A stretch of DNA of 64,000 nucleotides. Origin: Candidatus Poribacteria bacterium (GTDB lineage: Bacteria; Poribacteria; WGA-4E; WGA-3G). Below, in pieces: positions 1 to 64,000 of this stretch. Positions within the stretch are counted from its first letter, which is position 1; every line of letters begins with the position of its first letter. The DNA lies in NCBI GenBank assembly GCA_007571305.1, contig RKRR01000119.1:21954-85953 (forward strand), read 5' to 3'. The translations under genes and the position numbers were made by a program. The notes under the pieces are model-generated. The model did not search any database. It worked only from the letters and a program-made list of their open reading frames with translations, and had not been told where the DNA came from.

Positions 1-24
1 ATCACTTACCTTTGCTTGAGCATA

Positions 25-846
25 CTAACTTGCATATACTCTAATCACTGTACCTAAATGGAACCGAACTAAGGCAGCAGTCGCGACCTGACGAAGTGCG
101 AAACTGACCCCAGCTATCGGGCTAACGCGCTTCGGTTTCCCTAACGTGATGTTCTGAAAACCGTGCTTCCGAAGTAAATTTGGTAAGGAACGCGCAGAAA
201 AATAGTAGAGATGATCGCGTGGGTGGACATAGGGCCAATTCGCTTTCTGGACACGACTCTGCAAACTCTCACCGTTCGGGACTTCAATGACAAGGGTCCC
301 TGTCTGAGGCTTCAGAACCCGGCGTAACTCGCTGAGGAGTGGATTTAATTCCGAGATATGCTCCAACACATGGTAGAGTGTAATCGCATCGAAGTGGGCA
401 GATGGAAACTCCGCCTCAAATATGTCTCCGCACTTTACATCTAATTTATACATTTCCTGTGCAAAAGCACTACCACTCTTGGATGGCTCAACGCCGTGTG
501 ATTCCCAATTCTGCTCGCGCGCGAGGCGGAGGAACGTCCCGATACCACATCCGACATCTAAGAGCCGTCCCTTACGTTGATGCTGTTTCTCCAACTCGGT
601 CAAACGTTCCGCCATCTGCAACCACTCCATGTTGTCAGTATGGATACGTTCTACTTTATCCGGCGGATAGTAAGTCTCAACATACTCATCTTCAAGCATC
701 TGACGATTTATCCTCGGATTCACATAGCGCAACTGACATCGCTTACAGACTACCACCGATAAGGCATCCTTACTGAAAAGTTGAGATGTATCATCTCGCT
801 CACAAATTGGGCAGTTGATCCGTTCGAGATTGTCTGTTTTCATCAT
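25..846 (-). CDS. class I SAM-dependent methyltransferase with N-terminal Cys4 zinc ribbon
   Basis: ORF 25..903. It has CPIC...CKRC cysteine pairs, then LLDVGCGIGTF (motif I, GxGxG). Start placed at the internal MM (846), leaving a 25-bp gap to the upstream gene; 903 remains possible. Confidence 0.75.
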   Translation of the reverse strand: MMKTDNLERINCPICERDDTSQLFSKDALSVVVCKRCQLRYVNPRINRQMLEDEYVETYYPPDKVERIHTDNMEWLQMAERLTELEKQHQRKGRLLDVGCGIGTFLRLAREQNWESHGVEPSKSGSAFAQEMYKLDVKCGDIFEAEFPSAHFDAITLYHVLEHISELNPLLSELRRVLKPQTGTLVIEVPNGESLQSRVQKANWPYVHPRDHLYYFSARSLPNLLRKHGFQNITLGKPKRVSPIAGVSFALRQVATAALVRFHLGTVIRVYAS

Positions 847-871
847 TCTATAGGAGGGGTTGTAATCCCCA

Positions 872-1846
872 TTAGAAAAGGGGGACCCCTTGTGCTTCCA
901 CATAAACTGCGTAGAGAGACTGACTACCCATCATAAACAACCTATTTCTTTTCGTACCACCGAAACAGAGGTTTGCACAAATTTCTGGAAGATGAATCTG
1001 CCCGATACGTGTCCCGTCCGGTGCGAAGACATGCACCCCATCGTACCCGTCACCAACCCAGCCTGCACTCGCCCACAAGTTTCCATCGACATCACACCGA
1101 ATACCGTCGGCAATACCGGGAGCCATATCACAGAAAACCTCTTGCTCGCCTAACCTCTCGCCATCTATCACGTCATAGACGAAGAGGTGCCGCGGGGTCC
1201 CCTCTTTATGCGTAACCCCAGTATCCACGAGATAAAGTTTCTTATAATCGGGCGAAAAACAGATGCCATTCGGTTTTTCAAGCTCATCCGTTACAACACT
1301 TGCTTCTCCCGTATCAGGATTCAGGCGATAAACGCAGGTAGGTAATTCAAAGTCGGCTATATGCCCTTCATAGTTGAGCATAATACCGTATCCAGGATCG
1401 GTGAACCAGACATGCCCATCCGGGTGAACAGCGACATCGTTCGGTGCGTTGAGCGGTTTCCCGTTAAAGTTGTCCATCAGCACAGTAATCGTTCCGTCAT
1501 ATTCAGTTCGTGTGACGCGCCGTGCTCCGTGCTCGCAACTGATGAGCCTTCCTTGACGATCGCGGGTGTGTCCGTTGCTATAGTTGGAGGGTTTTCGGTA
1601 GACGTTTACTTCACCGGTGGATTCCTCCCATTTCAGTATCCGATTGTTCGGAATATCGCTCCAGAGCAGATACCCGCCGTCACCAAACCAGACGGGGCCT
1701 TCTGCCCAACGCGATCCTGTCCATAACCGTTCGACAACAGAATTGCCGATCTTATACTTTCCAAAACGAGGGTCTAACACCTCAATTGCAGGGTCTGGAT
1801 AGCGGACAATAGAATCATCCCATTTTCTTTCTGGTGGTGTCTGCAT
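872..1846 (-). CDS. SMP-30/gluconolactonase/LRE family protein
   Basis: ORF 872..1909. Sequence resembles beta-propeller lactonases (EGPVW, WSDIP, PNGI, DG.R.D). Start set at MQTPPERKW (1846), which has GGAGGA 8 nt upstream on the minus strand. Confidence 0.8.
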   Translation of the reverse strand: MQTPPERKWDDSIVRYPDPAIEVLDPRFGKYKIGNSVVERLWTGSRWAEGPVWFGDGGYLLWSDIPNNRILKWEESTGEVNVYRKPSNYSNGHTRDRQGRLISCEHGARRVTRTEYDGTITVLMDNFNGKPLNAPNDVAVHPDGHVWFTDPGYGIMLNYEGHIADFELPTCVYRLNPDTGEASVVTDELEKPNGICFSPDYKKLYLVDTGVTHKEGTPRHLFVYDVIDGERLGEQEVFCDMAPGIADGIRCDVDGNLWASAGWVGDGYDGVHVFAPDGTRIGQIHLPEICANLCFGGTKRNRLFMMGSQSLYAVYVEAQGVPLF

Positions 1847-2116
1847 GCAATTTTCCTCCAAGTTGGGTTGCAAATGGTAGAATGTTTCGGTCAGGTAATA
1901 GTATATCACAAATCCGGGTTTTACGCAAAAACTGGGAGCCTCGTATTAGGGTATTTATGGTAACTTGTAAAAACAAATAGACACTCCCCCTTCCAGTAGG
2001 CGAGGTTAGGAAACCTCGCCAGTGAACAGTGTTCAGTTAATTCTAAAATCCACTATAAATGCCTAAATTTTTGATAAGGTATTGTTTTTTTCATAAGTCA
2101 ATGATAGAATATAAAT

Positions 2117-4780
2117 ATGCAACATCTCTTTGAAAAACTACGCGAAGACACCCAAAACTGGCGCGACGAAGGGTACTCTTCCCCAGATTATCCACTCATC
2201 GGAGAAATACTACGCTACCAATTTGAAGGTGAAACAGATAATCGTGTCCATCTTAAATACCTCCGCGAACCGCAATTCCAATCGCTGGAGCTCTATTGGT
2301 ACCTGAGATTAGTACTAAAAACTCCACATATTGCTGAACTTTACAGACACTACTACGATACCGGCGATATACGCGATTTTTGCGAAGCATTCGGGATCCC
2401 GATTTCCGCTAACGAACTGATATTGATTAGGGATGTTGACACGATTATTGACTTGGTAAAAAACAACCCCGAATTCGTCAAACAGAAGCAAATTGATCCG
2501 GTTCACGAGGCTGTGACGCTTCCGTATCCGAGTTACATCTTCGCGCTTGCGATGGGCACCGGTAAGACGGTTCTTATTGGCACTATTATCGCAACCGAAT
2601 TCGCGATGGCACTTCGTTATCCCGAAGGCGAGTTTATGAAAAATGCCCTCGTCTTTGCCCCCGGCACAACCATTATTGAGAGTCTACGTGAAATCAGCGA
2701 TATTCCCTTCGATCATATCCTACCGTCCAGTCTACACAGCGATTTTCTTGCCAACCTCAAAATCACCTATGCACAGCCCGGGGCAAAAGAAATTCAAGTC
2801 CAAACCGGCAGTACTTACAACGTCATTGTCGCAAACACCGAAAAAATCGCGCTGCGGGCGAACGTAAAAAAACGGAGCAATCAGACAGAAATTGCGTTTG
2901 AGGAAAAGAAGGAACAAGCAGAATTAGTGGCAAACCTCCGCCTTCAAAAAATAACAAGTCTACCTAATTTAGGGATATTTTCAGATGAAGCACACCATAC
3001 TTACGGAAACAAAATAGACGCGGAACTTAAGCGGGTACGTGAAACGGTTAATTACATAGACGGGAAAACTAAACTCGTCGCTGTGATTAATACCACTGGC
3101 ACACCTTACGCCAAGCGGCAGATGCTCAGAGAGGTCGTTGCATGGTATAGTCTCGGTGAAGGAATCAGGGACAACATCCTTAAAAGTCTTCACAACGGCA
3201 TTGTTCAGTACCCTATCGGAACTATTCCTGACCAAGACGTGATCCGTAACGTTATCAGCGACTTTTTTGATAGCTATCGTGATGTATCATTACCCGATGG
3301 TGCGAAAGCGAAAATCGCCTTTTACTTCAGAACGCAAGAGCACTTAAACGCCTCCCTTGCGCACATTCAAAACGCGCTCACAGAAATCGGAGAAAGTACC
3401 ACACAAATACTTGTCAATACCCAAAAATCAAGTCCGCAGGAAATTAATGAGTTCAACCGACTCAACAATCCTGACAGCCAGAAACGTATCATTCTCCTTA
3501 TCGGCAAAGGGACAGAGGGGTGGAATTGTCCCAGTCTATTCGCTTGCGCACTTATCAAGGAACAAACGGCCAGTAGTAACTTCATCTTGCAAGCCTCAAC
3601 GCGATGCCTCCGCCAAGTGAAAGGTAATACACAGACAGCAAAAATCTTTTTGGATACCAAAAACAGTGCGATTTTAGACAAAGAATTGCAGGCGAACTTT
3701 GGAACGACACTCGGCGAGCTCCGCACGCAAGACGTGGAAACGGAAGAGGTCGCGCTCCGCATTCGTAAAACCGATTTGCCGAAATTACAAATCATGCAAT
3801 TGGTGCGCCGCGTTGTTCCGCTGGAAAATACGCCTAAAGCGATTCAGTTGCATAAGCCAGCAGACGTTGAGAAGACTCCGCCTGCTTTTCGCAGCATTCT
3901 GACTCCCGATTTCACACAGCGAACTACTTCGCCGCTAACAGCGTTGGGCGCACAAGATGAGGTGGAAATTGCTAATCAGACAACAGATTGCTACACACTG
4001 ACAAGACGACTTGCAACAAACTATCATCTTTCTGTTATAGAGACCCTCAAAAACCTCAAAAACCTCTATCCAGAGGGACAGGTCCCTTATGAACACTTCG
4101 ATGCGCTATGTAGACAGGTGGAAGACCAGCAGCAAAATTACGAAGTGATTGAGGAACAAATTGCAGAGCATCTCGCGCTTATCCGTATCCACGATGACGA
4201 CGGCAACCTACTTTTTGAAAAAGATGATACCGACGGTTCCTATGTTCACAAGGTGCGTCTGCGTAAGCGTAAGGCTGACCTCCTCCTCAGTGAAGACGAC
4301 TTAGATGACAACCACGATGTGAGTTTTCATTATATGCCCTACGACTTCGATAGTGCCCCCGAACAGCACTTCTTTAAAACGATTTTAGCAACCTTGAACC
4401 AATCCGTTGCAGATGTTGAAGTATTTCTGTTTACCGGTAGTTTGGCAAATACCAAGAAAACCGATTTTCATTTTGAATACAAAGGCACTGATAACAATTA
4501 TCATCGCTATTTTCCTGATTTCGTTATCGTCAGGAACACAGGGGAGTTCTACATCGTTGAGATTAAGTCTGAAAGTGAACGCGGCGACCCTACTGTCGTT
4601 GCAAAAAAGAAAGCAGTGAAACGTCTGGCAAGATTGCAACCCGATGCTCACTTTGAATATAAAGTCATTTATACAAGGGATGCCTCTCTCCAAGAGAATT
4701 TAGACGAAATGCAAACTATCCACGAATGGATTAATAGGAACGAAACCATGCAGAACGATGGCGAAAATAATTTAGCGTGA
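2117..4780 (+). CDS. res: Type III restriction enzyme Res subunit (SF2 helicase plus C-terminal PD-(D/E)xK nuclease)
   Basis: Walker A is ALAMGTGKT and the DEAH box is FSDEAHH. TTGTPY, GTEGWNCPSLF and QASTRCLRQV match Res motifs III, V and VI. C-terminal FPDFVIV...YIVEIKSE is a PD..ExK nuclease motif. Confidence 0.85.
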   Translation: MQHLFEKLREDTQNWRDEGYSSPDYPLIGEILRYQFEGETDNRVHLKYLREPQFQSLELYWYLRLVLKTPHIAELYRHYYDTGDIRDFCEAFGIPISANELILIRDVDTIIDLVKNNPEFVKQKQIDPVHEAVTLPYPSYIFALAMGTGKTVLIGTIIATEFAMALRYPEGEFMKNALVFAPGTTIIESLREISDIPFDHILPSSLHSDFLANLKITYAQPGAKEIQVQTGSTYNVIVANTEKIALRANVKKRSNQTEIAFEEKKEQAELVANLRLQKITSLPNLGIFSDEAHHTYGNKIDAELKRVRETVNYIDGKTKLVAVINTTGTPYAKRQMLREVVAWYSLGEGIRDNILKSLHNGIVQYPIGTIPDQDVIRNVISDFFDSYRDVSLPDGAKAKIAFYFRTQEHLNASLAHIQNALTEIGESTTQILVNTQKSSPQEINEFNRLNNPDSQKRIILLIGKGTEGWNCPSLFACALIKEQTASSNFILQASTRCLRQVKGNTQTAKIFLDTKNSAILDKELQANFGTTLGELRTQDVETEEVALRIRKTDLPKLQIMQLVRRVVPLENTPKAIQLHKPADVEKTPPAFRSILTPDFTQRTTSPLTALGAQDEVEIANQTTDCYTLTRRLATNYHLSVIETLKNLKNLYPEGQVPYEHFDALCRQVEDQQQNYEVIEEQIAEHLALIRIHDDDGNLLFEKDDTDGSYVHKVRLRKRKADLLLSEDDLDDNHDVSFHYMPYDFDSAPEQHFFKTILATLNQSVADVEVFLFTGSLANTKKTDFHFEYKGTDNNYHRYFPDFVIVRNTGEFYIVEIKSESERGDPTVVAKKKAVKRLARLQPDAHFEYKVIYTRDASLQENLDEMQTIHEWINRNETMQNDGENNLA

Positions 4781-4869
4781 GTTTGGTATAAGTGGTAGTT
4801 CTCATACTGTTTGGATGAAAAAGAAAAGGTTGAAAACTTGCTAAAAATGCCTTACACTTAATCAGACTT

Positions 4870-4885
4870 GCAATCAGATGATTGC
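4870..4885. promoter_or_regulatory. candidate operator palindrome upstream of the toxin-antitoxin pair
   Basis: gcaatcaGAtgattgc has 7-bp perfect inverted arms about 50 bp upstream of the antitoxin ATG. AATCAGA occurs twice, at 4860 and 4872. Confidence 0.3.
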
Positions 4886-4936
4886 ACTGTACCACAGCAT
4901 TGGCATCACTAACCACTTTTTGTATGGAGGCCCTCA

Positions 4937-5155
4937 ATGACAAAGCGACTTGAACTAGCTTTTACAGAAGCATCAAAGCTCTCACCGAAGGAACAAGATG
5001 CCCTGGCAGATTGGTTACTTGCTGAACTTCACTCTGAGAGAAAATGGGATAGATTATTCGCAGATTCTCAAGAGTTATTATCTAAACTGGCTTCTGAAGC
5101 ACTCGCAGAATATCATAGTAGTCAAACACAGGAATTCGATCCAGACCAACTATGA
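4937..5155 (+). CDS. type II antitoxin (small acidic addiction-module component)
   Basis: 72 aa, with GGAGG 8 nt upstream. Its stop overlaps the toxin start (ATGA). Helical acidic sequence (LSPKEQDALADWLLAEL) is typical of antitoxins paired with RelE/ParE toxins. Confidence 0.65.
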   Translation: MTKRLELAFTEASKLSPKEQDALADWLLAELHSERKWDRLFADSQELLSKLASEALAEYHSSQTQEFDPDQL

Positions 5156-5421
5156 ATTCAAAAACGACAAAACGCTTCCGTCAGATGCTGGCGAAATTAC
5201 CAGGTAACATCCGACAACAAACTAAAGGGGCCTACAGACTATTCACGGAAAACCCACACCATCCAAGCCTGCAATTCAAGAAAATACACAACACTGAGGC
5301 AATTTACTCCGTTCGTATCAACATCAACTATCGAGCGGTTGGTGTTGTCAGGAACGGAGTAATCGTTTGGTTCTGGATCGGTCCACATACAGAATATGAG
5401 AAGTTGCTTGATCAACTTTGA
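5152..5421 (+). CDS. RelE/ParE-family type II toxin
   Basis: 89 aa. The pattern F...L..LP......A...L..NP.HPSL.FKKI...IYSVRIN.NYRAVG.....VIVWFWIGPH.EY matches the RelE/ParE superfamily. It overlaps the antitoxin by 4 bp. Confidence 0.75.
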   Translation: MNSKTTKRFRQMLAKLPGNIRQQTKGAYRLFTENPHHPSLQFKKIHNTEAIYSVRININYRAVGVVRNGVIVWFWIGPHTEYEKLLDQL

Positions 5422-5821
5422 GATTTAGGACTTATGAAATAATTGGGCTTGTGGGATAATATTGTATTATGGCAACTGAAAGAATAATCACAATGAATAC
5501 AGACATTGGACTTCAGCAATGCACAATCCCTTTTAAAGATTATCTTTTTAAATATCTGAGGGTGGTTCATAAATGATTTATTGATGCAAATACAATTCCT
5601 TCCTTTTCCAAATATCCTACTGCGGAGAAAATACAAAAAACAATGGAACTTTTAATCCGGAGACTGAAACACACGGAAGATGCTCCAAAACCCAAAAAAG
5701 CATCTATTCGATGCTATACATCTTGGGATAGTTTTGTGCAACAAAAATGTCTAAACTTAAGATACTTGGCCGAACAGGAAAAAAAATGGCACTCCAACCT
5801 ACAACATAGGAAGAACACACA

Positions 5822-7498
5822 ATGAAAATCAAGCCAGTTAAAGGCAGACCGATGCTGCACTGGGTTGGCAAACGCCCAATTGACATAATAAGCAATTATC
5901 CTGCCCAATTGGTGGATACATATAACGTTGAAAACCCAGAGAAAGAACCGACCTATGACAAATTTAAAGACGGTCCTAATCTCCTTTTTCACGGTGATAA
6001 CAAGGAGATTCTTTCCACGCTGCTGGTGCAAGGTTTTCGTGGCAAAATAGACCTCATCTACATTGATCCGCCTTTTGACAGCGGTGCAGATTATGTACGG
6101 AAGGTAGCACTACGCGGTGAACAGAATAACTTGGAGGCTGAAGGACATTCTGTTATTGAACAGACACAATACACAGACATTTGGGCAAACGATAACTACC
6201 TCCAATTCATGTATGCACGACTCATTTTGATGTACGAATTGCTATCAGATAAAGGTTCAATTTACCTACATTGCAACCATGAGAAGAGTCACTATTTGAA
6301 AGTCCTCATGGATGAGGTATTTGAAAAAGACTTATTTCAAAATGAAATTATTTGGTACTACAAAAACGCCTCTCGTGGAAAAAAGCGATTAGCTCATGCA
6401 CATGAGACTATTTTCTGGTACACCAAATCGCCGGACAAATATATTTTTAACCGAGATGAAATTCTGGTTCCTTTCGAAAGTAGAATGACGGAGTGGCGAT
6501 ACAATAAAGGAGGACAAGCAGGAAACGATATGCCTAAAGGTAAAACCCCTGACGACGTTATTATTCTCCCTTCTCTTAACACCATGGATGGGGAACGTTC
6601 TGACTTTCCTACCCAAAAACCTGAAACTCTGGTAGAACGCATCATCAAAGCCTCAAGCAACGAAGATTCCATTATCCTCGATTACTTTGCAGGAAGTGGT
6701 ACCACTGCCGCCGTTGCTGAAAAACTCGGCAGGCGTTGGATTGCTGCAGATATCAACAAAGGTGCAATCCAAACAACAATAAAAAGACTTCAAAAACTAC
6801 CTGACATGCAGCACGGTATTGCCCACTATCGTGTTAATAACTACGATGCCAGTACACATTTAGAACGAAGAGATATTGTGATAAAGAAATATGGCGTGCA
6901 AACGGAGAGACAAGAGGCGTTCTTTGATGGTACGCTGGATGGCACACTCGTCAAAATTATTGACTTGACGAAACCGCTCGCCCCGTTAGATATTCAAGTG
7001 ATTAAAGACGAACTTGAGAATCGTCCAGAAGAGTCACGCAACATCACGGTATTTTGTTACGGTATCAATAGAAGCATTCAAGCAGAACTCAAGGCGGAAA
7101 ACAGACGGCGCGCAGTCAACAAAATCTTTGTGCGTGACATCGGGAGCGAAGGCATCACGACTTTTGAACCTGCAGCAGCGGATGTTAATTTCGAGAGAAA
7201 AGGAAATAGTGTCAAAATTACCATCGCAGATTATATAAGTCCAACTATCTTAGCACGGATGGATATTGACCGCACAATTTTCGACGAGCAAATCGCCGAC
7301 TTCCGTTCACAGATTGATTGCGTCCTGATTGATACCGACTATACAGGTGAACATTTCAAAATAGTTGAGAGCGACGTACCGAAGAAAAAGGAAGATTTTG
7401 TTGACGGGGAATACATGGTATCGTTACCACGTCCAGATGCCCGCGTCGCCATAAAAATCATCGACATGCTTGGTGAGGAAACTGTTGTTACGGGATGA
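5822..7498 (+). CDS. mod: Type III-like DNA methyltransferase Mod (beta-class N6A/N4C)
   Basis: N-terminal LHWVGK. Motif IV is DLIYIDPPFDSGADY, followed by FPTQKPETLVERII and motif I, ILDYFAGSGTTAAVAEKLGRRWIAADI. About 230 aa follow motif I. Confidence 0.88.
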   Translation: MKIKPVKGRPMLHWVGKRPIDIISNYPAQLVDTYNVENPEKEPTYDKFKDGPNLLFHGDNKEILSTLLVQGFRGKIDLIYIDPPFDSGADYVRKVALRGEQNNLEAEGHSVIEQTQYTDIWANDNYLQFMYARLILMYELLSDKGSIYLHCNHEKSHYLKVLMDEVFEKDLFQNEIIWYYKNASRGKKRLAHAHETIFWYTKSPDKYIFNRDEILVPFESRMTEWRYNKGGQAGNDMPKGKTPDDVIILPSLNTMDGERSDFPTQKPETLVERIIKASSNEDSIILDYFAGSGTTAAVAEKLGRRWIAADINKGAIQTTIKRLQKLPDMQHGIAHYRVNNYDASTHLERRDIVIKKYGVQTERQEAFFDGTLDGTLVKIIDLTKPLAPLDIQVIKDELENRPEESRNITVFCYGINRSIQAELKAENRRRAVNKIFVRDIGSEGITTFEPAAADVNFERKGNSVKITIADYISPTILARMDIDRTIFDEQIADFRSQIDCVLIDTDYTGEHFKIVESDVPKKKEDFVDGEYMVSLPRPDARVAIKIIDMLGEETVVTG

Positions 7499-7608
7499 TG
7501 CTAAATTTGTCCTGCTAAATCAGGTTATAGGGTAGCCTTCCCGTATCTGTCCGTTTTACTAGACAATTCAATACCGACTGAGTGCAAAATAGTCGAAAGG
7601 ATTTAAAA

Positions 7609-8742
7609 ATGTCTGACGAAATGAAACCGGATCTGCCGGCAACTACCGAAGATGAAACTAATTCTACACTTGGCGTTGTCACTGATCTTATATTGGATTC
7701 AACTATTCCCGTTTCAATCAGGCGCAACATGTTTAAAGTTGCTGATCGACTATGCTCCGCTTTAATTAAAGTACCTGTTGAAGCTCTTGAGCGGAGAACC
7801 GCCGAAAAACGGGCAGAATCAGAAGCACGAATTAAAATTGGACAAGAGGTTACTGACCAAATTATCCAACAAATAAAGGTCGATCCGGAATTCCCACAGA
7901 GAGCAGGAACCTCATTTGCCAAAAAAATACTGCGGGAACAGTTCAATTGTGAAAAAATCCTGTCTATTGCTGCAAACCAACTTAAGAAAGTGAAATACAA
8001 TAGTTCGACAGATCAAAACATTGAGAGTGAAGTAGAAAAGTTGATTGACGACGATTGGTTTAACGCTTTTGAGAAAGAGGCAAATCAAAAAAGTGACAAA
8101 GACATGCAGCATCGTTTCGGTCGCGTCTTAGCTGGTGAGGTTGCAAACCCCGGGTCGTATTCAATAAGGGCTGTGAAAACCTTAGGGGAGCTAGACCTAA
8201 AGGCTGCTCGTTTGTTCGAAACATTATGTTCCTTATGTATAGTTTTAGGAGATCCAATGCAAGGACAAGTTATTGATGCCAGAGTTTCTTCTCTAGGCGG
8301 AGACGCGAATGCAAATACCCTGCGAGGATATGGCTTGGCTTTTTGTGATCTTAATATATTAAACGAGTATGGGCTCATTACCTCGGAATACCACTCCTCA
8401 CATGGATACTATGAAGTTGTACAAAATGAGAATACCCAACGTTGTTTTCCATTCTGGTATCAAGGAAATTATTGGGGTTTATGTCCTTTACCAGGGTGGA
8501 GAAAAGAAGATCGGTTTAATCTTAGATTGTCGGGAGTTGCTCTTTCTCAGGTTAGCCGCGAACTATTACGCGTAGTTGATCTGGATCCAGCGGATGAGCC
8601 CCTGAAGACCGCGAGGCAGGAATATACTACAGATCTAAAAAAATACTTTGAAGATCAGAGATTAAGAATGGCTGAAGCCCAACTCAAACTGGAATACTTT
8701 GATGGTCATCCAATTCCCTCCGCCCATTATTATGTCCGGTAA
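7609..8742 (+). CDS. hypothetical protein, DUF2806-like
   Basis: ORF 7582..8742 starts on GTG; an ATG at 7609 is preceded by AAAGGA. The DDDWFNAFEKEA..KSDKDMQHRFGRVLAGEVANPGSYSIRAVKTLGELDLKAARLFE block resembles my recollection of the DUF2806 signature. Family call made from memory only. Confidence 0.5.
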   Translation: MSDEMKPDLPATTEDETNSTLGVVTDLILDSTIPVSIRRNMFKVADRLCSALIKVPVEALERRTAEKRAESEARIKIGQEVTDQIIQQIKVDPEFPQRAGTSFAKKILREQFNCEKILSIAANQLKKVKYNSSTDQNIESEVEKLIDDDWFNAFEKEANQKSDKDMQHRFGRVLAGEVANPGSYSIRAVKTLGELDLKAARLFETLCSLCIVLGDPMQGQVIDARVSSLGGDANANTLRGYGLAFCDLNILNEYGLITSEYHSSHGYYEVVQNENTQRCFPFWYQGNYWGLCPLPGWRKEDRFNLRLSGVALSQVSRELLRVVDLDPADEPLKTARQEYTTDLKKYFEDQRLRMAEAQLKLEYFDGHPIPSAHYYVR

Positions 8743-8925
8743 TGTTGAATGATGTAATGGTCAATCGTAGGATTGTCTTTTGTAAAGTTTGCGATGTAAT
8801 ACCATTCCTATATGGATAGTTTTCATAACAGGTATTCTTCAGAAATTCCCTGATAAGAGGGATTTAGGTGGTTTCTGACAGGGATAGCACCTTATTGGGA
8901 AAGTATATTTCGCGAATGAATATAG

Positions 8926-9253
8926 TAACGTGAGTTTGATAAATATTTGTCTATTTTTTCAAGAAAGAGACCTCTTTTGGTATAATGAAGTAAAACCCTT
9001 TCATTGTTCGATACGGTGTTCCTGAAAAAGCGGATACTGATTGAAGCAGTGATCCGGAAACTCAAAACACAGACACAGGTGGAATACACCCGGCAGAGAA
9101 GTTTTGAAAACTTTCAAGTCAATGTATTCTCGGAAACCTTGATTGCATATCAGTTGTTGGAGAACAAACCCTCGCTGAAGGGCACTGAACTGCAGCAAAG
9201 CAAGGATTCACACAAACTTTCTAAAACATAAACTTTTTTCAAACTCACGTTAT
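8926..9253. mobile_element. miniature, internally deleted IS remnant bounded by 14-bp perfect terminal inverted repeats
   Basis: TAACGTGAGTTTGA at 8926-8939 is the exact reverse complement of TCAAACTCACGTTA at 9240-9253. The element carries only a transposase C-terminal fragment. Confidence 0.6.
9004..9231 (+). pseudogene. DDE transposase C-terminal fragment (IS982/IS4-like)
   Basis: 75-aa ORF. KRILIEAVIRKLKTQTQVEYTRQRSFENFQVNVFSETLIAYQL resembles the conserved IE..F..LK....EH.RHRS..NF..N....L.AY transposase tail. No catalytic core is present. Confidence 0.55.
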
Positions 9254-9398
9254 AATTACATTAGGTTGTGATTAATATAGACAGACGTAGCATTCAATAA
9301 GTATGCCCATCCTGACTTCAACTTTAGCATAGGATAATCACCATACCAAACGGTCGATAAAGTCCACCAACATGTGAAAACATAAAGGACAAAAACGC

Positions 9399-10652
9399 AT
9401 GGCACTTCCAAAAATGACACGGATTCAGCAGACGTTTGAAGCACCCGTTCTCACCAACCTCCCCGCGGCGATTCACACGGAATTAGAACGGATTAACGCC
9501 TCTGCTATTATCAAACCCGGCGAGACTGTCGCCGTTACCGCGGGAAGCCGCGGCGTTGCGAATGTCGCGACTGCGGTCAAGGCGACTGTTGATTATCTCA
9601 AGACACTCGGTGCGCACCCCTTTGTCGTTCCAGCAATGGGAAGCCACGGGGGTGCAACGCCTGAAGGACAACGGAGTGTGCTGGAACATTACGGTATCAC
9701 CGAAGAGACTGTCGGCGCCCCCGTGAAAGCGACAATGGAGGTCGTAGAACTCGGAAAGACGGCAGACGGCTTGCCTGTTTTTCTGGATAGGTATGCCGCT
9801 GAGGCGGATCACGTTGTACCCCTCAATCGCATTAAAGCACACACAGATTTCAACGGCTCCATCGAGAGCGGCGTGATGAAGATGATGGTCATCGGGCTTG
9901 GCAAACAAGAGGGTGCGAACTTTTACCATCGAGCATTCTTCCAGTACGGTTTTGAACACGTCATCACGGCTGTCGGTGGTTTCATCCTTGACAGCGGAAA
10001 AATCGCTTTCGGCATCGGGCTCATTGAGAACGCACACGAAGATACTGCGAAAGCTGTCGCCATGCCCGCTGCACAACTCCTCCAAACCGAACGTGAACTC
10101 CTCGTCGAAGCGAAATCGCTGATGGGACGACTGCCCTTTGATGAACTCGATCTGCTCATCGTGGATTGGACAGGTAAAAATATCAGCGGCACAGGTATGG
10201 ACACGAATGTCATCGGCAGGATGATGCAAAATTTTGAGCCGGAACCCGCAAAACCTGCAATCCTCCGTATATTTGTCCGAAATCTCACCGAAGAAAGCGA
10301 CGGGAACGCCACTGGCATCGGACTCGCCGATTTCACGACGACCCGTCTCGTGGACCAGATTGATAGACACTCTACCTATATGAACGGTATCACCGCGCTT
10401 GGACCACAGAAGTCGAAAATCCCGTTCTACTATGACACCGATCGGGAAGCGATTGAAGTGGCACTCGATACCATCGGTCTCACCGAGCCGGAGGATGCGC
10501 GCGTTATCCGTATTGAGAGCACACTGAGATTAACGGAACTCGACATCTCTGAGGTGTTGCTTGAAGATGCGAAACTGCATTCGAGGTTAGAGGTCATCAG
10601 CGAAACGAAACCGTTTGCATTTGACGCAGCGGGCAACCTGTTACCGTTTTAG
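9399..10652 (+). CDS. LarA-like (DUF2088, lactate racemase N-terminal domain) protein
   Basis: 417 aa. PAMGSHGGATPEGQ parallels the LarA GTHR loop, and the overall layout is LarA-like. AAGGA sits upstream of the start. Confidence 0.5.
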   Translation: MALPKMTRIQQTFEAPVLTNLPAAIHTELERINASAIIKPGETVAVTAGSRGVANVATAVKATVDYLKTLGAHPFVVPAMGSHGGATPEGQRSVLEHYGITEETVGAPVKATMEVVELGKTADGLPVFLDRYAAEADHVVPLNRIKAHTDFNGSIESGVMKMMVIGLGKQEGANFYHRAFFQYGFEHVITAVGGFILDSGKIAFGIGLIENAHEDTAKAVAMPAAQLLQTERELLVEAKSLMGRLPFDELDLLIVDWTGKNISGTGMDTNVIGRMMQNFEPEPAKPAILRIFVRNLTEESDGNATGIGLADFTTTRLVDQIDRHSTYMNGITALGPQKSKIPFYYDTDREAIEVALDTIGLTEPEDARVIRIESTLRLTELDISEVLLEDAKLHSRLEVISETKPFAFDAAGNLLPF

Positions 10653-10877
10653 ATAGCCATCAGTTATCAGCCGTCAACAGGTCAGTGAACGCCGCGAGCA
10701 CGGCTCGCTCCTACAAGAATAGAACTATCAGCAGTTGGCAGTCGGCTAAAAGATTATCAGCCCCACAAAGGTTTCCCTTTCGGATTGATGGAAACCAACG
10801 GTTTTCGCATTAAGATAGCCTCAAAACCAAGAGCCCGTAATGAAATGGAAGGGCGGATCTAAGGGAAGCCCGTGGTA

Positions 10878-11025
10878 GTTTATAGTAGATTCCGTAATTA
10901 CTCAGGACTTACGCAATTTTGACTATAGAATGCCTTGTGAGAAGGAGAACCCCAAAAAAACACAGATGTTCTCGTGGCACAACCTAACAGGTTATGCTAC
11001 AAAAGAGCAGCATGCGTAAGTCCTG
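10878..11025 (-). repeat. dispersed intergenic repeat, family R2, copy A
   Basis: Read on the minus strand: GTAGCATAACCTGTTAGGTTGTGC (10977-11000), the 21-mer GTCAAAATTGCGTAAGTCCTG (10903-10923) and the tail TAATTACGGAATCTACTATAAAC (10878-10900). An inverted partial 13-mer lies at 11013-11025. Confidence 0.7.
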
Positions 11026-11075
11026 TTACTTATACATTTCGTCGTGTGAACTCTGAAGTTATATGTTTCTAATGA

Positions 11076-11141
11076 CACAGGAAACTAACGGTCTCCTATG
11101 CTACAAGTGTGAACCTGTTTTCGGATTTCACTATAAATGCC
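11076..11141 (+). repeat. dispersed intergenic repeat, family R1, partial copy A
   Basis: CACAGGAAACTAACGGTCTCCTATGCTAC (11076-11104) nearly matches copies at 51610, 57158 and 60680. It ends in the 13-mer CACTATAAATGCC. Confidence 0.65.
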
Positions 11142-11169
11142 GGTTGTTCCTCCGCAAGGGAAAATTAAC

Positions 11170-12021
11170 ATGCGGAAACTTAAGATTATCTTGGAGATGA
11201 TTAAATTTGAACACACGATCTTCGCGCTTCCGTTTGCTGTCATGAGTGCCTTCATCGCTGCAGATGGACTCCCTTCGCTGGCGAAGTTTGGCTGGATTCT
11301 CGTGGCGATGGTAGGAGCGCGCAGCTGCGCGATGGCGTTTAACCGACTCGCCGATGCCGAATTTGATGCGAAGAACCCACGGACCGCCATGCGTGCGATC
11401 CCCGCGGGTTTGATTACCAAGGGCACCGTGTGGTGTTTTACCCTTATCTCTGCTGGACTGCTGGTCTTTGCGGCGTGGCGACTGAATCCACTCGCTTTTG
11501 CACTGTCCCCAGTAGCACTTGTTGTCGTTATGGGGTATTCCTATACGAAACGTTTTACTGCACTTTCGCACTTTTGGCTCGGACTTTCCCTCTCCATCTC
11601 ACCTGTCGGCGCGTGGATCGCGATTCAGGGCAGTTTTGCGTTGCCACCGATAATTCTCTGCCTCGTGGTGCTGCTCTGGACAGCAGGGTTTGACATTATC
11701 TATGCGTGTCAAGATGTTAATTTTGACAAAAAGCATGGGCTGCACTCGATACCCGCGAAAATCGGAATCCGGTGGTCGTTGTGGCTGTCGTCTGCTCTGC
11801 ACGTTATCGCGGTGTTGCTACTTCTCGGTATTCCATCCCTTGTCGAGTTAGGGCTTTTTTATTATATCGGTGTTGGGATTGTTGTACTAATCTTTATCTA
11901 CGAACACGCCATCGTCAAACCGACGGATCTGTCCCGTGTCAATCTTGCTTTTTTCACACTCAACGGCACGATTAGCTTGGTCCTGATGGCACTTTCAATT
12001 GCCGATATTTTGTTTTTTTAA
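11170..12021 (+). CDS. UbiA-family aromatic polyprenyltransferase (4-hydroxybenzoate polyprenyltransferase/MqnP-like)
   Basis: Carries FNRLADAEFDAKNPRT (NxxxDxxxD), a second Asp-rich motif (YACQDVNFD) and multiple TM segments. Start moved to MRKLKIILEMIKFEHT because the 11137 ATG lies inside a repeat motif. Confidence 0.85.
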   Translation: MRKLKIILEMIKFEHTIFALPFAVMSAFIAADGLPSLAKFGWILVAMVGARSCAMAFNRLADAEFDAKNPRTAMRAIPAGLITKGTVWCFTLISAGLLVFAAWRLNPLAFALSPVALVVVMGYSYTKRFTALSHFWLGLSLSISPVGAWIAIQGSFALPPIILCLVVLLWTAGFDIIYACQDVNFDKKHGLHSIPAKIGIRWSLWLSSALHVIAVLLLLGIPSLVELGLFYYIGVGIVVLIFIYEHAIVKPTDLSRVNLAFFTLNGTISLVLMALSIADILFF

Positions 12022-12152
12022 GGATTGGGTTAAGGCACTCCGATCCCCGGCTAAACCCAAACGGTACCACATAGCGAAGTAGAATGCGGACCAACGGAAA
12101 GGCACATCAATATACAAACTCGCCTCACCGAACCGCAAGGTAAAATTAAAAT

Positions 12153-12974
12153 ATGAAACTTTCACTTTCCGTACGCGTCGCAGAAACGGCATCGAAAAGA
12201 GACGCTACGCATAATTTTGAACAATTGACTGAACTGGCATCAGGACTCGGCTACGAGGCGGTCTGTATGCGTGCCTCTCAAGTCGGTATCCAATCGCCTT
12301 TGGAACACATTACCGCCGCGAGCAAACAGGCAGCGTTGCTTAACCTGAAGGTCTCGATGGTCACCGGTGATTTTCCAGTCCCTCTCAACAACGAACAGGG
12401 ACCAGATGGACTCCGCAACATAACCCCCTATTTGGATCTAACGGAACTCCTTGGCGCGGATCTCATCCGCATTGCAATGAAGGTTGAGGCCGATATTCCA
12501 TGGGCACAACGGGCTTCCGATGAAGCCGCTGAGCGCGGTATTCGTCTCGCGCATCAATCGCACACACAGAGTTTGTTTGAAACGGTAGAGGGTTCTGTTG
12601 ATGTGTTAAAACGGGTCGGTAGAAAAAATTTCGGAATTATCTATGAACCCGCCAACCTTGACCTCTGTGCTCAGGATTACGGTGTTGAGACACTCAAACG
12701 GTTCTCGCCGTATCTCTTTAACGTGTACCTGCAGAATCACATCCGCAGACCAGAGGGGAAGACGCGGCTCTTGACATGGATTCAGGGTGAAGTCCCGCAC
12801 GATCCGATCCGTTTGCAGGACGAAGGTGGCATCGATTTTCCGTTAGTGTTTCGTGGATTGGAAGCGATCGACTACGATGGGTATGTGACGGTGCATCAGG
12901 CGTTCCGTGAGATCATGGAGCCTGAAGACGCAGCAGAGCAGAGTTACACCTATCTAAAACCGTTTTGTGGATAG
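12153..12974 (+). CDS. sugar phosphate isomerase/epimerase (xylose isomerase-like TIM barrel)
   Basis: 273 aa with AP-endonuclease-2/xylose-isomerase-like barrel features (IRIAM, YEPANL, VTVHQ). Confidence 0.65.
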   Translation: MKLSLSVRVAETASKRDATHNFEQLTELASGLGYEAVCMRASQVGIQSPLEHITAASKQAALLNLKVSMVTGDFPVPLNNEQGPDGLRNITPYLDLTELLGADLIRIAMKVEADIPWAQRASDEAAERGIRLAHQSHTQSLFETVEGSVDVLKRVGRKNFGIIYEPANLDLCAQDYGVETLKRFSPYLFNVYLQNHIRRPEGKTRLLTWIQGEVPHDPIRLQDEGGIDFPLVFRGLEAIDYDGYVTVHQAFREIMEPEDAAEQSYTYLKPFCG

Positions 12975-12997
12975 GAAGAGGTAGCGTCTTTCGCATC

Positions 12998-14512
12998 ATG
13001 AGCACACAGCAACCCAATATCCTGATTATCACGACCGATCAGCAACGGACAGATAGTTTGAGCTGCTATGGGTCAACGTTCACAGATACACCACATCTGG
13101 ACAAGCTCGCCTCCGAAGGTGTCTGTTTCGAACGGGCATACTGTGCGAATCCGGTCTGTACGCCTGCCCGTGCCTCTATTTTTTCGGGACGATATGTGAG
13201 TCGGCACGGCGCGTGGAACGTCGGTATGAACGTCCCTGAAGACGAAACCCTGTTGTCACACCGGCTTGCTGAGGTCGGCTATCGCACACATTATATCGGC
13301 AAAGCACACTTCCAACCTTTCGGCGCATCTCCCACACAGTCAGTCGAAACCCTCGCCGATACGACACGCTATCCGGATTTCCACGGTCCCTACTACGGAT
13401 TTGAAACAGTGGAAATGGCACTCGGTCATGCGACTTACGGTGTTGCAGGGCATTACGGTGAGTGGGTGCGTTCGTGTGTCTCTGAGGAAACTTTCGCGAG
13501 TTATAGCAAAGCGACATCTCTTAGTGAACGGGGTTTCGGTGGCGAGGCGTACGACTGGGATATACCTCTGAAATACCATAATAGCGTCTGGACAGCGGAT
13601 AGAACGATAGATTTCCTATCGAACCGAGATACCTCCCAGCCCTTCCTATTGGCAGTCGGTTTCCAAGATCCACATCATCCCCACTGTGTCCCAACTGAAT
13701 TTGAAGAACGTGTTGATCCCTCCCAAGTCCTGCTACCGGACTTTGTTGAGGGCGAGTTGGACGACAAACCGCCCCACTTTTTAGAAGCGCGATACGGACA
13801 ATTGGAAACGTCTGAGATCCGTGGAACATTTGCCATCGCGGGACAGGGCGGTGGTGCCGATTACCGCAAGGTCTCTGAAACCGAGGCACGACTGGGGAGA
13901 GCATACTACTACAACATGGTGAAGATGATAGATCAACAGATGGGACGCATTCTGGAGTGTTTGGATACATACGGATTAACAGAGAACACGTTAGTGCTTT
14001 TCATGACCGATCACGGTGAACTTCTCGGTGATCACGGTCTCTGGATGAAGGGACCCTTCCATTACGAGCAGCTCATCCGCGTGCCAACGTTGCTGCGGTT
14101 TCCCAGAACGATTCCCGCTGGGCAGCGGACACAGGCGCTGTTTAGCCATGTAGATATTGTTCCGACGGTTCTTTCGGCAATCGGTATGCCGATCCCGTCA
14201 GATACCGACGGTGTGGATGCGATGCCTATGCTTACAGGTGAGACAGCATCCATTCGTGATTCCGTGTTAGTTGAGTGTGTAGACGACCCGCGTGGCTTGC
14301 GGCTCAAAACGATCGTGACCGATACACGGAAACTGACATGGTATTGTGGGCACGCTTATGGCGAACTCTACGATTTGAAGAAGGATCCGGGTGAACGCGT
14401 CAACCAGTGGGAGAACGCCGCCTACGCCACAGATAGGATGTCCCTTATGGGTCGCATTCTTGAGACGATGGAATCTTTGGAGAGAAGAGTTGAACGAGTA
14501 TCGTATGCATAA
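12998..14512 (+). CDS. sulfatase (formylglycine-dependent arylsulfatase family)
   Basis: PNILIITTDQQR, the CTPARASIFSGR sulfatase signature (CxPxR), and TDHGE. Start set at MSTQQPN. Confidence 0.9.
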   Translation: MSTQQPNILIITTDQQRTDSLSCYGSTFTDTPHLDKLASEGVCFERAYCANPVCTPARASIFSGRYVSRHGAWNVGMNVPEDETLLSHRLAEVGYRTHYIGKAHFQPFGASPTQSVETLADTTRYPDFHGPYYGFETVEMALGHATYGVAGHYGEWVRSCVSEETFASYSKATSLSERGFGGEAYDWDIPLKYHNSVWTADRTIDFLSNRDTSQPFLLAVGFQDPHHPHCVPTEFEERVDPSQVLLPDFVEGELDDKPPHFLEARYGQLETSEIRGTFAIAGQGGGADYRKVSETEARLGRAYYYNMVKMIDQQMGRILECLDTYGLTENTLVLFMTDHGELLGDHGLWMKGPFHYEQLIRVPTLLRFPRTIPAGQRTQALFSHVDIVPTVLSAIGMPIPSDTDGVDAMPMLTGETASIRDSVLVECVDDPRGLRLKTIVTDTRKLTWYCGHAYGELYDLKKDPGERVNQWENAAYATDRMSLMGRILETMESLERRVERVSYA

Positions 14513-14647
14513 GATTCGGTTTTTAAACTTGCATTAAAAAAAAGGATTGGGTATCATTTAGGGAGAAGAAATTGATTGTGTCCAGCCTCACTTCGATTAG
14601 ATCACATCCTACGTGAAAGTAGTGGGAAAAACATTGGGGGCATCCAG

Positions 14648-15460
14648 ATGGAGCCTACGCTATCCATTGTGATTCCGATTTACAACGAGGTTGCAAGCCT
14701 AAAAGAGCTTCTGCAACAGGTCGCCAACGTTGAAATCGGTATGAAAAAAGAGTTGATTCTCGTCGATGATTTTTCAACAGATGGTACACGCGATATTTTA
14801 AAGGAAATTGAAACTATTCAAGCGGATTCAGGCGAGATACATAGGTACATCTCAACACCCCAGATGCCTCCAAACGAAAATGCCGCTTCTGATAGCGACG
14901 CTCCAACCGCCAATAGCCCCGCAGAAAACACCTCTGAGATTTCTGCTAAAGTCCTTTATCACGAGGTGAATAAGGGTAAAGGGGCAACGCTCCGAACCGG
15001 ATTTCAACACATTACCGGTGAAATTACCCTCATTCAAGATGCCGACTTGGAGTATGATCCAAAAGACTATCCTAAATTGCTTCAGCCTATCCTCACCGGA
15101 GAAGCCGATGTTGTCTACGGCTCTCGGTTTATGGAGGGGAGACAAATCGGGTTATTGCGGAGTTATCTCGCAAATCAATTTCTGACGACCCTTGCAAACA
15201 TCGTCAATGGTACAAAACTCACCGATATGGAGACCTGCTATAAGGTGATTCGGACATCGATTCTGAAGGAAATTTCGCTTTACTCCGATAGGTTTGGCTT
15301 CGAGCCTGAAATTACGGCGAAACTTGCCAGACGAAAGTGCAAAATCGTTGAAGTGCCTATCTCCTACCGCGGCAGAGACTATCATGAAGGGAAAACTGTG
15401 AGTTGGAAGGATGGTGTCGCCGCAATTTTCCACATTCTCCGCTTCCGATTTTTTTCATAG
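14648..15460 (+). CDS. family 2 glycosyltransferase (polyprenol-phosphate sugar transferase-like)
   Basis: LSIVIPIYNE, LILVDDFSTDGT, NKGKGATLRTG and QDADLEYDP. Start set at MEPTLS. Confidence 0.85.
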   Translation: MEPTLSIVIPIYNEVASLKELLQQVANVEIGMKKELILVDDFSTDGTRDILKEIETIQADSGEIHRYISTPQMPPNENAASDSDAPTANSPAENTSEISAKVLYHEVNKGKGATLRTGFQHITGEITLIQDADLEYDPKDYPKLLQPILTGEADVVYGSRFMEGRQIGLLRSYLANQFLTTLANIVNGTKLTDMETCYKVIRTSILKEISLYSDRFGFEPEITAKLARRKCKIVEVPISYRGRDYHEGKTVSWKDGVAAIFHILRFRFFS

Positions 15461-15467
15461 AAAAAAT

Positions 15468-17318
15468 ATGTCTAATTTGCGAGATTTGCTGAAAGAGGTA
15501 GACGCAATCCTCGATTCGGCAAGTGTGTCAAAGCCAGCACACGATTGCGAGCCGCCAACAGACCCCCTTTTGGTAGCACTCGATACCTACTTCGGTTATG
15601 CCCATTTTCGCACCGGACAACGCGAGATCGTCGAGGCGATATTAGATGGCGAAAATGTATTTGCTGTGTTCCCAACGGGACACGGAAAGTCGTTGTGTTA
15701 CCAACTCCCGGCACTGATGCTCGACGGCGTAACAATCGTGATCTCGCCTCTTATTTCATTGATGAAGGACCAGGTCGATGCCTTACGAGAACAAGGGATT
15801 CATTCGGTTGCACTCATAAACAGCACACAGACATGGGAAGAATACCAGAGTGAATTGGCGCGCCTGAGACAAGACGAAATAAAACTCCTCTATATCTCAC
15901 CAGAACGCCTTCGGAGTCGAAGGTTCTTGGACATCTTGAATGCGTTCCCTATCTCACTATTCGTCATCGATGAGGCCCACTGTATCTCACAATGGGGACG
16001 TGATTTCCGTCCTGCTTATCTGTCGCTCAAAGATACAGTTGATGTGCTCCAACCGCGCGTTATCGCACTTTTCACCGCAACTGCCCCCCCAGAGATCCAA
16101 GAGGATATTCTCAGCGTGCTGAACATACCAACACCTCGCACTCTCACGCAAGGGATTGAGCGTCCCAATTTGAAATTGGCAGTCCAACAGATGAGCCCAC
16201 AGGTTTCCTCTATCGGCCTACGCGATGACGATGAAAAGTATCAGCACCTCGAAAGATTTCTCACCGATCAAGCCCCAAATCTTCTACCCGTTCGTCTGGG
16301 AGATCTGAAGACCTCGCCGAAAAATGGGATTATCTACGCGGGACGACGGCGAGAGACCGAAGAGATCGCAGACTTTCTCCAAAAGCGCGGATTCCGAGCA
16401 GATTTTTATCACGCCGGGCTTGAATCCCACGAGCGTACACGCGTGCAAGAAGCCTTTTTCGACAATAGTGGGAACGGATTAGACATCGTTGTTGCCACAA
16501 ACGCCTTCGGTATGGGGATTGACAAGCCAGATATCCGATACATCGTCCATTGGACGCTGACGGGTACCCTTGAAGAGTATTGCCAAGAAGTCGGTAGGGC
16601 AGGGAGAGATGGAGAGGATGCACTCTGTATCCTACTTTTTTCTAACGATGACCGTGGATTACACGAATGGTTTATCAAAGAGAACGCGCCTGATAAACAG
16701 TCGCTACTTAAACTCCTAAAAGTCGTAGAAAATTTCAAAGGGAACGACAGGTACCGCGCAATTTCTAACGATGAATTGGAATGGATGAGCGGTGCGAAAG
16801 GGACAAAAATCCACGCTTGTCTCACTTATCTGGAAAAACTCGGATTTCTAAAGCGGTGGTATAATGTGCCATCCCAACTTTCTGTGAGGTTTCGCGGATC
16901 TTGGATTGAAAAAGCAGAACCAGCAGAGGCTACGCAGCGTGAACTCCTCCACCAATTGCGAGGTGGGAAATTAAAAACAATTTTAGAACTCTGTGAGACT
17001 GTTGGACAAAACCCAAAAGTGATAATGGAAGCCCTCGCCGAGTTGCAAAGCGATGGTTACATTCAGTATTGGGGACAGGAGGACTTGCTCCTCATTGAAC
17101 TGCTTGAGGACAGTCAAATGCTTAGCACACTGACAGATGAGCAGATTGAGGCAGGTGATTATGTCCGCCGCAAACAGAGTCAACTCGATCAGATGGTCTT
17201 TTATGCCCTGGACACCACTTGCCGAATGCGCGTGATTCGAGACTACTTTGGTGAACCTATTGACGAAAATTACCGGTGTGGGACATGTGATTTGTGTCAA
17301 ACGCAAATTGATGGTTGA
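15468..17318 (+). CDS. recQ: ATP-dependent DNA helicase RecQ
   Basis: FRTGQREIVEA, PTGHGKSLCYQLPA, DEAHCISQWGRDFRPAY and VATNAFGMGIDKPDIRYIVH, plus a C-terminal CGTCDLC zinc motif. Confidence 0.93.
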   Translation: MSNLRDLLKEVDAILDSASVSKPAHDCEPPTDPLLVALDTYFGYAHFRTGQREIVEAILDGENVFAVFPTGHGKSLCYQLPALMLDGVTIVISPLISLMKDQVDALREQGIHSVALINSTQTWEEYQSELARLRQDEIKLLYISPERLRSRRFLDILNAFPISLFVIDEAHCISQWGRDFRPAYLSLKDTVDVLQPRVIALFTATAPPEIQEDILSVLNIPTPRTLTQGIERPNLKLAVQQMSPQVSSIGLRDDDEKYQHLERFLTDQAPNLLPVRLGDLKTSPKNGIIYAGRRRETEEIADFLQKRGFRADFYHAGLESHERTRVQEAFFDNSGNGLDIVVATNAFGMGIDKPDIRYIVHWTLTGTLEEYCQEVGRAGRDGEDALCILLFSNDDRGLHEWFIKENAPDKQSLLKLLKVVENFKGNDRYRAISNDELEWMSGAKGTKIHACLTYLEKLGFLKRWYNVPSQLSVRFRGSWIEKAEPAEATQRELLHQLRGGKLKTILELCETVGQNPKVIMEALAELQSDGYIQYWGQEDLLLIELLEDSQMLSTLTDEQIEAGDYVRRKQSQLDQMVFYALDTTCRMRVIRDYFGEPIDENYRCGTCDLCQTQIDG

Positions 17319-17328
17319 TTGCCGATTG

Positions 17329-18594
17329 CTAATTCTCCGTGCGGATCGCTTCAATAGGCGAAAGTTGAGCCGCGAGCACTGCTGGATAGACTCCGAAAGT
17401 GATGCCCATGAAAATCGAAAAGATAACGGAAGTCAATATCCATGGTAAAGAGAGGACAACGGGCCACTCTGGCACAACCTGTACAATACGGACAGCAAGC
17501 TGCGCCATACCGTGTGCTGCCAGCCAACCTCCGGCAATGCCGCTCACTGCACCACACAGACAGAGGCAGATCGATTCTGTCAAGAATTGACAGAAAATGT
17601 GAATCTGTTTCGCACCTACCGATTTCCGCAAGCCTATCTCCCGCGTCTTCTCACCAACGGAAACGAGACATATATTCATGATACCGATGCCGCTGACAAG
17701 GAGCGAAAATCCAGCAATACTCCCTAAGGTGATTTTAATCACTTTTTCAATGTGTTCAAGCCGCCTTGCTGTCCGTTTTGGTATCCAATATCCGATAAAG
17801 TCATCTTTTCCCCGGTGTCTCTTACGTAAGATATGTTTAACCGAATCCACGATACTATCAATATCCGCACCTTTTTCAAAAAAGACGACCATGTCTTCAA
17901 GGTACCGGGTGCCTGTGATCCGCTGTTGGTATGTTGTTAAAGGCACACAAAGAGCATCATCCAAAGAATACCAGAGGCTGAGGCTGCGGCCCTTCGATTT
18001 CATCACACCCACGACCCGTAGCCTGACCGTTGCTCCACGCCAATAATACCGAACCTTGACCTCTTGTCCAATTGGGGATTCCTCTCCAAATAGTTCAGTC
18101 GCAGTGTCGGCACCCAAAACACACACCTGCTTTGCGTTTTCAATATCGCCCTCGGAAAGGAATCTGCCCGCCTGAAGTTCCCATCTCATGCCGTGTCCGT
18201 AGTCTGCAGTAACACCTTCTAAAAGGGGTCTGGCTTGGTTCCCGTTTCGGGCGGTAACGAAAGTTTCGTAGCCTTCATATTTGGGTAAGACATAGAGAAT
18301 ATCCGGACATTCTGCCTCAATCGCAAGAGCCTCCTCGAGGGTATATCGCTCAGTGGTCCGCCGAACAAACCTTCGCTTTTTCCAAATAGAGGTCCGGGTC
18401 CAGAATTGGACTTGGTTTGCGCCGCCAAGGGTATCAATGTCTTGGGCGATAAGCAGTTTCGCCCCATCGCCGATTGCGATCATGCACAGGACACTGGCTA
18501 TCCCGATGAAGATACCGAGAATGGACAAACCGGCACGGAGTTTATTCTGAGCGAGGTGTGTGATACCTATGGTGATAGCGTCGCGAAATTTCAT
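17329..18594 (-). CDS. ABC transporter permease, MacB/FtsX family
   Basis: N-terminal TM helix, a large periplasmic MacB-like domain, and a C-terminal FtsX module (REIGLRKSVGA). No ATPase gene is adjacent. Confidence 0.85.
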   Translation of the reverse strand: MKFRDAITIGITHLAQNKLRAGLSILGIFIGIASVLCMIAIGDGAKLLIAQDIDTLGGANQVQFWTRTSIWKKRRFVRRTTERYTLEEALAIEAECPDILYVLPKYEGYETFVTARNGNQARPLLEGVTADYGHGMRWELQAGRFLSEGDIENAKQVCVLGADTATELFGEESPIGQEVKVRYYWRGATVRLRVVGVMKSKGRSLSLWYSLDDALCVPLTTYQQRITGTRYLEDMVVFFEKGADIDSIVDSVKHILRKRHRGKDDFIGYWIPKRTARRLEHIEKVIKITLGSIAGFSLLVSGIGIMNICLVSVGEKTREIGLRKSVGAKQIHIFCQFLTESICLCLCGAVSGIAGGWLAAHGMAQLAVRIVQVVPEWPVVLSLPWILTSVIFSIFMGITFGVYPAVLAAQLSPIEAIRTEN

Positions 18595-18933
18595 CTTTTA
18601 CTGAGGAACAGCGCGAAAGATAGGATTGTATTGATTAGGGCGGATCTCTGAAACAATCTCCCACTTATACAGACATTTGGATGCACTTTCAACGGGTTCA
18701 ACCCGTTTCACTTAAGCGAGTTTTAAGAACTATAGGTGTTTAAACCTTGTTTTTACTTGAAAATTCATCTCTTCGGACGTTGCTATGGTTATAAAGAGGC
18801 GGATTTTCGGTAAAACGGCTTAAAAAAAGACAACTATCCGGGCTTCTGAAGACCTGCTTCATGGAATAGCAGCAATTTTCGGTGTTTGGGGTGCGGATAT
18901 GTGGGGACCGGAAGAAACAGTGGAGGGGCGTGT

Positions 18934-20214
18934 TTAGGTTTCAGAGCCTTCTACAGTGACAATAGAATTGAGGGTATTGAGTGCCTCTGCATAGATATGT
19001 CGGAGCGGGACATTGTTCTGCTCCGCAAGCTGTCTACAATCCTCATATTCAGGAACGGCTTTAATAAGAGTGTCGTTGAGATATCCACGTTTCGCTTGAA
19101 TTGTTCCCCACTGCGTCTCGACTTGAGTGAAGTCGCGCCGGAGTTTGACCCGATTGGCGGAAGAGAATCTGACACCAAAAGTCATGGTTTCAGTAAGGAG
19201 GAGTTCGATGAGCTTATCGCGGCGTGGCGTAGGACAGAGAACAGTTATCTGTGTGGCAGGTCTGTTCTTTTTCATAAAAATCGGCGTAAGAAAGACATCA
19301 AGCGCGCCGTGCTCAAAGAGTTGGGCAGTAACATACCCCGTAATCTCTGGCGACATATCGTCTATATTGGTCTCAATAATGTCCACGGTGTCTGTTTCGG
19401 CGTGATGGTGAGTTGTTTGCGAATTGCTACTTGAGACCTTTTCACCGAGACAGAGCCGAAGGAGGTTGGGGCGCTGTTGGAGATCGCGGGTGCCAGCACC
19501 GTATCCGACACGATCCAATCGCATTTGCGGCATAACACCGAATTCCTGTGATAACGTCGTAATGAGTGCGGCTCCAGTCGGTGTCACCAGTTCCTTGGGT
19601 ATATCGGTTTGATGAATCGGAACACCTTTTAGGAGTTCCATTGTGCCAGGGACAGGGACAGGCATGAGACCGTGAGCACATCGGACGAAACCCCTACCGA
19701 GTGAGAGCGGTGATGCGTAGACCGCGTCGACATCCAGATATACCAAACCGATGACAGAACCTACGATGTCCACAATTGAATCAATCCCGCTCACCTCGTG
19801 GAGATGAACGTTGGCTTTGCTCATATTGTGAACTTTCGCCTCTGCTTCAGCGAGTCGGTCAAAGACGCGCTTTGCGGTTCCTCGAATTTCTGGGTCTAAA
19901 TCGCTCTCATCAAGCAACTTGAAAATATCGGAGAGATGACGAGTCGGGCCGTGATCGTGGGCATGCCCATGATCGTGATGGTCGTGATGTGAATCCGCAT
20001 CAGTGGTGTGTACCGGGTGCACCTCTACAATTGCGCGGGTACCGGTAATGCCGTGTTTCGTGGCTTTTTCGAAGTGTAGACTGAATTCAGCTTCGAGTTT
20101 GAGAGCAGATAATCCCTCTGTAAGTATTTCTGGGGGCACACCAACATCGACAAGGGCACCAAGCGTCATGTCGCCGCTAATGCCTGAAAAGCAGTCGAAA
20201 TACGCGATTTTCAC
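18934..20214 (-). CDS. larC: nickel insertion protein LarC (pyridinium-3,5-bisthiocarboxylic acid mononucleotide nickel chelatase)
   Basis: MKIAYFDCFSGISGDMTLGALVDVGV N-terminus of the DUF111 family, plus a His-rich stretch HHDHHDHGHAHDHG. Confidence 0.9.
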   Translation of the reverse strand: MKIAYFDCFSGISGDMTLGALVDVGVPPEILTEGLSALKLEAEFSLHFEKATKHGITGTRAIVEVHPVHTTDADSHHDHHDHGHAHDHGPTRHLSDIFKLLDESDLDPEIRGTAKRVFDRLAEAEAKVHNMSKANVHLHEVSGIDSIVDIVGSVIGLVYLDVDAVYASPLSLGRGFVRCAHGLMPVPVPGTMELLKGVPIHQTDIPKELVTPTGAALITTLSQEFGVMPQMRLDRVGYGAGTRDLQQRPNLLRLCLGEKVSSSNSQTTHHHAETDTVDIIETNIDDMSPEITGYVTAQLFEHGALDVFLTPIFMKKNRPATQITVLCPTPRRDKLIELLLTETMTFGVRFSSANRVKLRRDFTQVETQWGTIQAKRGYLNDTLIKAVPEYEDCRQLAEQNNVPLRHIYAEALNTLNSIVTVEGSET

Positions 20215-20397
20215 GATACTTACGCTCCTTTAGATCCTCTATGGAGATTCAGTGAAGTCCGAGACGCATAGACTGGGTGTGCTGGGCTCGCCAGTGAAGG
20301 GCACCCCTACAAAAAAAAGAGTGGTTATCAATTATCAGCCGTCAGTTAAAAGTGGAAACCCTTGGTTATAGTAAAATCCGAAAATAGGTTCACACGT

Positions 20398-20486
20398 GTA
20401 GCATAGACTGTTAGCCTGTGGACATATAATTTCATAGTTCACAAGGCGATACGAGTGTATAGGTAATTACGGAATTTACTATAAAC
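20398..20486 (+). repeat. dispersed intergenic repeat, family R2, copy B
   Basis: GTAGCATAGACTGTTAGCCTGTG ... CACAAGGCGATA ... TAATTACGGAATTTACTATAAAC is collinear with the minus-strand reading of copy A. Confidence 0.65.
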
Positions 20487-20538
20487 AAAGCCCTCTTTAA
20501 CGAATAACCGTTAACTGAAAACTGGTAACCATTTCGGT

Positions 20539-22173
20539 TCAGAAATCTTGAAGTAAGTCTTGGAGCAGTGTCTTAGAGTCGTGGCACTTGAGTTTAGCAA
20601 GAGCTTCGAGCTCTATCTGTCGGACACGTTCGCGACTCACCCGAAGTTTATCCCCGATGGCCGCTAAGGTGTACTCGGTGCCGTCCATTAAGCCGTATCG
20701 CAGAATGATCACCTGTGTTTCACGAGGATTGAGTGTTCGATTGAGGACCTCTGTGATAACCTCGACTTTAGCATAATCGATCAGAGAGTTTTCAGGCGTA
20801 ATTTGGGATTGATCCGGAATAAGATCGGAAAACGAGCCGTCCGGAGAGTCTTCATTGATCGGCGCATCGAGCGGAACAACATCTTTTGTCGCGTTGAAAA
20901 TTTGGGAAACCTTTTTCTCTGTAAGTTCGACCTTCTCCGCAATTTCAGTTATAGTGGGTTCGCGTCCGAGTTGGGCCGTCAGATCTAATTGTGCCTGCTT
21001 AATGGCGCGACGAGCTTCGCTGATATAGCATGGAACACGGATCATTTGTCCTTGCTGATCGAGAGCTCGTCTGATGGATTGCATAATCCACCAAGTCGCG
21101 TAAGTGCTGAATCGGAATCGGAGGGTGTGATCGAACTTATCCACGGCTCGCATCAATCCGAGGCTGCCTTCCTGCATCAAATCAAGGAACGTTAAGGATG
21201 TTTTACTGAAATGATGTTTTTTCGCAATACTGGCGACAAGGCGAAGATTCGCTTCGACAATTTTCAGTTTTGTTCCATGTGTAACTTGGTCTGCTGCTTC
21301 CAATTGTTCCGCTAACCACTTGACATACGCAAATTCTCGTCGCACGTCTTCAAGCACGAACCGAAATGTATATGGCTTGCAGGTAGTTCTCCGATCTACC
21401 AACATACCGGCAGGTAACTCCTCCAAGAGCATTTCAATTTCATAGCGGATGACATCGAAGTCCTGAAAAGCCGAGGATTCCTGTTCTTCGTCAAAACACG
21501 GTGTTGTGATGTGAGAGAGTTCAGGGATCGGACGTGCTTCTACCATAGGGAAATCAACTTGTCGTTGCTGTGCTTTCACCGTTTTCTTCTTAAAGGTATT
21601 GATGCTGCTGCGAATTGCCTTACGGGCGTATGCCCGAAATTCCGCGCCACGCTTTGTATCACTATTGTCTATAGCTTTCAAGAGTCCGAGGATTCCGACC
21701 TGCTTCAATTCGGGCGACGCAGTCGTGTCAATATACCTTTTTAAGAGATGTAAGTTCCCTTCAAAGATTTTCCAACGCGTCTGTTCCCATACGTTAACCT
21801 TCGCTTCTAATTTTTTCAATAGACTACCAAGTGCCTGAATTTCGGCGCGGACCTGGTCTATAATTAATCCGTGTTCCGGTTGCGCAGGCTCTAATTTTTC
21901 GCCTCCATTTGAAGTATCGTTTTTAGTAATGTTAAGCGAGGCTATCATCCAATCAGGAAATTGGTTCAACAGGTCGGTAAAAGCTTCTAAACCTTCTTGG
22001 TATTTTTTGAAGAGGGTAACTTCTTGTTCACGTTCCAACAAAGGGGTCTTCGCAATCCTCTGTAAGTACGCAAAAGTCTCATCTCTTGATGCCTCTGTGC
22101 GGCTTTCTTCCCTCTCTTCATCCACTACAAAAAGTTCGGATTCTACCGGGTACGCCGGGTAATAGTCTCTCAT
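20539..22173 (-). CDS. RNA polymerase sigma-70 family factor, RpoD-like, with a long insert between regions 1.2 and 2
   Basis: Region 1.2 is [17 protein letters not shown]. Region 2 is [15 protein letters not shown]...[18 protein letters not shown]...[16 protein letters not shown]. Region 4.2 is [17 protein letters not shown]. Confidence 0.9.
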
Positions 22174-22484
22174 GTCTCCACCTCACTGTTTATTTAATTT
22201 ACGGATCCCTGGACTGCGTTCGATTTCATCTTTTGCAGGTCCCCAATGCGTTTCAAGGCTATTTTTTTAAAATGCTCCCAATTTACGGATCTGGGAACTA
22301 TCCCGTTTCTCTTTTTCCTTACGACGCATTCTAAGTACCATCCCAATTAAGAAAAAAAGTTTAACTTTTTATTATCTATATGGTATGCTATTATGCATAA
22401 TCTATTCGTCCATCTACTGACTAACACGATTGGCTTGCAAGCGGCCCCCTAAAACACCGTATAACATTTGGAGGCAGTTAATTA

Positions 22485-23060
22485 ATGGCTCAACTCACAG
22501 AAAATGAAATCATTAAAAAGTTTCAAGCCGGTGAATCTCTTTCTGGTGAAAATCTTGCAAACTTAGATTTAGCGGATCAGCAACTCATAGGTATTGATTT
22601 GTCGGAAGCGAATTTGAACGGTACTGATCTACGGAACGCGGATTTAACAGACGCTAATCTGAACGATGCGAATCTCACCGGTGCGAACCTTTCTGGTGCA
22701 ACTTTACATCGGACGTATCTGGTCGGCTCTAATCTAACGGATACCAACCTCCAGGAAGCGAATCTATGCGGCGCGTTCCTGAGCGGAAGTCTGCTCTGCG
22801 GCACTAACTTCCGACACGCCGATTTACGTCGTGCTACCCTCGGTTGTCCAAAATGCAAGGTGCCGGGACCTTTCGGCTCACTCACCAGTTTTGAGAACGC
22901 AGACCTCGGAGAGGCGATTTTCGGTGAAATCAAACTGATAGGCGTTGTCTTACTCGGTGCCAATTTCAAAGACGCATATCTATATGAAGTTGACCTCTCT
23001 GAAGCCGTCTATCGCGAAGCCGATCTTGAAGGTGCTATCACCAAAAAGGGGCGAAATTAG
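22485..23060 (+). CDS. pentapeptide repeat protein
   Basis: Tandem A(D/N)LxX pentapeptides (ANLNGTDLRNADLTDANLNDANLTGANLSGATL...). Confidence 0.9.
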   Translation: MAQLTENEIIKKFQAGESLSGENLANLDLADQQLIGIDLSEANLNGTDLRNADLTDANLNDANLTGANLSGATLHRTYLVGSNLTDTNLQEANLCGAFLSGSLLCGTNFRHADLRRATLGCPKCKVPGPFGSLTSFENADLGEAIFGEIKLIGVVLLGANFKDAYLYEVDLSEAVYREADLEGAITKKGRN

Positions 23061-23410
23061 GCAAGAGACATTTTTGTTTTTTTCAACGTCTTTTACCAAT
23101 TCCATCCACGTAGTTTCGACCTACCAGTTTTCTCCATTACTTCGGAGTTGAGATTGCAAAAATCGGTCTTAGGAGTCTTTCTTCACAGCAAAGAGATATA
23201 AGTCCACACCAACGGTGCAGGGTTTTGCTTAGATGTTTCTTCAATTTTCTCAACTCCAACACGGAAAACGCCAATATCCAAGAAACGCATACTTGCCCGC
23301 AAGAAATAATTAAAAAAACCGCGCCTCTCTAATATATGTGACGTTAACAAGTGGTAAGAGGTTTACCCAAATTGCATTTTTTTAATAGGATTTATGCAGT
23401 CTGCGCTTCT

Positions 23411-23506
23411 GTAGCATAACCTATTAGGGTGTGTTAGGGAACCGCGTGTTTTTTATCGGTTCGCCCTCTCAGAAATCATGTTATTGTCAAAATTGCGTAA
23501 GTCCTG
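23411..23506 (+). repeat. dispersed intergenic repeat, family R2, copy C
   Basis: GTAGCATAACCTATTAGGGTGTG at 23411-23433. The 21-mer GTCAAAATTGCGTAAGTCCTG at 23486-23506 matches the reverse complement of 10903-10923 exactly. Confidence 0.7.
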
Positions 23507-23589
23507 TTTCAGTTTCGACGCTTTACTCCTGATTCTCCATAGACGCGCAACCCCCACGTAAGAGCAGCTCTGCTGTTACACGCCTCAGG

Positions 23590-25509
23590 TCAACTGAGCT
23601 GCATTTCGCAGAGTTTTTGATATAATCCTCCCTTTGCTAACAACGTTTCATGTGTTCCAGTCTCCAGTATTTCCCCATCCTTGATAACGAGAATCTTGTC
23701 AGCTCGGATAACAGTTGAAAGTCGGTGAGCAATGATAAAACTGGTTCTCCCTTCCATCAAGTTCACCAGCGATTCTTGGATAAGTGCTTCAGACTGTGTA
23801 TCCAATGAAGATGTGGCTTCATCCAAGACGAGAATCGGTGCATCTTTTAAGAGAGCGCGGGCAATAGATAAGCGCTGCTGTTCACCACCGGAAAGTTTCA
23901 TACCCGCCTCACCAATTGGGGTCATATAACCTTGCGGGGTTTTCGTAATGAACTCGTGTGCGTTTGCACCTTTCGCTGCTGTGATAACCGCTTCATCAGT
24001 GGCACCCGGGCACCCATAGCCGATGTTTTCCATAATGGTGCCGTCAAAGAGGAATGTGTCCTGTGGGACAAGTGCAATACTTTGTCGCAATGACTCCAAA
24101 TTTGCTTCAGAAATAGCGACATCGTCAATTAAGATGTTTCCTGAACTTACCTCATAGAAACGCAACAGCAGGTTGAGGAGGGTTGTCTTTCCACTGCCAC
24201 TCGGCCCGACGAGTGCCACAACTTCCCCGGGCTTCGCTTCGAAGGTTACATTATCAATGACAGGTTTTAACCTTGTCGGCTGATTATCTGAATTTGTTGC
24301 TAAAGGTTGCGAGTAGAAAAAAGAGACATTCTGAAATGTGACGGTGCCGTGTATATTTTGCAGTTGAATCCCGCCCGCCGCGTCTTCAGACTTCCTATAG
24401 CGATTAGGTTGACGTTCATTGTTCTCTTCACCTCTCTCTCGTCTGAAGTCAAGGAGATAAAAGATCCGTTCCGCAGAAACGAGACATTGTTGTAAGGCAC
24501 TATTGACGCTACCAATCGTTTTAATCGGCTTGAACATCCAACTTACCATCGTAACATAACCGATAAACCATCCCGTGGAGAGTTGTCCGATAATGACCTG
24601 CCAGCAGCCTAACGCGAAAACGGTTGCAACTCCCAGAGCTCCCAACCATTCGATCGTTGGAGGGAGAAGTGCAGCGAAACGAGCACGTCGGATTGCCGAG
24701 CAGTACTGATTCCAGTTTGTGGCTCGGAAACGTTCGGTTTCAGTTCGTTCAGTGGTAAAACTTTTGATGATTTTGATACCAGTAAGTGTCTCTTTGAGTT
24801 GTGAATAGATATTCACACTCTGCTGCTGAATTTCTACGCTGGCACCACGAATTCGTGTGCCGATAGACGTAATGAAATAAGCAAGAAATGGGAGAATAAG
24901 CAGGACGAACAAGGTGAGCTTGAAACTCGTGACCAGCATTACAGACACAAAGACCCCCACGAGAACCACAGCGCGGACAATATTCGCCATCGCGGCGACG
25001 AGGTTTTGCCACACCCGGACATCGTCTGTGATGCGCACCATCAGGTCGCCGGTGCGTTCTTCGCGCAAGGCCCTTAAGGGGGCAGATACGATGCAGTCAT
25101 AAAGGGCGTTCCGCAGCCGGAAAGACAGTTTGTGTCCGACACGCGCCATCACGTAATCGTTACCATAAACGAAGAAACCTTTGATGAATACAAGGATGAG
25201 TAATCCACCGAGCAGCCATAGAAAGGCTTTGAGTGCATCACCTGCATCTATCAAGGACATCTCGAATCCATCGAAAGCAAACAGGCCTTCACGCTGGAAG
25301 TACCGGATGGATACAGTTTCGTCAAATGGGTTTCCGCCGACAATCTCAAGCGTATTAATCGTATCTGCTAAAATCTGAATAGCCCCTAAGTCGCACACAG
25401 CAACGACTAAGGCAAAAACCATTGCTAACAAAAAGGATCCGATGTAGGGCGCGTGATACCCTACAAATCGAGTAAAGGTTGCGTTTTTTCTGAAAATTTT
25501 CTTATCCAT
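23590..25509 (-). CDS. ABC transporter, fused permease/ATP-binding protein (MsbA/exporter type)
   Basis: Six-TM ABC_membrane domain followed by GPSGSGKTT (Walker A), LSGGEQQRLSIARAL and ILVLDEATSSLD. Start set at MDKKIFRK. Confidence 0.9.
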   Translation of the reverse strand: MDKKIFRKNATFTRFVGYHAPYIGSFLLAMVFALVVAVCDLGAIQILADTINTLEIVGGNPFDETVSIRYFQREGLFAFDGFEMSLIDAGDALKAFLWLLGGLLILVFIKGFFVYGNDYVMARVGHKLSFRLRNALYDCIVSAPLRALREERTGDLMVRITDDVRVWQNLVAAMANIVRAVVLVGVFVSVMLVTSFKLTLFVLLILPFLAYFITSIGTRIRGASVEIQQQSVNIYSQLKETLTGIKIIKSFTTERTETERFRATNWNQYCSAIRRARFAALLPPTIEWLGALGVATVFALGCWQVIIGQLSTGWFIGYVTMVSWMFKPIKTIGSVNSALQQCLVSAERIFYLLDFRRERGEENNERQPNRYRKSEDAAGGIQLQNIHGTVTFQNVSFFYSQPLATNSDNQPTRLKPVIDNVTFEAKPGEVVALVGPSGSGKTTLLNLLLRFYEVSSGNILIDDVAISEANLESLRQSIALVPQDTFLFDGTIMENIGYGCPGATDEAVITAAKGANAHEFITKTPQGYMTPIGEAGMKLSGGEQQRLSIARALLKDAPILVLDEATSSLDTQSEALIQESLVNLMEGRTSFIIAHRLSTVIRADKILVIKDGEILETGTHETLLAKGGLYQKLCEMQLS

Positions 25510-25577
25510 GCTGAGTCTGTCCGTTGGACTGAACCGAAGGTGAAACTCAGGAACACCCAATCAAAACACCTACTTGC

Positions 25578-26705
25578 TTATTTCAGTTGATAATCACCCA
25601 ATTGGATAGCACATGCCTTTTTCGCGGTATCGTTCCCTTTTGAAAATGGACAACGGATACTGAATTCTCGCTTTTGGAAATCGACAGCTTCAATGATCCC
25701 GATGGCATAGGTATTACCGGCAGCGTCTATTAATCCGACCAAACGGCGTGTAAAATAAGCGCGGACTTCTGCTGTGATACGCGTTAAGCTTAAATAATCT
25801 TTGATGCGGGTGATAACTGTCTTGGAAAGTGATTTTGACCCAATGAGACACAAGGTCCGATGTCCCCATTCAGCGTAGTGAACTTGTGTCTCAGCGAGCC
25901 GAGAGAGGATTTCTAATTCCTTCTCATTTGCGACGCGCCCAATAAAGAAAGGGGTACGCCAACTCCGAATTTGTTCAAATGGTAGATGTTGGATGTTACT
26001 CCCGAACCCTTGTAGAGCAGGTGCTGAAGACTCGCCAGTCTCACCACTTTCAAGAGCGAGTTTTGGTTCGCAAGCTTCACCAAAATAGGCATCAAATTGG
26101 GCTCTTCGGTATCGACTGCGCGCCTTGCTACCTTTAGATCTAACATTCTTGTGTGGAAGAAGGTAATGAATATTCAGCCAGTCCTGCTGGCTATAACCTG
26201 CGGTTATCTGTCTCAATTCGCCGGAATGCCCCATGCATACCACGTGGTTCGGTCTGATGAGTTCAATCTTGTGCTGTTTAAGAGTAACAGCGGGGGCATC
26301 GTGGATGTAACCGGTCGTATCAATGATAATGAAATCAGCCTCGGTTTCACGCGCGCGATCTACCATCAGCCGTGTTCCCGTGAGCACTTCAAGACAGTGT
26401 CCACGGGGCGAGAGATCGCCTACAAAATATAGATAGTCGGCGATGCCGTTGAACTGGACAGGGGAACTTTCCGGGGTAAGAGACTTCATACCGATTGTCG
26501 TGGGGGGACCGATCTGAGATTGTCCGACATCTGCATCCACAACAACCGTTTTCAATCCCTGACCAATGGCAGAATCAGCCAAAAAACGGCAGAAGGTTGT
26601 TTTTCCAACATCGGTTGAACCTATCACAAGTACAACCTGTTGGGACTTGACAATTCGACTCGCAAGTTTTTCCCAGTGTTGGTTAACTTGATACGCGTCA
26701 TTCAT
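25578..26705 (-). CDS. Clp1/Grc3-family P-loop polynucleotide 5-prime kinase homologue
   Basis: VVLVIGSTDVGKTTFCRFLADSAIGQGLKTVVVDADVGQSQIGPPTTIG closely parallels the Clp1 P-loop region (VGPTDVGKST...DVGQ...PG). ADFIIIDTTGYI resembles the Clp1 Walker B/clasp. Start set at MNDAYQ. Confidence 0.7.
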   Translation of the reverse strand: MNDAYQVNQHWEKLASRIVKSQQVVLVIGSTDVGKTTFCRFLADSAIGQGLKTVVVDADVGQSQIGPPTTIGMKSLTPESSPVQFNGIADYLYFVGDLSPRGHCLEVLTGTRLMVDRARETEADFIIIDTTGYIHDAPAVTLKQHKIELIRPNHVVCMGHSGELRQITAGYSQQDWLNIHYLLPHKNVRSKGSKARSRYRRAQFDAYFGEACEPKLALESGETGESSAPALQGFGSNIQHLPFEQIRSWRTPFFIGRVANEKELEILSRLAETQVHYAEWGHRTLCLIGSKSLSKTVITRIKDYLSLTRITAEVRAYFTRRLVGLIDAAGNTYAIGIIEAVDFQKREFSIRCPFSKGNDTAKKACAIQLGDYQLK

Positions 26706-26784
26706 TTTGATTGACAATCGGGTGTCAACAGTAAAACACGAGTTGAGGGTTCAAACCGATACCCTTCTTTACTGATTGCTACAG

Positions 26785-27651
26785 CTATTTGCCAAGGTCC
26801 ATTTCATAACGAAAGGTGACACCGGGCGGACTGAACATCTCATCCAAAGGAGGTATCTGCCGAACACCGACAAATTGTTCGAGCAGTGATGTCTTTTTCT
26901 CCTTCCGCACTACTTTGGGCTTGCCTTCAATACCTGCTAACGCTGCAGCGGTTTCGATCGCATCTGAGAGATTGCCGAGTTCGTCCAGCAGTTTTGAATC
27001 CAGGGCTTGCTTTCCAGAGTAAATCCGTCCATCAGCCCGTTCAACAATTTCGGCACGCGTTAAGAGATGTCCCCGCGCCTCGAAGATTGTATCCACAAAT
27101 TGGTTGTAGACATCGTCCACGGTGGATTGGAGAACCGCCCGCTCCTGTTCTGTCAACTCACGGAAGGGTGAACTTGTATCTTTAAAGTCGCCGCTTTTAA
27201 TGACCTGATGCCCTAAGCCGACTTTGTCATACAAGCCTTTGAGTTGTGTGAATTGCATAATAACGCCGATGCTACCCGTCAAGGTGCCGGGGTTCGCGAA
27301 GATCGTATCAGCAGCGCACGCGACATAGTAACCACCAGATGCCGCACTGCCTCCCATTGAGGCGACTATCGGTTTCTCTATCTTTTCCAATTCGCTGTAA
27401 ATCTCTTGGACCGGGGCGACACTACCACCAGGAGAATCTATTCTAATTACAATCGCTTTGATATTCGGATCATCCCGGTAGGTGTGAATCAGCTTAATCG
27501 TAGCATCTGAGCGAGAAATAACACCCATAATGTCTACCACTGCGACCTTCTGTCCGATTGATACGTTGCTGCCTATCGAACGTAAAATCAACAGCAAGAA
27601 GAACAACACGATGATAATTCCCAAGATAATGTAGACACGTCTCTTTTTCAT
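26785..27651 (-). CDS. sppA: signal peptide peptidase SppA, 36K type
   Basis: N-terminal TM anchor, IRIDSPGGSV, SAASGGYYVACAAD and GSIGV. Start set at MKKRRVYIILG. Confidence 0.9.
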   Translation of the reverse strand: MKKRRVYIILGIIIVLFFLLLILRSIGSNVSIGQKVAVVDIMGVISRSDATIKLIHTYRDDPNIKAIVIRIDSPGGSVAPVQEIYSELEKIEKPIVASMGGSAASGGYYVACAADTIFANPGTLTGSIGVIMQFTQLKGLYDKVGLGHQVIKSGDFKDTSSPFRELTEQERAVLQSTVDDVYNQFVDTIFEARGHLLTRAEIVERADGRIYSGKQALDSKLLDELGNLSDAIETAAALAGIEGKPKVVRKEKKTSLLEQFVGVRQIPPLDEMFSPPGVTFRYEMDLGK

Positions 27652-27816
27652 ATTTTTAGTTATTGGGTTTTTGTACCCATTGGTCTTACAACCCAATCCG
27701 GTTTTCGATGCGTTCTCGCGAAAATTCGCACAGATTCCTATTTGCATCGGAATCAACCCAAAATCGTCGCCGAACATAGTAGAACGATGGGCAGAAACCT
27801 CATCGTTGGAAATTCC

Positions 27817-28485
27817 TCACTTCGAGCGATGCGGCGCGAAGATGACTACCCAAAAGGTTTTTAGCAACCATCCTATATCAGTAACGATGCTCTGTGTCGC
27901 AACATAGTGGAGATCCAATGCAAGTTTCTTTGGCATTAATTCTGTGATGTAGTAATGCTCCGCGTCGAGATGTCCTTTCAGTTTCTCCTCTTCATCGCGG
28001 TTCGCGAGTTGCGATGGACCGGTCATCCCCGGTTTTACTTGTAAGACATGTTTTTGCGTTTGTGTGTAGTACTTGACGTAATCGGGTGCCTCCGGACGCG
28101 GTCCAATGAGACTCATTTCACCCTTAACTACGTTAATTAAGTTCGGGAGCTCATCCAACTTTGTCCATCTCAAAAACCTGCCGATAGATGTAATCCGTTC
28201 GTCCCTATAGGTTGTCAAGCTACCGCCGAGTGCATCCGCATTTACTACCATCGTCCTGAATTTGTACATTTCAAAGATGACTTCGCTTCTGCCGACCCGT
28301 TTCGCTTTGTAAAACGTGGGGCCTTTTGATTGTAATTTTGCGAGCAAGATTCCAAGCAAAAAAAGGGGAGACAAAAGCACGAGTCCAATCGTTGCGAATA
28401 GGAGATCGAACGCCCGTTTTGTCCAGTCGCGATTGAACTTTACAACATCTTGAGAGTCTGCCGCTAAACGCTTCGTATGATCCAT
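27817..28485 (-). CDS. undecaprenyl-phosphate sugar phosphotransferase (bacterial sugar transferase family)
   Basis: KRAFDLLFATIGLVLLSPLFL, YKFRTM and DELPNLINVVKGEMSLIGPRP. Confidence 0.9.
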   Translation of the reverse strand: MDHTKRLAADSQDVVKFNRDWTKRAFDLLFATIGLVLLSPLFLLGILLAKLQSKGPTFYKAKRVGRSEVIFEMYKFRTMVVNADALGGSLTTYRDERITSIGRFLRWTKLDELPNLINVVKGEMSLIGPRPEAPDYVKYYTQTQKHVLQVKPGMTGPSQLANRDEEEKLKGHLDAEHYYITELMPKKLALDLHYVATQSIVTDIGWLLKTFWVVIFAPHRSK

Positions 28486-28739
28486 ACAATTTTCCTAGTT
28501 CCGGATTCGACATTCGCTATAAACATACCCTCTTACAGGGCTGAATCGGTGCTGCGTGCTTTTGACGACACGTTTCAGGGCAGATTTTGTGCAATTCACA
28601 CGGGCAGGTTCGCTGAAACCCTTGCGCACTTCGCCAGACACCGAGGTTCCGCCCTTTACTGGGAGGGCGCGAAACATTGTCCTGCAAGCCGCTATAGGCC
28701 TGGCCAGGGAGTAATGCCCAGAATTTAAGAGTTAAAAAA

Positions 28740-30767
28740 CTAACGGCGATTCGCAATAGTCCCCTCTGTCTCCGTAGGAAACTGGATAATATCAGACGCG
28801 CTATCCATATCGCTTTCTGTTAGGAAGGAGCGATTCGGCTGATATGTTGGGACCAATTCTTGGAATTTTGAAACAATGCCTTCTGAATCCAGAGCGTCTG
28901 CGAACTGTGAAAGTTCCTCTATCTGGGAAAGGAGTTGACGTTCCTCTATCTGCTCCAACTGGGCAACGAAAATACGTTGGTGTTTTGTGGCTGTAACACC
29001 CTCTTGAGGAGTCAGGAGTTCCTCGTACAACTTCTCGCCTGGTTCCAACCCTGTAAATTCAATCTTGATGTCCCTATCAACTTCAAGTCCAGAGAGACGG
29101 ATAAGGTCCTGAGCGAGGTCAAGAATTTTAATCGGTTCTCCCATGTCTAACATCAGAATTTCGCCATCATTTCCCATAGTCCCCGCTTGGATGAGGAGCT
29201 GCACAGCTTCCGGAATCGTCATGAAGTAGCGTGTCGCTTCGCGATGTGTGACGGTGACGGGGCCACCTTTGGCGATCTGCCGCTTGAAATTAGGGAGTAC
29301 ACTCGCACGACTTCCGATAACGTTCCCGAAACGGACCGCGATAAACCGGGTGCTGTTCTGCTTTGCTTTGCACTGAACCAATTTCTCTGTTACACGTTTG
29401 GATGCCCCGTAGACGCTCGTTGGGTTCACCGCTTTATCTGATGAGACGAGTATGAAAGCCCCTACCTCATGTTTGATTGCGGCATTGATGAGGTTTTGCG
29501 TGCCAAGTATGTTGTTTTTCACAGCTTCATCGGGATGGTTCTCCATGAATTTAACATGCTTGTGGGCAGCAGCGTGGAAAATAATATCAGGACGATATTT
29601 GCGTGTAACTTGTGAAACTTTAGCATTATCTCGAATGTCGCCAATAACTAAAGCCCGATTGAGTTGGGGCTCGGACTCCCGGAGTTCTATATCTGTGTGG
29701 TAGAGACTGTTTTCACCGCGTCCGAAGAGGATAAGGAGTTCTGGATTCAGTTTCGCCACTTGGCGACAGAGTTCAGAACCGATTGACCCCCCCGCTCCGG
29801 TCACCATGACGCGTTTACCAGAGAGATATTTAGAGACCTCAGCGAGGTCCATTTGCGAGGTAGACCGATTCAAGAGATCTTCAAATCGGACTTCTCGGAT
29901 CTGACTGACACTGGCGCGCCCTTCAAGAATAGCATGAATGTTCGGGACGATCTTAAACTGACAGCCCCGGTACTCGCACTGTCGGATAATATCACGAATT
30001 TTACCGCCTGGTGCTGAAGGGATAGCGATGACAACTTCATCAATTTCGCGCTTGCGTGCAATATAGGTTAAGTCGCGCGTCGTCCCTAATACTTCAAGCC
30101 CTGCGACGCTTCTGCCCACTTTGTGCGGTGCATCGTCAATAAAGCCGACTGGCACATATCCTTTTTCAGGGTGGTTTCTCAGGGCACGGAGGACACCGAT
30201 ACCTGTTTCACCTGCACCAACGATAAGAACTTTTGTTGATAATCTTTGTATGGGCAACAACGGTTCAGAGTTCTGTACGATTGCCCCTACGTTCCTCTGA
30301 TGTTTTCTACGTCCTGACCGTTTATCTTGCTGGAGAATTTGCACAGAGAATTTGGTGAACCCGATGAGTGCGAAGTTATAAAATCCATCAATTAAGAAAA
30401 GAACCCAAGCAATTTTCAATATTATGGAAAGCCCGATGAGTCCCACAGTAGCAAATATAATCGCGGTTGCCAACGCTCGGAATTCCTGAGCAGCAGCATA
30501 TTGCCATATAGGTTTGTAAAGATTGAAAACTAACAGTAGCCCAATACGAACTATGGTGACGACAGCGGCGGTACCAAACCCAATGACATACTGTGGTTGG
30601 AGGGGAGACATGTCTGCACTCTGTAGTATAGCGAAAAGTGGTGCAGGTTGTTCTAAAAAATCAAAACCGAGCTGCCTACTGGTTAGGTAAGCGAATAGAA
30701 ACGCGAAATTAACGAGAAATATATCAACAACAATTGTAAAACTCCACTTTATTTTCGGTCTATCCAT
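28740..30767 (-). CDS. polysaccharide biosynthesis protein CapD/WbpM/PglF-like (membrane-anchored NDP-sugar 4,6-dehydratase)
   Basis: N-terminal TM helices, VLIVGAGETG, and an SDR domain with VMVTGAGGSIGSEL and YGASK. Confidence 0.9.
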   Translation of the reverse strand: MDRPKIKWSFTIVVDIFLVNFAFLFAYLTSRQLGFDFLEQPAPLFAILQSADMSPLQPQYVIGFGTAAVVTIVRIGLLLVFNLYKPIWQYAAAQEFRALATAIIFATVGLIGLSIILKIAWVLFLIDGFYNFALIGFTKFSVQILQQDKRSGRRKHQRNVGAIVQNSEPLLPIQRLSTKVLIVGAGETGIGVLRALRNHPEKGYVPVGFIDDAPHKVGRSVAGLEVLGTTRDLTYIARKREIDEVVIAIPSAPGGKIRDIIRQCEYRGCQFKIVPNIHAILEGRASVSQIREVRFEDLLNRSTSQMDLAEVSKYLSGKRVMVTGAGGSIGSELCRQVAKLNPELLILFGRGENSLYHTDIELRESEPQLNRALVIGDIRDNAKVSQVTRKYRPDIIFHAAAHKHVKFMENHPDEAVKNNILGTQNLINAAIKHEVGAFILVSSDKAVNPTSVYGASKRVTEKLVQCKAKQNSTRFIAVRFGNVIGSRASVLPNFKRQIAKGGPVTVTHREATRYFMTIPEAVQLLIQAGTMGNDGEILMLDMGEPIKILDLAQDLIRLSGLEVDRDIKIEFTGLEPGEKLYEELLTPQEGVTATKHQRIFVAQLEQIEERQLLSQIEELSQFADALDSEGIVSKFQELVPTYQPNRSFLTESDMDSASDIIQFPTETEGTIANRR

Positions 30768-30942
30768 ATTCCCTCCTCAAGGGCACTTAACGAGCGGGTT
30801 GCCGCTTTTTTAATAATTCGAGTTTCTGCTCCGATGGGTCTTACAGTCCAATCGGGGTTTCTATGCATCGACAGTAATGAAGGAGTCCAAAGGCATATCG
30901 TCTATAAGATATGAAAGTCGGTTTATAGTTGCATTAATGACT

Positions 30943-32193
30943 TTACGGAACAGATTGCGGATTTGTTTCAAATTTCGATATATGCCCTGCCTGTGCATAG
31001 ACGTGCTTTAGACGTTCTCCGATAGCCTCCCAACTATAATTAGTTTCGACACACGTTCTGGCGGTTTGCGCAAGGGTTCCTCTCGAACGCTCATCGTTGA
31101 GTAAATGAACGACCTGTTTTGCAAAGTCAGCAGGTGTATCGGCAACGAGTAACTCTTTCCCATTGTCTGCCTCCAATCCCATCGCGCCAACAGAGGTAGT
31201 GACAACAGGGACACCCATTGCCATTGCCTCCAGGTTTTTAGTTTGTATGCCCGACCCGGCACGTAAAGGGGCAACAAAAACAGATGCCTTTTCAAAATAG
31301 GGACGGACATCAGGGACGTAACCGGTGACAACCACACCTTCCTGTGTTTCGAGCTGCTTTACCTGATCCGATGGATGGTTGCCTACTATATAAAATTGCG
31401 CGCTCGGATGGCTTTCTCGGATACGGGGAAAAATCTCATGAGAAAAATAAATCGCGGCATCCGTATTCGGAAAATAGTTCATCGTTCCGGTAAAGAGCAG
31501 CAGTGGTACAGATTGTGCCGTTGGTTTTGGTTGAAAGTATTCGAGGTCAACCCCCATCGGAACTATTGACAAATTCAGACCAGGGTCCTGCTTCAAGAGA
31601 TAGTCGCGATCAAAACGTGCGACAACGGTGCCGCAGTCGAAAGCTTTCATAATGTCGACTTCGTAACGCCGGACCCGCTTCTCCTCCAATGTTACCAAAA
31701 AACGCTTTGGAGTGCAATCTAATTTAATTTTCGCGAGCCACGGATGACTTTCAAGTTCAGCGCGTCTCCTGAGATTGAGTGCCAACGAATCGCACAAATC
31801 TAAGACTTTGATGGGACCTTGGACTCCCGTTACATATTGTCCCATCCGAAATAGTTGCGCGTGGATCAACTCGAAGTCCATCTGTTCGAGGAGTTGGTTA
31901 ATCTTCCGTTGCATCCCGGGCGCGTACCAGTAATGCAGCTGAAGCGGCCGACGCGATAAGCAGTGGATCCCTGTATTCATGAAGGCAAAAGAACGACGGA
32001 AACGGACCCACTCGACGCGCTCACAAAAAGGCTCTAAATGTTTCGCGGATTCAATATCGCTTTCAGATTCAGCAAAGTAGACCAGGGTTACGGCATGTTG
32101 TTTCGAGAGCTGTTTAATGAAATTGTAAGACCGGATCCGATCGCCCCGGTGCGGTGGATACGGACACCGTAGGCTTAAAAATAAAATCTTCAT
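30943..32193 (-). CDS. GT4-family (GT-B) glycosyltransferase
   Basis: MKILFLSLRCPYPPHRGDRIRSYNF N-terminus, as in exopolysaccharide-associated sugar transferases. C-terminal E...G..LEAMAMGVPVV motif. Confidence 0.85.
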   Translation of the reverse strand: MKILFLSLRCPYPPHRGDRIRSYNFIKQLSKQHAVTLVYFAESESDIESAKHLEPFCERVEWVRFRRSFAFMNTGIHCLSRRPLQLHYWYAPGMQRKINQLLEQMDFELIHAQLFRMGQYVTGVQGPIKVLDLCDSLALNLRRRAELESHPWLAKIKLDCTPKRFLVTLEEKRVRRYEVDIMKAFDCGTVVARFDRDYLLKQDPGLNLSIVPMGVDLEYFQPKPTAQSVPLLLFTGTMNYFPNTDAAIYFSHEIFPRIRESHPSAQFYIVGNHPSDQVKQLETQEGVVVTGYVPDVRPYFEKASVFVAPLRAGSGIQTKNLEAMAMGVPVVTTSVGAMGLEADNGKELLVADTPADFAKQVVHLLNDERSRGTLAQTARTCVETNYSWEAIGERLKHVYAQAGHISKFETNPQSVP

Positions 32194-32207
32194 GGTGGCG
32201 ATCGCCG

Positions 32208-32402
32208 TTATTCACCCGGCATTTCTGCCTCATCGATGAGCATCACAGGAATGCCTTCACGGATCGGGTAGCGACGCTGACACTCGCCGACGCACACCAA
32301 CTTCTGGGCTGCTTCATCGTGCTGTATCTCACCTTTACATGCTGGACATGCGAGGATATCAAGTAGCGTTTTTGAAAGTGTATATGCGTTTTCCGAACTC
32401 AT
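32208..32402 (-). CDS. Trm112/UPF0434 family zinc-ribbon protein
   Basis: 64 aa. LLDILACPACKGEI...CVGECQRRYPIREGIPVMLIDEA is the Trm112/YcaR signature. Confidence 0.85.
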   Translation of the reverse strand: MSSENAYTLSKTLLDILACPACKGEIQHDEAAQKLVCVGECQRRYPIREGIPVMLIDEAEMPGE

Positions 32403-32535
32403 ATTTTAATTCTACCTTAAGGTTATACAACGTGCGTATTATCTTTCACGCGCATTTCTCAAATCCACATGTGCCGTTGTTGCAGGTTTGCGTTTTGGCC
32501 CAAGTGGTCAACGTGGCTGGGTCAAGTGTGAAGTC

Positions 32536-35328
32536 TTAACCACCGTGGCATCTCTTATATTTCTTGCCGCTTCCACAAGGACAGGGTGCGTTTCTACCGA
32601 CCTTCGGCATGTTTCCCATTGCCTGCCGTGAAGCGAATTCGGCATCATCACTACTTGCAGTTGCCCTGCTACCCTGGGGTGCCCTCGGCTGTGGTCTACG
32701 TTGTCTACCTGTCCGTCGACTGGGAACCCGGCGCGGTGCTTCTGTATTGACGCGAGATTTGAAGATGAATTCACTGACCTGTTCTTCAATCTGTTGATAC
32801 ATACTTTCAAAGACAGTGAGTGCTTCGTTTTTGAAAACAACGATTGGGTCTTTGCCGCCATATCCTGCGCCGAACCGAATACCTTCCTCAATATAGTCGA
32901 TGTTATGGAGGTGTTCTTTCCAGTGATCATCAATCCTATCCAAAAGGAGTAGACGTTCAAGAACGCGCATCATCTCTGGCCCCATTTCGGCTTCGCGTTC
33001 CTCATAAGCGGCACGCAGTGTTTCCAGTGCCTGTTCTTGAATCTCTTCTGGACTCGCTTGCGCCAAAGGCATCTTCCACGTTGGCTGGATTGGGAATGTG
33101 GTCGTCAACCACTGTTGGAACCTATCGGGGGTCTCAAGCGGACTTCCCACCTTTTCCCCCATATTGTCCTCTATTCCATCTCTGACGACCCTCTCAATCA
33201 TCCCCCAAATCGTGGTTTTGAGGGAGGTAGGAGTTTTAGCATTCTTTTCAGCGAGCGCGGCGAGTCCTCCATCTTCGGCTGTGCCTTCGTGTTCTGATAA
33301 TTCGGAGACATCTGTAGCGGAAGCCAAGACGGTGTCACGCAAAGTGTAGATGGTATCGCGCTGTGTATCCATAACATCATCGAATTTCAGGAGATTTTTT
33401 CGGATCTCGAAATACATCTGTTCAACACGTGTCTGAGCTTTCTCAATGGACTTCGTAACCCACGGATGCTCTAAGGGAACACCATCATCCATTCCGACAC
33501 GTGTCATCAACCCTTGTAAACGCTCAGATCCGAATTTTCGCATCAATTCGTCTTCAAGGGAAAGGTAGAATCGAGATGAGCCTGGATCTCCCTGTCTACC
33601 GGATCGTCCACGGAGCTGGTTATCAATACGTCGGGACTCGTGGCGTTCGGTGCCGATGATATGTAGACCGCCAGCGGCCAATACCTTTTCTTTCTGTTCG
33701 TCGCAAACGGCTTGTGCTTCTGCAAGTGCTGCTTGGTATTCTTCGGACTCTGGAGAGAGTGCCTCTGTCTTAGTTTTCTGTTTCCGTAGCGTTTCGATTG
33801 CCATACCTTCGGGGTTACCGCCAAGCAGAATGTCCACACCTCGCCCCGCCATATTCGTTGCGATAGTTACAGCACCAGGAACACCAGCCTGTGCGATGAT
33901 ATCGGCTTCGCGTGTGTGTTCCTTAGCGTTCAGAACCTGATGTCGGATTTTCCGATGTTTCGTCCTGAGCATCTTGCTCAATTTCTCGGAATTTTCAATC
34001 GAAACAGTGCCAACAAGGACTGGACGCCCCATTTCGGTCTGCTCGACGATATCTTGTAAGACAGCACTGTATTTTGCGTTCTCGGTACTGTAAATTTGGT
34101 CGGAATGGTCAATTCGGACCATAGGTTCGTTAGTGGGGATGACAGAGACCTCTAATCCGTAGATGTGGGCGAATTCGTTCGCTTCCGTTGCCGCGGTACC
34201 GGTCATACCTGCAAGTTTATCGTACATGCGGAAGTAATTTTGATAGGTAATCTTAGCACCCGTCTCGCTCTCCTCTACGACTTTAACGCGTTCCTTCGCT
34301 TCGATGGCTTGATGGAGTCCTTCGCTGAGCCGCCTCCCAATCTGCTTTCGTCCTGTGAATTCGTCAACGAGGAGGACTTCGCCATTTTCGACGAGATAAT
34401 CGACATCGCGTTTGTAGAGCTGATGCGCAGTGAGTGCTTGATTGACGTGATGCACCATAGCGATGTTCGTGTGTTCGTAAAGGTTGCCTACACCGAGGCG
34501 ACGTTCGACTTCTTCAACGCCTTCATCGGTAAGGGTTACACTGCCTCGCGATTTTCCCTCTTGATCGATTTGGAAGTGTTCGCTCTCCCGGAGTTGAGCC
34601 ACGACGCTGTTAATTTGCCGATAAAGTTCTGGCGGTTTACCGGAGGGTTCTGAGATGATGAGCGGGGTCCGGGATTCATCAATGAGGATGCTGTCAACTT
34701 CGTCAAGGATAGCATAGACGTGTCCGCGCTGTACTTTATCTTCAATCGAGAGTGCTTTGTTGTCCCAGAGATAATCGAATCCAAATTCGCTGTGAACACC
34801 GTAAGTGATGTCTGATTTATATCCCAGCCTTTTCTGCTCCTTCGGCATGAGGCTCAGCGTCAATCCAACGGAGAGTCCGAGGAAGTTGTATATCCTGCCC
34901 ATCCATTCAGCATCCCGGCGTGCCAGATAATCATTGACAGTCGCGAGATGCACACCTTTTCCAGTCAAGGCATTTAAATAAACAGCGAGGGTCGAGGTGA
35001 GTGTTTTGCCTTCACCTGTGCGCATCTCTGCAATAGTGCCTTGGTGGAGCGCGATACCTCCCATAATTTGAACATCATAATGTCGCTGTTTTAAGGTTCG
35101 CACCGCGGCTTCACGGACGACAGCAAAGGCATCTGGTAAGAGGTCATCAAGCGATACACCAGCATCCAACTGTCTGCGAAATTCTGGTGTTTTGGATTGC
35201 AGTTGTGCGTCGGTGAATTTTTTGACTTCAGGTTCGCGCTGGTTGACGGCCTCTACGATGTCTCGAAATTTTCTGACATCGCGATCCTCTTTGCTACCGA
35301 AGACTTTAGTTATCATTTTTTGGAACAT
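32536..35328 (-). CDS. secA: preprotein translocase ATPase SecA
   Basis: [22 protein letters not shown]-terminus, [29 protein letters not shown], and a C-terminal zinc tail [14 protein letters not shown]. Confidence 0.97.
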
Positions 35329-35405
35329 CTTTTTACCTATCTGCTCTTTAGCACCTCTCACATTGTGGAAGGCGATGTATCTTTAAGTCATGATAGACGT
35401 GGTAT

Positions 35406-36533
35406 TCATCCTTCATTCGCTCCAGTTGATTGCGATTCAAAGGGGACTAACAAATTCTGTCCGTCGAACCTCTTTCGCACTATCGTATAAATTATCGTGT
35501 TTCCGGCAGAGGCGATTGAAAACAGGTATGCAATTACTAACCCCGCCCCCATGAGGAACGTGATTGTCAAAAAGAGAGCAGTCACTGGGGTCGTGACCGC
35601 CGCTATTCCTGTCAGTGTAGACGTATGATCGCTTGTACCGATGTTGAAGACTCCGAGACTATTAATATAGGGCAGTGCTGCTATCTTTTCAACAACACCA
35701 CCGAGCCATACGTTTGCGTAGCTCATACATTGCTGCATCACTTCGGTGTGAAAGAGGCGCGTCGGAAGCAGCACGATCGAAAAGCCCGCAAGGCAAAAGA
35801 AAGCCCAAATGGGCACGAAAATAAATTTGATAAGGAGCAACATCGCCTCATAACACACTAACAGCCAAGATTTGTTCCAAACCATTGCGAACTGCTGATA
35901 AATTATCTCAAAGGCATCAGCACCTGTCGTAGCGGCAACTGCTGGCACAAAGAGCAGGCTCACACTGAAAACCATTACGATCAATGCCATCAGAAGACCG
36001 AAAAAAAATCCGATAGGCATGAAAAGTGAGGCGAGCATGAGGAAAGGTTTGCCCACTGCCGGTAACTTCGCGATTCCTGCGATACTGAGAGGAACTATCG
36101 CGAGAAATACCTGGATGAGAAGTAAGCCGATGAACGCGCCAAAAACGGATTTCCAATGTCCTTTGAGGAAAGTTAAAGCATCCCCGACCGAAAAAAAGAA
36201 ATCCCCACGGAGTTGTTCGATGGTGATTTTGGAAGCCACGGTGCTTGCTAAGAAGAAGATGCACGCGAAACTCACTATCCCTATCCACATTGCGATTTCA
36301 GTTGTCTGTGTAAGTTCTGCATCACCGAACGGAGGTAGAGGTAAGAGTGCATACTTGTTCCAGAAGTCCTGCGCGGCACTACCTCCTACAAAGACGAGGC
36401 TGAGATACACCAAAGTTTCGTAAATTAGATATGCGAGAACGAGCCCGATGAGATGGACTGCGATCTTTCGCCCACTGAATCCGTAGCGGATAACTTGGAA
36501 AATATCCCTGAAATCGAAGTAACGTTTTTCCAT
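35406..36533 (-). CDS. polytopic integral membrane protein of unknown function
   Basis: 375 aa with about 8 hydrophobic segments and no motif I recognise. It ends 44 bp upstream of secA on the same strand. Confidence 0.6.
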   Translation of the reverse strand: MEKRYFDFRDIFQVIRYGFSGRKIAVHLIGLVLAYLIYETLVYLSLVFVGGSAAQDFWNKYALLPLPPFGDAELTQTTEIAMWIGIVSFACIFFLASTVASKITIEQLRGDFFFSVGDALTFLKGHWKSVFGAFIGLLLIQVFLAIVPLSIAGIAKLPAVGKPFLMLASLFMPIGFFFGLLMALIVMVFSVSLLFVPAVAATTGADAFEIIYQQFAMVWNKSWLLVCYEAMLLLIKFIFVPIWAFFCLAGFSIVLLPTRLFHTEVMQQCMSYANVWLGGVVEKIAALPYINSLGVFNIGTSDHTSTLTGIAAVTTPVTALFLTITFLMGAGLVIAYLFSIASAGNTIIYTIVRKRFDGQNLLVPFESQSTGANEG

Positions 36534-36701
36534 AAAAGGGTCTTCTGCTTTTTTGCGTGTTCTTATATTTAATGATACGACAATTGGGGTATTTTGTCAA
36601 GTAGTTATTCGTTGTCAGTCATCGGTTACCGGTTTCAGTACCACCCCTAATTTCCTTTATTAGGAGGCAGAAAGTATGCCATCAGGATATCCGTTCTACC
36701 G

Positions 36702-37418
36702 TTACCGGTCAGTGGGGACTACTTTGGCGGTGACGGGGAGGGTCAATGTTCGTTGATTTGAGAAGTGGACTGTGAGGAGTGATGAGAAGGTGCCTTTGTC
36801 TTTCAGAGGACCGAGTCGGACTGTGACAAGAGAGGTATCTGCACCCGGATTGGGTGTTATCTCCCACGTGAGTGTTTCCTGTCCCGACGGTAGAAGGCGA
36901 GTATTCGATGTGATGAGCGGGGCGTTCACAGTGAGTTTGAAGGTCTTATGATGTCTCGTTTCAGGGCGGATGTTCCCAAACTTGCAAACATTGGGAGTGA
37001 GCGTTGCAAATCGTTTTGCTGTAGCGACAATTGTCAGATGGACAATCGGAGTTTTGGGGCTGTCTGTGAAGAGGGTCGCGGTAGCTGAGGTCTCGTGATC
37101 GGGCAGCGTTTCTGGGTTGAGGACTATCTGGAACGTGCCATCTGTATCCGGTTGGATTATCTCCGGTCCTGTGATTTCGGCATAACTGCACCCTGTGTGA
37201 ACGTTTTGGATGTCGAGAGGGAATTTACCTATGTTTCGTGCTGTCACGTATCGTGTTACCGGTCCTTCCCATTCTGGGATCACTCCGAAGTGGACCTGTT
37301 GAGGCATCAGAACGAGTTCGGCTGCGGGGCCTTGTCGATTGTTGATGAGGAAGACGGCAAGCCCAGAAATCAGCAGTGCGGGGATGATGATGATTGTGAG
37401 GATTCTGCGTTTGGACAT
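36702..37418 (-). CDS. DUF1573 domain protein (membrane-anchored, two Ig-like/PapD-like modules)
   Basis: N-terminal TM anchor. FGVIPEWEGPVTRYVTARNIGKFPLDIQNVHTGCSYAEI matches the DUF1573 pattern (F.FG.v......f...N.G..pL.I..v...C.C). Confidence 0.7.
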   Translation of the reverse strand: MSKRRILTIIIIPALLISGLAVFLINNRQGPAAELVLMPQQVHFGVIPEWEGPVTRYVTARNIGKFPLDIQNVHTGCSYAEITGPEIIQPDTDGTFQIVLNPETLPDHETSATATLFTDSPKTPIVHLTIVATAKRFATLTPNVCKFGNIRPETRHHKTFKLTVNAPLITSNTRLLPSGQETLTWEITPNPGADTSLVTVRLGPLKDKGTFSSLLTVHFSNQRTLTLPVTAKVVPTDR

Positions 37419-37535
37419 AACTCGGTATTTTGTGAGTGAGGACTTCCCACTTGGAAGGTCACACACCTAAAAGCGATTCGTAGAACGACTGCTTCCCTCA
37501 TGAATCGCCTATGCCGTTCCTGAATTGGATGTTTT

Positions 37536-38237
37536 CTATCTCTGCTTGAGTCGTCCCCATATTAGCGTTAATCTTATCTCCGGGGAAACGTTCAGTCCGG
37601 AAATGGTGAAGGAATCCGCCCATGCCGCTCCGACCCACTCATTTGCGATGTTAATGCCTTCCATGACAAAGCCGAGAATTTCGACCTTATCGAAGTTTGC
37701 ATCTTGAAACACTGTACGGAGCGTGCCATCTGCGAATAGTACAAAATGTCCGGCATTAAATTCGAGTTCCATCTTTTCAAGGGTATCCGTTTCCCAGCGG
37801 GTGCGTGGTTCCCTGGAGAGCCGAATTCGGAAGGGATGGCTACTTCCTCTACCGTCGAATCGCCTCGCTCTGATTTCATCTGGGAAAAATACATAGAAGA
37901 ACGGATCCTCTTGCGGAGTATCAGGAAAACGTCGTCCTACACAAAAACCGAAACGCGTTTTGTCACCACCGAAGTCGTTTATCGTGATTATGAAGTTTCT
38001 ATAGGGCGGTGGGAGTGCGATAAATTGATAGAGCTCGTATTGCACATCCCATTCCCGATTGACTTCTGCGTGTAAGAATCCGTCCTCGATTTTCCAGAGA
38101 GAATCGTTCCCGACGACTCGCCATGCTTCAGGATTTTCGGCATCAAAATCGTCGTGCCAAGTCTGGGCGGAGGCGGAAAAAGCACAGTTCATAAGCGTAT
38201 AAAGAAATATGAGGATTGTTGCGTTTATGTTTGACAT
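37536..38237 (-). CDS. secreted DUF1080/LamG-like jelly-roll protein, paralogue B2, with C-terminal VSP..RLT..WG.LK tag
   Basis: Signal peptide ending ...SASA-QTW. W..VGNDSLWKIEDGFLHAE follows the DUF1080-like pattern. Same length (233 aa) and roughly 40% identity by eye to 39237..39938. Confidence 0.6.
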   Translation of the reverse strand: MSNINATILIFLYTLMNCAFSASAQTWHDDFDAENPEAWRVVGNDSLWKIEDGFLHAEVNREWDVQYELYQFIALPPPYRNFIITINDFGGDKTRFGFCVGRRFPDTPQEDPFFYVFFPDEIRARRFDGRGSSHPFRIRLSREPRTRWETDTLEKMELEFNAGHFVLFADGTLRTVFQDANFDKVEILGFVMEGINIANEWVGAAWADSFTISGLNVSPEIRLTLIWGRLKQR

Positions 38238-38376
38238 CGGATGATTTTTAGTTCACATCGCAGTGAGATTTATCAGTTGTCAGTAACCCTTCAACCCCAT
38301 TATCACAGAAACACGTCAGAAGAGTCGGGATCCGGTGCTATTAGAACAGCACCTACAATTCCTGGGGATGCAGAGA

Positions 38377-39117
38377 CTAATTGATTTTTATACAGTCGTA
38401 CCACTGTTGCGTTTTCTTTCCTTTCCGACTCAGGACCCCGGGTTTGCGTTCGACTGGGGGATCGAAGTCTCCATCTTTTTGTTTTAGGACGTTCCAGTCG
38501 GGAGGGAACCATGTTCTGAGGGTTTTGCAGTTGACTTCAACGGTCTCGCCCTCCCATCCACCGATTTTGTAGTACATCGGGCAGACCCATCGTTCCGCGC
38601 CACGGGCATACCGCCGCCAACCGATGACAGAGGCTTGTGCTCGGATAATGTTTCCGTCCCTCCAGTGTCGTTCCACCCCGCTCCACGGATAGCCTGTTGT
38701 TCCGCTCCCTATACTAATTTCATCCCATCCTAAATCGTCTCGGAGCGTAATATAAGAGAAGTTTGTGCCCCACGGTGTGTCGTCTGTGCTGAAATACCAC
38801 CGTTGACCACGATACCACCGGAGAGCGCCTCGAATACTCGAACGGGAAACCGCTGCGCTTTCGATGGTTTCCACAATGTCAAACCGCCCCCTATTGTTAT
38901 AGGGGTTGTGAACACCAGGACAGAGCGTAAGCGAGTTGAGTTCAGGTCCGAACCACGTGCCGTTCACACCGGGCGTTCTATAATAGAAGCCTGAATTCGC
39001 GGGTTGAGCACGCTCCCCGGGGTTCAACCTCGCTCTGGCGTAGGTGCTCCAAAACGCGACGACAAGAACCACCACGAGTAGGCAGGCATCGAAAATCAAA
39101 TCCAAATTTTTTCGCAT
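38377..39117 (-). CDS. membrane-anchored conserved hypothetical protein, paralogue A2
   Basis: N-terminal TM helix. Shares the blocks YYR.PG, WFGPE, TDDTPWGT, GYPWSG.E.HWRDG and C-terminal WYDC with 39975..40763. No family recognised. Confidence 0.6.
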   Translation of the reverse strand: MRKNLDLIFDACLLVVVLVVAFWSTYARARLNPGERAQPANSGFYYRTPGVNGTWFGPELNSLTLCPGVHNPYNNRGRFDIVETIESAAVSRSSIRGALRWYRGQRWYFSTDDTPWGTNFSYITLRDDLGWDEISIGSGTTGYPWSGVERHWRDGNIIRAQASVIGWRRYARGAERWVCPMYYKIGGWEGETVEVNCKTLRTWFPPDWNVLKQKDGDFDPPVERKPGVLSRKGKKTQQWYDCIKIN

Positions 39118-39236
39118 TTTTTCATCTTACCTTGCGGATGATGAGAAGGTCGGTGCGGTTTCCGAACCGCACCGATTCCGAGGTGTCCACTCAATTCTCA
39201 TATCTATCATAGCTGCTAATCGCCGACCAACAAGCA

Positions 39237-39938
39237 TCAAGGCTGCCGCTTCAAGTCTGCCCATGCCGTTGTTAATTTTCGTTTCGGTGAGACTGCAAGT
39301 CCATCAATGGTAAAGGTATCTACCCACGCGCTCCCCGTGTTAACGTCCTCTGTGACAAATCCAGCGAGTACGAAGGCTATCGTATCAATGTGATCGAAGT
39401 TTGCATCCCTGAAGTCGAGACGCGCCTCGCCATTCGCACTCAATTGAAATCTGCCGTTCTTGAAGTGGAGTTCCATCTGTTGAAGTTCGTCGGTGTCCCA
39501 GCGTCTTTGGGGGCCCACAAATACGCCGCCGTCTCTTGAGGCTTGCATATCGTTCGTGAAAAAGAGATAGTAGCCATCCTCCTCCATCTCGGTCACGGGA
39601 TTTTGGAAATGCTTTGCGAGTGCGATACCGAATCGAGCGCGCGCTGCGCCGGCGGTTTCAAGGGTGATCGTAAAGTCATTATAGGGACCGGGATAGGCGA
39701 TGAATTGGTAGCGTTCAAATATGACACTCCATTGATTTTGTGCCTGAATTTCTGCCCTTAAAAATCCATCTCCGACCCTCCAGACAGAATCGTTTCCGAC
39801 GTGTTGCCAGTCATCTACTGCCTCTTGTTCAAAGTGGTCTTCCCAAAAAGCGGCATTCACACTCCCTTGTAAAAGGAGGAACGTATAAACGATAATGAGA
39901 GTGTTTAGCAGATGTGCGACGTTTTTCATTTCGTTCAA
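39237..39938 (-). CDS. secreted DUF1080/LamG-like jelly-roll protein, paralogue B1, with C-terminal VSP..KLTT.W..LK tag
   Basis: Signal peptide present. W.HVGNDSVWRVGDGFLRAE. Paralogue of 37536..38237. Confidence 0.6.
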   Translation of the reverse strand: MNEMKNVAHLLNTLIIVYTFLLLQGSVNAAFWEDHFEQEAVDDWQHVGNDSVWRVGDGFLRAEIQAQNQWSVIFERYQFIAYPGPYNDFTITLETAGAARARFGIALAKHFQNPVTEMEEDGYYLFFTNDMQASRDGGVFVGPQRRWDTDELQQMELHFKNGRFQLSANGEARLDFRDANFDHIDTIAFVLAGFVTEDVNTGSAWVDTFTIDGLAVSPKRKLTTAWADLKRQP

Positions 39939-39974
39939 CGGAGCAAGTTTAGAAACCTCACCAATGAAGAATAA

Positions 39975-40763
39975 CTATTTTAGCGGCAAGCAGTCGTACC
40001 AATTACCTGTCCCTTTTTCGCGGCGGCTGAGTTGGTTGGAATCGGGGCGGAATGTCGGATCCGTCAAGTGCCCCTCGGTGTGACTTAGGACTTTCAAGTT
40101 AAGCTGTCCCGTTCCAGTCGTACAGGTGTAGTTCAGCGTCCCTACTTTGATGTATTTCGGCGCGAGGTATTTTTTGCCAGTGTTCTCACATGGATAGTAA
40201 CCGACTATATCTGACTTAGATTTTACGGAGTCTCCGTCACGCCAGTGTTCCTCGAACCCACTCCAAGGGAATCCGGTGGTACTGTTCCCAGAGTCAATAT
40301 CCGTCCAACCGATCTCGGATGCAAGGGTAATGCGGACGGTATCTGTGCCCCAAGGCGTGTCATCAGTTGCGAAACGCCATTCCTGTTTCCGATACCACCA
40401 CACCTTTCCGGGTCTTGAGGAGGGCCAGACTTGGGCATCTTCTCTGGTATAGATGATGTCAAAGAATCCTGCGTCGTTAAATGGGTGTGCTATCATCTGA
40501 CAAAGCACTCGACTATCGATTTCTGGTCCGAACCAGCGATTTTCGTTTTCGGATGCAATGAATTTGCCTGGGTTTCGGTAGTAATCGCCAGCGGCTTTCG
40601 GAACAGCAATCTCCTGAGTGATGATCCTTTCCCCATCATTATACGCGCCGTGCAAACCAGCATTTGCGGGGATCAAAAAAAATAGCATAGTGACGATTGT
40701 CGTTAGCGTCAGTGTGAAGGAGTATTTATGTGTCATACGGAACGTGTTTGTTAAAAGTTTCAT
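39975..40763 (-). CDS. membrane-anchored or secreted conserved hypothetical protein, paralogue A1
   Basis: ORF 39975..40811. Start set at MKLLTNTF (40763), leaving a 37-bp gap to the upstream gene. Shares conserved blocks with 38377..39117. Confidence 0.6.
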   Translation of the reverse strand: MKLLTNTFRMTHKYSFTLTLTTIVTMLFFLIPANAGLHGAYNDGERIITQEIAVPKAAGDYYRNPGKFIASENENRWFGPEIDSRVLCQMIAHPFNDAGFFDIIYTREDAQVWPSSRPGKVWWYRKQEWRFATDDTPWGTDTVRITLASEIGWTDIDSGNSTTGFPWSGFEEHWRDGDSVKSKSDIVGYYPCENTGKKYLAPKYIKVGTLNYTCTTGTGQLNLKVLSHTEGHLTDPTFRPDSNQLSRREKGTGNWYDCLPLK

Positions 40764-40800
40764 GCCGCCTTTATGGTGGACAGCACGCGGATCATACCTA

Positions 40801-42345
40801 CTACTCTGCAAAGGGTGTGCCGTCTCGCCTCCCTATGTAGATGCGATATGTGGTGCCAGCAACAGGAATATCAATCTGTTTGTGAACAAGCGTCCGTTGA
40901 TAGCGGCCTGTCACCCCGTCTAATACAACGTGAACCGCACGGATATGGAGTTGATAGTGAGTCTCTGTTAGATTGTGGAATTCAAATTTTCCCTGCGCGT
41001 CTGTTTCCACCTCAAACCGATCCAGTGTCATTGACATGTCATAGGGCTGTAATTCCCACGGGTACCATGAACGCGAAACGATAGCATTGTGGACAGGTTC
41101 ACCTGTATCTGCCCAGAAAACTTGCCCTTGAAGTGTTATTGTGGGTTGATCCGCTACAATAAGCACTTGTTCAGGATTCATTGACGCGTCCACGTCAATC
41201 CGGGCCGCCGAGATGTCGTCTCCGACAGTATAGAGAATATATTTTTCCGCAAAAAGTCCATCAATGACAAAAGTAGATGCTGTCACAGGAAAGTGTTTTG
41301 ACAAAATTGGTCTTCGCAATACTAATGGATTCAGGCTTGGCTCCATCTGTCCATCTATGGGGAACACCTTCACAGTATACTGTCCATCAGAGGATATATT
41401 CTGTGGGAGGATTACACGCCCTTTAACGCTCGCCCCTTTCTTGAGTGGTAGAATTGACGGCATCTTGTCAATGTCTACGTTCTCGTAGACTCTCGTAAAG
41501 TACCCCCTTTTGCTGACCTCAAGTGAAAGCAATCGTGGCTCAGTCTCTAATATCTCCATCCGGAAGTTGCCTGCCTCGTTTGTTTCTGTTGATGACAGAA
41601 GTGCGCTGTGCCCCTGGGATGTCGCTGTGTGTCGAGTTGCGTGGATATGGGCATCTGCTATTGGTCGTTTCTGCGCATCGACAACCGTGCCGCTTAACGT
41701 TTTCAACTTCGGTAGATTGATGGAAATCCGCTCCTGTTTTTGTGGGTTCATCGACTCTATAAACGCTATGATAAAACCATTCCGAGAAATTGTCAAGGTG
41801 TATTCGATGGGGTAGAGTTCAGTAAAATGGAAATTGCCTGTGGTATCGGTCTTCACAACGTGTTCAATCGGTGCGGCGGCGCGAAAGAAGTCTGCCGACT
41901 TGTTGTGCATCTTCAGCTCCACAATAAGCCCAGCGACATTTTTCCTCCCAGAAATATTGCCTTGCAGAGGTAGAGTCCGCCTCAACGCAACTATCCTTAA
42001 ATCATAATTATTTTTTCCGGAAATCATCTCCTGTTGTAAACGTTTCGCTTGATATTGCGGATGAAGTGCCATGAGTGCGAAAGCGTAGTAGGTTTGATTC
42101 GCTTTGGGAATGGTCAGCGAAAAAGCACCTTTGATATCTGTTGCCATTGCGTGCGCGAACTCTTGATCGGGATAGACACGGTCAATTTTTTCAGCAGCGA
42201 TGCGTACGAGCACTTCTGGAATCGGCTGTCCATCTTGGGCATCAACGATCCTGCCGTGGAAGGTGATGTTGTCTGGGGTTTGGCAGATACCAGAGGCGGT
42301 ATAGAGAAAAAGAAACAAAATTGAACGACTGATATAATTCTGCAT
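40801..42345 (-). CDS. secreted multi-repeat carboxypeptidase-regulatory-like (CarboxypepD_reg/Ig-like) domain protein
   Basis: The tracked ORF 40801..42561 runs over two tRNA genes. Start set at MQNYISRSILFLFL (42345), which begins a signal peptide. Repeated G.V.D....PI..A.V modules. Confidence 0.6.
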   Translation of the reverse strand: MQNYISRSILFLFLYTASGICQTPDNITFHGRIVDAQDGQPIPEVLVRIAAEKIDRVYPDQEFAHAMATDIKGAFSLTIPKANQTYYAFALMALHPQYQAKRLQQEMISGKNNYDLRIVALRRTLPLQGNISGRKNVAGLIVELKMHNKSADFFRAAAPIEHVVKTDTTGNFHFTELYPIEYTLTISRNGFIIAFIESMNPQKQERISINLPKLKTLSGTVVDAQKRPIADAHIHATRHTATSQGHSALLSSTETNEAGNFRMEILETEPRLLSLEVSKRGYFTRVYENVDIDKMPSILPLKKGASVKGRVILPQNISSDGQYTVKVFPIDGQMEPSLNPLVLRRPILSKHFPVTASTFVIDGLFAEKYILYTVGDDISAARIDVDASMNPEQVLIVADQPTITLQGQVFWADTGEPVHNAIVSRSWYPWELQPYDMSMTLDRFEVETDAQGKFEFHNLTETHYQLHIRAVHVVLDGVTGRYQRTLVHKQIDIPVAGTTYRIYIGRRDGTPFAE

Positions 42346-42445
42346 GAGAATTCTGATTGGGAGGTAGTTCCTACAAAAAGAAAAGCCCCTTAGCAGGAGA
42401 GGCTTGTCTTCTAAAAGAACTATTTTGCGTTTGATTTGAGTGAGA

Positions 42446-42520
42446 TACCCCCGACGAGATTTGAACTCGTGTCGCCGCCGTGAAAGGGCGGTGTCCTTGG
42501 CCAGGCTAGACGACGGGGGC
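42446..42520 (-). tRNA. tRNA-Glu (anticodon UUC)
   Basis: Minus-strand read GCCCCCGTCGTCTAGCCTGGCCAAGGACACCGCCCTTTCACGGCGGCGACACGAGTTCAAATCTCGTCGGGGGTA. It folds as a cloverleaf with anticodon loop CTTTCAC. No CCA is encoded. Confidence 0.9.
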
Positions 42521-42530
42521 AGAAAAAATG

Positions 42531-42603
42531 TGAGCCGTACAGGGATCGAACCTGTGACCACCTGATTAAAAGTCAGATGCTCTACCAGCTGAGCTAACGG
42601 CTC
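42531..42603 (-). tRNA. tRNA-Lys (anticodon UUU)
   Basis: Minus-strand read GAGCCGTTAGCTCAGCTGGTAGAGCATCTGACTTTTAATCAGGTGGTCACAGGTTCGATCCCTGTACGGCTCA. Anticodon loop is CTTTTAA and the T-loop is GGTTCGATCC. Confidence 0.92.
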
Positions 42604-42670
42604 AAGTTAACAACATTTAATAATACCATACTTTAAGACTGATGTCAAATTAAAATTCGAACAGTTTGAC

Positions 42671-43951
42671 TTACCAGAGGGGTTCTCCGAGTTGCACGAT
42701 CTGATCTCTGTCTGGTCCGACCGAGATGATCGGAATAGGCACATCAAGATAATCCTCGACATACGCGATGTAGTCTTTGGTCGATTGCGGAATATCCGCC
42801 GCAGTGCGTGCTTCGGTCAAGGATTGCTGCCATCCGGGTAGTGTTTCATAAACGGGTTCGCATTCCTCTAAGACCTGTAGACTACTCGGAAAAGTCGTTG
42901 TCTGTTTCCCCTTGTAGCGGTAGGCGACACAGACCTGTAGATCGGCAAGCGTGTCAAACACATCCAATTTTGTCATTGCAATAGCGGTAAGCCCATTAAT
43001 TTGTGTGGCATATCGTAGTGCGACGAGGTCTAACCAGCCGCAGCGCCTTGGGCGTTGTGTTGTGGCACCATATTCTTTGCCGATTTCCCGGATTTCCTTA
43101 TCCAAATCGGGTGGCATCTCTGTAGGAAATGGACCACCACCGACGCGCGTGACATAGGCCTTGGAAACACCGAGTATCTCTTCAATTGCTTTGGGGCCCA
43201 TACCGAGCCCGGTGCAGACGGCACCTGCGGTGCAATTAGAAGAGGTAACGTAGGGATATGTTCCGAAATCTATATCGAGCATAGTCCCTTGCGCGCCTTC
43301 AAAGAGGATCCGTTTTCCAGAAGCGAGTGCGTCGTGCATGAAAGCGACGGTATCCGTTACATAGGGTGCGATCCGCTGTGCGTAACTGTGATAAGTTTCG
43401 AGAAGGACGTGTCGTTCGGGTCCACCTATTTGGAGAGCGTCTGCTTTGGTTTCGAGGTTGTAATCCAACTTCTTTTGGAAGTGATCAAACTCAAGGAGGT
43501 CGCCAACGCGAATGCCGGCGTGTCGGTTCATCTTGTCAGAGTAAGTCGGACCGATCCCGCGGGAAGTGGTGCCGATTTTGGTAGCACTCCCCATCTGTTC
43601 CCACTGTTCGACAGTCTTATGATATGGCATGATGAGATGCGCTCGATCGCTGATCTTCAGATTATCGCTGCTGACTTCAATGTTCTGCGCTTGTAGCCGA
43701 TCGATTTCACCGAAAAGCGTCTCCAAATTAATGACGACCCCGTTGCCGATAACGTTCAAGGTATCGGATCGTAAAATACCAGATGGAATCAAGTGGAGAA
43801 TAAACGTCTCTTCTCCGAGAACGATGGTATGCCCTGCGTTATCGCCGCCTTGATACCGAGCGACAATATCCGCATCTGCGGCGAAGACATCCGTCAGTTT
43901 CCCTTTACTTTCATCACCCCACTGTGCGCCTAAGATGACAATGTTTGACAT
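42671..43951 (-). CDS. purA: adenylosuccinate synthase
   Basis: MSNIVILGAQWGDESKGK, GNGVV, TTSRGIGPTY and KLDVFD motifs. Start set at 43951. Confidence 0.96.
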   Translation of the reverse strand: MSNIVILGAQWGDESKGKLTDVFAADADIVARYQGGDNAGHTIVLGEETFILHLIPSGILRSDTLNVIGNGVVINLETLFGEIDRLQAQNIEVSSDNLKISDRAHLIMPYHKTVEQWEQMGSATKIGTTSRGIGPTYSDKMNRHAGIRVGDLLEFDHFQKKLDYNLETKADALQIGGPERHVLLETYHSYAQRIAPYVTDTVAFMHDALASGKRILFEGAQGTMLDIDFGTYPYVTSSNCTAGAVCTGLGMGPKAIEEILGVSKAYVTRVGGGPFPTEMPPDLDKEIREIGKEYGATTQRPRRCGWLDLVALRYATQINGLTAIAMTKLDVFDTLADLQVCVAYRYKGKQTTTFPSSLQVLEECEPVYETLPGWQQSLTEARTAADIPQSTKDYIAYVEDYLDVPIPIISVGPDRDQIVQLGEPLW

Positions 43952-44191
43952 ACGAGACCTCTTCCTACTCACAAAAACTGATAAGCGCGGTGCCTGCCCG
44001 CGCATGATTTATAGCCCACGCGTCCTTCTGGAACTATAATAAAACTGGTAATTTGACGGTACGCTGTTGCTGGCGGAGAAGAAATGCGCGTATGGCATTC
44101 CAGGAGGGGCTTCCAAAGAGGATTGAAACCCTGCCAGCGAGAGATGGAGACGTGCGTTAAATTTTGTAAACGTCCGAAGAACTCGGCAATT

Positions 44192-44587
44192 CTAACGCTT
44201 GGAGAATTGGAAACGTGCCCGTGCGCCTTTTTGTCCGTACTTCTTCCTCTCGACCATTCTCGGATCTCGCGTTAAAAATCCTGCCTTTTTCAATGAAGGT
44301 TTCAAGGATTCATCGGCTTTGACAAGTGCCCGTGCAAGTCCATGTGAGATTGCCCCAGCCTGTCCAGTCTTGCCGCCCCCCTTTACGTTGACATGGACAG
44401 CATATTCGCCGACCTTCTCAACATGCTCAATGGGACGTTGTGCTGACTGCCAGTGGTCTGCTCGTTCAAAGTACTCTTGAACCGGTTTTTTGTTAACAGT
44501 AATCCCGGCTTCACCACCAGGAATGATTCGGACACGCGCGACTGAGGTTTTGCGTCTGCCGGTTCCCCAGAATTGTTCAATAGCCAT
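44192..44587 (-). CDS. rpsI: 30S ribosomal protein S9
   Basis: GTGRRKTSVARVRI near the N-terminus and a KKYGQKGARARFQFSKR C-terminus. Confidence 0.97.
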   Translation of the reverse strand: MAIEQFWGTGRRKTSVARVRIIPGGEAGITVNKKPVQEYFERADHWQSAQRPIEHVEKVGEYAVHVNVKGGGKTGQAGAISHGLARALVKADESLKPSLKKAGFLTRDPRMVERKKYGQKGARARFQFSKR

Positions 44588-44645
44588 ACTATTCGTACTC
44601 TCCGTAGTTGTAGGAGCACATCTGTGAACGGCCCCTCAACTTAAC

Positions 44646-45083
44646 TTAAAGTGTTAAGACTTCCGGTTTCTGTGCTTGGTGCGGGTGCGTCGGTCCAGTG
44701 TAAACCTTGAGCCCCTTCATGAGTTGCCGACCGAGGTGATTCTTTGGCAGCATCCCCTTAACGGCATTTGTGATAATCACCTCTGGTTTGCGATTCATCT
44801 GTTCCTCAAAAGTTCGGTATTTATCACCGCCGGGGTAGCCACTATGCCTAAAGTAGGTTTTTTGTTCCCTCTTACTGCCTGTGACAACTACTTTCTCCGC
44901 ATTCACAACAGCAACGCGAAAACCTAAATCGGCATGAGGTGTAAACCGAGGATCATTTTTTCCACGCAGTACCTGTGCGATACCGGATGCTAAACGTCCG
45001 AGCACTTGTCCATCCGCGTCTACCACATACCATTTAATGTCTTTTTCCGTTTTCGGGAAATAGGTTTTCGTTTTCAGTATCAT
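44646..45083 (-). CDS. rplM: 50S ribosomal protein L13
   Basis: [30 protein letters not shown] and HSGYPGG. Start set at MILKTKTY. Confidence 0.97.
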
Positions 45084-45168
45084 GATTTTCTGTCCCTTCA
45101 ACCGAATTTAGCCTGTGCAAGGTCAAATGTGGTTTTGCTGTACGCCGCTTATTGTAGTTTGTTGTCCG

Positions 45169-45200
45169 AGTGTGCCTTTCCTAGAGTGTGCCTTTCCTAG
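45169..45200. repeat. perfect 16-bp tandem duplication (AGTGTGCCTTTCCTAG x2)
   Basis: Read directly: 45169-45184 equals 45185-45200. It lies about 90-120 bp upstream of rplM on the opposite-strand coordinate. Confidence 0.9.
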
Positions 45201-45316
45201 AAAGGTATCTTCACAATCGCGAACCCAACTGAATAATATTATACTATAAAAGAGAGCGTTTGTCAAATTCTGCGCAACTCTCCACCGGAGAATATAGGCA
45301 ATTGAGCAAAATTTAT

Positions 45317-45496
45317 GGGATACACACCAACACAATGGAAGGTTTCTGGTCTTTCGTCAAGCGGGCGTAGTATGGATCGTATCACCAGTATTCACCACGA
45401 TACACGTCCCTGTATCTCACAGAGATGTGCTATAAGTATAATTACCGCAATGAGAATATCTTTGCGAAACTTCTCTCAGAAACGGTAGTGGGATAA
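45317..45496 (+). pseudogene. IS1595-family (ISXO2-like) transposase C-terminal remnant with an in-frame stop
   Basis: Translates as GIHTNTMEGFWSFVKRA*YGSYHQYSPRYTSLYLTEMCYKYNYRNENIF. This matches the conserved NT.EGFWS..KR...G.YH.VS.K.L..YL.EF.FRYN.R tail. There is an internal TAG and no upstream catalytic domain. Confidence 0.7.
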
Positions 45497-45852
45497 ACAT
45501 CACAGAGCTGCTTCTTAAGTCCAAAATGACTAAGTCCGAACATTTTATCAAAGACACGCCTGCGTCTATTGGTGTGCCGAGTTTCCAGATTAGTAAGTTA
45601 TTCTCGTTTCGTGCAGTGAGAAAAGGAAGTTCTGACGCTTTTGAGACTTTTGGGGGCTACCCCTACGAAATGTGACACACATCAAAGCTGTCTTTCGATA
45701 CAAATTAACCATTTATGAAATACCCTCAGATTAACTATGTAGTCTGAAAAAAGCGGATCTCCTTGCAAGTCGTGCTAAGACTATGTTAAAATGCAGAACT
45801 GATGCGAAATGCACTCTGAATTACAGTTTTATGTCCTTTGGGAGGTAGTTTA

Positions 45853-46617
45853 ATGAAGGTAGGTATTCGGGACGGGATGTTGCCCGTTTCTTTTGAGGAA
45901 TCGTTTCAGAAAGCCAAAGAGATCGGGTTTGATGGTGTTGAGATTTGCATGGGAGTCGACTACCGTGAACATCTGCTCTGGCAGGCCGGCGGGATTGATA
46001 AGGTGAACAGTTTGGTAGAAGCCTCTGGCATTGAGGTATCTTCGCTGTCTCCAGGTGGCTTCACTGCATATTCGTTTATGCATCCGACCGATAGCACGCG
46101 GACCGAGGGAATCGCAAAATTGCAGTACCTGGCAGAGACGTGTCCACAACTCGGTGCGAAGGTGATTCTGGTCCCGTTTTTTGGGAATGGTAAGATTGAG
46201 GATGAGCATATCAACGCGCGACGATTCATTGATGGATTGAAAGAGGCTGCTGAAACCGCTGAGAAACATGATGTTTTTCTAGCTATTGAATCGACCCTAA
46301 GCGCGGCGCAACATCAACAGATTATTGATAACGTGGGTTCGTCAGCCGTTGGGGTTTATTACGATATGGGAAACGCCACAGGATTCGGTTACGATTCACC
46401 GTCTGAAATTCGGAGCTTGGGCAGTGCAATCACGCAGATGCACATCAAGGACACCGGCGGCAATCACGCAGGTGAAGGCGATGTTGACTTCCCCGCAGTC
46501 TTTGATGCTGCCCATGCCGTTGGATACGATAGTTGGTTTGTTTTGGAAACACCCGGTAAAGATGATCCAGTTGCGTCGGCAGCAAAGAATCTCGATTTTG
46601 TAAGAAAGAATTTTTGA
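45853..46617 (+). CDS. sugar phosphate isomerase/epimerase (xylose isomerase-like TIM barrel)
   Basis: 254 aa with GFDGVEI, LAIES and HIKD motifs. GGGAGG sits upstream of ATG 45853. Confidence 0.7.
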   Translation: MKVGIRDGMLPVSFEESFQKAKEIGFDGVEICMGVDYREHLLWQAGGIDKVNSLVEASGIEVSSLSPGGFTAYSFMHPTDSTRTEGIAKLQYLAETCPQLGAKVILVPFFGNGKIEDEHINARRFIDGLKEAAETAEKHDVFLAIESTLSAAQHQQIIDNVGSSAVGVYYDMGNATGFGYDSPSEIRSLGSAITQMHIKDTGGNHAGEGDVDFPAVFDAAHAVGYDSWFVLETPGKDDPVASAAKNLDFVRKNF

Positions 46618-46697
46618 GGCAGTGATAGAAGTGGCATTTGTTATCAGAAATTTATGCGCTTCAATATTGAAACCCGTCTCATGATGGAGGAGTCTGC

Positions 46698-47504
46698 ATG
46701 AACAGCCCAAAAACGATAGCCCCGCACTCCGAAAGTAAGAAGTTACTTTCCCTACCGACGCGGCAAGCGGAGCAACTCTTTCAAAGTTACGAGAAGCAAC
46801 AACAACTGGAAGTTCTGAGTGCAACTCGGAACCCGAAATCTCGAGAGAAACTCTATTATCTCGTGCCAGATTGCACCGAGCTCATCCAAGAAAGTCCTAC
46901 CGAGGACGTACTCCAAGTCTTGGATACTATGCTTGGCACGGGACTTGCTTCTGCCCTATTGCCATGTCTCTCAAATGAGCAATTTGAGGAGTTATTGGAC
47001 ATTGCTGTCTGGTGCGATGGCAAACTTGATGAAGAGTCGTTAGACCTCTGGCTTTTTGAACTTTCTGAGTGTGAACGAGACGATCTTGGAAGGTTGCTCA
47101 GGGAACTTGACATCCGTTTACTGGCATCCCTTCTCCACGGTCGAGTTAAACTTCAAGATCTCCACAGCGGTATGCTTCTTGAAGCTGGGTATCTTGATCC
47201 GAGTTCACCAGCGATTGATTACGTAGACGAGCGTTCTCGGGCGATTTGTAATGCTATTTGGGAGGCAGATGATGAGATCTTTAGAACGTTGATCAGGGAA
47301 CTCTTTGCAATTGATACAGAAGGTGATGTTGAGGCTGAACTCGCTGCCTCCTCTGATGCTGTACAGGCTGATCGGGCTGCCCGCGTCGAAGCACGCGATA
47401 AGGAAGCTGGTATTGATGTCACTGAAGCTGACCTCATAGAGAAGGTCGACTTAGAGTCGCTTACGCTTGATGACGATGAGGACGACAATGGCACAGACGA
47501 ATAG
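46698..47504 (+). CDS. acidic hypothetical protein
   Basis: 268 aa, Asp/Glu-rich, with C-terminal tail DDDEDDNGTDE. No motif recognised. It overlaps the next ORF. Confidence 0.5.
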   Translation: MNSPKTIAPHSESKKLLSLPTRQAEQLFQSYEKQQQLEVLSATRNPKSREKLYYLVPDCTELIQESPTEDVLQVLDTMLGTGLASALLPCLSNEQFEELLDIAVWCDGKLDEESLDLWLFELSECERDDLGRLLRELDIRLLASLLHGRVKLQDLHSGMLLEAGYLDPSSPAIDYVDERSRAICNAIWEADDEIFRTLIRELFAIDTEGDVEAELAASSDAVQADRAARVEARDKEAGIDVTEADLIEKVDLESLTLDDDEDDNGTDE

Positions 47505-48450
47505 GTTTTCTCTCGTCACCGAGGCACAACTTGATGGACGACTCTACCTCGCGCAAGTCTTAGCGCATGGAGACACGTTCGGCGGCATCCCTCGTGAACA
47601 AGCGGATACGCTCTATCAGAATATAGCCGCTATCGCCCACAAACTCATTACGATGAAGACGACAGATCTTTCCGATCAATCTGGGCTACGGACACAGATT
47701 CGGACTGCTTTTACGCTCACCAGTCTTGGATTGGAGTATGGCAGTAAGGGTGATTTTGACAAAGCGGTTCGACTCCTCTGTAAAAACCGAGTCGTCAAAT
47801 TTTTCCAAATCGGGAACACGTTGACAGAAAAGTTATTAGACAGGGCGCGCCATCTTTTGGAACACGGTGTGATTCTACCTCCTGAGAGGGATGAGGAAGA
47901 TGCTCTTGGTGCCACCTATACTGATTTGGAAACAGAAGGTATCCAGATTTGGACACAATCGGAATTTGAATTCTTAAAGGCACTGTTGACTTACAGAACC
48001 ACTATCCGGTCCCATCAAATAACTATCAGAGATACGGAGGTCCCAAGAGCACTTATCCATTTGGCTGAAGTCAATATCATCGACCACCAGTTGGCATGTA
48101 TCGAGAATCGCTGTGACTACGTAAAAGCCTTGCCACTGGATGACTTGTTCGCATTGGATCCACCACTCAGTATCTTCCCTAACCCTATTGAACACCTCAC
48201 ACTCGGACTGATGGTCAATCTGGTACTCTATCGACAAGTAGATTTTCAGTTGGATGCCGACACACTGCAAGATTTCTATAAATTGGCTTATGTGGATGGC
48301 GAGATTCGGCAATCACTCCGGCAACAGTTACTCGATTGGATAGCGCAATATCTCGAACAGGCGCACCAACCTGAACCTGTGAAAACTTATGCTGTCTCGT
48401 ACTGGGATGATTGTCTCCGGATGGCAGGAAAGAAAATTTCTACTGAATAG
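47467..48450 (+). CDS. hypothetical protein
   Basis: 327 aa with no motif recognised. Alternative start MAQTNRF at 47488. It overlaps the upstream ORF by 17-38 nt, which suggests translational coupling. Confidence 0.5.
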   Translation: MMTMRTTMAQTNRFSLVTEAQLDGRLYLAQVLAHGDTFGGIPREQADTLYQNIAAIAHKLITMKTTDLSDQSGLRTQIRTAFTLTSLGLEYGSKGDFDKAVRLLCKNRVVKFFQIGNTLTEKLLDRARHLLEHGVILPPERDEEDALGATYTDLETEGIQIWTQSEFEFLKALLTYRTTIRSHQITIRDTEVPRALIHLAEVNIIDHQLACIENRCDYVKALPLDDLFALDPPLSIFPNPIEHLTLGLMVNLVLYRQVDFQLDADTLQDFYKLAYVDGEIRQSLRQQLLDWIAQYLEQAHQPEPVKTYAVSYWDDCLRMAGKKISTE

Positions 48451-48452
48451 TC

Positions 48453-49124
48453 TCAGCGATCTGCCAATCCTTTCTTTGCGTCCGCAATTGCCTTGCGGGC
48501 TTGTCGGGTGCCAATATCGTTCAAAGCCCGTTCTGCCATACGTCGGAGATCGGAATTAGGTGCATGCAGTGCCACAATGAGCGAATCAACCGCAGGGGTA
48601 CCGATTGTAGCTAAGGCGCGCACAACAAGACGACGGACGTTCCATTCGGGATCTGTAAGGGTGTTGATGAGGGCGGGCAAAATTGTATCAAGTGGTGTGC
48701 CGATTTCACCCAAGGCATAAGCGGCGTTCAACCGAATCTCCGCCGCGTCTGCTGTTAAAGCATCAATGAGATACGGCACGGCAGGTGCACCTACATTTTG
48801 AAGAGCAACCGAGCCAACGACGCGGATGTTTTCATCGGGGTCCGTGAGCACGGAAATGAGGGCAGGCACGATACGGACAGCAGGGGTTTTGATTTCGCTG
48901 AGTGTCCACGCCGACATCTCACGAATCTGTGGATTGTCATGGGATAGCCCGTGGATGAGTGCATCTACCGCCCCAGGTCCTATCTTGACTAAGGTGTCGG
49001 CGGCTTCGGTGCGACGCACAGCCGCTCTGTCACCAAGTTGGTTGACAAGTGTTTTTATGTGTTGTTCCTGGGACTGACATGCTATCAGACACAGGAAAAT
49101 GAGAAAACAAAAGAAACGTTTCAT
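48453..49124 (-). CDS. HEAT-repeat lipoprotein
   Basis: Lipobox-like LCLIAC after MKRFFCFLIF. Tandem HEAT/PBS-lyase-like repeats (R..A..AL..IG...AVP.LI..L.D). Confidence 0.8.
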   Translation of the reverse strand: MKRFFCFLIFLCLIACQSQEQHIKTLVNQLGDRAAVRRTEAADTLVKIGPGAVDALIHGLSHDNPQIREMSAWTLSEIKTPAVRIVPALISVLTDPDENIRVVGSVALQNVGAPAVPYLIDALTADAAEIRLNAAYALGEIGTPLDTILPALINTLTDPEWNVRRLVVRALATIGTPAVDSLIVALHAPNSDLRRMAERALNDIGTRQARKAIADAKKGLADR

Positions 49125-49385
49125 GGCGTATGAGTGTAGCATAGTTTTCGGCTTTTTACAAGTTACCGTTCTTGGAAACGTGAGGCGTTCAGTTCTTCTG
49201 TAGGAACGGTCCGTGCCCCTCTATACATCCTTTTTTTATCAGGGAACCCTAATTTCTGAACTCATTACTTGAAAAGTGGACACGAAATTTGAAACTTCAC
49301 CAGCGAATTTAGGTTACGTTATTGCAAATTACATCACTAAAGGAGAGCACGGGGTTCGCTTCATGGCGGAAACCGTCAGTAAAAA

Positions 49386-49925
49386 ATGAAATTAGAGACA
49401 GCGACGTTTGGGGCAGGTTGTTTTTGGTGTGTTGAGGCAGTCTTTCTGGAAGTGGAAGGTGTGCACACGGTCGTATCAGGGTACACCGGCGGGACCACCG
49501 TCAATCCAACGTATCAAGCGGTGTGTATGGGAATGACAGGCCACGCCGAAGTGGCTCAGATCCAGTTCGATCCAGACGTTATCTCTTACGAGGAATTATT
49601 GGAAGTTTTTTGGCACACGCACGATCCAACAACCTTAAATCGGCAGGGTGCTGATGTCGGTACCCAGTACCGTTCAGTGATTTTCTATCACACGGAAGTT
49701 CAACAACACATAGCAGAAAAATCTAAAGTCGAGATGGACGCATCCGATATATGGGATGCTTCTATTGTCACGGAAATCACCCCGATTGATGTCTTTTATC
49801 CTGCCGAGGATTACCACCAAAACTATTTTCAACTGAACCCAAATCAACCGTATTGCCAGTTTGTGATTCACCCAAAGATGCGAAAATTCACAAAAGATTT
49901 TAAGGACAAACTTAAAAATGGTTAA
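49386..49925 (+). CDS. msrA: peptide-methionine (S)-S-oxide reductase MsrA
   Basis: ATFGAGCFWCVEAVF active-site motif, GHAEVAQIQFDP and QGADVGTQYRS. Confidence 0.95.
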   Translation: MKLETATFGAGCFWCVEAVFLEVEGVHTVVSGYTGGTTVNPTYQAVCMGMTGHAEVAQIQFDPDVISYEELLEVFWHTHDPTTLNRQGADVGTQYRSVIFYHTEVQQHIAEKSKVEMDASDIWDASIVTEITPIDVFYPAEDYHQNYFQLNPNQPYCQFVIHPKMRKFTKDFKDKLKNG

Positions 49926-51555
49926 TAGATATGTTTTAAAAGCGTACACTGCAATTTACGCAAAAATCCCAATAATTAAACTTACGAACACCCCACGACA
50001 ACCACTTCTGCTGAGTGTTATCGCTATTATTTTTTCTTTCAGTACTGGGAGTGTTATCGCTCAAGAGATAGCATCGCCGATTGCTGTGCCAGTTGTGACA
50101 GCGAGGCGTGGAAGGATTGTTTCCACAAAGCAGTACACTGGGCATTTAGAGCCATACGCTGAGGTGAAGGTGTTTGCCAATGCTCCGGGGAAGATTATTT
50201 CCTTGAACGCGGTCGTTGGGCAAAACGTGGCGAAAGATGATGTAGTTGCCGAGACGGATTCGAGAGAAGCCGCACTTGCCGTGATACGGGCAGAATCGGC
50301 ATTAAGCAGTGCGAAATCCCGATTCACGTCAACAGAAGCAAACGCCCAAGCGGATGTTGAATCCCAGTTGGCAGTTGCACAAGAGACCTTAATGATAGCG
50401 CAGGCGAACCTCGTAGAGACACAATCACTCGCTGAGATGCGTGTCCGTAACCGACTCGTGCAGGCAGAAGCGGCGTACCAAGCAGCCATGGAGACAATTG
50501 AGAAATCGAAAACAAATGCAGAGCAGGGATTGGAACGAGCGAGGGTGGAGCGTGATGACGCTAAAGCGGATTATGAACGAAACAAATCGCTTCATGAGAA
50601 ACAACTTATCAGTGATAGCAATTTTGAATCGGTAGATAAGCGCTTGAGATTGGCAGAAACCCGTTTAGAGGAAGCTCAGGTTACAGCAAGACAGTTTGAG
50701 GAAGGTTCTACACACCCTTCCGTAGAGAAGGCGAAGGCAGAATTAGGCGTTGCTCGGAAGTTGGTGGAGATCCGCAGTTGGGAACGCGAGATCGCTTTGG
50801 TAGAATCAAAGGTTACCCAGGCACAAGCCGACCTTACCGCGGCGCAGAAAATGGTGGAAGCCAAGTCTTGGGAGCAAGGGATTGAAATTGCGAGATCGGC
50901 AGTGAGTCAAGCGGAAGAACAACTCAAACTCGCGCAAGAACAGGTAAGTGCCGCGACTATTAAATCTCCAATTGATGGCGTTATTGCCACGCGTCACTTA
51001 AGCATCGGAGATTATGCAGGATCCGCCTCCTCACCTACAGGGAAACCAATATTTACAGCCATCGGAGTTAAGGTTCTCAAAGCTATTTGGAGCATGCCTG
51101 TCCCCGATACGCGTCGCATTCACAGCGGTGAGCTCGTTCTGATCTCTACGGATGCCGGCATTCGAAATATCGTCGGCACAGTTGATTTTATCAGTCCCAC
51201 GGTCAACCGTGAAAACAATACGGTGCTTGTCCATGCCAGCGTGCCGAATTCTGTCGGGACACTCGCTTATAATGACGGTCTGAGGCCGGGTGGTACAATC
51301 ACGGTTTCTATAAAGACAGGCGAGCGGAAGAACGTCCAACTCCTTCCGTTGCATTCAGTTTTGCACATCCAGAATGGGAGTGGAATTATCTTTAAGGTTG
51401 AAGGGAACACTACACGCCGAGAACAGGTAAGCGTTGGTGCCGTTTACGGTGGTGAGATAGAAGTTACCTCGAAATTTGCGAGAGAAACCCTAGTAATTTC
51501 TGATAAACAACACCTATTACAGGATGGAACACCGGTGTCTGTAGTTCGCGATTAG
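49918..51555 (+). CDS. HlyD/MFP-family periplasmic adaptor subunit with a very long coiled-coil hairpin
   Basis: N-terminal TM anchor and a barrel-sandwich lipoyl-like segment (V.A...G.I..L.V..G..V.KDDVV). Then a heptad-rich stretch of about 250 aa and a C-terminal beta-barrel. No pump gene is adjacent. Confidence 0.75.
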   Translation: MVNRYVLKAYTAIYAKIPIIKLTNTPRQPLLLSVIAIIFSFSTGSVIAQEIASPIAVPVVTARRGRIVSTKQYTGHLEPYAEVKVFANAPGKIISLNAVVGQNVAKDDVVAETDSREAALAVIRAESALSSAKSRFTSTEANAQADVESQLAVAQETLMIAQANLVETQSLAEMRVRNRLVQAEAAYQAAMETIEKSKTNAEQGLERARVERDDAKADYERNKSLHEKQLISDSNFESVDKRLRLAETRLEEAQVTARQFEEGSTHPSVEKAKAELGVARKLVEIRSWEREIALVESKVTQAQADLTAAQKMVEAKSWEQGIEIARSAVSQAEEQLKLAQEQVSAATIKSPIDGVIATRHLSIGDYAGSASSPTGKPIFTAIGVKVLKAIWSMPVPDTRRIHSGELVLISTDAGIRNIVGTVDFISPTVNRENNTVLVHASVPNSVGTLAYNDGLRPGGTITVSIKTGERKNVQLLPLHSVLHIQNGSGIIFKVEGNTTRREQVSVGAVYGGEIEVTSKFARETLVISDKQHLLQDGTPVSVVRD

Positions 51556-51556
51556 A

Positions 51557-51718
51557 TAATCCAAGTTGTCAGTTTGTAGCAGAACCTGTTAGGGTGTGCA
51601 TCTTAAACACACAGGAAACCAACGGTCTCCTATGCTACGAAATGCCTCCGAATCATGAACCGTTTCAGTGAAAAATGGGACGGTATGGCTAAAGTTTTGT
51701 GAGTAGCAACTTGGGTTA
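51557..51718 (+). repeat. MITE-like structured repeat, family R1, full-length copy D
   Basis: Left end is TAATCCAAGTTG. Right end GTAGCAACTTGGGTTA is the reverse complement, with one mismatch, of the left end of copy F. Internal arms are GTAGCAGAACCTGTTAGGGTGTGC and CACAGGAAACCAACGGTCTCCTATGCTAC. Confidence 0.7.
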
Positions 51719-51865
51719 GATACATAGAAACGGAAGCAATTTCCTTATGGCTACTTTATGCAAACCTAATTGGAGTAGACAATTAAAAGGGTTTCCGATA
51801 GTTCCCACTCCATTATTTGACCGAAACCCTCATCTGCTTGTTACCCGTGTGGTAAGGAGATACCT

Positions 51866-52942
51866 ATGTTTATGCTGAACCGCCGAAACGCCTACTCTCT
51901 TTTTGTTATGCTGTTGGTTGCTATCACTGTAGAGCGTAGTGATGCTAACGCTTGGGTGCTGCAGACCGAAGTGCCAACATCCAGAAATGGGACCTCGACG
52001 GCTGTCGTTAACGGCAAAATTTATATCATCGGTGGTGTGCCTTATAGTAACAAGGCAGGACCGGGTTGGTCTGCCCTTCCAACGGTAGAAGTTTATGACA
52101 CGCGTATCGGTGCGTGGGGAAAAGCCGCGGATATGCCAACACCCCGAATCGCTGCGCAGGCTGCGGTTTTTGCTCGTGAAATCTATGTGTTCGGTGGATA
52201 CAGTCGGGGAAAGATTCGCGGTGAAAAAGACCATAAAACCGTTGAAGCCTACAACACACGAACCAATACCTGGTCAAAAACGCGAGACATGCCAACGCTT
52301 CGCCGTGGATTTAGAACAGCCGTTGTTGATGGAAAAATATACGTCATCGGTGGCGCGATTTTCGATAGAGAACGCGATGTTAGAGTCGCCACTGATCTCG
52401 TTGAAGCCTATGACCCGTTGACAGAGCGGTGGAAAAAGCGCGCCAGCATGCCAACCAAACGCATGTGGGTTGATACAGCGGTTGTGAATCATAAAATTTA
52501 TGCAATTGGCGGTGAAGTTTCACCTCGGCATGGTGTCCCGCCTGATGACCAGTTTTTTGCAAGAATTGAGGAATACAATCCAAAAACTGACCGTTGGCGA
52601 AAACACCCTGATATGCCACTATTGCGGTTTTCCTTTTCTACTGTTGCCATCGATAAGAAAATTTATCTGATTGGTGGGTACACTCGGGAGAATGGATTTA
52701 AAACTCTCACCTCAATAGATGTCTATGAACCGAGCTTCAATAGATGGGGGGCAATACCGCCCCTACCAGTGCCCAGAATCGCTCCAGCAGTCGCTGTCAA
52801 TGGTGTCATTTATGTGCTTGGCGGTTTCGTAAGAGGACAGAGGTTCTCGCACGCCGTTGAAGCATTCGATACCGGATTTCGGGCGGTTAACCCAAAAGAC
52901 AAACTTTCAACACTCTGGGGTGAATTCAAGAAAGCCAATTAA
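51866..52942 (+). CDS. secreted Kelch-repeat beta-propeller protein with C-terminal AVNP.DKLSTLWG.FK tag
   Basis: Signal peptide present. Six or more repeats of the ..GKIY(V/I)IGG.. motif. Confidence 0.85.
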   Translation: MFMLNRRNAYSLFVMLLVAITVERSDANAWVLQTEVPTSRNGTSTAVVNGKIYIIGGVPYSNKAGPGWSALPTVEVYDTRIGAWGKAADMPTPRIAAQAAVFAREIYVFGGYSRGKIRGEKDHKTVEAYNTRTNTWSKTRDMPTLRRGFRTAVVDGKIYVIGGAIFDRERDVRVATDLVEAYDPLTERWKKRASMPTKRMWVDTAVVNHKIYAIGGEVSPRHGVPPDDQFFARIEEYNPKTDRWRKHPDMPLLRFSFSTVAIDKKIYLIGGYTRENGFKTLTSIDVYEPSFNRWGAIPPLPVPRIAPAVAVNGVIYVLGGFVRGQRFSHAVEAFDTGFRAVNPKDKLSTLWGEFKKAN

Positions 52943-52947
52943 TGCAT

Positions 52948-54075
52948 CTACTCCCGGTGCAACACATAGACCCGAATCTGTTCCCATTTCCGTTTGGAGC
53001 GATGCGTAGCAACCCGCCTTTTAAAGAGCATCTCTTCTTTAAATCCGGATTCAGCAATCATTGTTTCTAAATTCTCTATCGCCTTAGGTCCTGAGGCATC
53101 CGCATAGCCCAACAAAATCGTACCATCAGGTTTCAGGAAATTTGAGACCTGAGCAAAAAAACGTTTCACCGTTTCCTGCTTTTCGTCGTGAATAGCGAGT
53201 TCCGCACGATTGCGCACACGGGCAACGACCCACGGTGCATTGAATATAATCACGTCAAATTGATGTGAAGGAAATGGATCAAACAAGTCACCAGCGGGCA
53301 TGACGTGGACAGCATCTGAATCTGGGAGAAGTCGTTGGAGGTTAAGTTTCGTGGTCGCGACCGCTTCAGGAAGCAGATCGGAGGCGTACAGTTCTATCTG
53401 CGCGCCTAATTCCTGCCGTGCCAGCAAGGTCAAACACCCACTTCCACATCCGATGTCAGCAACGGTAGTAGGAACAGATTGACAGACATGTTGGAGTGCT
53501 TCCTGAAAGCACTCAATCGTCTCTTGCGAGCGCGGCCCAAGGACATTTTCAGAGGCAACAAGGGAGGCGTTGAGGGCACGGATTGGATAGGTGCCCGTTA
53601 AAGCGTCTTGAATTTGTTGGATCTTTGTGAGTGAGAGAAGAAAGGGTTTCCCTTGATTCGCTTCTGCGGGTTCGCCAGCGAGTTCCAACAAATACGGTAG
53701 AGCAGGCGCGGATTCAGCCTGTAAAATTCCATCGGCATCTGCCCAACACATCAGTCTTGCTAAGGCTTCTTTCAGCACATTTCTTGTAGATCTTCCATGT
53801 GAATCTCTCCGACTTCGGGTTCTGGTATCCCGCTGGGGTTGTTGGATCAAATCTTGTTTATGACGTTGGATGTAATCCATCAGTGCCGTAATCTGTTCCC
53901 ACTTTCCCTCCACAATAGCAGCACCCCCGTGACGGATGTGCGTGAATATCCGATTGAGGTGTCCTAATTCTTGATGCACGAACAGTTTGGCGCGTGCGCG
54001 CGCGAAAACTGCATTCCGGCATTCAATAGGGACGTAGAGTTCTCCGAGGTTGCTAACGGAATAAAAGGAAGTCAT
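52948..54075 (-). CDS. class I SAM-dependent methyltransferase (HemK/RsmC-like small-domain type) with a long N-terminal extension
   Basis: VADIGCGSGCLTLLA (motif I) and IIFNAPWV (NPPY-like motif IV). The N-terminal region of about 190 aa is unrecognised. Confidence 0.7.
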   Translation of the reverse strand: MTSFYSVSNLGELYVPIECRNAVFARARAKLFVHQELGHLNRIFTHIRHGGAAIVEGKWEQITALMDYIQRHKQDLIQQPQRDTRTRSRRDSHGRSTRNVLKEALARLMCWADADGILQAESAPALPYLLELAGEPAEANQGKPFLLSLTKIQQIQDALTGTYPIRALNASLVASENVLGPRSQETIECFQEALQHVCQSVPTTVADIGCGSGCLTLLARQELGAQIELYASDLLPEAVATTKLNLQRLLPDSDAVHVMPAGDLFDPFPSHQFDVIIFNAPWVVARVRNRAELAIHDEKQETVKRFFAQVSNFLKPDGTILLGYADASGPKAIENLETMIAESGFKEEMLFKRRVATHRSKRKWEQIRVYVLHRE

Positions 54076-54105
54076 TGTTTAGGAAGATCGTCAAGCACTA
54101 TGGGA

Positions 54106-55185
54106 CTAAGAAATCGGGACAATCTCACCGGTTTTGACAGATTCTGCTTCCTTATAGCAGAGCAGCAACGCATCCCTCGCTCCGACACCGGACAGTGCCG
54201 TGGGTTCGTTTTCCCAGTCGATCGCGTCAACAGCGTATTGCAGTTCATCGGCGAAGGCATCAATCGGGTCGACCTCCCCTAAATCGACGCGTTCAACTTC
54301 ACCTTCATCGTTCAGAAGTGTCAGTGGCACTGCGGTAGAGGCTTCACCTGCTAATGTTGAAAAGTCGTAAAGTAGGGTGGCTTTTTCAAGGTAGATTTCA
54401 AATCCGTGTGAGAAAGCGCGTCCACGTTGCGAGACAGCACCCGACGAACAACTGACGGAAAGGTCTTTATCATTATAGATGTATTGGGTCGTCAGGTAAT
54501 CTACATAATTGCCGCTGGCGATTTTGCCTTGTGAGAAGACTGCATCGGGGGCACCGCAGAGCAGTTGGATGAAATGGGTGTCGTGGATGTGTAAATCGAT
54601 ACCGGGACCACCAATTTTTGCGATGTCGCCGACATGTCGTGACCAACTCGGTTTAGAAATAATTCGCTTGAAATGGGCACCGAGGAGCTGACCGTATTTT
54701 CCCTCTTCTACCACCCGTTTTGCATAGGCATATTCAGCAAAGAAGGGCAGTACGTGTGCGACCATCAGGAAACATGGGCTTTCATTAGCTGCTTTCCGCG
54801 CTGTGCCTATCTTTTCCGCGAGTTCAACGAGTTCATTGGCATCGTCAATAGAGATAGAAATCGGTTTTTCAACAAGCGTGTGTTTTCCGGCTTCGAGGGA
54901 TGCCATACTAACGGGTTTGTGCAGATGTGTCGGCAGGCAAATATCAACTAGTTCAACCTCTTCATCGGCGAGAAGTTCGTCAATCTCGCTATATTTTCGG
55001 ACGTTTGCGAGGTCTTCCATGCCCCCTCGGGGTCCGAAATTACCTTGAATGCCGGTCCAATCACCCGCGAGTTTTTTTGGATCTCGTGTGCAAATGGCAA
55101 CTACTTGGGCACCGGTAATGCGCTGAATGGCATAGTAATGAATCATGCCCATAAATCCGATACCAACGATTCCGATTTTTGTCAT
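54106..55185 (-). CDS. Gfo/Idh/MocA family oxidoreductase
   Basis: MTKIGIVGIGFMGMIHY Rossmann N-terminus and the EKP motif (LVEKPIS). Confidence 0.88.
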   Translation of the reverse strand: MTKIGIVGIGFMGMIHYYAIQRITGAQVVAICTRDPKKLAGDWTGIQGNFGPRGGMEDLANVRKYSEIDELLADEEVELVDICLPTHLHKPVSMASLEAGKHTLVEKPISISIDDANELVELAEKIGTARKAANESPCFLMVAHVLPFFAEYAYAKRVVEEGKYGQLLGAHFKRIISKPSWSRHVGDIAKIGGPGIDLHIHDTHFIQLLCGAPDAVFSQGKIASGNYVDYLTTQYIYNDKDLSVSCSSGAVSQRGRAFSHGFEIYLEKATLLYDFSTLAGEASTAVPLTLLNDEGEVERVDLGEVDPIDAFADELQYAVDAIDWENEPTALSGVGARDALLLCYKEAESVKTGEIVPIS

Positions 55186-55281
55186 TTTCTCGATTTCCCC
55201 TATTTTATAGCAGAAAGCACAGGTACCGGTCCCTTATTAAGGGTGATATCTGTGCCGTTGAGCGTTTGTGCGAGACCACAC

Positions 55282-56073
55282 TTAGTATGTGCCGGTTCTT
55301 GACTTAATGCTGCCCCATGTCGTTGTTGCTTTATCACGAGGTGAAACTGCGAGGAATCCTTCGTTCATTATCTCGTTGATTTCGTCCTCACTGAGCGCAC
55401 GCCGCCAGACTGCTGCTTCGTCAATAGAACCGTTCTCAAAGGTATAATTCGGACGATCTTTAGAGCATCCGATCCGCAAGTCCTGATCGTTAGTGCCTTT
55501 GAAATCAAACTTTTCTTCTTTCTCTGCGGCGACTTCGCCATCAACGTAGACCTTCATGGTTGACCCATCATAGGTTCCAACGACATGCTGCCATTTCTTG
55601 GTATCCAGGGCATGTGGCTGGCTCAACGTGGGTCTACTGTTGCCTGTCCCTAAGAACATATTAAAATTCGCACCTCCGTTGAAAGCACCGATGCCGTAGG
55701 AGGAATGCTCACCTCCGTTATGACAGTTTTTGTCGAACCACTGGCCATCAGTTGCCCAAGAGTCCTGATTGATCCAAGCCGCCATCGTGATTTCACCCGT
55801 GATTTTCAGGTCGTCGGAGGCTGGTACATTCACACAATCCGGTCCTACATTTGTAATACGAATCGCATCCCCGTACTTGCCCTTCACAATATCAGTATTG
55901 GCGATGATATCTGCGTCCAGCCCGTTGCCGGAATCGTCAACAATCACCTTACCTTTGACATTATCAAACGTGAAGTAGACGACGAGTCCTTCAGCGAGAT
56001 CTGCCGTGGCGTATCCTGCTGCCATAAGCATCAACGCGCTGAGTAGTACGGCATAACCAAATAGCTTTTTCAC
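55282..56073 (-). CDS. secreted LamG (concanavalin A-like lectin/glucanase) domain protein with C-terminal AVSP.DKATTTWG.IK tag
   Basis: Signal peptide present. Laminin_G_3-like pattern (L..YF.FD......DSSGNG.DA, W.HV..TYDG....VYVDG, IDE..VW.RALS..EI). Confidence 0.8.
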   Translation of the reverse strand: MKKLFGYAVLLSALMLMAAGYATADLAEGLVVYFTFDNVKGKVIVDDSGNGLDADIIANTDIVKGKYGDAIRITNVGPDCVNVPASDDLKITGEITMAAWINQDSWATDGQWFDKNCHNGGEHSSYGIGAFNGGANFNMFLGTGNSRPTLSQPHALDTKKWQHVVGTYDGSTMKVYVDGEVAAEKEEKFDFKGTNDQDLRIGCSKDRPNYTFENGSIDEAAVWRRALSEDEINEIMNEGFLAVSPRDKATTTWGSIKSRTGTY

Positions 56074-56195
56074 TCTGTTTCCCTCCTGTGGAGTCTGCCT
56101 ACATCAAAAATATGAATCTGCTGTCTGAAATTGATTAGAGTATATCACGACATTAGGGAGAATGCAATGTGTTTTTATTTTCCTATCAGGAGTTT

Positions 56196-57026
56196 CTACG
56201 CTTCCAAGACGAGCACGGCGTTCATGAGTTCTTCCCATCTGCCCTCAAATTTCTCGCCGAATTCGGTTTCTCCGCCGGTTGCGAGGGGACCCCGCAGCAT
56301 GGGTTTGGTTGTGTTGTTATTTTCCCAAAGTTCCTTACCGCCGAAGTCGTTGTGGAGGAAGTGAAGTGCCACGCCTGCGCGTTCCTTATCGGAAAGGTTA
56401 GATTTTGTGCAATGTGCCACGCCGTAGCAGAAGAAGAGCACGCCCCCTGCTTTCAGTTCGATCGGGACAGCGCGTTCTTCGGGCGGATCGCACCGGATAT
56501 GGTGGTCGCTCAACGGGTCGCGATAGTGCTCGTAACTCTCCCGATGGCTACCGGGGATCACGTGCATGCAACCGTTCTTGACGCTTGAGTCATGGATAGC
56601 GATCCACATTGCTGTCCCCCGCAACGGGTCCGCAATTTTGAAATAGGCGTTGTCTTGATGCCAACTCGTACCGATACCAACCTTGGGGGGTTTCCAGAAT
56701 GCCTGATCCAGTTCTAACATGAATTCATCTCCGATCAATTGTTGAACGGCGGAGATGACTTTTGGATGGAAGGGTAAAGCTTTGTGCAAGTCGCTACGGT
56801 TGTTGAGCGGAATTACCTGAAGGTTTTGACGTTCACCCGCATTGTCGCGCTTGGTTCCGTCTGATTGCACGGCGCAATTGATACCGGTTCCGTTTTTGAG
56901 TTCAGTATCGTAAATCCGTTCTAATTCCAGCCGGAGTGCCTTTGCTTCAACGGGATCGAAAAACCCTTCGATGACAATATACCCATTATTTCGGAATTCC
57001 GCGAGTTGCTTCTCACTTAATTTCAT
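56196..57026 (-). CDS. phytanoyl-CoA dioxygenase (PhyH) family Fe(II)/2-oxoglutarate oxygenase
   Basis: FRNNGYIVIEGF, TSWHQDNAYF and HVIPGSH facial-triad context. Confidence 0.85.
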   Translation of the reverse strand: MKLSEKQLAEFRNNGYIVIEGFFDPVEAKALRLELERIYDTELKNGTGINCAVQSDGTKRDNAGERQNLQVIPLNNRSDLHKALPFHPKVISAVQQLIGDEFMLELDQAFWKPPKVGIGTSWHQDNAYFKIADPLRGTAMWIAIHDSSVKNGCMHVIPGSHRESYEHYRDPLSDHHIRCDPPEERAVPIELKAGGVLFFCYGVAHCTKSNLSDKERAGVALHFLHNDFGGKELWENNNTTKPMLRGPLATGGETEFGEKFEGRWEELMNAVLVLEA

Positions 57027-57111
57027 TTTTCGTTCACCTTCTTTATTTTTTCGATATGGGTGCGGTTAGGAAGCACACCTACCAGAACTAAGGTCAAGCC
57101 TTCTCTCTATG

Positions 57112-57264
57112 TAATACCTCTTGTAGCATAACCTGTTAGGTTGTGCCTCTTCAGACGCAGGAAACCCACGGTCTCCTACGCTCCGAACTGATGCAGGTCT
57201 TGAGCGTTTTTCAATGAAAGTAGCAGATGCATCTCTAAAATTGTGTCCGTAGCAACTTCGGTTA
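57112..57264 (+). repeat. MITE-like structured repeat, family R1, copy E
   Basis: GTAGCATAACCTGTTAGGTTGTGC (57123-57146), CAGGAAACCCACGGTCTCCTACGCT (57158-57183) and GTAGCAACTTCGGTTA (57249-57264). Confidence 0.7.
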
Positions 57265-57290
57265 TAGTAGCAGGACGTGTGCATATTATC

Positions 57291-58697
57291 TTACTGTCTT
57301 TCTGCGCACGGCACGATAATAGAATCCACCATGCCGTGTAGAATTTTCTTGTCCGCTGGGCAGACTGCGGCTTGCATTCCCCCAAGTTTAACGGTGTCTC
57401 CGACGACGAAATAATATGGGCGAAGAAGTGGACGGCACGCCATCTCTTGAATATCACCAGCATCGAAATCGTAATACTGCATTCGGACCCGTTCGGCAGT
57501 ATGGAATTTCTGGAGGACATAGGGATTTTTCCCGAAATTCTCAAGACTGTTTTCAATGACAGCTTCCCACTCCTCCGTAGGAAGATCGTGTCCGATTGCT
57601 ACACCACGACTCCCCCACGCGAGTTCTGAGAAGCCTGAGGGTTTGATAACCAATTCCCGTTGACGTTGCGTCACGGAGCTGAGTTGCCGCCAATCTGTTA
57701 CGGCATTTCCTTCCACCTCCAAACTGGGAATCACAGCATGTGGTGGTAGGGGACGGGCATCGATGATCCATGTCTCTGGAATTGCCTGTTGCAGGAACGG
57801 ATACGTTTTTTTGCCGAGATGCCGTTTCCAAAACGGTTGGAGCGTAGGGTGATGGAAGAGCGCGAGACATAATTTTTCTTCCAAGTAGGATTTAGGCGGG
57901 GGGGTCATCACAACGGTGCGTTTCTTTGCACTATAGAACATTAACTCGGCTTTCGGGATATTGGGGAGATCAAACAGTTCATAGAAGCGATACAGTACGT
58001 CAACTTCCATCTTGCCTTCTGTGGTTTCAACGAGTAACCCGTCTTCAGTAAAAATTACCTCGTGAGGTTTGACGGTACGGGTCTCCACTCCAGCCTCACA
58101 AAGTGCTGCGGCAAGCCACACCATCTCCGCCCAATAATCTTCCGATTCGTCTGACACGACGATTGCGAGTGTGGGATTATCTTTCTTTGCGAGAGCTTGG
58201 ATCATTTCGGCATATCCGTTCACCATCCCGTCACTGCCGCCGATGATGTGATAGCCGAGTTGTGCGTAGAGCCTCGCTAAGCAACCTGTCGCCCCGATAA
58301 ACCCTGGAATCGAGTCGAGTTCGGTGATCGCCATGCCATCGGTAGTGGGGAGAATATCCGGACGGAGTACGCCGGGCAATTGACTCTTAAAACGGTTCAT
58401 CCGTCCATATTGGATAACCGGTTCCGGTTTGCCGATCTCCAGATACTCGGCTACCCAAGTGGGTTGAATACCTCGAACGCTTTGGGAATAGAGTAAATTG
58501 CAGGCGCGATAGAAATTTAAAAGATGCGTTCCGAGTTCCTCAAACCATCTCAAATCCGATTCAGGAATCCAGAATGGCTCCGGTGAAATACGCCAAGAGG
58601 TATTGCAATCGGGATGGATTTCCCGCTTTTCTGCTTCAAATAGTTTCGCCTTCGGAATTTCGTCGTTAATGAATAGACATTTCTGTTTGGCATCCAA
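57291..58697 (-). CDS. conserved hypothetical protein, possibly an ATP-grasp-like ligase
   Basis: 468 aa. RPDILPTTDGMAITELDSIPGFIG resembles the R.D....G...E.N.d.PgG segment of glutathionylspermidine-synthase-like or circularly permuted ATP-grasp proteins. Assignment is weak. Confidence 0.35.
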   Translation of the reverse strand: MDAKQKCLFINDEIPKAKLFEAEKREIHPDCNTSWRISPEPFWIPESDLRWFEELGTHLLNFYRACNLLYSQSVRGIQPTWVAEYLEIGKPEPVIQYGRMNRFKSQLPGVLRPDILPTTDGMAITELDSIPGFIGATGCLARLYAQLGYHIIGGSDGMVNGYAEMIQALAKKDNPTLAIVVSDESEDYWAEMVWLAAALCEAGVETRTVKPHEVIFTEDGLLVETTEGKMEVDVLYRFYELFDLPNIPKAELMFYSAKKRTVVMTPPPKSYLEEKLCLALFHHPTLQPFWKRHLGKKTYPFLQQAIPETWIIDARPLPPHAVIPSLEVEGNAVTDWRQLSSVTQRQRELVIKPSGFSELAWGSRGVAIGHDLPTEEWEAVIENSLENFGKNPYVLQKFHTAERVRMQYYDFDAGDIQEMACRPLLRPYYFVVGDTVKLGGMQAAVCPADKKILHGMVDSIIVPCAERQ

Positions 58698-58721
58698 TTT
58701 TAATTATTCCTTGCGGTTGGG

Positions 58722-60308
58722 TTATGCCAGGAAGACCTGTTTAACGAAGTCGATCTTCTTCTGTTCAGCGATGGTTTGCAAGACGTGCCGAGGCACAGCC
58801 GTATCCACGTTGATGAGTGTTACGGCGAGTTCCGATAAACGTGAACGTCCGACAGTCATATCCGCGATGTTGATACCGTGTTCCCCCAGAATTGTTCCCA
58901 TTAATCCTATCATTCCTGGCTGGTCACTATTATAGATGAGGAGGATATATCCTGTCGGTCTCACGTTTATATGCAGTTGATTTATGCGGACGATGCGGAT
59001 GTCCTTTTTACCGAAAGCCGTGCCTTCGATGACTGCCTCGCCTTTATCGGTTGTAACTGTAATCGCAATGGAGTTCGCAAAATCTGCTTCTGCCTCGCTT
59101 TTCGTTTCTGTAAGGGCAATTCCGCGTTGCTTAATCAGGAAAGGTGCGTTTACATAGTTCACGTCCGTTAGTACAGGGGTCAAAAGCCCTTTCTGTAGTG
59201 CCACAGTTATCGGTGTAACATCTTCTTTCTGGAAGAGGTTGCCGTTGTAGTGGATCTTGATCGCGGAGATTTGTCCCTCGACAATTTGTGCATGAAAACT
59301 GCCAATCTTTTCGGCAAGTTCCAGATAGGGACCGAAAAGATCAAGCGTCCTCGGGTCAATTTTAGGTTGATTTACGGCATTCGAGACGGGTTGTCCGCGG
59401 AGGGCATTTATTACCTGCTGTGCCACCTCGACAGCAACATGCTCCTGCGCTTCTGATGTAGATGCACCGAGGTGTGGGAGTGCCAGAACGTTCTCTAAGT
59501 CCAGCAGTGGGGTTTCCGTTGCCGGTTCGCTTTCAAAAACGTCAAGGGCGGCCCCGGCGATTTGTCCTGTTTTCAAGGCGTGATAGAGGGTGTCTTCGTC
59601 GATAATACCCCCACGGGCGCAGTTAATCAGACGACAACTTGGCTTCATCAATGCGAACTCTGACTCACCTACACTGTGATACGTTTCGGCGTTGAGATGT
59701 GTGTGGACGGAGATGTAATCGGCTTCTTGAAAAAGTGTTTCCCGCTCGACGAGTCGGATGCCGATCTTCTCTGCCGCACTTGCTGAGACATACGGATCAT
59801 AGGCAATAATTTGCATCCCGAAAGCTTGTGCGCGCCGGGCAACCTCTCGTCCGATCCGTCCGAGACCAATCGTGCCAAAAATCTTCCCGTATAACTCAAC
59901 TCCGATGAAGTTATTGCGTTGCCATGTTCTGTTTCGGAGTGATATCCCGGCAGGCACGATGTTTCGCGCCAATGCCAGCAGCATTGCTATGGTATGTTCC
60001 GCTGCCGCGATCGTATTTCCGGTTGGTGTATTGACAACTAAGATGCCGTTTCGTGTTGCGGCTTGCACATCAATATTATCCACACCGACACCGGCGCGTC
60101 CGACGACCTTTAGCTGCTTCGCGTTGTCAATGACATCGGCAGTTACCTTCGTTGCGCTTCTGATCAGTAGGGCATGATAGTCAGCAATCCGGTCCAGCAG
60201 TTCTTCATGAGAGAGGTTGAGGTTAACGTCTACCTCAAAATCACCACTCTCCTTTAAAACATCTAAACCTCGCTGTGACAGCAGGTCGCTGACCAGCACT
60301 TTGTTCAT
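58722..60308 (-). CDS. serA: D-3-phosphoglycerate dehydrogenase (long form with ASB and ACT domains)
   Basis: MNKVLVSD start, GLGRIGREVARRAQAFGM NAD-binding site, a 2-hydroxyacid dehydrogenase catalytic region, and a C-terminal ACT domain (YILLIYNSDQPGMIG). Confidence 0.93.
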   Translation of the reverse strand: MNKVLVSDLLSQRGLDVLKESGDFEVDVNLNLSHEELLDRIADYHALLIRSATKVTADVIDNAKQLKVVGRAGVGVDNIDVQAATRNGILVVNTPTGNTIAAAEHTIAMLLALARNIVPAGISLRNRTWQRNNFIGVELYGKIFGTIGLGRIGREVARRAQAFGMQIIAYDPYVSASAAEKIGIRLVERETLFQEADYISVHTHLNAETYHSVGESEFALMKPSCRLINCARGGIIDEDTLYHALKTGQIAGAALDVFESEPATETPLLDLENVLALPHLGASTSEAQEHVAVEVAQQVINALRGQPVSNAVNQPKIDPRTLDLFGPYLELAEKIGSFHAQIVEGQISAIKIHYNGNLFQKEDVTPITVALQKGLLTPVLTDVNYVNAPFLIKQRGIALTETKSEAEADFANSIAITVTTDKGEAVIEGTAFGKKDIRIVRINQLHINVRPTGYILLIYNSDQPGMIGLMGTILGEHGINIADMTVGRSRLSELAVTLINVDTAVPRHVLQTIAEQKKIDFVKQVFLA

Positions 60309-60638
60309 AAACCTAAAATCCTCCACCGTTATCGCGTTAAAACGGCTACCTGCAGCATTCCACCTGCAGAATATCTTTAAATTATAGCATGTCCGAGACT
60401 CTCTGTCAATTACATTTTGTTTTCGTGCATAAGGAACATATATTTTCACGGAGGCTGCGCGGAAGTTTTTATGGACGTAGGTGTGACGTGGGTTGCCAAA
60501 ACACAGTATGCCGTTTCTTCGTAAAAAAACGAATGTGATAATAGAATTAACTTATCGTATAAATGAAAATTGACCGCTGACCGCTGACAACCGATAACTC
60601 AACACTATTGGACATATTTTTTCTTGTATGGTAATATA

Positions 60639-60728
60639 TAATCCAAGTTGCTACTTACAAGTTTTTAGGCAGATTTATGCACAGGAGACCAACGGTTTCC
60701 TATGCTACATAACTGGCAGCTTGGGTTA
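60639..60728 (+). repeat. MITE-like structured repeat, family R1, short copy F
   Basis: TAATCCAAGTTGCTAC (60639-60654), CACAGGAGACCAACGGTTTCCTATGCTAC (60680-60708) and a degraded right end CAGCTTGGGTTA (60717-60728). Confidence 0.65.
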
Positions 60729-60790
60729 ATATATACGCTAATATTCATCGTGCATCTTCACAGGCACGAACTCTGAAAAAACATGGAGGC

Positions 60791-61003
60791 ATGAATATGT
60801 TAGGCCTTGGTCCGTGGGAATTATTGATTGTGTTAGCTGTTGTGTTACTCATATTTGGCGGGAAACGTCTTCCCGAGTTGGCGCGTGGATTGGGTAAGAG
60901 CGTTACAAACTTTAAAGCGGGTCTCAATGAGGAACAGACGGAACAGACCGACGCATCAGCACAGCAGGAAAAAGAAACACCCCGAAATGAGAAGACCGGG
61001 TAA
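60791..61003 (+). CDS. tatA: twin-arginine translocase TatA/E family protein
   Basis: GPWELLIVLAVVLLIFGGKRLPELARGLGKSVTNFK is the canonical TatA TM helix plus amphipathic helix. The start may be the third codon (ATG 60797). Confidence 0.88.
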   Translation: MNMLGLGPWELLIVLAVVLLIFGGKRLPELARGLGKSVTNFKAGLNEEQTEQTDASAQQEKETPRNEKTG

Positions 61004-61082
61004 TCAGACGATAGGAACGTTCTCTAAATTCGTGGGTATCGAATTTCAGAGACCGATCCGAAAAGGAACAGGAGATTTTTTG

Positions 61083-61403
61083 ATGCAGGATAAATTACCT
61101 GATTTTCTTCAGAATGTAATTGAAGAATACCCGGATGTTTGGAAAGCGTATCAGGCATTGGGTGAAGCGTGCGGTACTGCAGGTCCTCTTGAACAGAAAA
61201 CCGTAAGATTTGTTAAGCTCGCATTGGCTATAGGTGCGAAGTCTGAAGGCGCAGTGCATTCGCATACGCGGCGCGCGCTCCGAGAAGGCATTGCACCCGA
61301 GGCGTTACAACAGGTAGCACTGCTCGCCGTGACTTCTATCGGCTGGTCTTCGAGTATGGCAGCATTGTCCTGGATTCAAGATGTCGTGGACAAACAATCG
61401 TAA
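61083..61403 (+). CDS. carboxymuconolactone decarboxylase (AhpD-like) family protein
   Basis: The tracked ORF 60840..61403 overlaps tatA in another frame. Start set at MQDKLPDF. LEQKTVRFVKLALAIGAKSEGAVHSHTRRALREGIAPEAL fits the CMD fold pattern. Confidence 0.65.
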   Translation: MQDKLPDFLQNVIEEYPDVWKAYQALGEACGTAGPLEQKTVRFVKLALAIGAKSEGAVHSHTRRALREGIAPEALQQVALLAVTSIGWSSSMAALSWIQDVVDKQS

Positions 61404-61525
61404 CTTAAAGATTTTTTAATTATCGATTAAATACCGTTCTGCTCCGCTCACGTTATTGTTTTTCATCGGACAAACCGCAAGCCTGCGACACTGGCACAGG
61501 CGAATAGGTGGGAAGCACTTTAAGT

Positions 61526-62818
61526 ATGAAACCTGCGTTATTACTCCGCAAGGTAAAATTAAAAACCTATCGGGTTTTAATCCTCACTGCTATCCTCTTA
61601 TACCTCATTCCATCTGTTAGCAGAGCCGAAACGAGAACAGCGTTTCAGCAGGGCGTTGAATATGTCAAACTTCGGCTCTATCCACAGGCAGTAGATACCT
61701 TTAAATCGATATTATCACGCGATCCGACAGATGTGAACGCGCTTTTCCAACTGGCGAATGTCTATAAATTGCAAGATGAATTGGCATTAGCGATTCAGAC
61801 TTTTAATGCCCTTTTGACGCAACAGACAGATTTCCAAAACTCCACAGTTACAGATTCCGAGAAAGCCCTGACAGGAGATCGCATTCAGGGGTTAACTCAC
61901 CTCGCTTTATCAGAAATTTATTGCAAGCAGAGTCAATTGGACATCGCAGAGCAGCACGCCAAAGAAGCCGTTGAGAGGTATCCCACGGATGCGAATACAC
62001 ATTATCGGTTGGGTTATATCTACACACATCAGGCGAAGTTTGACGCTGCACTCGCTTCGTTCAAACACACCCTCGCACGCAACCCTGACTTTGCCGAAGT
62101 TTATGAATGGCTCGGTTTGATAGCGCTCATGCAACAGAAACCACAGCAAGCGGTGGAGCATTATCAGAAGGCGATAGCGAGAAAGCCTTATGTCCAGAGT
62201 GCCTATTACAATTTGGCAAAGGCTTACCGACTCCTTGATGATACTGCAGCGGCAACGGAACAACTCAAGTTATTCCAGCAAATGAAAGTCTATTACGATC
62301 GGACCTATGCCATTGAAGGTGCTTTGGCGGAAGATCCTCTGAACACGACGCTTCGGCTTGAATTGGCGGAAGTCCATCTGGCGCACAAACACATCTCCGC
62401 CGCGATTACGACGTATAAAAGTTTGATTCGGCTGCATCCAGAGTTGGTGACCGGATATGATAAGATGGGTCGGCTTTACATGGATCTTAACATGTCCCAA
62501 CGTGCCATCCCATTCTTTTTGAAAATCCTTGAATTAAATCCAGACGCTGTGGAAGCACACGTCCGATTGGGTTGGCTCTATACCACGTTAAAGGCGTTTG
62601 ATAAGGCGGAATCGCATCTGCAAGCCGCTATAGAGAAGATGCCCGGACTTACCTTGGCGTATCACGGATTAGCCGAAATTTACACGGAACAGGGGCATCT
62701 TCAGAAAGCGATAGATGTCTACCGACACATCACAGAAATCGCGCCTGACGATCATGAGGCTTGGCAAGCTGGACAGAACTTAGAGCGTTTGAAAAAGAGT
62801 CCACAAACGACGCGGTAA
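61526..62818 (+). CDS. tetratricopeptide repeat (TPR) protein with N-terminal membrane anchor
   Basis: Multiple 34-aa TPR units (A...Y..AL...P....A...LG..Y). Start set at MKPALLL. Confidence 0.85.
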   Translation: MKPALLLRKVKLKTYRVLILTAILLYLIPSVSRAETRTAFQQGVEYVKLRLYPQAVDTFKSILSRDPTDVNALFQLANVYKLQDELALAIQTFNALLTQQTDFQNSTVTDSEKALTGDRIQGLTHLALSEIYCKQSQLDIAEQHAKEAVERYPTDANTHYRLGYIYTHQAKFDAALASFKHTLARNPDFAEVYEWLGLIALMQQKPQQAVEHYQKAIARKPYVQSAYYNLAKAYRLLDDTAAATEQLKLFQQMKVYYDRTYAIEGALAEDPLNTTLRLELAEVHLAHKHISAAITTYKSLIRLHPELVTGYDKMGRLYMDLNMSQRAIPFFLKILELNPDAVEAHVRLGWLYTTLKAFDKAESHLQAAIEKMPGLTLAYHGLAEIYTEQGHLQKAIDVYRHITEIAPDDHEAWQAGQNLERLKKSPQTTR

Positions 62819-62918
62819 TTTTCTCATCGAAATAAGTAGTTTCGGGCGGACATTATAGCAATTTATGCGTCTTTTTCAAACTCCCGTTAAACCACATCTA
62901 CCATAAATCGTGGAAGAA

Positions 62919-64000
62919 TTATGGATAGGCATCTAAAGCCGATTGCCATTTGGTGAGTTGCGAGACTCGCTGACGCGCATCCGCTGGCATTTCAAGAGGT
63001 CTGCCGCGAGTATCAACGACCAACCCAACGACACCCCCCATCACCTCTGCTTCAACGGGATGTCCATTCCCGGCACCGATATCGAACCTCCGTGATGGCT
63101 GGAGTTTTAGGGTTGCTTTTTCGCCCAATGGAAGCGGATAGAGCTGGAGTTCGCCGTAGGGAACATCTTCAGTGATAGGTGCGTTATTCGGGGTACTCAC
63201 TTCTATCGAAAGGCACGTTTCACCTACCTTTGCAACACCGACCGGGGAGATAACGGTGCCCAAATGGATAAGACAATCCTGCTCAAAAACATGCGTCGCT
63301 GCTTCGGGATTGACCTGGGCCAAAACACCGAGCTGTGGCATCATAAAGATGCTATCAACAGCGAGACGGGTGATGCCTTCAGGTTGAAACGCGTCTATCA
63401 TCATGATCATAGCTTGCTGTCGCCGCGGCGCATGCGATAAAACACCACCACTTCCGACAAGCATATCCAAAGAAAGCATGTCTACAAGGGTTTGACCGCT
63501 TTCCGCTTGATCGAAGGCTTCAGAGATCGTCCGCTGTTGCTGAACCCCGCGCAATTCCACAGCGAGTTGTTTGTGCTGTTCAAAAGCGAGTCGGAGTGCC
63601 TCACGGGCAATTGCTTGTTCAAGAATGAGTTCTTGCAAGGTTTGAGGAATTGTGGTCGGACGAATCATTTTGTTTTTAATTCGGTTGCGAAGGTCGCCGA
63701 CTTCAATGTCAAACGGCACCCAACGAAGGACGTTCTCTAAACCGGCTTCAGCGAGGACATTGGAGACACTATAACTCATGCCGAGATTGGCACTCACAGT
63801 GCGGTTAAAGATAGATTCCCTTTCTCTGTTCTTAAAGACAGAAAACACATCTGTCGTTGCTCCGCCGATGTCCACACCGACGACTTCAATATCTTGTTGT
63901 GCGGAGACTGTTTGAATGATCTCACCGACTGCACCGGGGGTCGGCATAATAGGTGCGTCTGTCCAGTCGATGAGTTTTCTGTAACCTGGAGCATGTGCCA
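62919..64000 (-). CDS. glutamate mutase L (GlmL)-family protein, 5-prime end beyond the window
   Basis: VVGVDIGGATTDVFSV matches the GlmL-family DIGGATTDV motif. The reading frame stays open from 63947 to the window edge, so the gene is partial. Confidence 0.7.
   Translation of the reverse strand, partial: AHAPGYRKLIDWTDAPIMPTPGAVGEIIQTVSAQQDIEVVGVDIGGATTDVFSVFKNRERESIFNRTVSANLGMSYSVSNVLAEAGLENVLRWVPFDIEVGDLRNRIKNKMIRPTTIPQTLQELILEQAIAREALRLAFEQHKQLAVELRGVQQQRTISEAFDQAESGQTLVDMLSLDMLVGSGGVLSHAPRRQQAMIMMIDAFQPEGITRLAVDSIFMMPQLGVLAQVNPEAATHVFEQDCLIHLGTVISPVGVAKVGETCLSIEVSTPNNAPITEDVPYGELQLYPLPLGEKATLKLQPSRRFDIGAGNGHPVEAEVMGGVVGLVVDTRGRPLEMPADARQRVSQLTKWQSALDAYP

What the first reader, a model, noticed from the sequence alone, without database searches (positions are those of the whole stretch)
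37536..40763. Ancient tandem duplication of a two-gene cassette of unknown function (A1-B1-A2-B2)
On the minus strand the order is A1 (39975..40763), B1 (39237..39938), A2 (38377..39117), B2 (37536..38237). The A proteins have an N-terminal TM anchor and share the blocks YYR.PG, WFGPE, L-C, TDDTPWGT, GYPWSG.E.HWRDG and C-terminal WYDC. I recognise no family. The B proteins are 233-aa secreted DUF1080/LamG-like jelly rolls carrying the C-terminal tag. Each pair is only about 40% identical by eye, so the A+B pairing has been maintained through long divergence. That argues for a functional two-component module, for example a membrane partner plus a secreted carbohydrate-binding or hydrolase unit.
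Basis: partly seen in the sequence, partly recalled or inferred. Interest (0 to 1): 0.65.

Follow-up and report, generated by a model that had tools for sequence, protein, structure and literature searches.

The report
Poribacterial orphan-protein and lectin-fold gene cluster
Four neighbouring genes in a sponge-symbiont (Poribacteria) genome are two old copies each of an exported orphan protein and of a lectin-fold protein; they belong to a conserved, uncharacterised cell-envelope gene cluster, but a single duplication of a two-gene unit is not shown.

Summary
A1/A2 are 39% identical (E 1e-52) and B1/B2 41% (E 6e-60), at the stated coordinates on the minus strand. The organism is Candidatus Poribacteria.

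- **A** is an orphan family: 39 clusters among 1.84 billion representative proteins. It has no Pfam, NCBIfam or PDB sequence match. Its fairly confident all-beta model has no PDB or viral fold match. It looks exported, with four cysteines read as two disulfides; A1 has lost one of them.
- **B** has a concanavalin-A-like jelly-roll fold and only sub-threshold DUF1080 similarity.

A+B linkage is strongly conserved. A2 lies between B1 and B2 in 77/77 species loci with enough flank, and 8 of 9 deeper A homologues whose contigs show flanking genes sit just upstream of a B-type gene. The real unit is larger: CarboxypepD_reg protein–(A1)–B1–A2–B2–DUF1573, elsewhere with rhodanese, MauE/DoxX and STT3.

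The cassette-duplication story is unproven. A1 is missing in 42 of 79 species while B1 is universal. B1 is no closer to B2 than to other B paralogues, and sister relations get 26–27% bootstrap.

B's C-terminal tag (KLATTWGxLK) is widespread in metagenomes on unrelated exported proteins, so A is not its general receptor.

Function is unknown. My best guess is an extracytoplasmic complex centred on A2.

The parts
40801..42345 (-). Secreted protein of repeated CarboxypepD_reg (Ig-like) domains; first gene of the conserved cluster
   Evidence: Pfam PF13620, 4 stretches, E 4e-29. It lies directly upstream of A or B1 in all 79 Poribacteria loci and next to distant A homologues in L081, L086 and L091. 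The mechanical ORF runs to 42561 but overlaps tRNA-Glu and tRNA-Lys, so the real start is taken as the ATG at 42345 (MQNYIS..., signal peptide).
39975..40763 (-). A1: fast-evolving, dispensable paralogue of the orphan A family; exported all-beta protein that lacks one of the four family cysteines
   Evidence: ORF. 39% identical to A2. Orthologues are 61-89% identical and occur in only 37/79 species. AlphaFold2 model: pLDDT 78, pTM 0.73, with no PDB or BFVD fold match. Cysteine pattern C-x-C-C. Probable true start 40736.
39237..39938 (-). B1: secreted concanavalin-A-like jelly-roll protein with a C-terminal tag (KLTTAWADLKRQP, 39237..39278)
   Evidence: ORF. 41% identical to B2. PF06439 at 22.7 bits, below the cut-off. 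Foldseek gives 333 concanavalin-A-like hits. Present in all 79 species loci, and the clade has 100% bootstrap support. Probable ATG start 39929.
38377..39117 (-). A2: the most conserved gene of the cluster; exported all-beta orphan protein with four conserved cysteines (C66, C179, C197, C242)
   Evidence: ORF. Orthologues are 70-95% identical in all 79 species; the median is 88% in loci with A1 and 78% in loci without it, against 58-79% for B1 and B2. The clade has 100% bootstrap support. Cysteine analysis.
37536..38237 (-). B2: second secreted jelly-roll paralogue with a C-terminal tag (RLTLIWGRLKQR, 37536..37574)
   Evidence: ORF. 41% identical to B1. Follows A2 in 77/77 loci with flank. The clade has 100% bootstrap support.
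36702..37466 (-). DUF1573 Ig-like protein with an N-terminal hydrophobic segment; a conserved member of the cluster in near and distant genomes
   Evidence: Pfam PF07610, E 3e-10. It lies downstream of B2 in Poribacteria loci and beside A/B genes in L080, L081, L082, L084 and L092. Probable ATG start 37418.
35406..36533 (-). Multi-pass membrane protein of unknown family between DUF1573 and secA; membership of the cluster is uncertain
   Evidence: No Pfam hit. It keeps this position in L011, L012, L024-L026 and others. A promoter-like site at 36600..36572 (11 of 12 consensus matches) may start a separate transcript.

Best explanation
The four genes are real, old paralogue pairs. They sit inside a conserved, apparently co-transcribed envelope cluster that so far is confined to the Poribacteria lineage: CarboxypepD_reg-repeat protein, (A1), B1, A2, B2, DUF1573 protein.

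Shown:
- All four proteins carry N-terminal export signals.
- A is an orphan all-beta family with no recognisable relative in sequence or fold.
- B has a concanavalin-A-like (lectin/LamG-type) fold and almost no conserved polar residues.
- A2 is by far the most constrained gene of the cluster.
- A-type genes are almost always followed by B-type genes.
- More complete versions of the cluster add a rhodanese plus MauE/DoxX pair, an STT3 oligosaccharyltransferase and sugar-nucleotide genes.

Inferred:
- A and B work together outside the cytoplasm.
- A2 is the conserved core subunit, stabilised by two disulfides (C66-C197 and C179-C242).
- The variable, multi-copy B proteins are non-catalytic, lectin-like binding or structural subunits that A2 binds or organises at the cell envelope, possibly as part of a glycoprotein surface assembly.
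- A1 is an accessory paralogue. It evolves about twice as fast as A2, has lost C179 (leaving C242 unpaired) and has been lost repeatedly.

On origin: the A1/A2 and B1/B2 splits both predate the diversification of the 79 sampled species. Whether they arose in one cassette duplication cannot be decided.
For: - Paralogy.
- Taxon: all 79 genome loci are Candidatus Poribacteria.
- Rarity of A: 39 representative clusters at E<=0.001 among 1.84e9 proteins. No Pfam, NCBIfam or PDB sequence hit. The model (pLDDT 78, pTM 0.73) has no Foldseek hit at E<=0.001 in the PDB or BFVD, with TM-scores below 0.2.
- B fold. B family invariants are mostly hydrophobic.
- Synteny.
- Short same-strand gaps: 36-139 nt between the four genes in the window, and median stop-to-ORF-start gaps of 39-76 nt for A1-B1, B1-A2 and A2-B2 across loci. 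No convincing terminator lies between the genes.
- Constraint: median identity to the window in loci with / without A1 is A2 88/78%, B1 76/58%, B2 79/68%, CarboxypepD_reg 67/56%; A1 is 70%.
- Cysteines: 35 members have all four; all 41 A1-type members lack C179; P0066 and P0190 lack C66 and C197 together.
- Redox and glycosylation neighbours.
- Age of the splits: the A1, A2, B1 and B2 clades each have 100% bootstrap support.
Against:
- One A homologue (L091) has no B-type gene within 8 kb but keeps the CarboxypepD_reg, rhodanese, MauE and DUF1573 neighbours. A may therefore depend on the cluster rather than on B itself.
- A has many invariant charged residues (E35, R47, E59, E86, R103, Q105, E149, H151, R153, K184), which would also suit an enzyme.
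- The disulfide pairing is inferred only from co-loss in two sequences.
- The B1 model is of low confidence (pLDDT 60.6).
- The window itself lacks the STT3, rhodanese and MauE genes.
- Gene linkage across closely related species partly reflects shared ancestry. The independent evidence comes from about 9 deeper lineages or paralogous loci.
Confidence: 0.45

Rival explanations
1. One reading: one ancient tandem duplication of an A-B unit produced A1-B1-A2-B2, and A1 was later lost many times.
For: The two pairs have the same gene order and similar divergence (39% and 41%). The residual DNA matches are spaced at one cassette period, about 1.7 kb. A1 falls outside a 100%-supported A2 clade that includes species lacking A1, which fits an old split followed by loss. 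A1 is clearly prone to loss inside the crown clade. Distant genomes show CarboxypepD_reg-A-B, with A in the position A1 occupies here.
Against: B1 is universal while A1 is present in only 37/79 species and absent from every basal clade. B1+B2 are sisters in only 27/100 bootstraps, and B2 groups with other B paralogues in 46/100. B1 is equally distant from B2 and from other paralogues. A1+A2 are sisters in 26/100. A1 evolves faster than A2, so its basal placement may be a long-branch artefact.
Confidence: 0.35
2. Independent origins: the ancestral core is CarboxypepD_reg-B1-A2-B2 (or CarboxypepD_reg-A-B with repeated B duplications). A1 arose later by duplication of A2 alone, was inserted between the CarboxypepD_reg gene and B1, and then diverged quickly.
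For: A1 is restricted to the crown clade of the species tree. The CarboxypepD_reg-B1 junction is an insertion hot spot that holds toxin-antitoxin and TnpB genes in other genomes. B duplicates freely without A: five extra copies in L064 and upstream copies in many loci. A duplicates without B in L082, which has A-A-B. A1 evolves faster and has lost a cysteine, as expected for a neofunctionalising copy.
Against: A1 is not nested within the A2 clade, whose monophyly has 100% support. The event counts barely differ: about 6 events for a late gain plus losses, against about 7 for an old origin plus losses.
Confidence: 0.4
3. A is a new carbohydrate-active enzyme and the adjacent B proteins are its lectin-like specificity or targeting subunits, for sponge-matrix or the cell's own glycans.
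For: A has many invariant acidic, basic and aromatic residues in loop-like motifs (WFGPE, TxPWGT, PWxGxExHxR, PxYxK). B has the fold of CBM66, PL7 and GH16 proteins. Glycosylation genes lie in the extended clusters.
Against: No sequence or fold similarity to any known enzyme. The motif resemblance to PL7 is only by eye. Conserved residues could equally form a protein interface.
Confidence: 0.2
4. A is the receptor or processing factor for the C-terminal KLATTWGxLK tag carried by B (a sortase- or exosortase-like logic).
For: A is always next to tag-bearing genes, is highly conserved, and has invariant His, Cys and Arg residues.
Against: The tag is widespread in environmental metagenomes on many unrelated exported proteins. 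Only 1 of 120 tag-bearing loci (592 kb) encodes an A homologue, and A has only 39 clusters in 1.84e9 representatives. There is no fold match to sortases. The conserved cysteines behave like disulfide partners.
Confidence: 0.04

Closest known systems
DUF1080 / 3-keto-disaccharide hydrolase family (Pfam PF06439; e.g. BT3469, PDB 4jqt; PDB 3hbk)
   Same: B proteins are small secreted proteins with a concanavalin-A-like jelly roll. 4jqt is the 4th best fold match (E 3.8e-06). There is weak sequence similarity to PF06439 (B1 E 1e-4) and to 3hbk (E 0.27).
   Different: B scores below the Pfam gathering threshold, and B2 has no hit. Only 4/20 family members match at E<0.01. No conserved catalytic-type residues are present. 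B carries a C-terminal KLATTWGxLK tag.
Other concanavalin-A-like lectin/glucanase folds: YesU (PDB 1oq1), PL7 alginate lyases, CBM66, GH16, and the N-terminal half of the botulinum neurotoxin receptor-binding domain
   Same: These are the best fold matches of the B1 model (E 1e-6 to 3e-5, TM-score 0.36-0.5).
   Different: Sequence identity is 7-16%. The model is of low confidence. The match is at superfamily level only and implies no particular activity.
VtrC/ToxS-type periplasmic beta-barrel partner proteins (PDB 5kew)
   Same: VtrC is the second-ranked, though non-significant, PDB fold match to A, and the first of comparable size. From my own knowledge, it is a small protein with an N-terminal hydrophobic segment followed by an up-and-down beta domain that works only with a co-encoded partner.
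   Different: Foldseek probability 0.13, TM-score 0.12-0.18, so there is no evidence of homology. A has four conserved cysteines and a likely signal-peptidase site.
Rhodanese plus DoxX/MauE membrane thiol-redox pairs (M. tuberculosis DoxX-SseA; MauE of methylamine dehydrogenase maturation; from my own knowledge)
   Same: Rhodanese and MauE/DoxX genes sit inside the extended A/B clusters (L081, L084, L085, L091, L092; rhodanese also in L082). A carries conserved cysteines that could be a substrate of such a pair.
   Different: These genes are absent from the window. No functional link has been tested.
C-terminal protein-sorting tags (PEP-CTERM/exosortase, LPXTG/sortase, type IX secretion C-terminal domains)
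   Same: The B tag sits at the extreme C-terminus of exported proteins of many unrelated folds. In the metagenome scan 119 of 121 hits lie within 8 codons of a stop. Its codons vary synonymously, so selection acts on the protein.
   Different: The tag is only about 12-15 residues long and has no transmembrane segment. It matches no NCBIfam model. No cognate processing enzyme has been identified, and A is not co-distributed with it.

Membership tests
DUF1080 / 3-keto-disaccharide hydrolase (PF06439), for B | Pfam HMM score at or above the gathering threshold (26.8 bits) | tested here: not met
   B1 scores 22.7 bits (E 1.1e-4) and B2 has no hit. 4 of 20 B-family members match at E<0.01, best 3.8e-5.
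DUF1080 / 3-keto-disaccharide hydrolase (PF06439), for B | Concanavalin-A-like beta-jelly-roll fold | tested here: met
   The B1 model has 333 PDB matches at E<=0.001, all concanavalin-A-like, including the DUF1080 protein 4jqt. Caveat: model pLDDT is 60.6.
DUF1080 / 3-keto-disaccharide hydrolase (PF06439), for B | Hydrolase activity and conserved active-site residues | tested here: inconclusive
   The only invariant polar residues across 20 B paralogues are Y124 and D178. There was no reference active-site alignment to compare with.
Tandemly duplicated two-gene cassette (A-B to A1-B1-A2-B2) | Both gene pairs are homologous and in the same order | tested here: met
Tandemly duplicated two-gene cassette (A-B to A1-B1-A2-B2) | A1 and B1 are co-distributed across genomes | tested here: not met
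   B1 is in 79/79 loci and A1 in 37/79. In loci without A1 the CarboxypepD_reg gene abuts B1, or the gap holds toxin-antitoxin or TnpB genes.
Tandemly duplicated two-gene cassette (A-B to A1-B1-A2-B2) | A1 is sister to A2, and B1 sister to B2, relative to other family members | tested here: inconclusive
   Neighbour-joining bootstraps: A1+A2 26/100 and A2+L081-A 54/100; B1+B2 27/100 and B2+other paralogues 46/100.
Sortase-like or other tag-processing enzyme, for A | Sortase beta-barrel fold with a His-Cys-Arg triad, and co-distribution with its sorting signal | tested here: not met
   No sortase among the Foldseek hits. The cysteines behave as disulfide pairs. An A homologue is present in only 1 of 120 tag-bearing metagenome loci.
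CARDB Ig-like domain (PF07705), for the central part of A | A match to the Pfam CARDB model | tested here: not met
   The A profile picks up the 20-repeat CARDB protein P0213 through the motif RWYRSTDATITTSDTxVGTD. No A member matches PF07705 even at E<=5.
TadE-like / pilin-type N-terminus, for A | A match to Pfam TadE (PF07811) or a G|F(T/S)L(I/L)E prepilin site | tested here: not met
   The conserved N-terminus RKQLELIxxALLPVxVLxIGF of distant members gives no Pfam hit, and no Gly-Phe prepilin site is visible.

The most novel reading that the evidence does not exclude
A defines a structurally new, disulfide-bonded extracytoplasmic protein family. A2 would be the core of an envelope machine specific to the Poribacteria lineage, made of the CarboxypepD_reg protein, A, multiple lectin-fold B subunits and DUF1573, serviced by a rhodanese/MauE thiol-redox pair and an STT3 oligosaccharyltransferase. 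This machine would build or anchor an N-glycosylated surface structure used in the sponge symbiosis. A1, with its free cysteine, would be a lineage-specific modulator.
Probability: 0.2. Interest if true: 0.6.

Novelty: new variant of a known kind. Interest (0 to 1): 0.38.

Why it matters
Poribacteria are uncultivated, dominant sponge symbionts, and how their cell surface works is essentially unknown. This locus is conserved in all 79 sampled species. It contains one gene (A2) that is almost as constrained as purA yet has no recognisable relative or fold, tightly linked to expandable lectin-fold proteins. That makes it a concrete, testable candidate for a lineage-specific envelope or host-interaction structure. 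The side result may have wider reach: the KLATTWGxLK C-terminal tag is widespread in environmental bacteria on many exported proteins, which points to an undescribed protein-sorting or anchoring signal.

Tried and rejected
- **Known families for A.** Pfam, NCBIfam and PADLOC scans of A, B and the neighbours gave nothing for A. A PDB sequence search with the A profile gave no hit at E<=10.
- **Fold search for A.** Foldseek against the PDB and BFVD gave nothing at E<=0.001. The weak VtrC, LolA and porin-like hits were not pursued because their probabilities are 0.2 or less.
- **A and B as distant homologues.** hhalign probability 1.4%; rejected.
- **A as the receptor for the C-terminal tag.** Rejected on distribution.
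- **The tag as a conserved DNA element.** Rejected, because its codons vary freely.
- **RNA elements.** An Rfam scan of 35000..43000 found only two tRNAs.
- **Defence or toxin-immunity reading.** No PADLOC hit.
- **Literature.** Searches for DUF1573+MauE, Poribacteria+DUF1080, 'LATTWG' and a Poribacteria sorting signal found nothing relevant. The TafC paper only explains a LamG-domain hit of another ORF.
- **CARDB link.** Motif-level only.
- **B homologue search.** The third homologue search, on B1, returned only close orthologues of 69% identity or more and added little.


Full report
**1. Observation**

- A1 and A2 align over 223 residues at 39% identity (E 1e-52).
- B1 and B2 align over 229 residues at 41% identity (E 6e-60).
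- At the DNA level only three stretches of 38-60 nt at 71-75% identity survive, spaced 1686-1704 nt apart. The copies are old.
- Orthologues suggest slightly shorter true starts: A1 at 40736 and B1 at 39929.

**2. Organism and family size**

- The best hits to A1, A2 and B1 that carry a source name are 'Candidatus Poribacteria'. All 79 genome loci found with the A profile come from Poribacteria assemblies.
- A profile search of 1.84 billion representative proteins found only 39 clusters (19 at E<1e-30). Most are 220-265 aa proteins with the same architecture.
- A has no hit in Pfam, NCBIfam or PADLOC, and none in PDB sequences at E<=10.
- The AlphaFold2 model of A1 is fairly confident (pLDDT 78, pTM 0.73, core blocks above 90). 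It shows an N-terminal helix followed by a meander of long antiparallel strands.
- Foldseek finds no match at E<=0.001 in the PDB or in BFVD, and TM-scores stay below 0.2.
- A is therefore an orphan family, possibly with a new fold. AlphaFold DB was not available to check this further.

**3. Features of A**

*Export signal.* The N-terminal hydrophobic segment ends in a conserved AxA motif (PANA|G in A1, YARA|R in A2; A35 is invariant). In more distant members the N-terminus itself is unusually conserved (RKQLELIxxALLPVxVLxIGF). That leaves an uncleaved or specially recognised signal possible. It gives no TadE or pilin hit.

*Cysteines.* Across 83 members there are four conserved positions, in A2 numbering C66, C179, C197 and C242.
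- 35 sequences have all four.
- All 41 A1-type sequences lack C179.
- P0066 and P0190 lack C66 and C197 together.
- I infer disulfides C66-C197 and C179-C242. On this reading A1 keeps an unpaired C-terminal cysteine (WYDC).

*Conserved polar residues.* Positions conserved at 90% or more include E35, R47, E59, E86, R103, Q105, E149, H151, R153 and K184, plus many Trp, Tyr and Gly. This pattern fits either a ligand or active site or a protein interface.

**4. Features of B**

- B1 touches PF06439 (DUF1080, 3-keto-disaccharide hydrolase) only below threshold, and B2 does not match. Only 4 of 20 diverse B paralogues match at E<0.01.
- The B1 model is of low confidence (pLDDT 60.6). Even so it gives 333 PDB matches at E<=0.001, all concanavalin-A-like jelly rolls: YesU 1oq1, the DUF1080 protein 4jqt, PL7 lyases, CBM66, GH16 and the botulinum neurotoxin receptor-binding domain.
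- Family invariants are almost all hydrophobic; only Y124 and D178 are polar. I therefore favour a binding or structural role over hydrolysis.
- A and B are not related to each other (hhalign probability 1.4%).

**5. Synteny in Poribacteria**

I ran tblastn and ORF analysis on the 79 loci.
- 37 loci repeat the window's order: purA, CarboxypepD_reg protein, A1, B1, A2, B2, then DUF1573, a membrane protein and secA.
- 42 loci have CarboxypepD_reg, B1, A2, B2 with no A1.
- In the loci without A1, the CarboxypepD_reg gene either abuts B1 or is separated from it by toxin-antitoxin (PIN/VapC-like, HicB-like) or TnpB genes. None holds a degraded A1.
- Any A1 orthologue elsewhere in those genomes would have ranked among the top hits, and none did.
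- A2 lies between B1 and B2 in all 77 loci with enough flank.
- Gaps are short, with median stop-to-ORF-start distances of 39-76 nt for A1-B1, B1-A2 and A2-B2. In the window there is no convincing terminator between the genes.
- The cluster begins just after tRNA-Lys and tRNA-Glu (42444..42603). This also shows that the long mechanical ORF 40801..42561 really starts at 42345.
- A2 is the most constrained member. Median identity to the window is 88% in loci with A1 and 78% in loci without it. The matching figures are B1 76/58, B2 79/68, CarboxypepD_reg 67/56 and purA 93/85; A1 is 70%.

**6. Deeper homologues**

| Locus | Gene order |
|---|---|
| L081 | CarboxypepD_reg, A, B, B', HEAT, B, rhodanese, MauE/DoxX, DUF1573, B, STT3 |
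| L080 | STT3, ... IS, A, B, B, B, DUF1573, B, CarboxypepD_reg, B1, A2 |
| L082 | GT2, fucose pyrophosphorylase, A, A, B, DUF1573, B, B, CarboxypepD_reg, rhodanese |
| L084 / L085 | A fragment (L084 only), B, B, rhodanese, MauE, DUF1573, A, B, B fragment, epimerase; in L084 also a large membrane protein and CarboxypepD_reg |
| L086 | CarboxypepD_reg, A, B |
| L089 | A, B |
| L092 | A, B, B, rhodanese, MauE, DUF1573-like |
| L091 (exception) | CarboxypepD_reg, A, rhodanese, MauE, DUF1573-like; no B within 8 kb |

L080 lies in the same genome as L045, just upstream of its main locus. L082 is a second locus in a Poribacteria genome.

But the conserved unit is a larger envelope cluster, and the number of B genes per A is variable. 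The window itself has no STT3, rhodanese or MauE gene.

**7. Was it a cassette duplication?**

- Neighbour-joining trees give 100% bootstrap support to each of the A1, A2, B1 and B2 clades. Both splits therefore predate the radiation of the 79 species.
- The deeper branching is unresolved. A1+A2 are sisters in 26/100 replicates, against 54/100 for A2 with the L081 A. B1+B2 are sisters in 27/100, against 46/100 for B2 with other paralogues.
- Mean identities are flat: B1-B2 40.7%, B1-other 40.0%, B2-other 42.0%.
- On a species tree built from B1+A2+B2, every basal clade lacks A1. The crown clade has A1, with patchy losses in one subclade.
- Counting events gives about 6 for a late gain plus losses and about 7 for an old origin plus losses. 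Parsimony does not decide.
- A1 evolves about twice as fast as A2, so its basal placement could be a long-branch artefact.

My conclusion is that the paralogy is real and old, and that a single cassette duplication is possible but not demonstrated. B and A each duplicate on their own elsewhere: L064 has five extra B copies, and L082 has A-A.

**8. The C-terminal tag**

- All B paralogues end in P-x-x-K-L-A-T-T-W-G-x-L-K plus 0-4 residues. The window's copies are degenerate versions.
- The codons vary synonymously, so selection acts on the peptide.
- Two unrelated exported proteins in the window also carry the tag. One is a kelch/mutarotase-like protein ending at 52942. The other is a LamG-like protein at 55282..56073, which matches only the laminin-G-like part of haloarchaeal TafC.
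119 of 121 matches lie within 8 codons of a stop.
- By eye, the carriers include LamG-like, subtilisin-like, esterase-like, BNR-like, LVIVD-repeat, beta-helix and Ig-like proteins.
- Only one of those 120 loci (L174, the same lineage as L084) encodes an A homologue or the rhodanese/MauE pair.
- The tag is therefore a widespread C-terminal signal. It is undescribed as far as NCBIfam and the searchable literature show. A cannot be its general receptor.

**9. Interpretation**

*Shown:*
- An exported orphan beta protein (A), strongly constrained in its A2 copy.
- Exported lectin-fold proteins (B).
- Persistent A-to-B adjacency inside a cluster of Ig-like proteins (CarboxypepD_reg, DUF1573), with thiol-redox and glycosylation genes in fuller versions.

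*Inferred (confidence about 0.45):* A and B act together outside the cytoplasm. A2 is a disulfide-stabilised core that binds or organises variable, non-catalytic B subunits in an envelope or surface assembly. A1 is a dispensable accessory copy with modified cysteine chemistry.

*Rivals:* A as a new carbohydrate-active enzyme with B as its lectin subunit (about 0.2); A as a tag-processing factor (about 0.04, disfavoured by distribution).

**10. Novelty and score**

B is a new, divergent branch of a known superfamily. A is a new family with no detectable relative. The cluster has no described counterpart, but no function is demonstrated. Finding a lineage-specific hypothetical operon is not in itself surprising. 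I rate it a new variant of a known kind, with interest 0.38. The tag result is the item with the broadest potential reach, but it lies outside the finding as given.

Noticed in passing
window 37536..37574(-), 39237..39278(-), 52901..52942(+), 55282..55332(-); loci L093-L212: The C-terminal motif P..KLATTWGx[LIVM]K is not specific to Poribacteria or to B. A metagenome DNA scan hit its 120-locus limit, and 119 of 121 matches lie within 8 codons of a stop. The carriers are exported proteins of many folds (LamG, subtilisin, esterase, BNR, LVIVD, beta-helix). The motif is not in NCBIfam or the searchable literature, so it looks like an undescribed, widespread sorting or anchoring signal.
   Followed up: partly
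window 42444..42603 (-): tRNA-Glu(ttc) and tRNA-Lys(ttt) lie between purA and the cluster. The mechanical 586-aa ORF 40801..42561 overlaps them, so the CarboxypepD_reg gene really starts at 42345.
   Followed up: yes
L042, L044, L050, L053, L054, L056, L059, L060, L066, L068, L071, L073, L076 (between the CarboxypepD_reg gene and B1): In many Poribacteria that lack A1, the CarboxypepD_reg-B1 junction holds small toxin-antitoxin-like pairs (PIN/VapC-like plus antitoxin, HicB-like) or a TnpB-like gene. This is an insertion hot spot exactly where A1 sits in the window.
   Followed up: partly
L064:7284-10928; L080; L082: B-type genes form larger arrays: five extra copies follow A2/B2 in L064. Some genomes carry a second complete cluster with its own A copies, next to STT3, GT2 and fucose-pyrophosphorylase genes.
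   Followed up: partly
window 48453..49142 (-): This ORF, which starts with a hydrophobic, lipoprotein-like signal sequence (by eye), is 42% identical (E 3e-21) to the HEAT-repeat gene embedded in the L081 A/B cluster. It may be a dispersed member of the same system.
   Followed up: no
window 55282..56073 (-) and 51866..52942 (+): Two more tag-bearing exported proteins. One is LamG-like and matches the laminin-G-like part of haloarchaeal TafC (NF052521, E 1.5e-16). The other is a kelch/mutarotase-like beta-propeller.
   Followed up: partly
P0213 (3587 aa), against A profile positions 95-158: The A profile matches 13 repeats of a 20-repeat CARDB autotransporter-like protein through the motif RWYRSTDATITTSDTxVGTD, which resembles WWYRxQEWRFATxDTPWGTD in A. 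No A member matches the CARDB model itself, so this is probably a shared hairpin motif rather than homology.
   Followed up: partly
window 36572..36600 (-): A strong sigma-70-like site (TTGACA, 17 nt spacer, TATCAT; 11 of 12 matches) lies just upstream of the 375-aa membrane-protein gene. That gene and secA may therefore form a separate transcript from the A/B cluster.
   Followed up: no
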